IMG/VR virus record: IMGVR_UViG_2778261163_000008
Span: 1 to 20,117 of that record
DNA from: a virus
Taxonomy: Duplodnaviria; Heunggongvirae; Uroviricota; Caudoviricetes
Reading direction: 5' to 3' (one strand)
Length of the DNA stretch: 20,117 bases
Shown here: positions 1 through 20,117 of the stretch, in pieces
Numbering within the stretch: the first letter of the stretch is position 1
Layout: every line of letters starts with the position of its first letter
Program-made: the position numbers and the translations under genes
Notes under the pieces: model-generated
The model's database searches: none
What the model was told of the DNA's origin: nothing
What the model saw: only the letters and a program-made list of their open reading frames with translations

Positions 1-582
1 TTACCCTATAGGTGCTACTGGCCATTCAATATCCGGTGCAGTTGATGTATCAACACGGTTCAGCAACACCCGATACTTTTTCCAGGCTTCCAGCAACAAG
101 GTTTCTTCCTCCGTTGCGATTTCCAGATCTACAGCATCCTGAAGTGGCGCAATATGCTCACTGGCTACCTGCATCAGGCTGTTTTTTGTTTCTTCTGCCT
201 CCCGGATCCGGAACAGTTTTTCTGCTTCTGCATCTTTCACCCAGGCTGTGCCGTTCCACTTCTGAAACTCCCCTTCCGGCGATAACCAGGTAACATTTTC
301 CGGTAACGGACCGAGTTCAGAAATAAATAACGCGTCCCCTGACGCTACGTCATAAACCGTTTTACCCCGATGGTCTTCATCGAGATGCCACGATGCCTTA
401 TCACTGTTGAAAACAGCCACAAAGCCAGCAGGAATATCTGGTGGTGCAATATCGGTACTGTTTGCTGGCAGACCTGTATGAGGCGGAATATATGCGTCAC
501 CTTCACCAATAAATTCATTAGTTCCGGCCAGCAGATTATAAATTTTTATGGTCCGTGGTTGTTCACTCATTCTGAATGCCAT
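1..582 (-). CDS. tfa: Tail fiber assembly protein (lambda Tfa-like chaperone), 193 aa
   Basis: Translation [24 protein letters not shown]... is near-identical to lambda/E. coli prophage Tfa proteins as I recall them. ATG at 582-580 overlaps the stf stop (TAATG); stop codon is the first 3 bases of the window. Confidence 0.9.
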
Positions 583-3500
583 TATGCAAGCCTCACAATA
601 TAGTTAAATGCGATGTTTTTGACGGTGTTTTCCGCGTTACCAGCAGCGTTAACGGTGATGGTGTGTCCATGTGAACCAATCGCAACGGAGTGCGTATGAG
701 CACCAATACCGACAGTATGCGCGTGTGCACCTGCAGATGCTGCTGTGCCGGACAGTGAATGGCTATGATTACCATCTGTACTGGTATTCGCTAACCACCC
801 CGTAGACATACCTACTGAGCCTTGTACACCCCAGGTATTTTGACCTGAGCTTGTATAACCATATTGATAAGTATCTTTAAAAACACTGGGGTTAAATCGA
901 CGGCCATCTCTATGGCTGTGATTACCAGCTGCATTCGTGCTGCCACTTAAACTATGGGTATGCGCACCAGTGTTATTCGTGGATTTAGTGCCGTAATCAA
1001 ACGACGATGTGGTTTTCGTCCCCAAATCTGTACTGGATGCGCTGGCGCTGTGGGTATGCGATTTAATGCCGTCCTGTTCCTGAGACAATACGGCCCGACC
1101 ACTGGCAGGTTTGCCCTTAATCGTCCAGCCACGCATATCAGGGATCACGCCTGACGGATAAGCGGCTGCAAGTTTCGGGTAAGCAGATTTGTCAAAAGTC
1201 TGCCCCTGCATCAGGGCATAACCAGACGGAACGGTATCTGATGGCCACGGGATTGGTGCGCCGACTGGGTAGCTTTCTGGTGGAAGATTTTTCGAGGTAT
1301 AAACTTCTGCCCAGTCATCCTCAAAACCATAACCGTCTCTTGAAGAACGGTAGAACAGACCACCATTTCTGTAATGCGCCTTCATCTGCAAGGTCCGGCA
1401 ACTTCCGACTCCGGTATAGAAGTTAACCAGAATATAGCTGTCGCCAGAGCGGGTGACATTATAAGCGCCTGATTCGGCATTCCAGGGAACGCCACCATCC
1501 GCATCGGCATATGTATCCGTTGCCCTTCTGGCAAAAGCAGCCACATGCGCGGCGGTTAAAGTAATATCTTTGGAACCATCAAACTCAACACCAGAAACCC
1601 GTCTTGGCGTTTGCAGCTTTGTTGCTGTTAATGCATTACCGTTCAGACTTGCGGACAGTTTGGTTCCAATAACCAGTTCGCCGGTTGCGTTATCAATAGC
1701 AAACGGTCTTAATGTATTCCAGCCACCATAAACATCACCTTGATTGGTAAGCAGCAGGTAAGTTTTAGCGCCATCATTACGCCATAATGCACCATACTCT
1801 CCACCTATCATTCGAATCTGATTACCACCACGCGCTACAATTTCGTCTGTGGCAAAAAGTTTTTTGCACGACAAGTTATCGTTAACGATTAACGAATGAG
1901 ACTCATAAAAACCACGCCCACTCTTAAAATCAAGGATAACGTCCGCCGCGATACATTCAGTCGCTGGATTTGTTGCCCCAAACTTATAGGTCGTATCATT
2001 AACAACGAGATCAGCACCAGGTGCGGATATTGACAGGCCATCTTCGATAAACGCAAAAACAGGGAAAGCAGCGCCATCAACATAGAACACAGAGCGCAAA
2101 TCATCGCCCTTATTACTCATCATTATTGAGTGGATGGCTCGTTCATTGTTTTGATATTGCCAGAACATTCCATAAGCATAACGCCCCCTGTCAGTCCAGC
2201 CACCAGGCATAACAAATCCGTTAAACTCGCAGTTATTCATCGGATCGCCTGCGGTTCGCGTTGCCGTGGTGATAATGACCCTTGATGCCAGTTCGCTTAC
2301 TGAGCCAGCAGAACGCATAACAACAACAGGGTAATATTTTCCAGATGTTGCACCTGCAGGAGCGTTAACCCGCACATAACGCATACCACGCTTATCAGCA
2401 AAGTCTGTTTTACTGACCGCGTTAATGTTGTTCAGGAAGCGTCCCTTATCGGGTATATCAGCGCCGTTCTGGTCTTTCTGCAGACGTTTCTCTGCATTGT
2501 CATAGGCTGATTTTACTGCCTTTGGCGTTGCCGCCAGCGTTTCAGACGTACTGTTGGTCGCACTGCTGAGCTGTACTATCCCCTTTTTCGTCGTGCTCGC
2601 ATCCTCAAGCGCCACGGCGGATGCAATATCCTCTGCCCGTTTTGCCGCTGTCTCGGCGCGCGTTGCCGCGGATTCCGCCGTACTTTTGCTCTGTGCTGCC
2701 GCCGTCGCACTGCCAGCTGCCTCTGTCGCCTTCGTGGATGCTGTCGTGGCGCTGCCCTTCGCTGCTGACGCCTGTCTGGTCGCCTCATCTTTTGAAGCAG
2801 ACGCCGATGATGCCGATGACGCCGCCGAACTGGCGGACGATGCGGCAGCCGTTTTTGAGGATTCTGCGCTGGTTTCCGACGCTTTCGCGTTCGTCTCGGA
2901 TGTCTTCGCTGCGGAAGCAGAACTCGCTGCTGCGCTGGCCTGTTCAGTGGCTTCGCCAGCCTTCGTTGTGGCTGTTGAAGCGGATGATGCGGCGCTTTCT
3001 GCCGATTTTCCGGCGGCGGTGGCACTGGCTGAGGCCTGCCCGGCACTTGTTGACGCGGCGCTGGCAGATGATGCAGCCGCTGTTTTTGAGCCTGCCGCAG
3101 CTGAGGCGCTCTGTCCCGCAGCCGTCTCAGAAGACTTAGCGTTCGTCTCGGACGTTTTTGCCGCCTTCGCGGAATTTCCTGCCGCCGTTGCCGAGGAAGT
3201 TGCGCTACTGGCGCTCGAGGATGCGTTCGTTTCTGATGATTTCGCTGCCTCTTTTGAGGCCGCCGCATCCCGGGCTGAGGTGGCAGCTTCTGACGCTTTC
3301 GTGGTCGCGGTGGATGCAGAAGTGGCTGCTGATTGTTGTGACGCTGCGGCATTCGTTTCTGACGTTTTCGCGGCACTGGCACTGGTAGCTGCCGCGCTTT
3401 TTGAGGACTCTGCAGCAGCAGCACTTTTCGATGCTTCACTGGCCTTTGTTGATGCCGTTCCTGCGCTGGAAGACGCTGACTGAGCCGACGACGCGGCCTG

Positions 3501-3980
3501 TCCGGCTGATGTGCTGGCTGCACGTGCTGAGCCTGCAGCATCAGTCGCATGGGTTGCCGCCTCACGGGCTGATGTGCCGGCATCGCTGGCTGACTTCTTC
3601 GCGGCTGCCGTGTTCTGTGCCACCGCGGACGCGTTACGCGCCACCTCTTCCACCATCAGTTCAAAACGGCGCAGTGCCTCAGGACGGGCATCATCCTCCG
3701 TCATGGCACCGAGAAAATCATTCAGCGTACCGGGTCGGGAATCTTCATACACGGTGATGGTCCCGGCATGTGACGGCGGGAATCCCTCCACCAACAGAAT
3801 AACGCTGTACTGCCCGTACTCAACGTCCATGCTGTAACGCCCGGCTTCATCCGGATTTTCTGAGGCCAGCGTGTTCACCACCACCGTGGTGCTGTTACGT
3901 TTTGCTTTCAGCTGGATTGTGCAGTTCTGTACCGGTTTTCCTGTGCCGTCTTTCAGTACACCTGAAATCTTTACTGCCAT
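582..3980 (-). CDS. stf: Side tail fiber protein (lambda Stf / StfR-like), about 1132 aa from the ATG
   Basis: N-terminus [26 protein letters not shown]... and C-terminus ...[22 protein letters not shown] match lambda Stf by recall. The ORF-track start at 3986 is a GTG two codons upstream; the ATG at 3980-3978 gives the lambda-like MAVKIS N-terminus and has a GGGGTGA Shine-Dalgarno-like motif upstream. Confidence 0.9.
2560..3640 (-). repeat. Low-complexity Ala/Ser/Thr/Lys-rich repetitive coding region inside stf
   Basis: About 350 residues dominated by degenerate repeats such as AAKTSETNA / SASSASSA / TKASEAA. This composition also creates long spurious ORFs in other frames on both strands (2554..3483 +, 2576..3583 -, 2621..3139 +). 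Confidence 0.8.
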
Positions 3981-3991
3981 ATTCACCCCAC

Positions 3992-4017
3992 AAAAAAGCC
4001 CGCCTGAACCGGCGGGC
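3992..4017 (-). terminator. Rho-independent terminator downstream of lom
   Basis: Minus strand reads GCCCGCC-GGTTCA-GGCGGGC followed by TTTTTT (7-bp GC stem, 6-nt loop, U-run), sitting between the lom stop (4045) and the stf start (3980). Confidence 0.7.
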
Positions 4018-4044
4018 TGTCATAACACTGTGTTACCTGGCTAA

Positions 4045-4644
4045 TCAGAATTTATAACCGACACCCACGATGAAACCGTCAGTGCGCCAGTCACCACTGC
4101 CGGAGCCTTCATAAGCAATATCAATGGCCACGGATTCGGTCGGGTTAAACTGCACGCCAGCCCCCCACGCCAGAGACGTGTTGCTGTGGCGACCGTCATC
4201 ACTTCCGGTCAGCACATCGTGCGTTTTCCCCTTGTTGTCAGTTACGCGGAGATAATCCCCGAAGAAAGTCGACACACGGCTGTAAGCCACACCCGCCATC
4301 GCATACACGCTGAACCATTCATTCACGCGCACAGACGGCCCCGCCATTACGCTGAACCAGCGGTTACGCACGGAATCTTCATGCCAGCGGGTATCGCTGT
4401 AATGCGTTTTTTGCTCATCTTCAGCGTTGGCATAACTGAATGACGTAATCAGCCCCAGCGTGTCCGTAAACTCATAACGGTATTTCACGTTAATCCCGTT
4501 CAGATTATCGCTGCCGGGAGCGTTCGTACGGGCATGAAGATACCCTGCGCTCAGTGTGGCCTGCTGCTCAGACGCCCATGCAGGCGCACCGGATACGGCC
4601 AGACAGATGGCTGTGGACAAAATGGCTGCACAAACTTTACGCAT
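4045..4644 (-). CDS. lom: Lom-family outer membrane protein (Ail/Lom/PagC/Rck beta-barrel family), 199 aa with signal peptide
   Basis: N-terminal signal-peptide-like [24 protein letters not shown]; C-terminus ...[25 protein letters not shown] matches lambda Lom by recall; position between J and stf as in lambda; AGAGG Shine-Dalgarno-like motif upstream of the ATG. Confidence 0.9.
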
Positions 4645-4665
4645 AATTACCTCTCGCTTTTCTGC

Positions 4666-4692
4666 AATAAAAAAGGCGCCATTTCTGGCGCC
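4666..4692 (-). terminator. Rho-independent terminator downstream of J
   Basis: Minus strand reads GGCGCC-AGAAAT-GGCGCC followed by TTTTTTATT, immediately after the J stop (4712) and before the lom ribosome binding site. Confidence 0.65.
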
Positions 4693-4711
4693 CGTATATG
4701 GGTTATAAAAT

Positions 4712-7700
4712 TCAGCTGATACTGATGCCTGCGGTGGCTTTCTTCATCACCACAACCAGCAAATCGCTGATACTTGCTGTGGGATACCAGTCATTTACCA
4801 GCCATGCTGACACCGAAAACTCCAGCGTCATGTGACCGTGACCGGCAGGCATATCAATAACGCCACTGTAAATCAGCGTATTATCCAGCGCGGTACGGTT
4901 ATAAATTTCAGCACCGTTTTTCCGCACTATCAGACGGCATGAGGAGTAAATATCAGTATGCTCTCTCTCATGTTTAGCGCCGCTGAATGCCACCGCCGGA
5001 ATAACAATCTGCCGGTCAAACGGCTGATCGTCATAAACCCTGACGGTAATGGTCCCTGATGGCCACCGTTCCGGTGCACGGGAGTCCCGGGGGAAAGCTT
5101 TGCCCACTGTTTTAACGAGATCGCCTTCAATCTGGTTCGCGGACAGTTTTCCCAGAACCCGACAGTTCTCGTTAATCGTGACGTTGTTGAGCGTCCCGGA
5201 GTTCGCATTCACGTTACCGCTGATATCGGCATTTTTCGCCGTCAGCCGCCCATCCGGTGTCAGGGAAAATGCCGGTGGATTTCCACCACTGGTAATGGTG
5301 GGGGCCGTCAGGCGTTTCAGGAACACGTCGTTCATGAATATCTGATCACCCTGACCAACAAACATCGGTTTTGTGTTGCCATTCGCAGGATTAACCATCG
5401 CAATCCTGTCCGCCGCCAGCAGCACCTGACTCTGCATGCCGTCAGGGGTGTTCTCAATACCGGCACCAATACCCGCGATATAAAGGCGTCCGTCCTGCAT
5501 CTGCTGCAGCTTCACAGCCCACATGCTGTTCAGGTTATTATTTGTATCAACCTGAACCTTCTGTATCTGCTGAATTGCCGCACTCTGGTCTTCCAGTTTC
5601 TTATTGACGGTCTGCGTGATTTCATTGCTGACATCCGTAATGGACGTCCTGATTTCAGCCAGGTCAGGCGCAAGCTGACCGTTATCAATCTGCGTCCACA
5701 GCTCCTGAGCCAGATGGGTTTTCCCTATCTCGCCTTTGAAAAAATCCAGATAGCCGGATGCATCATCGCTCGCCCGACCGACGGCCTCCACAAATGCCGA
5801 TTTGCCTACGGTGTTCACACTGCGGATATAAAAGTAATAATCATGGCCCGGTTTGATATTGATACTGGCGGCTATCCAGTACAGCGCCGTACCAAGATAG
5901 CGGGCTGTGGTTTCAACCTGCCTGATATCCGCAATCCGCTTTTCCGAGAACCAGAACTCAAACTGTACCGTCGGATCATAAACCGCAAGATGCGGCGTGG
6001 CGGTTATCTGAAAATAGCCCGGCGTCAGCTCAATCCGCGACGGCGCTGCCGGTGCGGCGATCCGGAACAATACCGATGCCGGATCGCCCTGCTGTCCCCA
6101 TGCATTTACCGCCCGGACTGTCAGCCTGTAATTTCCCAGCGCCAGCTGCGTGAAGCGATATGTGGTTTCCGTCGTCCGGGCCGTGCTGACCAACCGCTCA
6201 CTGCCGTCGTCCGCTGCCACGGTCAGGCGAAGCATAAAGCTCACCCCCTTCACCACCTTCGGCGTGTCCCAGCGCGCCAGCACCTGGTATTCCCCGCTGT
6301 CTGCGGTGACTTCTGCGGTCAGGTGCTGAACTGCTGGCGGCGTGACACCATTCACCGTGCCGCTCTGGTCACCGTCAAAGTGCGCCCCGTTATCCACGAT
6401 GGCTTCTTTCTCCGGTACATGCTGCACGGCAGTGATGGCATACGTACCGTCATCGTTCTCACGGATACTCACACAGCGGAACAGGCGCTGACGCAGCGTC
6501 GGCAGCTTCAGCCCCCACACGCTGTACTCGGCAACGCCGTCAGGAACCCGGCTCACTTTCACCTTCACGCCGTCGGTGACGGACTGGACCTCCACGCTCA
6601 CCGGATTACCCTGCCCGTCAACCAGGCTTATCAGCGTGGTGCCGGAGGATGGCAGCGTGATTTCACGGTCGAGCGTCAGTGTCCGCGTCTGGCTGTTCAC
6701 CGCCAGCACGCGCCCGCCGATGCTGATCCCCGCATAGTCATCATCACAGATTTCAATGACATCACCTGGTACATGGCGAAGCCCTTCAGCACCCACGCTG
6801 AAGTCCACGGTCTGCGTTTCCAGCAGCTCCGTTTTAATCAGCCACAGCCCGGCGCGGTGTGCCTGCCCCCGGCTGGTACAGCCAAAGGCATCCATCTTCG
6901 TGACGTTACGACCGTAACGGGCAATGGCCTGCGTATCCTCCACAAGCTCTGTCGCCGTCTCCCAGCCGTTGTCCGGGTCAATCCAGTTCACCTCAACGGC
7001 ATTATGGCGGTCCTTCAGGGCGCTGAAGCTGTAGCGGAACGGCGCGCCATCATCCGGCATCACCACATTACTGCGGTTATAGGTCCACACCTTATCTGAT
7101 GGTCGGTCCTGCACGAACGTCAGCCTCTGCCCGTTCCATACCGGCATACAGCGCATCGCCGAGCAGAAATCACTGAGCACATCCCACGCTTTTCGCTGTG
7201 TGGTCAGGTACGCATTACAGGTGATGCGCGGCTCCGTGCCGCCAAAGCCGTCCGGCACTGACTGGTCGCAGTACTGGCCGATGACATACAGCGCCCATTT
7301 ATCCACATCTGCCGCACCAAGACGTTTCCCCATGCCGTAGCGCGGGTGGGTCAGCATATCCCACAGACACCAGGCCATGTTGTTGCTGTATGCTGGCTTA
7401 AACGTTCCGTCCCAGATACCGCTGTATTGCCGCGTCTGCGGGTTATAATTCGACGGCACCTGCAGAATACGCCCGCGCAGATGATAATTACGGCTCACCT
7501 GCTGGCTGCCGAACTGCTCCGAATCCACCTGCACGCCGACCAGTGCCGTGTTCGGGTAGCACTGTTTCACATCGATGATTTCGGTGTATGACGACCAGAG
7601 CGTTTTGTTCTGCAGCTGGTCTGTGGTGCTGTCCGGCGTCATTCTGCGCATCCGGATATTAAACGGGCGCGGCGGCAGGTTATCCACCACCACCGAGGCC

Positions 7701-8191
7701 AGATACTGCGAGGTGGTTTTGCCCTTAATGGTGATGTCTTTTTCCGTCACCCAGCCACCATTACGCTGTATCTGAACCAGCAGGCGAACTTCCGACGGAT
7801 TCCGGTCCCCCTTTGAGGTGGTTTCCACCAGTGCCTGCACGCCGAAAGTAAAACGCAGACGGTCAATGTTTGCCGACGTGATGGTCCGGGTGATCGGCGT
7901 GTCATATTTCACTTCTGTACCGAGCACCGTCTCGGAGCCGGAGGATTCAAATCCCTCCGGCGGTGTCTGCTCCTGCTCACCGGCCCGGAACACCACCGTG
8001 ACGCCGGATATATTGGTATTCCCCTCACTGTCCAGCACCGGCGTACTGTTCAGCAGCACGCTTTTTAATCCATCCACCGGACCTTCAACCGGCCCTTCGC
8101 TGATGGCATCGATCACACTCAGCAGCTGCGTGGACTTCAGGTTGTCCTTCGCTTCGCGCGGGGTATGCCCCTTACTGCTGCCTTTACCCAT
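4712..8191 (-). CDS. J: Tail tip host-specificity protein J (central tail fiber), 1159 aa
   Basis: Translation [41 protein letters not shown]... is lambda-J-like over most of its length by recall; the C-terminal roughly 150 aa is lambda-like in architecture but visibly divergent; lambda-like size and position. Confidence 0.95.
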
Positions 8192-8251
8192 TCGTCATGC
8201 TCCATAAACGATAAAACCGCCCGCAGGCGGTTTCACATAAAACGTTTTTCA

Positions 8252-8899
8252 TCAGCGACCAATCACCACAACCTGACCACCGTCCCCTTCGTCTGCCGTG
8301 CTGATTTCCTGAGATACCACACGTGACCCCACGCGCATTTCACCGTACAGCACCGGTAGCGGATTACCCTGGGCAACCATGTTATCCAGTGAGGAGAAAT
8401 ACGTGTTCTGCTTTCCATTATCCGTTGTCTGTGTACGGGGGGTTCTGGGTTTGGGGGCCAGCATCTGCGCCACACCGCCCAGGATCATACTGGCCCCTGC
8501 CGCATACATACCCGATACAACCGCGGCCCCCAGCCAGCCCACAGGGTTCCACCATGCAACCGCAATCAGCGCCGCCCCCAGCACTGCCTGAAAAATACCG
8601 CCACTTTTAGCACCCGCCAGACGCGGTACGATATGGATCACGGCACCATGTTCCAGCGGCTCATTAAGACGGGCTGATAATTCGTTTTCGCCTGCATCAC
8701 GCCCGGCAATGCGCACCTGATACCAGCCATCGCTCAGTTTCTGACGAAACGCCGGGATCTGCATGGCCAGCGCCCGGATGGCTTCGGCCCCTGTTTTCAC
8801 ACGAAGGTCGATGCGGCGGCCAAATCGTTGCAAATCCCCGTAAAGGCAGATGCGTGCCATGCCCGGTGATGCCAGAGGGAGTGTGTGCGTCGCTGCCAT
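8252..8899 (-). CDS. I: Tail assembly protein I, about 215 aa
   Basis: From the ATG at 8899 the translation MAATHTLPLASPGMARICLYGDLQRFGRRIDLRVKTGAEAIRA... matches lambda I by recall. The ORF-track start at 9010 is an upstream in-frame extension that overlaps K and is probably not used. Confidence 0.85.
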   Translation of the reverse strand: MAATHTLPLASPGMARICLYGDLQRFGRRIDLRVKTGAEAIRALAMQIPAFRQKLSDGWYQVRIAGRDAGENELSARLNEPLEHGAVIHIVPRLAGAKSGGIFQAVLGAALIAVAWWNPVGWLGAAVVSGMYAAGASMILGGVAQMLAPKPRTPRTQTTDNGKQNTYFSSLDNMVAQGNPLPVLYGEMRVGSRVVSQEISTADEGDGGQVVVIGR

Positions 8900-9540
8900 T
8901 TGTCGGTATACCTCTCTCGTTTGCTCAGTTGTCCAGGAATATGGTGCAGCAGCTCGCCGTCGCCGCAGTAAATAGCGGCATGATTCGGCACCGATGAACC
9001 AAAACAGCACAGCAGCACATCGCCCGGCTGCGCCGCTGACAACGGCACCTGATACAGCCCCGTTGCCTCCATATTATCCAGATAGAGATTCTGACCGTGA
9101 CGCCACCAGTCATCCTCACGATGAAAATCCGGCATCTCAATTCCCGCCAGATGGTAAGCATCCCGGAACAGCGTGTAACAGTCCGTCACCCCGTGCTCAA
9201 AGCGCCGCCCGGTAAGATGCGGCACACAGCGGAACTTGTGAATCGCCCCCCGGCAGACCAGCCACCACGGCAAATCACTCTGCACCTGCAGCCGCCGGTC
9301 AGCCTCACTCAGCCAGGGCAGAGCACCGGGGTGACTGTGGACCAGCGCCACAATCTCACCCTGCATTTCTGCCCGCAGCCAGTCCTCCGGAGCCATCCGG
9401 AAATACGCCTCCGGCTCACCGGAGATATTCACGCAGGGAAAATATCTTTCCCCTTCCGGCGTTCTCACCACGAAGCCGCACGACTCCGCTGGCGCACATC
9501 GCCGGGCGTGCGCCAGAATCGCTGATTCTGTCTCTGTCAT
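8797..9540 (-). CDS. K: Tail assembly protein K (JAB/MPN-like plus NlpC/P60-like domains), 247 aa
   Basis: Translation MTETESAILAHARRCAPAESCGFVV...EIVALVHSHPG (JAB/MPN-type motif) followed by GVTDCYTLFRDAYHLAGIEMPDF...NHAAIYCGDGELLHHIP (NlpC/P60-like); lambda-K-like by recall. The 3' end overlaps the start of I out of frame. Confidence 0.85.
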   Translation of the reverse strand: MTETESAILAHARRCAPAESCGFVVRTPEGERYFPCVNISGEPEAYFRMAPEDWLRAEMQGEIVALVHSHPGALPWLSEADRRLQVQSDLPWWLVCRGAIHKFRCVPHLTGRRFEHGVTDCYTLFRDAYHLAGIEMPDFHREDDWWRHGQNLYLDNMEATGLYQVPLSAAQPGDVLLCCFGSSVPNHAAIYCGDGELLHHIPGQLSKRERYTDKWQRRTHSLWHHRAWHASAFTGICNDLAAASTFV

Positions 9541-9545
9541 GGGAT

Positions 9546-10244
9546 TTACTGCGAAAGTTTGTTAATGGAAAGGAAGCCGCCAAAGTTGCCGACGTTATTG
9601 CGAAACTTACAGCCACTCAGGCATTTGCTGCATTTATCCTTCGTGATATCGGACGTCGGCTGATCATATTCATCCGCGACCGCCGGACCGTGATAACCGC
9701 ACTCATCACCGCGATAGGTCCAGGTGCAGGTATTAGCCAGCATGATGCGGCCCGGAAAAACAGCGCCGTCCGTTTCCGTCGGCGTGGACAGTACAAAGGA
9801 GGCACTGACCGCGCTCAGTTCGCTGCACTGCTCAATGCGCCAGCGGCTGATTACCTCCTGCTCCGGATCGGCGTCACTGTTTCCGTTGACGAAGTTCACC
9901 GCATCCAGAAAACGGGCGTAAACCTTACGCCTGACCACCGTTCCGCCGACCAGACTCTGCAGGTCTTCCGCCATCCCGGTGACCATGCCGTGCAGATTAG
10001 AGACTTTCAGCGTTGGCCTTGCACTGGCTCCTTTGCCGTTCATCTCAAATCCACTCCCCTGAATGGGATAGGCCTGATACTGCCGCCCCTGCCAGGTGAC
10101 TGGTTCACCTTTTTCGTTCTGCTCATTACAGAAGAAATAACGATCTCCGCCGACCTCTGTCAGATCAATTTCCCAGAGCACGATCAGCGCGGATTGCTCC
10201 GTTTTAGTGCACTCATTGAGTGTTTCCTGCTGTATATCCTGCAT
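9546..10244 (-). CDS. L: Tail tip assembly protein L, 232 aa
   Basis: Translation MQDIQQETLNECTKTEQSALIVLWEIDLTEVGGDRYFFCNEQNEKGEPVTWQGRQYQAYPIQGSGFE... with conserved cysteines near the C-terminus, lambda-L-like by recall. Its ATG overlaps the stop of M (TGATG). Confidence 0.9.
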   Translation of the reverse strand: MQDIQQETLNECTKTEQSALIVLWEIDLTEVGGDRYFFCNEQNEKGEPVTWQGRQYQAYPIQGSGFEMNGKGASARPTLKVSNLHGMVTGMAEDLQSLVGGTVVRRKVYARFLDAVNFVNGNSDADPEQEVISRWRIEQCSELSAVSASFVLSTPTETDGAVFPGRIMLANTCTWTYRGDECGYHGPAVADEYDQPTSDITKDKCSKCLSGCKFRNNVGNFGGFLSINKLSQ

Positions 10245-18063: not shown

Positions 18064-18663
18064 TTATGCATTAAGAAGGGTCAAAAGACGCTCACGCGCC
18101 ATTCGTTCGTTAACAGCTTTCTTCAGCGCACCACTCGCCCGCGCTTCCTGCCAGGCTTTCATTGAGCGGACACCAGAGTCTGCGTCCTGATAGGCCGGAT
18201 ATGTCACCGGGCTGACGTCATACAGACGAGAAATGCGCGTGATTTCCCGGATAACAATCCCCTCGTCGTCTTCATACCAGCTCTCTCCGTCACGGGCGAC
18301 ACGAAACGCGAACGAGGACTGATTAATGTCACCACGCAACATTGGAGACAGCACCAGGTCACAAATAGTCGGAGTATCCGGTGCAACAATGTCATAACGT
18401 AAACCGCGTTCATCCACCGACAATGACAACGTGCCGGCAGAACTTCGTCCGAGAATGAAATTAGGATCATGATTAAACAAGCCACGTACATCATCATTCA
18501 GTACATCATCAAAAGCCCCCGGCTTGATGATTTCACGAAATCCCCACAGAGGTTCTGAACGACTGTTAAATACCGAGCCATACCCCAGAATGTGGGTCGG
18601 GGCATTATCATATTGTTCCGCCCGCACCTCCCCGCTGTAACAGCGCGTTTCACGGTCATTCAT
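18064..18663 (-). CDS. Prohead maturation protease, HK97 family (S78/U35-like), 199 aa
   Basis: Position between portal and major capsid; size and sequence pattern typical of HK97-type prohead proteases; ATG lies within the last codons of the portal gene. Confidence 0.8.
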   Translation of the reverse strand: MNDRETRCYSGEVRAEQYDNAPTHILGYGSVFNSRSEPLWGFREIIKPGAFDDVLNDDVRGLFNHDPNFILGRSSAGTLSLSVDERGLRYDIVAPDTPTICDLVLSPMLRGDINQSSFAFRVARDGESWYEDDEGIVIREITRISRLYDVSPVTYPAYQDADSGVRSMKAWQEARASGALKKAVNERMARERLLTLLNA

Positions 18664-19882
18664 CGTTCTTTTCCTCTTTGCCTTTCGTATCTTTAAAGTT
18701 ATTCAACGGATTTGCTGCATTTACGCTGACCAGCATTTCATCCAGACCGTCAACCGGGTTCATATCCTCAAATGCCCTGGCTTCATTCCGACTCATCCAG
18801 CCATCTGTAATGGCAAAGTGATAGAACTGCGCACGCTCCTGTGGGGTCCCACGGAGCAACCCCGTGAGGTTGAAACGAACGTAATACCCGGCAGCCCGTT
18901 CTGTACGGGTAAACAGGCGACGGTTAAGCTCCTGCTCCCAGTTCGCAACCCAGGGCATCATCGTGTAGCGAACAAACTGAATCGCCTGCTGCGTAATATT
19001 CGAAAATGTGGCTTTTTCCAGGTCATTAATCATGTGCGCCGGGACATTAAAAATCCCGGCAATCATCGACCGGTTCAGCTTGGTCATATCAATGATCTGA
19101 GCATCCACCGGAGAAACTGTCAGAGCGCGGTAATCCAGTTGCGCAGGCAGCAACATGGTTTTATTTTCCTGGCTGCGAAGCGCTGTCACCGCCCGCTGCC
19201 ACATATTTTTAAGCCTGCCCCAGCTTTGTTCGTTCAGTTCATTTTTCACAGAAATAATACCGGCAGGACGGGCATTACCGTTAAAAAAGGCGCTGGTATA
19301 CTGCTGGCCACTCATTCCCATACCAATGGTTTCAGCATGCTGCATGATCGGGCTCAGTCCCATTTTCTGATTGTTTCCCAGCGCCCTGATATGGATCATG
19401 TCGTCCGGACTTACCGCAAATGCACCCTCTTCGTTATACACCCCGTAAGTATGACGCCCACCGGTGTTAAGTAACGTGGTTTCCCATGGCATACAGCATT
19501 CAAGGCTGGTAACCTCTCCACGACGATTACGTTTTACCCACGTATAACCATTGCCCCACCCCAGCACATGACGCTGCTTCAGTTCCCGCCACTTATAGCT
19601 GGTCTGCCAGGCATTCGGTTCATCATGAACGAGCCAGAACAACGGATGATCGCGTGCAGGCTGAACATGCTCATTCGTTTTTCGCATCACATGCAGGGGC
19701 ATCTGAGCCACACTGGATGAAATAACATAAATACAGGCATAGACAGCAGCCAGCTTCATGGATGTTTCCGGACTGACATACACATCCCGGGCAAAAATAT
19801 TATCCGTCTCAGCGGCCTCTCCGGTTACCGGAACCGAGGGATTTTCCAGAGGCTCACTGCGAAACAGAGCATCAAGAAGCAT
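18656..19882 (-). CDS. Portal protein, HK97 family, 408 aa
   Basis: About 400 aa protein upstream of protease and capsid; sequence pattern typical of HK97-family portals; GAGGAG motif 5 nt upstream of the ATG. Confidence 0.85.
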   Translation of the reverse strand: MLLDALFRSEPLENPSVPVTGEAAETDNIFARDVYVSPETSMKLAAVYACIYVISSSVAQMPLHVMRKTNEHVQPARDHPLFWLVHDEPNAWQTSYKWRELKQRHVLGWGNGYTWVKRNRRGEVTSLECCMPWETTLLNTGGRHTYGVYNEEGAFAVSPDDMIHIRALGNNQKMGLSPIMQHAETIGMGMSGQQYTSAFFNGNARPAGIISVKNELNEQSWGRLKNMWQRAVTALRSQENKTMLLPAQLDYRALTVSPVDAQIIDMTKLNRSMIAGIFNVPAHMINDLEKATFSNITQQAIQFVRYTMMPWVANWEQELNRRLFTRTERAAGYYVRFNLTGLLRGTPQERAQFYHFAITDGWMSRNEARAFEDMNPVDGLDEMLVSVNAANPLNNFKDTKGKEEKNDE

Positions 19883-20117
19883 GTTTTCTCCTCATGGACA
19901 CCACCAGTGCATAAAGCAGCAACAAACAGCCCGACAGCATCAGAGACGCTGGCAGACCTGCATACAGATAAACGCCAGCAGTGAGCAAACCGAAACCGAT
20001 CAGCCCGGTCATATCAGTAATACCGGAAAGCGCAATGTGTTTTAGTAGCGAAATGCGGCGCGGGTCGGCGAATAATTTTTGTTGGAGCTTAAGGGTGAGA
20101 AGGATTTCGGCCTGCAT
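19872..20117 (-). CDS. Chimeric ORF: ModE N-terminal 32 residues fused in frame to a 49-residue hydrophobic tail (81 aa); probably a junction artefact rather than a native gene
   Basis: First 32 residues MQAEILLTLKLQQKLFADPRRISLLKHIALSG match the N-terminus of E. coli ModE as I recall it; the rest (ITDMTGLIGFGLLTAGVYLYAGLPASLMLSGCLLLLYALVVSMRRKHAS) is unrelated and strongly hydrophobic. The stop overlaps the portal start. Confidence 0.45.
   Translation of the reverse strand: MQAEILLTLKLQQKLFADPRRISLLKHIALSGITDMTGLIGFGLLTAGVYLYAGLPASLMLSGCLLLLYALVVSMRRKHAS
20022..20117 (-). pseudogene. modE: 5' fragment (codons 1-32) of molybdate-responsive transcriptional regulator gene modE, truncated at a junction with prophage DNA
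   Basis: Recalled identity of the encoded 32 aa to the ModE N-terminus; similarity ends abruptly after ...HIALSG at about position 20021. Confidence 0.5.

What the first reader, a model, noticed from the sequence alone, without database searches (positions are those of the whole stretch)
582..3980. Mosaic side tail fiber: lambda-like N-terminal anchor and C-terminal tip with a different central domain
The N-terminal roughly 115 aa and the C-terminal roughly 200 aa look lambda-Stf-like. The central roughly 450 aa ([26 protein letters not shown] ... [18 protein letters not shown]) is a distinct, Cys/Trp/Tyr-containing globular-looking region that I associate with Rac-type StfR fibers rather than lambda Stf. 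Domain shuffling in tail fibers determines host range, so this fiber may recognise a different receptor from lambda Stf.
Basis: partly seen in the sequence, partly recalled or inferred. Interest (0 to 1): 0.45.

Follow-up and report, generated by a model that had tools for sequence, protein, structure and literature searches.

The report
Common Rac-type phage side tail fiber
This gene encodes an ordinary, already catalogued side tail fiber of a lambda-like E. coli prophage: it is essentially the K-12 Rac StfR protein with a different 48-residue receptor-contact tip, and the same protein occurs in isolated phages and in about a fifth of complete E. coli genomes.

Summary
The ORF is real and intact, on the minus strand (window 582-3980, 1132 aa), in the order J-lom-stf-tfa.

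The boundaries need correcting:
- Lambda-like sequence runs through residue ~490, including a 51-heptad Ala/Ser coiled coil. It does not stop at ~115.
- Residues 491-904 replace lambda's hinge and distal rod.
- Residues 905-1132 are a T4-gp37-type tip.

It is not a new mosaic. It is collinear with K-12 Rac StfR: 96-100% identical in every segment except residues 1024-1071 (8/48). It is 99.5% identical to the Stf of phage PhiR34_1. At least 80% of the gene is present in 1231 of 5426 complete E. coli genomes.

The only real module boundary against StfR is the 48-residue "head" between the third and fourth of seven HxH motifs. This is where T4 gp37 host-range mutations map. At least eight head families sit on the same frame.

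The central region is built from shared fiber modules:
- a Mu-S-like neck
- a beta-sandwich knob with no solved relative (module A)
- a gp34/Mu-S-like module
- a Mu-S'-like knob

Verdict: already known, low interest. One side observation: a T-even phage carries the same head cassette at 97% DNA identity, against ~70% in the flanks.

The parts
582..3980 (-). stf: side tail fiber gene, 1132 aa, StfR type
   Evidence: ORF. 94.7% identical to K-12 StfR and 99.5% to PhiR34_1 Stf. RefSeq annotates the matching genes as 'prophage tail fiber N-terminal domain-containing protein' or stfR.
3708..3980 (-). Residues 1-91: N-terminal anchor (collar-forming) domain. Residues 92-101 (window 3678-3707) form the flexible linker.
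   Evidence: Pfam PF08400, E 1.6e-71. Matches the solved lambda Stf N-domain 9E7M/9MGH residues 1-94, E 2e-51. Domain limits taken from Yu et al. 2025, PMC12617516.
2607..3677 (-). Residues 102-458: Ala/Ser-rich proximal rod of 51 uninterrupted heptads (S-A-x-x-A-x-x), a predicted trimeric coiled coil
   Evidence: Identity autocorrelation peaks only at multiples of 7. In-register composition is Ser 37/51, Ala 35/51 and Ala 47/51 at positions 0, 1 and 4. Lambda lacks residues 304-408, which is 15 heptads. The lambda equivalent is described as the proximal coiled coil.
2421..2606 (-). Residues 459-520: conserved neck ([24 protein letters not shown]...) followed by a Mu-S-like segment. Divergence from lambda starts at ~490.
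   Evidence: Residues 441-521 match Mu tail fiber S residues 91-172 (PDB 8JU3, 5YVQ). The lambda alignment breaks after ...PKAVK.
1866..2420 (-). Residues 521-705: module A, a beta-sandwich knob domain with motifs GKYYP, DPMNNCxFxG, GGWSDR, ERAIHS and FYVExxAFP
1647..1865 (-). Residues 706-778: module B, a T4 gp34 / Mu S-like shaft module
   Evidence: Matches gp34 residues 1036-1107 (PDB 4UXE, 9X3R), E ~5e-12, and Mu S residues 268-336, E 2e-11. Pfam Gp34_trimer covers 663-762, E 3.4e-27.
1545..1646 (-). Residues 779-812: 'phage tail fibre repeat' linker ([27 protein letters not shown])
   Evidence: Homologs carry PF03406 here and have this motif duplicated or swapped.
1290..1544 (-). Residues 813-897: module C, a Mu S'-like knob (…[26 protein letters not shown])
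   Evidence: Matches the PDB 8JU3 chain residues 321-409, E 1e-20. Other E. coli alleles carry a different knob here (P0065, P0120).
1119..1268 (-). Residues 905-954: collar domain of the gp37-type receptor-binding tip
   Evidence: Pfam Collar PF07484, E 6.9e-12. Part of the match to T4 gp37 tip 2XGF, E 5e-85.
912..1118 (-). Residues 955-1023: ascending half of the needle, with HxH motifs 1-3
   Evidence: HxH at residues 975, 1007 and 1021. Aligned to 2XGF.
768..911 (-). Residues 1024-1071: head cassette, the predicted receptor-contact surface. This is the only segment that differs from K-12 StfR.
   Evidence: 8/48 identical to StfR and 12/48 to lambda. DNA identity to Rac falls to 0.28-0.45 here and is 0.92-1.00 on both sides. 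It aligns to gp37 residues 932-965, where host-range mutations at 938-955 map. The surrounding 198-bp tip segment (window 741-938, which contains the cassette) is present in 1144 of 5426 E. coli genomes. At least 8 head families occur on the same frame.
585..767 (-). Residues 1072-1132: descending half of the needle, with HxH motifs 4-7 and the conserved C-terminus ...[11 protein letters not shown]
   Evidence: 98% identical to StfR and 93% to lambda.
1..582 (-). tfa: tail fiber assembly chaperone, 193 aa. Its start codon overlaps the stf stop codon.
   Evidence: Pfam Caudo_TAP, E 3.5e-44. 93-94% identical to TfaR and lambda Tfa. PHROG 105 'tail fiber assembly'.
4045..4644 (-). lom, the upstream neighbour (context)
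   Evidence: Pfam Ail_Lom, E 2e-124.
3997..4018 (-). GC-rich hairpin plus T-run between lom and stf (terminator-like)
   Evidence: The sequence is visible. This spacer is 100% identical in Rac and PhiR34_1.

Best explanation
This is the side tail fiber (Stf) of a lambda-like prophage, of the Rac StfR type.

Architecture, by homology to Ur-lambda Stf and T4 gp37:
- Three chains form one fiber.
- A 51-heptad Ala/Ser coiled coil forms a proximal rod about 53 nm long, some 15 nm longer than lambda's.
- A chain of knob and shaft modules (neck, A, B, repeat, C; residues ~459-897) replaces lambda's hinge and distal rod.
- A gp37-type tip ends the fiber: a collar, a needle held by seven HxH metal sites, and a 48-residue head at the apex.

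Function (inferred):
- The downstream Tfa chaperones folding of the tip.
- The fiber makes the first, reversible contact with the cell surface and speeds up J-mediated irreversible adsorption.
- Specificity lies in the head cassette. It is exchanged between fibers by recombination at the conserved G-N-H-S-H codons that flank it.

Shown here: gene order, homology, module boundaries, the heptad pattern, the HxH count, cassette replacement and population frequency.

Not shown, only inferred: trimer and collar assembly, metal binding, receptor identity and the effect on adsorption.
For: - Gene order M-L-K-I-J-lom-stf-tfa.
- Collinear with K-12 StfR at 94.7%. PhiR34_1, whose record names E. coli K-12 MG1655 as host, carries a 99.5% identical Stf.
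- N-domain matches the solved lambda StfN structure. Lambda's Stf architecture is described in PMC12617516.
- 51 heptads.
- Tip matches T4 gp37 2XGF, E 5e-85, and has 7 HxH motifs.
- The head aligns to gp37 residues 932-965, where mutations at 938-955 change OmpC and LPS use (PMC5221442).
- The head is the only segment replaced relative to StfR, with sharp DNA breakpoints.
- At least 8 head families occur on one frame.
- The same head sits on lambda-type short fibers in mEp460, PhiR42_1 and PhiR26_1, and in a T-even gp37-like fiber.
- The junctions used for engineered functional lambda STF chimeras (R393, S528) coincide with the natural boundaries seen here (PMC11338833).
Against: - No experiment on this allele was found. 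Literature searches for PhiR34, Kati and P896 returned nothing relevant.
- The receptor is unknown.
- K-12 StfR itself sits in a defective prophage, so family membership alone does not prove function.
- The role of the central modules is untested.
- The whole central region could not be modelled as a monomer (pLDDT 39).
Confidence: 0.88

Rival explanations
1. One reading: a novel chimera in which a lambda Stf anchor and tip were joined to a foreign, Rac-type central domain, giving a new host-range determinant.
For: Relative to lambda Stf the similarity does break at ~490 and resume at ~905.
Against: - The N-terminus, rod and tip frame are closer to StfR (96-99%) than to lambda (82-93%).
- The whole protein is collinear with StfR and 99.5% identical to a deposited phage Stf.
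- The architecture is present in 1231 of 5426 complete E. coli genomes.
- The central block is 412/414 identical to StfR, so no new junction exists there.
Confidence: 0.05
2. The central knob, module A (residues 521-705), is a second, lateral receptor-binding or glycan-binding site. The fiber would then have two specificities: knob and tip.
- E. coli carries several alleles at 57-70% identity.
- Fibers with two RBDs in one chain have been described (PMC11990801).
- Ur-lambda fibers appear to use O16 O-antigen as well as OmpC.
Against: - Its most conserved motifs are shared across very distant fibers from Vibrio, Aeromonas and E. coli phages. That fits a structural or trimerisation role better than a variable receptor site.
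- No binding data exist.
Confidence: 0.12
3. The gene is a non-functional remnant in a decaying prophage, as stfR is in K-12 Rac.
For: K-12 Rac is cryptic and its lom is interrupted by IS5. Prophage tail fiber genes are often relics: StfQ is a 320-aa remnant and stfE a pseudogene.
Against: - The ORF is full length with no frameshift.
- lom, J, the tail, tape-measure, capsid and portal genes are all intact in the window.
- The same protein is carried by isolated phages PhiR34_1 and Kati.
- The window ends at tfa, so the rest of the prophage cannot be judged.
Confidence: 0.1

Closest known systems
E. coli K-12 Rac prophage StfR (b1372, 1120 aa)
   Same: Collinear over the full length. Identity is 96-100% for residues 1-1023 and 1072-1132, and the central block is 412/414 identical. 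The gene order lom-stf-tfa and the upstream spacer are the same.
   Different: The head cassette is replaced: 48 aa here against 36 aa in StfR, 8/48 identical. Rac is defective, whereas the late operon in this window is intact as far as it is visible.
Side tail fiber of Escherichia phage PhiR34_1 (PV340559.1); also phage Kati (PP925833.1)
   Same: 99.5% identical over 1132 aa, including the head. Same neighbours: J, lom, tfa.
   Different: Six substitutions, all in the Ala/Ser rod. The rest of the window (head and tail genes) matches other phages better, namely vB_EcoS-640R1 and PhiR49_2.
Ur-lambda Stf (774 aa; N-domain solved in PDB 9E7M/9MGH)
   Same: N-anchor 93% identical, coiled coil 82-87%, tip frame 91-93%, and a Tfa partner 93% identical. 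Presumably the same attachment and adsorption-accelerating role (PMC12617516).
   Different: Lambda lacks 15 heptads (residues 304-408). It has a hinge and a distal rod (its residues ~394-525) where this protein has 414 aa of knob modules. Its head differs (12/48 identical). Lambda's receptor, OmpC, cannot be assumed here.
T4 gp37 receptor-binding tip (PDB 2XGF)
   Same: Collar, needle and head layout; seven HxH motifs; E 5e-85 over residues 901-1132.
   Different: The head is 48 aa against 34 aa and is unrelated in sequence. The rest of gp37 is unrelated. This fiber attaches to a siphovirus tail.
Phage Mu tail fiber S/S' (PDB 5YVQ, 8JU3) and T4 gp34 C-terminal region (PDB 4UXE, 9X3R)
   Same: Shared modules:
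- neck 441-521 matches Mu S 91-172
- module B 706-778 matches Mu S 268-336 and gp34 1036-1107
- module C 813-907 matches the 8JU3 chain 321-415
   Different: Module A (521-705) has no counterpart detectable in these solved chains. The N- and C-termini are of other types.

Membership tests
Lambda/Rac side tail fiber (Stf) family | N-terminal 'prophage tail fibre N-terminal' anchor domain | tested here: met
   PF08400 covers 1-134, E 1.6e-71. Matches the solved lambda StfN, E 2e-51.
Lambda/Rac side tail fiber (Stf) family | Gene lies after J and lom and directly before a tfa chaperone gene | tested here: met
   J 4712-8191, lom 4045-4644, stf 582-3980, tfa 1-582, all on the minus strand.
Lambda/Rac side tail fiber (Stf) family | Long heptad-periodic Ala/Ser proximal rod | tested here: met
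   51 uninterrupted heptads at residues 102-458.
Lambda/Rac side tail fiber (Stf) family | Forms trimeric fibers whose N-domains build a collar on the tail tip | not testable with these tools
   Inferred from 93% identity to lambda StfN and from PMC12617516.
K-12 StfR orthologue (StfR-type architecture) | Collinear similarity over the full length, including the 414-aa central block that lambda lacks | tested here: met
   A single BLASTP alignment spans 1-1132 against 1-1120 at 94.7%. The central block is 412/414 identical.
K-12 StfR orthologue (StfR-type architecture) | Same receptor-contact head as StfR | tested here: not met
   Residues 1024-1071 are 8/48 identical. DNA identity is 0.28-0.45.
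T4 gp37-type receptor-binding tip | Collar domain followed by a needle with repeated HxH motifs (seven in T4) | tested here: met
   PF07484 covers 907-954. Seven HxH motifs. 2XGF match, E 5e-85.
T4 gp37-type receptor-binding tip | Variable head inserted between the ascending and descending needle halves | tested here: met
   A 48-aa insert lies between HxH 3 and 4 and aligns to gp37 residues 932-965.
T4 gp37-type receptor-binding tip | Iron coordination by the HxH motifs; binding of OmpC or LPS | not testable with these tools
   The motifs are present. Metal and receptor binding were not examined.
Caudovirales tail fiber assembly protein (Tfa / lambda gpK-like) for the neighbour gene | Caudo_TAP domain, encoded directly downstream of the fiber gene | tested here: met
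   PF02413, E 3.5e-44. 93% identical to lambda Tfa.
Tailspike / depolymerase (considered for module A) | Beta-helix catalytic domain, or significant fold match to a glycanase | tested here: not met

The most novel reading that the evidence does not exclude
Module A (residues 521-705) belongs to a widespread knob-domain family of long phage fibers that has no solved structure. There are ~130 clusters at 50% identity, found in sipho- and myovirus fibers of Escherichia, Vibrio and Aeromonas phages. It might be a lateral second binding site, for example for O-antigen or capsule, which would make StfR-type fibers dual-specificity adhesins. The present evidence (a confident beta-sandwich model, no solved homolog, several alleles in E. 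coli) neither supports this strongly nor excludes it.
Probability: 0.12. Interest if true: 0.5.

Novelty: already known. Interest (0 to 1): 0.15.

Why it matters
As a discovery it matters little. The protein is a frequent, annotated allele of a well-known family, and tail-fiber mosaicism has been textbook knowledge since the lambda, T4 and P2 comparisons.

Three practical points come out of it:
1. The map of module boundaries, especially the 48-residue head flanked by G-N-H-S-H codons, shows where specificity can be swapped on a constant scaffold. The natural junctions coincide with the fusion points already used to retarget lambda particles (R393 and S528).
2. This head type is in about 21% of complete E. 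coli genomes and its receptor is unknown.
3. Module A is a common fiber domain that still lacks an experimental structure.

Tried and rejected
- AF2 on the whole central region (residues 491-905) with a 7-sequence alignment gave pLDDT 39 and was discarded.
- A profile of module A against PDB sequences returned only antibody heavy chains at E 0.02-1, taken as noise.
- The search for homologous proteins with the module A profile returned only short E. coli fragments, so it gave no deeper alignment.
- Literature searches for PhiR34, PV340559, Kati, Chlobot and P896, and for StfR function, returned nothing on this allele or its receptor.
- TRF found no meaningful DNA tandem repeat in the Ala/Ser rod. 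The periodicity is at the protein level only.
- K-12 StfP shows no similarity, StfE matches only in the collar (38%) and StfQ only in the tip. They add nothing beyond StfR.
- The long + strand ORFs inside the gene (for example 2554-3483) overlap the Ala/Ser rod and were treated as shadow ORFs of the biased sequence. They were not examined further.
Full report
**1. What is there**

The finding's coordinates hold one uninterrupted ORF on the minus strand: window 582-3980, ATG at 3980, 1132 aa. The plus-strand translation is full of stops.

The genes around it are all on the same strand. They are tfa (1-582, Caudo_TAP), lom (4045-4644), J (4712-8191), then I, K, L, M, a tape-measure gene, an HK97-type capsid gene and a portal gene. 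This is the late operon of a lambda-like phage or prophage.

The best whole-window phage matches are E. coli siphoviruses vB_EcoS-640R1 and PhiR49_2 at 96-97%.

**2. Checking the observation**

I compared the protein with Ur-lambda Stf (774 aa, from KT232076) and K-12 Rac StfR (1120 aa, from NC_000913).

| Residues | Identity to lambda Stf | Identity to K-12 StfR |
|---|---|---|
| 1-101 | 93% | 99% |
| 102-303 | 82% | 96% |
| 304-408 | absent from lambda | 99% |
| 409-490 | 87% | 99% |
| 491-904 | 9% (no real alignment) | 412/414 |
| 905-1023 | 91% | 96% |
| 1024-1071 | 25% | 8/48 |
| 1072-1132 | 93% | 98% |

But lambda-like sequence extends to ~490, not ~115. The block foreign to lambda is 414 aa.

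Against StfR, a single alignment covers the full length at 94.7%. Every segment is 96-100% identical except 1024-1071.

The DNA profile shows the same thing. Identity to Rac is 0.91-1.00 along the gene, falls to 0.45 and 0.28 over residues ~1013-1072, and returns to 0.94-1.00.

**3. How common it is**

- At least 80% of the gene is present in 1231 of 5426 complete E. coli genomes. RefSeq annotates it as 'prophage tail fiber N-terminal domain-containing protein' or stfR.
- Phage PhiR34_1 (PV340559.1; its record names K-12 MG1655 as host) has a Stf 99.5% identical over all 1132 residues, head included. Phage Kati has 99.7% over the unmasked part.
- The 198-bp tip segment (window 741-938) that contains the head cassette is found in 1144 of 5426 genomes.

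**4. Anatomy**

- **(a) Residues 1-91, anchor.** This is the phage_tail_N anchor. It matches the solved lambda Stf N-domain (PDB 9E7M/9MGH). In Ur-lambda, twelve such domains form a collar at the gpV/gpM junction and give four trimeric fibers (PMC12617516).
- **(b) Residues 102-458, rod.** These form 51 uninterrupted heptads of the form S-A-x-x-A-x-x, with Ala in 47 of 51 at the fifth position. This corresponds to lambda's proximal coiled coil. Lambda is shorter by exactly 15 heptads, so this rod should be about 15 nm longer.
- **(c) Residues ~459-520, neck.** They contain the widely conserved [24 protein letters not shown] motif and then a segment that matches Mu fiber protein S residues 91-172.
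- **(d) Residues 521-705, module A.** See section 5.
- **(e) Residues 706-778, module B.** They match T4 gp34 residues 1036-1107 and Mu S residues 268-336. Pfam Gp34_trimer covers 663-762.
- **(f) Residues 779-812, linker.** A 'tail fibre repeat' linker.
- **(g) Residues 813-897, module C.** They match the Mu S/S' chain 8JU3 residues 321-409, E 1e-20.
- **(h) Residues 905-1132, tip.** They match the T4 gp37 receptor-binding tip 2XGF, E 5e-85. The tip has a collar domain and seven HxH motifs, the same number as in T4.

Other E. coli alleles replace module A by 57-70% variants, drop module B, or carry a different knob in place of C. The 'central domain' is therefore a string of exchangeable modules, not one unit.

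**5. Module A**

A full HMMER scan of 1.84 billion representatives found 133 clusters (114 at E<1e-10). In these, the domain lies inside long fiber proteins (mostly ~400-2700 aa) with many unrelated N-termini.

An alignment of 35 members shows conserved motifs: GKYYP, DPMNNCxFxG, GGWSDR, ERAIHS and FYVExxAFP.

With that alignment AF2 gives a confident beta-sandwich (pLDDT 89.3, pTM 0.86). No solved structure resembles it closely:
- a sequence profile against PDB gave only noise
- the best Foldseek E-value was 0.03

Among predicted viral structures the same fold appears in fibers of JenK1, Vibrio phage phi 3, Aeromonas phages (including a gp37) and Escherichia phage navn.

The deep conservation of its motifs across such distant fibers suggests a structural knob. 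A binding role is not excluded.

**6. The head cassette**

The HMMER alignment to 2XGF can be converted to gp37 numbering. It reproduces G938, T939, V941, G943, Y949, Y953 and A955, the residues named in PMC5221442. On that numbering, window residues 1024-1071 correspond to gp37 residues 932-965.

That is the head domain, where mutations change OmpC-dependent and LPS-dependent adsorption.

Among E. coli proteins that share the StfR-type frame I found at least eight unrelated head sequences of 32-53 aa between the same flanking motifs.

The window's head also occurs on lambda-type short fibers in mEp460, PhiR42_1, PhiR68_2 and PhiR26_1. The head is therefore a freely exchanged specificity cassette. 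It is the only real difference between this protein and K-12 StfR.

**7. Mechanism**

This is mostly inferred by homology. A trimeric lateral fiber is anchored by its N-domains. It reaches out on a long coiled coil and knobbed shaft and touches the cell with the head of a metal-stapled needle whose folding needs Tfa.

Contact is reversible and accelerates J-dependent adsorption, as in Ur-lambda, where the speed-up is 10-30 fold and the fibers are non-essential.

The receptor of this head is unknown. OmpC or LPS core are the precedents from T4 and lambda, and O-antigen has been suggested for Ur-lambda.

The engineered lambda STF chimeras that work in vivo were fused at R393 and S528 (PMC11338833). 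Those are the same junctions at which this natural protein departs from and rejoins lambda.

**8. Other K-12 fibers**

- StfQ (a 320-aa remnant) matches only residues 876-1132, at 75%, and has another head type.
- StfE matches only the collar, at 38%.
- StfP does not match.

**9. Side observation**

The gp37-like fiber of the T-even phage P896 (Gaprivervirus) carries the same head:
- 45 of 48 residues are identical.
- DNA identity is 97% over the 144-nt cassette.
- The flanking tip segments are only 69-73% identical.
- The high-identity block begins and ends at the G-N-H-S-H codons.

This points to a comparatively recent exchange of just the head between a virulent and a temperate phage lineage. 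Fiber-tip exchange between these groups is long known, but is usually described as ancient (PMC3945230).

**10. Verdict**

Novelty: already known. Interest: low (0.15).

Noticed in passing
window 768-911 (-) and locus L006 (OL451225.1, phage P896) ~1530-1700: The 144-nt head cassette is 97% identical in DNA to the gp37-like fiber of a virulent T-even phage (Gaprivervirus P896). The flanking tip DNA is only 69-73% identical. The high-identity block starts and ends at the G-N-H-S-H codons. This suggests a recent cassette exchange between virulent and temperate lineages.
   Followed up: partly
window 2607-3677 (-): The Ala/Ser-rich rod is 51 perfectly in-register heptads (S-A-x-x-A-x-x, with Ala in 47 of 51 at one position). 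The length difference from lambda Stf is exactly 15 heptads (105 aa), so rod length varies in whole heptads. TRF finds no repeat at the DNA level.
   Followed up: yes
window 1866-2420 (-): Module A is a fiber knob domain family: ~130 clusters at 50% identity, motifs DPMNNCxFxG, GGWSDR and ERAIHS. It has a confident beta-sandwich model but no solved structure, and Pfam covers only its last ~40 residues.
   Followed up: partly
window 3997-4018 (-) and 4674-4693 (-): Strong terminator-like hairpins with T-runs lie between lom and stf and between J and lom, inside the late operon. The lom-stf spacer is 100% identical in Rac and PhiR34_1. Presumably they are read through under Q antitermination, but this was not examined.
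   Followed up: no
window 1-60 (-), 3' end of tfa: The last ~60 nt of tfa are only 79% identical to both Rac and PhiR34_1 tfa, although the fiber tip frame is ~100% identical. The Tfa C-terminus here (…EWPVAPIG) differs from TfaR (…EWPALP). Rac and PhiR34_1 carry a pinR-type recombinase downstream of tfa. The window ends before that position.
   Followed up: no
window 3142 (-), i.e. about residue 280 of Stf: The best whole-window phage match (vB_EcoS-640R1, 97.4%) covers 3142-20022 only. Its Stf shares the N-anchor and first part of the rod and then diverges, which is another recombination junction inside the coiled coil.
   Followed up: no
window 2554-3483 (+) and 2576-3583 (-, other frame): Long alternative-frame ORFs (309 and 335 aa) overlap the Ala/Ser rod. 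They are most likely shadow ORFs produced by the biased GCN/TCN codon content.
   Followed up: no

Follow-up and report, generated by a model that had tools for sequence, protein, structure and literature searches.

An intact lom gene between conserved hairpins at the J-stf junction of a lambda-like Escherichia coli prophage

Introduction

The lom gene, known from phage lambda, is a textbook example of an accessory gene in lambdoid prophages, with annotations in thousands of E. coli genomes. In lambda, J is followed by a hairpin with a T-run, then by lom, a second hairpin with a T-run, and the start of stf. The product is known to reside in the outer membrane (Reeve and Shaw, 1979, cited in PMC1151598), the gene is reported as dispensable for plaque formation (PMC10695390), and Lom has repeatedly been treated as the product of a moron that is expressed in lysogens (PMC3594210, PMC7067206, PMC4651098, and PMC1151598). 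A moron (Juhala et al., 2000; Cumby et al., 2012) by definition has a promoter of its own and deviates in GC content. A comparable case is gp15 of HK97, an extra and dispensable gene in the tail operon of a lambdoid phage, which has its own terminator and is present or absent at the same junction; its product acts in superinfection exclusion (PMC3594210). HK97 gp15 is an inner-membrane protein, whereas Lom is an outer-membrane barrel.

The classical view holds that lambda Lom promotes adhesion to buccal cells (Vica Pacheco, 1997, cited in PMC7067206, PMC3594210, and PMC1151598), and this adhesin-like picture of lysogenic conversion goes back to that one lambda study. Serum resistance of lambda is described as a phenotype of bor, not of lom (PMC1151598). 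A different role emerges from work in which plasmid-expressed lambda Lom gave strong defense against lambda-vir and none against T7; its authors propose superinfection exclusion or the prevention of non-productive adsorption late in infection, and also report that Lom does not stop lambda-vir infection in a laboratory lambda lysogen (PMC12366544).

Lom shares an eight-stranded barrel, with strands protruding from the cell surface, with Ail of Yersinia, OmpX of E. coli, and Rck and PagC of Salmonella, which are chromosomal or plasmid members of the family. A role in receptor inactivation has precedents elsewhere. Cor (phi80, N15, and HK022) and Llp (T5) are small envelope proteins encoded beside tail or receptor-binding genes; they act on FhuA and inactivate the phage's own receptor, shielding progeny from infected cells and debris. 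Both are lipoproteins and are unrelated to Lom in sequence and fold.

Here, we describe the lom locus of a 20,117-nt stretch of viral DNA (IMG/VR record IMGVR_UViG_2778261163_000008), hereafter the window. A sequence-only reading of this DNA had taken lom, bracketed by terminators within the tail gene cluster, for an autonomously expressed lysogenic-conversion cassette. Our analysis confirmed the observation itself and supported its interpretation in part.

Results

A full-length lom gene lies between J and stf

The minus strand of the window carries, in order, J, a 67-nt gap, lom, a 64-nt gap, stf, and tfa, so that the earlier placement of lom between J and stf was correct. J (4712..8191, minus strand; 1,159 aa), the tail tip attachment or host specificity protein, contains seven Pfam gpJ domains, including Ig_GpJ_C at residues 1029-1159. 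Its receptor-binding domain has diverged from that of lambda, the last 199 aa being 55% identical to lambda J. The side tail fiber gene stf (582..3980, minus strand) has the Pfam domains phage_tail_N, Gp34_trimer, and Collar and a C terminus that resembles the tip of T4 gp37 (PDB 2xgf, E = 5e-85); tfa (1..582, minus strand) lies 3' of it. The start of stf is most likely the ATG at 3980 (MAVKISG..., as in lambda), not the GTG at 3986 that bounds the mechanical open reading frame. This ATG matches the annotated stf start of the closest genome, and the length given above for the lom-stf gap follows from it. The window as a whole shares 98.8% identity with a prophage adjoining zinT in the APEC strain E19025, which looks complete, with Q, a lysis cassette, a terminase, and an HK97-type head.

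The lom coding sequence (4045..4644, minus strand) starts with ATG, ends with TGA at 4045..4047, and encodes 199 aa. A Shine-Dalgarno sequence, GAGAGG (4650..4655, minus strand), lies 5 nt 5' of the start codon, and its AGAGGT core is invariant in an alignment of 20 distinct upstream gaps. Homology searches bore out the assignment to the Ail/Lom family. The Pfam profile PF06316 (Enterobacterial Ail/Lom protein) is matched over 1-199 of its 199 positions (413 bits against a cutoff of 23; E = 2e-124), and PHROG 108 ("Lom outer membrane protein") is matched at E = 2e-109. In the PDB, the product matches lambda Lom (9wso, E = 2e-49) and also OmpX and Ail (E of about 1e-19 to 1e-20). It falls far below the NCBIfam equivalog cutoffs for Rck (NF011777; 115 versus 258 bits) and OmpX (NF006917; 101 versus 176 bits). 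Identity to the Ail, OmpX, Rck, and PagC group is ~30%, and the phage-borne Lom of the window differs from these proteins in being ~25 residues longer in its protruding strands. Adhesion and complement resistance are activities of that group and are at most putative for the Lom of the window.

The signal peptide and barrel noted earlier were likewise found. Codons 1-24 (4573..4644, minus strand) specify a basic N terminus (MRK), a hydrophobic core, and an A-x-A cleavage motif; inspection of the translation and alignment to lambda Lom place the cut at AWA|SE, at residue 24, with SEQQ following, and the same inspection revealed no lipobox in the signal peptide. At the other end, GVGYKF reads by inspection as a typical outer-membrane beta-signal. 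An AlphaFold2 (AF2) model built from a 32-sequence alignment has eight strands (residues 29-36, 49-58, 63-81, 86-108, 111-135, 141-166, 172-183, and 186-197) and is of moderate confidence (mean pLDDT 66.8). Searched with Foldseek, it finds as best matches Ail (3qrc/3qra) and OmpX (1qj9) at E values of 5e-11 to 3e-10, that is, a fold similarity at about 1e-10. A single-sequence AlphaFold2 model was discarded at a pLDDT of 39.3. By analogy with the family, Lom would be exported through Sec and lose its signal peptide by cleavage after AWA (residue 24), and the barrel would be inserted into the outer membrane by the Bam machinery; the long strands and loops L1 and L2, where alleles differ, would then protrude from the cell surface.

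Lambda Lom (NP_040601; PDB 9wso) and the Lom of the window are alike in family, length class, position between J and stf, ribosome-binding-site context, and the hairpin terminator on each side, and the layout of the two loci is the same. The last ~50 lom codons, the downstream terminator, and the 5' end of stf are 78%-96% identical to lambda at the DNA level. Elsewhere, the proteins diverge: the window allele is without the 8-residue insertion in loop 1 of lambda Lom and differs through most of strands 3-6. The two share 93 identical residues over 207 aligned columns, a distance that counts against carrying over to this allele the evidence for receptor masking (see Discussion), which concerns lambda Lom.

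Lom alleles in general vary chiefly in the signal peptide, loop 1 (residues 36-50), and outer strand 3 with loop 2 (residues 72-82). The latter two variable regions are surface-exposed in the AF2 model, and this concentration in L1 and L2 is a point in favor of receptor masking.

That the gene is instead decaying and no longer functional, in a prophage that is itself defective, would fit the many damaged alleles in the databases, which include 183- and 185-aa forms without one strand and frameshifted Shigella copies (L089, L106, and L110), and the two rare residues, V113 and F128, that Lom carries here. The sequence-only reading had itself named a frameshifted or truncated allele as an outcome that would overturn it. 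However, alignment of the window allele revealed neither frameshift nor truncation: the family profile is matched along its full length, the frameshifts of the Shigella copies are absent, and so is a 14-16-residue deletion, common among database alleles, between two WFS repeats. The signal peptide, the eight predicted strands, and the C-terminal beta-signal are intact, and the neighboring tail and head genes of the window are all open. Moreover, at least seven complete E. coli chromosomes contain the 901 bases around lom with 100% identity, with the gene labeled "Ail/Lom family outer membrane beta-barrel protein," so identical DNA has been kept in several unrelated strains. On this alignment evidence, the decaying-allele reading appears largely refuted, and we regard it as extremely improbable. 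Similar DNA is present in 4,809 of 5,426 complete E. coli genomes, at a median of two places per genome, and in 223 phage records, many Stx-converting phages among them. We conclude, with near certainty, that the gene is an intact lom of a lambda-like E. coli prophage, encoding an eight-stranded outer-membrane beta-barrel of the Ail/Lom/OmpX family.

The flanking hairpins are conserved and probably under selection

Scanning and folding placed an intrinsic terminator after J (4669..4693, minus strand; GGGCGCCA-GAAA-TGGCGCCT and a T-run) and another after lom (3992..4018, minus strand; AGCCCGCC-GGTTCA-GGCGGGCT and a T-run). The positions given for them by the sequence-only reading, 4666..4692 and 3992..4017, agree with these to within 1-3 bases. 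Read on the coding strand, the stem of the upstream hairpin runs from 4693 to 4674 with eight pairs (six of them GC) and is followed by six T, the T-run extending to 4669; that of the downstream hairpin runs from 4018 to 3997 with eight pairs (seven GC), again followed by six T, to 3992. The upstream T-run ends 24 nt 5' of the lom ATG, and most of those 24 nt are the ribosome-binding site, while the downstream T-run ends 11 nt before the stf ATG. Minimum free energies of the two 61-nt gaps are -16.7 kcal/mol (J-lom) and -21.0 kcal/mol (lom-stf), and the eight-pair stem is the main element of the J-lom fold. These hairpins rank first and second among the 32 terminator-like sites of the whole 20-kb window (19.7 +/- 4.6 in shuffles).

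To see how far the hairpins extend beyond the window, we gathered ~280 lom loci, drawn from IMG/VR and one-genome-per-species contigs, and analyzed them by script; the scan of the latter used two peptide patterns and reached few species. The upstream hairpin with its T-run is present in all 266 related J-lom gaps, and the downstream hairpin with its T-run in 252 of 268 related lom-stf gaps. The upstream hairpin exists in at least 10 stem variants among related loci. Its GCGCC/GGCGC, GCACC/GGTGC, and GCGTC/GACGC stems differ by compensatory changes, and one variant has an inverted loop region. In lambda and in the loci of the 207-aa Lom class, the upstream position is occupied by a hairpin of unrelated sequence; the downstream hairpin of lambda, AGCCCGCCGGAACCGGTGGGCT, preserves the pairing of that in the window. 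Across 20 distinct gaps, 93% of the cells of the upstream stem are paired and four of the eight pairs have changed on both sides. None of 500 shuffles reached this covariation, and slid controls gave 36%-60% pairing. Because the hairpins are nearly universal and the upstream stem bears compensatory changes, we take them to be under selection, not products of chance. A permissive Rfam scan of 3700..5000 gave only two sub-threshold chance matches (ST7-AS1_2, 23 bits versus 50; Trp_leader, 22 bits versus 41), and the hairpins are therefore explained by no known RNA family.

What the hairpins are selected for is a separate matter. In lambda, polymerase modified by Q at the late promoter pR' ignores terminators, and termination within the late operon therefore seems pointless. 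One could thus suppose that the hairpins serve primarily in RNA stability or processing, protecting the 3' end of the J mRNA and stabilizing the 5' end of the lom mRNA, or that they are recombination joints for module exchange. Structure has indeed been kept despite sequence turnover, the identity profile against lambda shifts within the lom region, and the joint in a lom-less locus (below) lies exactly in the T-runs. However, both hairpins are canonical, with a GC-rich stem and six T directly after it, a form that mere stability does not need, and these observations are equally compatible with termination of unmodified polymerase. We consider a primary role outside termination improbable.

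lom is optional at the J-stf junction

Among viral contigs searched for the start of stf, lom precedes stf in about 99 of the ~108 cases with enough upstream sequence. One locus without lom, L348, shows how the junction looks when the gene is missing: the J stop is followed by an upstream-type hairpin, GGGCGCCAGAAATGGCGCC, by TTTTTTATT, and directly by TGTGGAGTGAGTATG and stf. In loci with lom, TGTGGAGTGAGTATG is the sequence normally found 3' of the T-run of the downstream terminator. L348 thus retains exactly one hairpin, with the joint inside the T-runs. It follows that lom is optional at this junction. Since L348 keeps the upstream hairpin, the simplest reading is that this hairpin is J's own terminator and lies outside the cassette. 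On the same simplest reading, lom and its downstream terminator would form an optional, moron-like unit that is present or absent after J's terminator.

The designation of lom as a moron therefore holds at its core, in two respects, but not in two others. First, lom is an extra gene between otherwise adjacent genes, as L348 illustrates. Second, it has a factor-independent terminator of its own downstream (4018..3997 and the T-run). Against this, consensus and matrix scans revealed no promoter of its own (see below), and its base composition does not deviate: GC content is 0.548 for lom, 0.567 for J, 0.530 for stf, and 0.533 for the window, and GC3 is 0.60, 0.67, and 0.47 for lom, J, and stf, respectively. 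In both of these respects, lom of the window departs from the published definition.

The bracket of two terminators, which the sequence-only reading took as the signature of autonomous expression, cannot by itself carry that meaning. The late operon has comparably strong terminator-like hairpins between other genes as well: one at 16812..16793 follows the major capsid gene, one at 15283..15267 precedes the major tail gene, and one at 13843..13828 separates the T-like gene from the tape-measure gene. For this reason, the bracket alone is weak evidence for autonomous expression and by itself no mark of a moron; moreover, its upstream half is read here as J's.

No recognizable promoter precedes lom

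A consensus scan of the coding strand from 3000 to 6000 found no sigma-70-like site. We then scanned the 750 nt upstream of lom with a position weight matrix (PWM), which covers the 3' end of J, where a promoter had been suggested. The best score, 7.5, was below the median best score of shuffles, 8.7, and nothing rose above shuffle level; weak or non-sigma-70 promoters may escape such scans. The upstream region of lambda lom likewise gave nothing above shuffle level with the consensus scan and the PWM. By eye, no sigma-E or PhoP-box-like motif is conserved between lambda and the window. A TATAAC near the J stop was considered as a -10 element and dropped because it varies among loci (TATCAC, TATACC, and CATAAC). 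The whole AT-rich stretch between the J stop and the upstream hairpin is variable among loci.

These results bear on the proposal that lom forms a lysogenic-conversion cassette, transcribed autonomously from its own promoter to its own terminator, which changes the host surface to the benefit of the host (adhesion and serum resistance) independently of the lytic program. In its favor, lysogenic expression of lom is reported for lambda (PMC1151598 and PMC7067206) and for phi24B (PMC4651098) and is described as constitutive and not coupled to the regulation of the phage (PMC4651098 and PMC1151598). If so, a real lom promoter must exist and is simply unrecognizable. The optional status of the gene and its own downstream terminator fit this proposal as well, as do the adhesion to buccal cells reported for lambda Lom and the adhesion and serum resistance that family descriptions give for Ail and Rck. 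Several observations point the other way. No promoter-like sequence was found; the stretch between the upstream T-run and the ATG is only 24 nt long, and transcripts starting inside J would be terminated by the upstream hairpin. The GC content is not distinctive. The lambda promoter is described as uncharacterized, and lom mRNA as undetectable, in one microarray study of a lysogen (PMC2147009). Lom is made from the prophage, but its expression is reported to rise dramatically late in infection (PMC12366544, citing the ribosome profiling of Liu, 2013). Finally, the serum resistance of lambda belongs to bor, and Lom stays below the Rck and OmpX equivalog cutoffs. On balance, we consider an autonomous cassette unlikely.

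In the scheme that we favor, J ends in its own intrinsic terminator, with lom and a second terminator directly after it and stf starting 11 nt past the second T-run. For expression, the scheme follows lambda biology and the lack of a recognizable promoter. Both hairpins would halt ordinary, unmodified RNA polymerase, so that abundant Lom would require read-through toward stf and tfa by polymerase that Q has modified at the late promoter. In the repressed prophage, a low and constitutive level of Lom could come from a weak, unmapped promoter or from leakage. Taken as a whole, from the identity of the gene through its export route, architecture, and Q-gated expression to its function, this explanation is in our view moderately probable, function being its least certain part.

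Discussion

What does Lom do? The sequence-only reading had linked the gene to adhesion and serum resistance. The second of these finds no support for Lom: serum resistance is documented for bor, Rck, and Ail. Adhesion to host cells as a lysogenic-conversion trait is a tentative possibility that we rate as doubtful, and it does not exclude a second role in masking a receptor.

The most plausible current alternative to the earlier model would be a late-expressed, phage-serving protein that masks the receptor. The PDB entry 9wso holds lambda Lom together with maltoporin LamB, the lambda receptor, with a LamB sequence identical to that of the gpJ-LamB entry 8xcj; from this chain list, we infer that 9wso is a Lom-LamB complex. 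Our literature search found no paper mentioning 9wso, and the defense models of PADLOC-DB v2 gave no match to Lom. Together with the plasmid experiments, the entry suggests that lambda Lom appears to mask LamB. A role like that of Cor and Llp is what the authors of those experiments propose for lambda Lom (PMC12366544), and the LamB and Lom entry suggests the same. Against masking count the continued infection of a laboratory lambda lysogen by lambda-vir (PMC12366544) and the missing match to a defense model. In our judgment, there is a little less than an even chance that Lom masks a phage receptor, an activity that would curb futile re-adsorption or superinfection by kin phage.

The role of Lom is thus under revision, from an adhesin for the host to a receptor mask for the phage. 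As a discovery, the lom gene described here matters little. If masking extends to the very common 199-aa class, however, a gene that E. coli genome surveys routinely count as a virulence factor would need re-labeling.

Comparison of Lom classes with the receptor-binding domain of J bears on what could be masked. The 199-aa class adjoins at least five classes of J C terminus that are 37%-61% identical to each other, which argues against a strict matching of Lom to the receptor of J. We add a speculative proposal, which we regard as quite unlikely in its entirety: the conserved upstream hairpin would gate Lom and make it an essentially Q-dependent late protein, and the 199-aa class would, like lambda Lom with LamB, be a receptor-masking self-exclusion factor, not a host virulence factor. 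Under this proposal, and because the class combines freely with so many receptor-binding domains, its target would be common to those phages, for example, a porin recognized by the conserved side tail fiber, and not the receptor chosen by J.

Finer patterns of association are visible in the same loci. In a sample that is biased by locus retrieval, lambda-type Lom is confined to loci with lambda-type J, and the 207-aa class is always paired with one and the same J class. Within the 199-aa class, the type of the L2 region is moderately associated with J class at an adjusted mutual information (AMI) of 0.33, in this retrieval-biased sample. For the types of the signal peptide and L1, the AMI is about 0.04, though both lie nearer to J than L2 does. 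In the same biased sample, both L2 types are found with every major J class.

Mosaicism and a J-stf Junction without lom

Compared with lambda, most of lom is about 50-60% identical at the DNA level. Identity climbs to 78-96% from about position 4150, stays there over the 3' end of lom, the terminator, and roughly 125 nt at the start of stf, and falls again near 3853, within stf. A mosaic boundary lies within lom, and the stretch of raised identity covers window 3854-4150. At the other end of the window, a second mosaic joint is suggested in the portal/terminase end (20023-20117), because all of the best whole-window matches among E. coli genomes end at 20022, and the last 95 bases diverge.

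One related locus, L348, has a J-stf junction without lom (2340-2425 of that locus). Past the stop codon of J come the hairpin GGGCGCCAGAAATGGCGCC and then TTTTTTATT, with TGTGGAGTGAGTATG and stf immediately after. A single terminator is left, and the joint falls inside the T-runs of the two terminators.

Damaged lom Alleles and Probable Contaminants

Many Lom alleles in databases, from E. coli and Shigella dysenteriae, are 183 or 185 aa long and are without 14-16 residues that sit between two direct WFS repeats (Lom residues 96-111 in our alignment of Lom alleles, A1). Because this deletion would take out one beta strand, these alleles are probably dead, and they probably originated by slippage or recombination between the WFS repeats. 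Three further loci (L089, L106, and L110), found on chromosomes of Shigella flexneri and E. coli ECMA0423, carry lom as a pseudogene with a frameshift or truncation. In the two whose J-lom gap can still be read (L089 and L110), both the upstream hairpin and the ribosome-binding site are retained.

A lambda-type lom was also found on low-coverage contigs (L093-L103 and others) from assemblies whose labels include Neobacillus, Kitasatospora, Leeuwenhoekiella, Pseudomonas, and Shewanella. Of these contigs, three measure about 48.4-48.5 kb. We consider the lambda-type lom in these assemblies to be, almost certainly, lambda DNA contamination.

Hairpins in and beyond the J-lom Gap

In 7 related loci, the upstream hairpin, which follows J, is inverted in its inner part (window 4681-4688), i.e., CAGAAATG is replaced by its reverse complement CATTTCTG, and the stem is kept. 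Elsewhere in the window, other strong terminator-like hairpins lie on the minus strand in late-operon intergenic gaps: in the gap that separates the T-like gene from the tape-measure gene (13828-13843), before the major tail gene (15267-15283), and after the major capsid gene (16793-16812).

Lom and LamB in a Structural Entry

A sequence match to the PDB showed that lambda Lom (206 aa, two chains) and maltoporin LamB are both within entry 9wso, and that the LamB sequence of this entry is that of the gpJ-LamB entry 8xcj. Since Lom and LamB share 9wso, the entry suggests that a Lom-LamB complex has been solved. A literature search found no publication describing 9wso, and the entry is not among the structures of the Foldseek copy (up to April 2026).

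Start Site and Reading Frame of stf

The mechanically called stf ORF begins at a GTG at 3986, and an ATG at 3980 (MAVKISG) lies inside it. This ATG, which gives the same MAVKISG beginning as in lambda and as annotated by RefSeq in the closest genome, is the likely start; the lom-stf gap would therefore be 64 nt, not 58. The stf of the window is one open frame of 1132 codons, whereas laboratory lambda has the frameshifted orf-401/orf-314 pair. The C terminus of the window's Stf resembles the T4 gp37 tip (2xgf; E=5e-85). Residues ~120-470 (window 2550-3750) form a low-complexity stretch that is Ala/Ser/Thr-rich, with a GC content of about 0.62. This region gives rise to two long spurious ORFs, one in another frame on the stf strand (2576..3583, minus) and one on the opposite strand (2554..3483, plus).

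Follow-up and report, generated by a model that had tools for sequence, protein, structure and literature searches.

The hydrophobic reading frame that lies ahead of the portal gene in the 20,117-nucleotide stretch of viral DNA analysed here (the window) represents the 3' portion of a genuine small gene of phage origin, a member of a catalogued, uncharacterised family whose intact representatives are found between the terminase large subunit gene, terL, and the portal gene. The explanation that best accounts for the whole arrangement, and that we hold to be very likely as a whole, is that the tail of this genuine gene survives beside the scar of an insertion, probably that of an ISEcp1 transposition unit. 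The copy in the window is most likely an ordinary insertion scar, a remnant of a gene whose 5' end has been replaced by a fragment of the chromosomal gene modE.

As initially delineated, the frame occupies 46 codons on the minus strand (19872..20012), consisting of an ATG at 20012-20010, 45 further codons and a TGA at 19874-19872, and encodes MTGLIGFGLLTAGVYLYAGLPASLMLSGCLLLLYALVVSMRRKHAS. These features, together with the overlap of the frame with the ribosome-binding site and ATG of the portal gene, are as the preliminary description gave them. The portal gene (18656..19882, minus strand; 408 aa; PF04860) starts with an ATG at 19882, its first 11 nt overlapping the end of the small gene, and its Shine-Dalgarno sequence, GAGGAG (19888..19893, minus strand), is embedded in small-gene codons 47-49 with a 5-nt spacer to the portal ATG. 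Inspection of the window sequence found no Shine-Dalgarno sequence ahead of ATG 20012. No stop codon separates the small frame from the modE ATG at 20117 when the minus strand is read, and the result is a chimeric 81-codon open reading frame (19872..20117, minus strand) in which ModE(1-32), encoded by modE codons 1-32 (20022..20117, minus strand), runs in frame into residues 5-53 of the phage protein. Both the missing Shine-Dalgarno sequence and the frame relationship with ModE(1-32) had been pointed out before, and the sequence bears them out. Phage-derived sequence begins at 20021 or 20022, three codons 5' of ATG 20012, the ambiguity arising because the T at 20022 is common to modE and phage. 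Thus 49 codons, rather than the 46 counted previously, are phage-derived, and the gene remnant comprises native codons 5-53 and the stop codon (19872..20021, minus strand), identical to residues 5-53 of WP_000811487.1 of PHROG 7105. The 46-codon frame corresponds to native codons 8-53, with the ATG at 20012 specifying an internal, non-conserved Met.

The composite nature of the region is evident from a megablast comparison of positions 19600-20117 of the window with 5,426 complete E. coli genomes, which splits the segment into two unrelated parts. The first 95-96 nt are modE and are present in nearly every genome; the phage part, from 20022 downward, occurs at 100% DNA identity in many E. coli prophages, and at >=80% query coverage in about 630 of the 5,426 genomes. 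The modE-phage junction itself was found in none of the 5,426. An intact relative, NZ_CP025913 (locus L001), carries a 53-codon coding sequence between genes annotated "terminase large subunit" and "phage portal protein"; this native gene (L001:5990-6151), annotated "hypothetical protein" (WP_000811487.1), encodes VKQLITDMTGLIGFGLLTAGVYLYAGLPASLMLSGCLLLLYALVVSMRRKHAS. Its GTG start overlaps the stop codon of terL (ctGTGAaa), and it ends in a stop codon 11 nt into the portal gene. Measured against this native gene, the window copy consists of codons 5-53, with codons 1-4 swapped in frame for modE codons 1-32.

This comparison also bears on two earlier suggestions, namely that the frame might be the remnant of a phage gene C-terminus, and that the segment might prove to be the 3' end of a terminase gene in another frame. 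The first holds in so far as the frame is a remnant of a small phage gene, but that gene is a separate one of 53 codons and not the C-terminus of a large gene or of the terminase. In intact relatives terL has already ended 11 nt before the breakpoint is reached, which excludes a terminase C-terminus, and the other sense frames are closed in all 26 of the sequence variants considered below. The C-terminus of the terminase large subunit was rejected on these two grounds, and the reading in another frame fails on the same evidence.

Database searching of the peptide led to PHROG 7105 and WP_000811487.1. The native protein matches the PHROG 7105 profile over positions 1-52 (E = 9.4e-20) and the 81-aa product of the window matches it over positions 5-52 (E = 1.5e-16), with PHROG 502 ("membrane protein") and PHROG 4810 giving weaker matches to the native protein. 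Carriers of the family include HK97-like lambdoid E. coli prophages and phages of the vB_EcoS-xxxR series, and the gene is found in nine deposited E. coli phage records, Evi and PhiR49_2 among them, where it is annotated as hypothetical. Over residues 5-53 the window copy is 100% identical to WP_000811487.1, and the downstream portal gene, the 11-nt overlap and the embedded portal Shine-Dalgarno sequence are all alike, but the first four codons, the terL-coupled start and the adjacent terL are missing. Because terL and the 5' end have been replaced by modE', the window copy is a 5'-truncated member of PHROG 7105. Searches of Pfam and NCBIfam produced no significant match for the native protein and several homologs, the scans of Pfam, NCBIfam and PADLOC returning only weak compositional matches to generic membrane-anchor models. 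None of the five family members scanned matched a PADLOC defence model, and a role as a defence component was rejected on that basis.

Evidence that the frame is coding comes from 80 IMG/VR loci gathered via the portal protein, which fall into two groups with portal proteins that are 98-100% or 88% identical. The small frame is present in every one of the 80 loci, always 53 codons long; the copies comprise 26 distinct DNA sequences and 11 distinct proteins. Between the groups, dN/dS is 0.17-0.39 in the annotated frame of the small gene and 0.6-3.1 in its two shifted frames, as compared to 0.02-0.13 in the flanking terL and portal segments, and variable columns are distributed over codon positions 1, 2 and 3 as 21, 10 and 30. 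Among the six frames, that of the small gene is the only one open in 26 of 26 variants; an antisense ORF of 95 aa (19758-20045, plus strand) is open in only 12 of the 26 and was rejected. These comparisons indicate that the small gene is real and under moderate constraint, with purifying selection in this frame only. The alternative, that the frame is open by chance in non-coding DNA or comes from the 3' end of terL in a different reading frame, could draw on the shortness and low complexity of the protein and on its lack of a Pfam family. Against this, terL stops upstream of the breakpoint, the one frame open in all variants has a dN/dS below 0.4 where the others are near or above 1, and homologs at 45% identity retain length, motif and position. 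We give the alternative next to no chance, and the terL end, the dN/dS values and the open-frame evidence can be taken to have refuted it already. The same values dispose of the earlier proposal that the frame is merely the out-of-context reading of a non-coding region.

A word-indexed homolog search detected nothing beyond near-identical E. coli/Shigella proteins and chimeric variants. Relatives at 45-60% identity came to light when 1.84 billion representatives were searched exhaustively with phmmer; the homologs recovered by phmmer are 52-65 aa long and 45-62% identical, and their sources include a Morganella morganii cluster and metagenomes. The homologs at 45-50% identity, from Morganella and metagenomes, retain the gene position. 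In the six distant loci (L084-L089, with five homologs) the gene is directly 3' of terL in all six, and an ATGA overlap with the terL stop is found in five, the exception being L087, where the TGA is followed directly by the ATG. The portal gene comes next after the small gene wherever the sequence reaches far enough, after a gap of 9 nt in L087 and at a distance of 127 nt in L086, the protease of which is of the S49 and not the S78 type. Among the close loci, the small gene overlaps the terL stop as GTGA or ATGA in 80 of 80, the divergent group starting with ATG (ATGA), and GAGGGG, the equivalent of the portal Shine-Dalgarno sequence, is conserved in the clade with the 88% identical portal. 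Since L086 and L087 are without portal overlap, the conserved linkage is that with terL, and the overlap with the portal gene is specific to a clade.

The 4-nt GTGA/ATGA overlap, taken with the fact that no well-spaced Shine-Dalgarno sequence is present, implies that the small gene is translated by termination-reinitiation from TerL. In intact phages, ribosomes that finish TerL would reinitiate at the overlapping GTG or ATG to produce the 53-aa hairpin, which would enter the inner membrane late in infection. The preliminary description had further proposed that translation through the small frame couples portal expression to upstream translation. This proposal survives in part. Coupling is possible through the 11-nt overlap, but the strong Shine-Dalgarno sequence of the portal gene itself and the absence of masking RNA structure make it optional, and the distant loci L086 and L087, which have no portal overlap, indicate that it is not required. 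RNA folding at the portal start revealed no structure beyond that of shuffled controls (z = 0.14), and on account of this value we no longer suppose that the small frame must be translated for the portal ribosome-binding site to become accessible.

In the window copy the coupling to terL is lost, and the question arises of what, if anything, is made from the remnant. A free-standing 46-aa peptide started at ATG 20012 would be compatible with the presence of that ATG and with the open frame that follows it, but no Shine-Dalgarno sequence precedes 20012, the native start is seven codons upstream and coupled to terL, and a start served by the modE ribosome-binding site is available here, upstream and in frame. 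In relatives, moreover, the position of native codon 8, which is the ATG at 20012 in the window, is occupied by A, V, L or I, and Met8 is no conserved start. Synthesis of such a peptide is very improbable.

The native 53-aa protein has a GRAVY of 0.99, and its hydropathy profile shows two hydrophobic stretches. The first (19953..20009, minus strand; native residues about 9-27) is a Gly/Ala/Thr-rich helix with invariant G13, G20, Y22, L23 and G26, and the second (19893..19946, minus strand; native residues about 30-47) carries invariant L31 and G35 and is followed by a basic tail, RRKH. AlphaFold2, applied to the family alignment, predicts two helices, at native residues 6-25 and 27-52, with a mean pLDDT of 87.9, and these helices agree with the hydropathy profile. 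The original impression of a hydrophobic, two-helix-like peptide is thereby upheld, and the suggestion of a small membrane protein gains support. In the family alignment M1, D7, G10, L11 and L38 are near-invariant, and G13, G20, Y22, L23, G26, L31 and G35 are all kept in the window copy. Taken together, profile and model show the product to be a predicted two-helix membrane hairpin of ~6 kDa, in which Gly and Tyr residues follow a conserved pattern and the C-terminal tail is basic. From the charges of K2 and of R48, R49 and K50, the N- and C-termini would both seem to lie on the cytoplasmic side.

Class II holins and pinholins, such as S21, are two-helix phage membrane proteins, and the small protein is like them in being a small two-helix hairpin with a Gly/Ala/Thr-rich first helix and a basic C-terminus. 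It differs from them in that its gene sits in, and is coupled to, a packaging and head operon. The holin families in Pfam and PHROGs gave no match for the small protein, and a separate lysis cassette, consisting of a class II holin, lysozyme and Rz1, is found upstream of HNH and terS in L001. A holin was rejected both by sequence, there being no Pfam or PHROG match, and by location outside the lysis cassette.

For the intact family, position, coupling and fold suggest a putative late inner-membrane accessory protein of the packaging-head module formed by HNH, TerS (P27-type), TerL and portal. Strict synteny and coupling down to 45% identity argue for a role in packaging or head assembly rather than a moron-type host function. 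A literature search on small membrane proteins between terminase and portal returned nothing relevant. Phage T4 gp40 is a membrane protein that aids portal and prohead initiation at the inner membrane, and both it and the small protein are small membrane proteins encoded among head-assembly genes, but the two have no sequence relationship and differ in size, and a portal-assembly role in the present case would be argued from gene position only. It is a speculative notion, with rather little probability attached to it, that PHROG 7105, and perhaps also PHROGs 502 and 4810, might represent a TerL-coupled membrane hairpin acting as a morphogenetic factor that places portal and prohead initiation, or the packaging motor, at the membrane, as a functional analogue of T4 gp40. 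Such a reading would draw on gene position and on the 4-nt overlap with terL, which is kept to 45% identity across differing portal and protease types.

The modE sequence to which the small gene is joined forms the final 96 nt of a 242-bp fragment, acrZ'-modE', and is 100% identical to E. coli modE. It specifies an incomplete ModE, codons 1-32 only, rather than the full-length molybdate-responsive regulator, in which DNA-binding and molybdate-binding domains are combined. The fragment, whose boundaries were checked against an intact acrZ/modE locus, comprises 18 nt from acrZ, 128 bp of intergenic DNA between acrZ and modE, and 96 nt from modE, and on the source contig (L002:128-369) it is 100% identical to acrZ/modE of many E. 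coli genomes. That contig, NTPF01000009.1 (GCA_002464245.1, 182,736 bp), of which the window is a part, extends only 273 nt upstream of the modE ATG, and L002:1-127, just outside the window and 146 bp ahead of that ATG, corresponds to the right end of ISEcp1. Within it, the right inverted repeat (L002:114-127, ACGTGGAATTTAGG) is followed directly by the 242-bp fragment, ISEcp1 interrupting acrZ after codon 6. The identical 127 nt occur in NZ_CP023820 between the ISEcp1 transposase gene and blaCTX-M-14, where they end 42 bp before blaCTX-M-14.

At its other end the prophage terminates in a tail-fibre assembly gene, beyond which lies chromosome that aligns with K-12 at 98.2%, starting within serU and continuing through yodB, zinT, msrQP, hiuH, hprRS and hchA. 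The K-12 positions of modE (0.794 Mb) and serU (2.043 Mb) are 1.25 Mb apart; with the prophage at serU, modE is therefore neither the flank of the prophage nor a boundary with the chromosome. The modE breakpoint might be taken for a prophage/chromosome junction, an interpretation that is not supported, as the modE piece is part of a 242-bp fragment beside ISEcp1. A simple deletion between modE and the prophage was likewise rejected, given the 1.25 Mb between these loci in K-12.

ISEcp1 mobilises neighbouring DNA through substitute right ends of weak similarity, leaving behind 5-bp repeats that are AT-rich (PMC6061673). This documented behaviour makes insertion of an ISEcp1 transposition unit into the small gene the most economical reading of the junction, and one that we infer to be probable. 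ISEcp1 would first have inserted into acrZ, and the element and 242 bp of adjacent DNA would then have transposed as a unit by way of a weak substitute right end in modE, ATTGCGCTTTCCGG. The unit would have landed in the AT-rich CTTATTACT of the small phage gene, between CTT and ATTAC, in the prophage at serU, and the in-frame join to modE would be an accident with a one-in-three chance. The candidate substitute end agrees with the true end at 6 of 14 positions, a similarity that is not distinguishable from chance; by comparison, the published IRR1 (GCGCAGTTTTTCGA) agrees with the true ISEcp1 right end at 7 of 14 (PMC6061673). Known ISEcp1 units that carry blaCTX-M or blaCMY-2 (PMC6061673) share with the present arrangement a right inverted repeat and outward promoter directly followed by foreign DNA, which breaks off abruptly where an AT-rich target begins. 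A match as weak as the 6/14 of the present candidate right end is typical of the published cases, but is not significant by itself. The present cargo differs in being a 242-bp, non-resistance chromosomal fragment, acrZ'-modE', and the unit is seen from its right end only.

The unit model predicts a left junction of the form terL-GTGAAACAGCTTATTA(C)-CCTAGATTCTACGT, the last of these being the ISEcp1 left end, with TATTA or ATTAC on both sides of the insertion. The source contig stops 127 nt into ISEcp1, leaving the left junction on another contig of GCA_002464245.1. Exact-match scans of metagenomes and species-representative genomes gave no hit to the predicted left junction, and an exact-match metagenome scan gave none to the right junction, but the source isolate is absent from these collections and the scans are uninformative. 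A literature search on ISEcp1 with acrZ or modE found nothing relevant. Any unit model also predicts a second copy of the 242-bp fragment, and the contig passes straight through the fragment. This straight run fits a unique fragment slightly better, although paired reads could also resolve a 242-bp repeat.

That the contig crosses the 242 bp as if they were single-copy would sit well with illegitimate recombination independent of ISEcp1, which would then lie in acrZ, 242 bp away, by coincidence; an example is a large, roughly terminus-symmetric inversion with one end in modE (0.79 Mb) and the other in the serU prophage (2.04 Mb), or a translocation. The sharing of only 1 nt at the junction and the fact that the left junction was not observed point the same way. 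Recombination of this kind, however, needs two independent rare events within 242 bp. The capacity of ISEcp1 to take neighbouring DNA along to other locations is on record (PMC6061673), and the target, TATTA/ATTAC, is AT-rich, as ISEcp1 prefers. We consider such recombination a rather unlikely origin. A different possibility is that the junction has no counterpart in a real molecule and was created when the short reads of a draft genome were assembled into a chimera. The draft status of the assembly, the end of the contig 127 nt into a repeat near the junction, and the absence of the junction from the 5,426 complete genomes and from metagenomes would all be in keeping with an artefact of this sort. 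Chimeras normally arise at shared repeats, however, where here 1 nt is common to the two parts, and the exact 81-aa product is on record for a 182,736-bp NCBI contig and for a different one of 10-20 kb, and for no others. An artefact is highly improbable.

The small gene has been disrupted on other occasions. Seven of the 12 near-identical protein clusters are chimeric variants of it, and cluster P0011, from another genome, has an IS3-family insertion in the small gene with terL retained. These variants provide a precedent for insertions at this spot.

Under the favoured reading of an inserted ISEcp1 unit, the remnant would be translated, if at all, only as the fusion ModE(1-32)::(5-53), from the intact modE ribosome-binding site. 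Transcripts of the fusion would come from the modE promoter region and from the outward promoter of ISEcp1. The latter (TTGAAA-18-TACAAT) is present and directed at the fusion ORF, and no terminator-like site was found between the two. As the invariant residues of the family are all kept, the ModE fusion could still enter the membrane. It would nevertheless appear to be a by-product, with no likely role and no reason to think that it has been selected.

With these results the apparent oddity of the window is removed, because the hydrophobic frame is a catalogued and annotated phage gene and not a new, fusion-dependent peptide. The family to which it belongs is strongly syntenic and coupled to terL, and yet it has never been characterised. 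The window also appears to record the movement by ISEcp1, an element known for blaCTX-M, of 242 bp of ordinary chromosome into the head operon of a prophage. If true, this would show how ISEcp1 units scatter promoter-bearing fragments and, in doing so, mimic a boundary between chromosome and prophage.

Beyond window position 1, where the contig continues (L090:10583-19741), the tail end of the prophage adjoins part of the serU tRNA gene together with the yodB-zinT-msrQP-hiuH-hprRS-hchA region; this arrangement places the integration site of the prophage at serU. The serU-side flank is 98.2% identical to K-12 positions 2,035,229-2,043,529, and in K-12 a distance of 1.25 Mb separates serU from modE.

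At the other end, just past window position 20117, contig NTPF01000009.1 carries the right end of ISEcp1 (L002:1-127, in the sequence upstream of the modE start), and the modE ATG lies 146 bp downstream of it. The outward promoter of the element, TTGAAA-18-TACAAT, faces the fusion ORF, in which the start of ModE is joined in frame to a small phage protein, and beyond it the genes for portal, protease and capsid. The contig stops inside ISEcp1 after 127 nt of the element, a break that probably reflects the assembler's k-mer overlap at a repeat.

Among the morphogenesis genes, the tail assembly chaperone G-like ORF (14154-14540) ends in a TAG stop that is directly preceded by an A8G run, AAAAAAAAG (14157-14165, minus strand), and is followed in a different frame by a T-like ORF (13852-14142). 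Judged from the sequence, this run is probably a programmed -1 frameshift site giving a G-T fusion. Mechanical ORF listing gives the head-tail connector 165 aa from a TTG start (16438-16935, minus strand), with a frame that extends into the capsid gene at the latter's 3' end. This long version is probably an artefact of the listing method, since the Pfam match is confined to residues 65-161 and gene-calling programs place the start internally, for a product of 105 aa. In the comparison prophage L001 (NZ_CP025913.1), the capsid-to-connector region is split by the IS21-like element ISEc62 (9222-11188), and the serum-survival gene iss (2437-2730) has the lysis cassette on one side and HNH and terS on the other. 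The window itself encodes a full-length Ail/Lom-family outer-membrane protein (4045-4644, minus strand; PF06316, E = 2e-124) between the J-like tip gene and a gene for a 1134-aa side tail fibre, a classic lambdoid moron position.

A 95-aa antisense ORF over the small gene (19758-20045, plus strand) stays open in no more than 12 of the 26 sequence variants and was therefore rejected as a conserved ORF. Other genomes of E. coli and Shigella repeatedly carry the small gene itself in disrupted form (protein clusters P0005-P0012; L092:3501-4900), and chimeric read-throughs make up 7 of its 12 near-identical protein clusters. The P0011 chimera arose by insertion of an IS3-family element between the small gene and the portal gene, with terL left intact. 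The small gene may be a hot spot for insertions, or a site at which inactivation of the prophage is tolerated or selected for.

Follow-up and report, generated by a model that had tools for sequence, protein, structure and literature searches.

In the 20,117-nt window analysed here (the whole stretch of DNA, with positions counted from its first letter), the head genes of a prophage are preceded by the beginning of a host gene, modE, and the Pfam content, which runs from the portal gene to tail-fibre assembly, includes no terminase gene, as the original prediction had noted. How did a piece of the core chromosome come to lie immediately upstream of a phage portal gene, and was the terminase lost in the process? 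The original prediction proposed a deletion or rearrangement that removed the terminase and probably the early region, and considered a link to the gal operon and the lambda attachment site. The features on which the discussion below is based are listed in Table 1.

Structure of the Junction

The ORF directly upstream of the portal gene is a chimera (MQAEILLTLKLQQKLFADPRRISLLKHIALSG joined to ITDMTGLIGFGLLTAGVYLYAGLPASLMLSGCLLLLYALVVSMRRKHAS). Its residues 1-32 are identical to residues 1-32 of K-12 ModE, and thousands of genomes match the corresponding 96 nt (window 20117-20022) in modE at 100% identity, so that modE had been correctly recognised, in the orientation of the portal gene. When window 19300-20117 was compared by megablast with 5,426 complete E. 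coli genomes, the query was split cleanly: positions 1-95/96 matched modE, whereas positions 96-818 (from window 20022) matched a prophage region annotated as 'hypothetical protein' and 'phage portal protein', with 100% identity in many genomes, and this phage homology continues without a mismatch into the portal gene. The break, expected at about 20021, thus falls at 20022/20021, where a single T at window 20022, the only nucleotide shared at the join, is common to both parents; the non-modE stretch before the portal ATG (19882), estimated at about 140 nt, is 139 nt long. Although one match spanned at least 80% of the query in 630 of these genomes, the top coverage was 88%, and the two parts were joined in none of the 5,426. 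The exact 81-aa chimeric protein occurs on two NCBI contigs and forms a singleton protein cluster. That the fusion is in frame is explained by chance (one in three) and needs no added explanation.

Table 1. Features at and around the modE/phage junction, in window coordinates.
Feature	Position	Strand	Basis
Rest of HK97-type head and lambda-type tail module, to tail-fibre assembly	1..18663	(-)	Pfam content
Phage portal gene, PF04860, intact; 11-nt overlap with the small ORF	18656..19882	(-)	
Chimeric in-frame ORF, 81 aa (ModE 1-32 + phage ORF residues 5-53)	19872..20117	(-)	translation
3' part (codons 5-53 and stop) of the native phage gene encoding a small, hydrophobic 53-aa protein	19872..20021	(-)	
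Predicted right copy of 5-bp target-site duplication, TATTA (ATTAC if the shared T belongs to modE)	20018..20022	(-)	
modE codons 1-32, distal 96 nt of the 242-nt host passenger	20022..20117	(-)	100% identity
Putative surrogate IRR ATTGCGCTTTCCGG, last 14 nt of passenger DNA	20023..20036	(-)	partial IRR/IRL similarity

What Normally Precedes the Portal Gene

In strain EBJ003 (L001), the gene order is HNH endonuclease, terS (P27 family), terL, a 53-aa hypothetical protein (WP_000811487.1), portal, S78 protease, and major capsid. The same protein, WP_000811487.1, is encoded in strain Evo1 (L002), before the portal gene and behind a truncated terL, and sequenced phages as well as 630 complete E. 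coli genomes have a 53-aa ORF that separates terL from portal; in vB_EcoS-640R1, PhiR49_2, Evi, and other Escherichia phages, terL, the small ORF, and portal are contiguous, with 98-99.8% nucleotide identity. The small ORF has a GTG start codon, which overlaps the stop of terL (GTGA). Its product, beginning MKQLITDMTG..., is a small membrane protein, hydrophobic over most of its length according to its hydropathy, and belongs to phrog_7105 over its full length (E=9e-20). The chimera matches phrog_7105 at profile positions 5-52 only, via its residues 33-80, and phage sequence after the junction resumes, at 100% identity, 11 nt into the native small gene. Because the relatives carry a 53-aa gene and phrog_7105 is matched from position 5, the phage half of the chimera is the native gene minus its first four codons, which the small ORF of this prophage has lost.

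Whether related intact phages carry the upstream ORF as a native gene, a point on which the original prediction depended, has a divided answer: a native small ORF does exist in this position and supplies the C-terminal 49 aa, but it is 53 and not 81 codons long. A native 81-aa phage gene was considered and rejected, as the gene of the relatives encodes 53 aa and only residues 33-81 of the chimera match phrog_7105.

A separate observation concerns Evo1, in which the small ORF-portal module (L002 5250-5993) lies behind a 5'-truncated terL, directly upstream of which there is a second, different HK97-like head/terminase module; this arrangement suggests tandem or recombined prophages.

Host DNA and ISEcp1 Beyond the Window

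The chimera is located on the NCBI draft contig NTPF01000009.1 (GCA_002464245.1, 182,736 bp), 273 nt from the contig end, and the reverse complement of the window is identical to this contig over the 10,246 nt of locus L003. Past the window end, the contig continues for 146 nt of the host segment and then for 127 nt of ISEcp1. Thus, of the 369 nt upstream of the junction, host DNA comprises only 242 nt (L003 128-369), made up of acrZ codons 1-6 (18 nt, antisense), the 128-nt acrZ-modE intergenic region, and modE nt 1-96, and it is colinear with the native acrZ-modE locus at 100% identity. The modE promoter region and part of acrZ are therefore present in the flank beyond 20117, where the original prediction had suggested looking for them, but the host DNA then stops: it directly abuts the right inverted repeat (IRR) of ISEcp1, and the IRR faces this segment.

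The remaining 127 nt (L003 1-127) are 100% identical to the right end of ISEcp1, finishing in the IRR ACGTGGAATTTAGG. This sequence is present in multiple copies, at approximately 2,000 places on E. coli plasmids and in >5,000 PLSDB plasmids at >99% identity. In pC15-1a, for example, it lies between the 'IS1380-like element ISEcp1 family transposase' gene and blaCTX-M-15; the IRR ends 48 bp ahead of the bla start codon, and the left inverted repeat (IRL), CCTAGATTCTACGT, is situated 1,656 bp upstream. The element is oriented toward the host segment and the portal gene, i.e., the same way as the late operon. Within it, a promoter-like site (TTGAAA-18-TACAAT, 10/12 match) is found at L003 24-53, and no terminator-like site was found between this site and the portal gene.

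The contig end falls exactly 127 nt inside ISEcp1. De Bruijn assembly with k=127 yields contigs that end 127 nt into the repeat when a multi-copy IS is encountered, and it is therefore reasonable to infer that this genome contains multiple copies of ISEcp1. Alternatively, a truncated ISEcp1 remnant could be the source of the 127 nt. On complete E. coli chromosomes, varied genes are found next to the right end of ISEcp1, which lies, for instance, within rpoS in 2020N21-246-1 and in a LysR-family gene in CH427; chromosomal insertions of ISEcp1 outside resistance contexts are therefore common.

The Prophage and Its Integration Site

By Pfam content, the prophage has an HK97-type head (portal PF04860, S78 protease, and PF05065 capsid) and lambda-type tail genes; the module downstream of the portal gene encodes the S78 protease, major capsid, connectors, tail tube, chaperones G/T, tape measure, M/L/K/I/J, Lom, tail fibre, and tail-fibre assembly proteins. 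Beyond window position 1, the tail-fibre assembly gene is followed by a 1.5-kb gene-free stretch and then by yodB, zinT, msrQ, msrP, hiuH, hprR, hprS, and hchA. The last 630 nt of the gene-free stretch (L004 11442-12071) correspond to the K-12 yodB-serU spacer and a 62-nt 3' part of serU, which places attR at serU/yodB, approximately 0.9 kb past window position 1; a segment of 78 nt has a further match in the intact serU that borders attL in the equivalent prophage of strain H2. In lambdoid prophages, the late genes usually run toward attR, and strain H2 has the layout serU, int, early genes, (internal deletion), J', lom, stf, tfa, yodB. The attR found here is a normal one, and this lambdoid prophage is integrated at the tRNA-Ser gene serU, with its late operon directed toward attR. 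On the K-12 map, modE (793,856-794,644) and yodB/serU (2,042,368-2,043,557) are approximately 1.25 Mb apart, which contradicts the proposed link to gal and the lambda attachment site.

Several further observations were made on this prophage and its relatives. The first approximately 860 nt of the gene-free stretch (L004 10583-12071) are phage-side DNA shared with strain H2 at 99.8%. The H2 prophage (L008, NZ_CP028733.1 1951554-1971088), which occupies the same serU site, has a frameshifted integrase and lacks the late regulator, most of the tail, and all that normally lies between them, its early genes being followed directly by a 5'-truncated J. Relatives of the prophage thus appear often to have decayed by other routes, as in Evo1, in which terL is truncated, or in H2, with its deletion. 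Within the window, a slippery heptamer, AAAAAAG (window 14163; 14154-14170, minus), occurs just before the stop of the PF06222 chaperone gene (14154..14525), after which comes the PF06223 'tail T' ORF (13852..14130), and the site looks like a conserved -1 programmed frameshift of the lambda G/GT type. An Ail/Lom-family outer-membrane beta-barrel gene (PF06316, window 4045-4644, minus), located between the J-like tail tip and tail fibre genes, is a typical lambdoid moron. Finally, the tail K-like JAB/NlpC_P60 gene (8797..9540) and the tail I-like gene (8252..8899) within window 8252-9540 (minus) overlap by approximately 100 nt as called, and the start of the I-like gene may be mis-chosen.

A Probable ISEcp1 Transposition Unit as the Source of the Junction

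One-ended transposition, by which ISEcp1 mobilises the DNA beside its right end using the IRL and poorly matching surrogate ends, is known for this element, as are its 5-bp, usually AT-rich target duplications and the outward promoter that it supplies to adjacent DNA (PMC12589106, PMC6061673). The modE'/phage junction is probably the right-hand end of such a transposition unit, which landed in the small phage ORF. The strongest argument is topological: the IRR is adjacent to the host segment and on the correct side of it, and it is unlikely that this is a coincidence. Indeed, with 16 IS copies assumed, the chance that an unrelated breakpoint would fall at most 242 nt downstream of an IRR is roughly 16 x 242 / 5e6, i.e., <1e-3. 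Moreover, the presence of modE DNA at serU, 1.25 Mb from modE, leaves only a transposed copy or a megabase-scale rearrangement as its source.

The history of the unit would comprise three steps. The IS/acrZ junction indicates that ISEcp1 would first have inserted into acrZ codon 6, at the target TTTTA, with its IRR and outward promoter toward modE. As is known of ISEcp1 behaviour, its transposase would then have bypassed its own IRR in a one-ended transposition and used a surrogate end 241-242 nt downstream, inside modE codons 28-32, thereby mobilising a unit of approximately 1.9 kb that consisted of ISEcp1 (1,656 bp) and the acrZ'-intergenic-modE' fragment. Finally, this unit would have inserted into the AT-rich 5' end of the 53-aa ORF, in the terL-portal interval of the serU prophage; for this last step, the right junction is seen directly, and the left junction is deduced. 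The left flank is predicted to show the terL end ...TTCTGTGAAACAGC(T)TATTA followed by a complete ISEcp1 with its IRL, in full terL-GTGAAACAGCT-TATTA-IRL, with the left end of ISEcp1 beginning CCTAGATTCTACGTCAG. In the simplest version, terS and terL would be undeleted and would lie just to the left of the IS on another contig, because short-read assembly breaks in a multi-copy IS. The outward promoter of ISEcp1 and the modE promoter region now point into the portal and head genes, which agrees with the earlier suggestion that the structural genes might be read from a host promoter.

The predicted right-hand copy of the target-site duplication was placed by comparing L003, base by base, with native modE and with the uninterrupted phage. 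The putative surrogate end ATTGCGCTTTCCGG is identical to the IRR ACGTGGAATTTAGG at 6/14 positions and to the IRL complement at 5/14, the terminal GG included. Matches of 6/14 or better occur at 10.6% of native-locus positions, or at 1.5% if the terminal GG is required, and the score is not significant alone. Experimentally observed ISEcp1 surrogate ends have 4-11/14 bases in common with the IRL, and a published example, GCGCAGTTTTTCGA, has 7/14; the score of ATTGCGCTTTCCGG is inside this range, a weak match typical of such ends. The predicted target pentamer, TATTA, is AT-rich.

An ISEcp1-in-acrZ donor junction is absent from the 5,426 complete E. coli genomes and PLSDB plasmids, as is any other copy of the ISEcp1-acrZ'-modE' unit, which, among complete E. 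coli genomes and PLSDB, is private to this lineage. Because neither a donor nor another copy of the unit was found, the two-step history rests on this lineage alone. Neither the predicted left junction nor the right junction gave a match in a pattern scan of public genome and metagenome contig collections, and a literature search for ISEcp1 together with modE returned nothing specific ('mode' also matches the ordinary word).

Alternative Explanations

It is conceivable, although unlikely, that ISEcp1 made the junction but terL is no longer adjacent, so that the head-tail module has been split from its terminase. This could have occurred through intramolecular replicative transposition, with an inversion of approximately 1.25 Mb between two inverted copies of the unit, or through later homologous recombination between ISEcp1 copies, by which the left half of the prophage was deleted or moved elsewhere. 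The right-junction data fit equally here, and the left side is out of sight behind the contig break in the IS; the 127-nt contig end suggests that the genome contains several copies of ISEcp1, and many relatives of the prophage have decayed (the truncated terL of L002, the large internal deletion of H2). However, an extra event or a less documented transposition outcome would be needed, and no data call for it. An origin independent of the IS, i.e., illegitimate recombination between modE codon 32 and the prophage that produced a large inversion or translocation, with the ISEcp1 in acrZ being coincidental, is very unlikely. In its favour, illegitimate joins typically show as little microhomology as the 1 nt seen at the junction, and the match to a surrogate IRR is weak in statistical terms. 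On the K-12 map, modE and yodB/serU lie on opposite sides of the terminus region, and the chromosome could tolerate an inversion across the terminus. Such an origin, however, leaves the IRR that faces the junction at a distance of 242 nt to chance (<1e-3). Furthermore, the reciprocal product, MKQL+ModE(33-262), is absent from a collection of 15 billion proteins that includes this assembly, a weak test that depends on the allele and on the start-codon call.

The deletion in the gal/modE region put forward by the original prediction, in which a neighbouring lambdoid prophage would have lost its early region and terminase, would account for a window without terminase genes and for modE' directly upstream of the portal gene, but it is now highly improbable. 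The host DNA ends after only 242 nt, at the IRR of ISEcp1; the prophage occupies the serU/yodB site, has a normal attR, and is 1.25 Mb away from modE; and joining these loci would remove approximately one-quarter of the chromosome. The reservation already made at the time, that the orientation does not fit a simple K-12-like deletion, was well founded. There is similarly next to no probability that the contig is chimeric through misassembly. The junction, 368 nt away from where the contig ends, comes from a draft assembly of short reads and occurs in no complete genome, but the two parents share 1 nt at the join, so that a mis-join in a k-mer graph would require chimeric reads; the exact chimeric ORF is present on two NCBI contigs of different length classes, and the architecture is exactly that which ISEcp1 biology predicts.

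Relation to Known Systems and Implications

Read as the end of an ISEcp1 transposition unit, the junction is most probably a new instance of a known mechanism, and no new mechanism is indicated. The closest counterparts are ISEcp1-blaCTX-M-15-orf477 and ISEcp1-blaCMY-2 (Poirel 2005, Lartigue 2006, as cited in PMC12589106; PMC6061673). Like these units, the one described here carries IRR-proximal DNA up to a boundary formed by a putative, degenerate surrogate IRR, has an AT-rich target, and has an outward TTGAAA/TACAAT promoter reading into the cargo. In contrast to them, it carries 242 nt of non-coding and 5'-gene DNA from the E. coli core chromosome, with neither a resistance gene nor an obvious selectable function, its target was the late operon of a prophage and not a plasmid, and it is known from its right end alone. 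With respect to the HK97-headed, lambda-tailed phages that have the order HNH-terS(P27)-terL-53aa-portal (vB_EcoS-640R1, PhiR49_2, Evi), the order of the head and tail genes is the same, and the nucleotide identity across the small ORF and portal is 100% to prophages and 98-99.8% to sequenced phages, whereas the small ORF is here broken after codon 4 and terL is off the contig. Lambda dgal-like transducing fusions and deletion-derived cryptic prophages likewise show an abrupt host/phage junction in the late region; however, these contain long colinear host DNA from beside the attachment site, whereas the host DNA here is 242 nt long, originates 1.25 Mb away, and is bounded by an IS.

A host/phage fusion at the end of a contig thus mimicked a terminase deletion, and it is best read as IS passenger DNA; the 'missing' genes are probably missing from the contig only. 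This calls for caution with similar junctions. It is also quite doubtful whether the prophage is still inducible and packages the approximately 1.9-kb ISEcp1 unit between terL and portal, with the IS and modE promoters constitutively transcribing the chimera and the head genes. If this were true, ISEcp1, which is the principal mobiliser of blaCTX-M genes, would have a temperate phage as a vehicle, and transcription of the head genes in the lysogen would be independent of phage late control. If the prophage is viable, a phage-borne copy of ISEcp1 would bear on the spread of the blaCTX-M mobiliser. More generally, the preferred reading, that of an ISEcp1 unit inserted between terL and portal, would mean that ISEcp1 gathers and scatters small, unselected pieces of the core chromosome, beyond resistance genes, and that its targets include the late operons of prophages.
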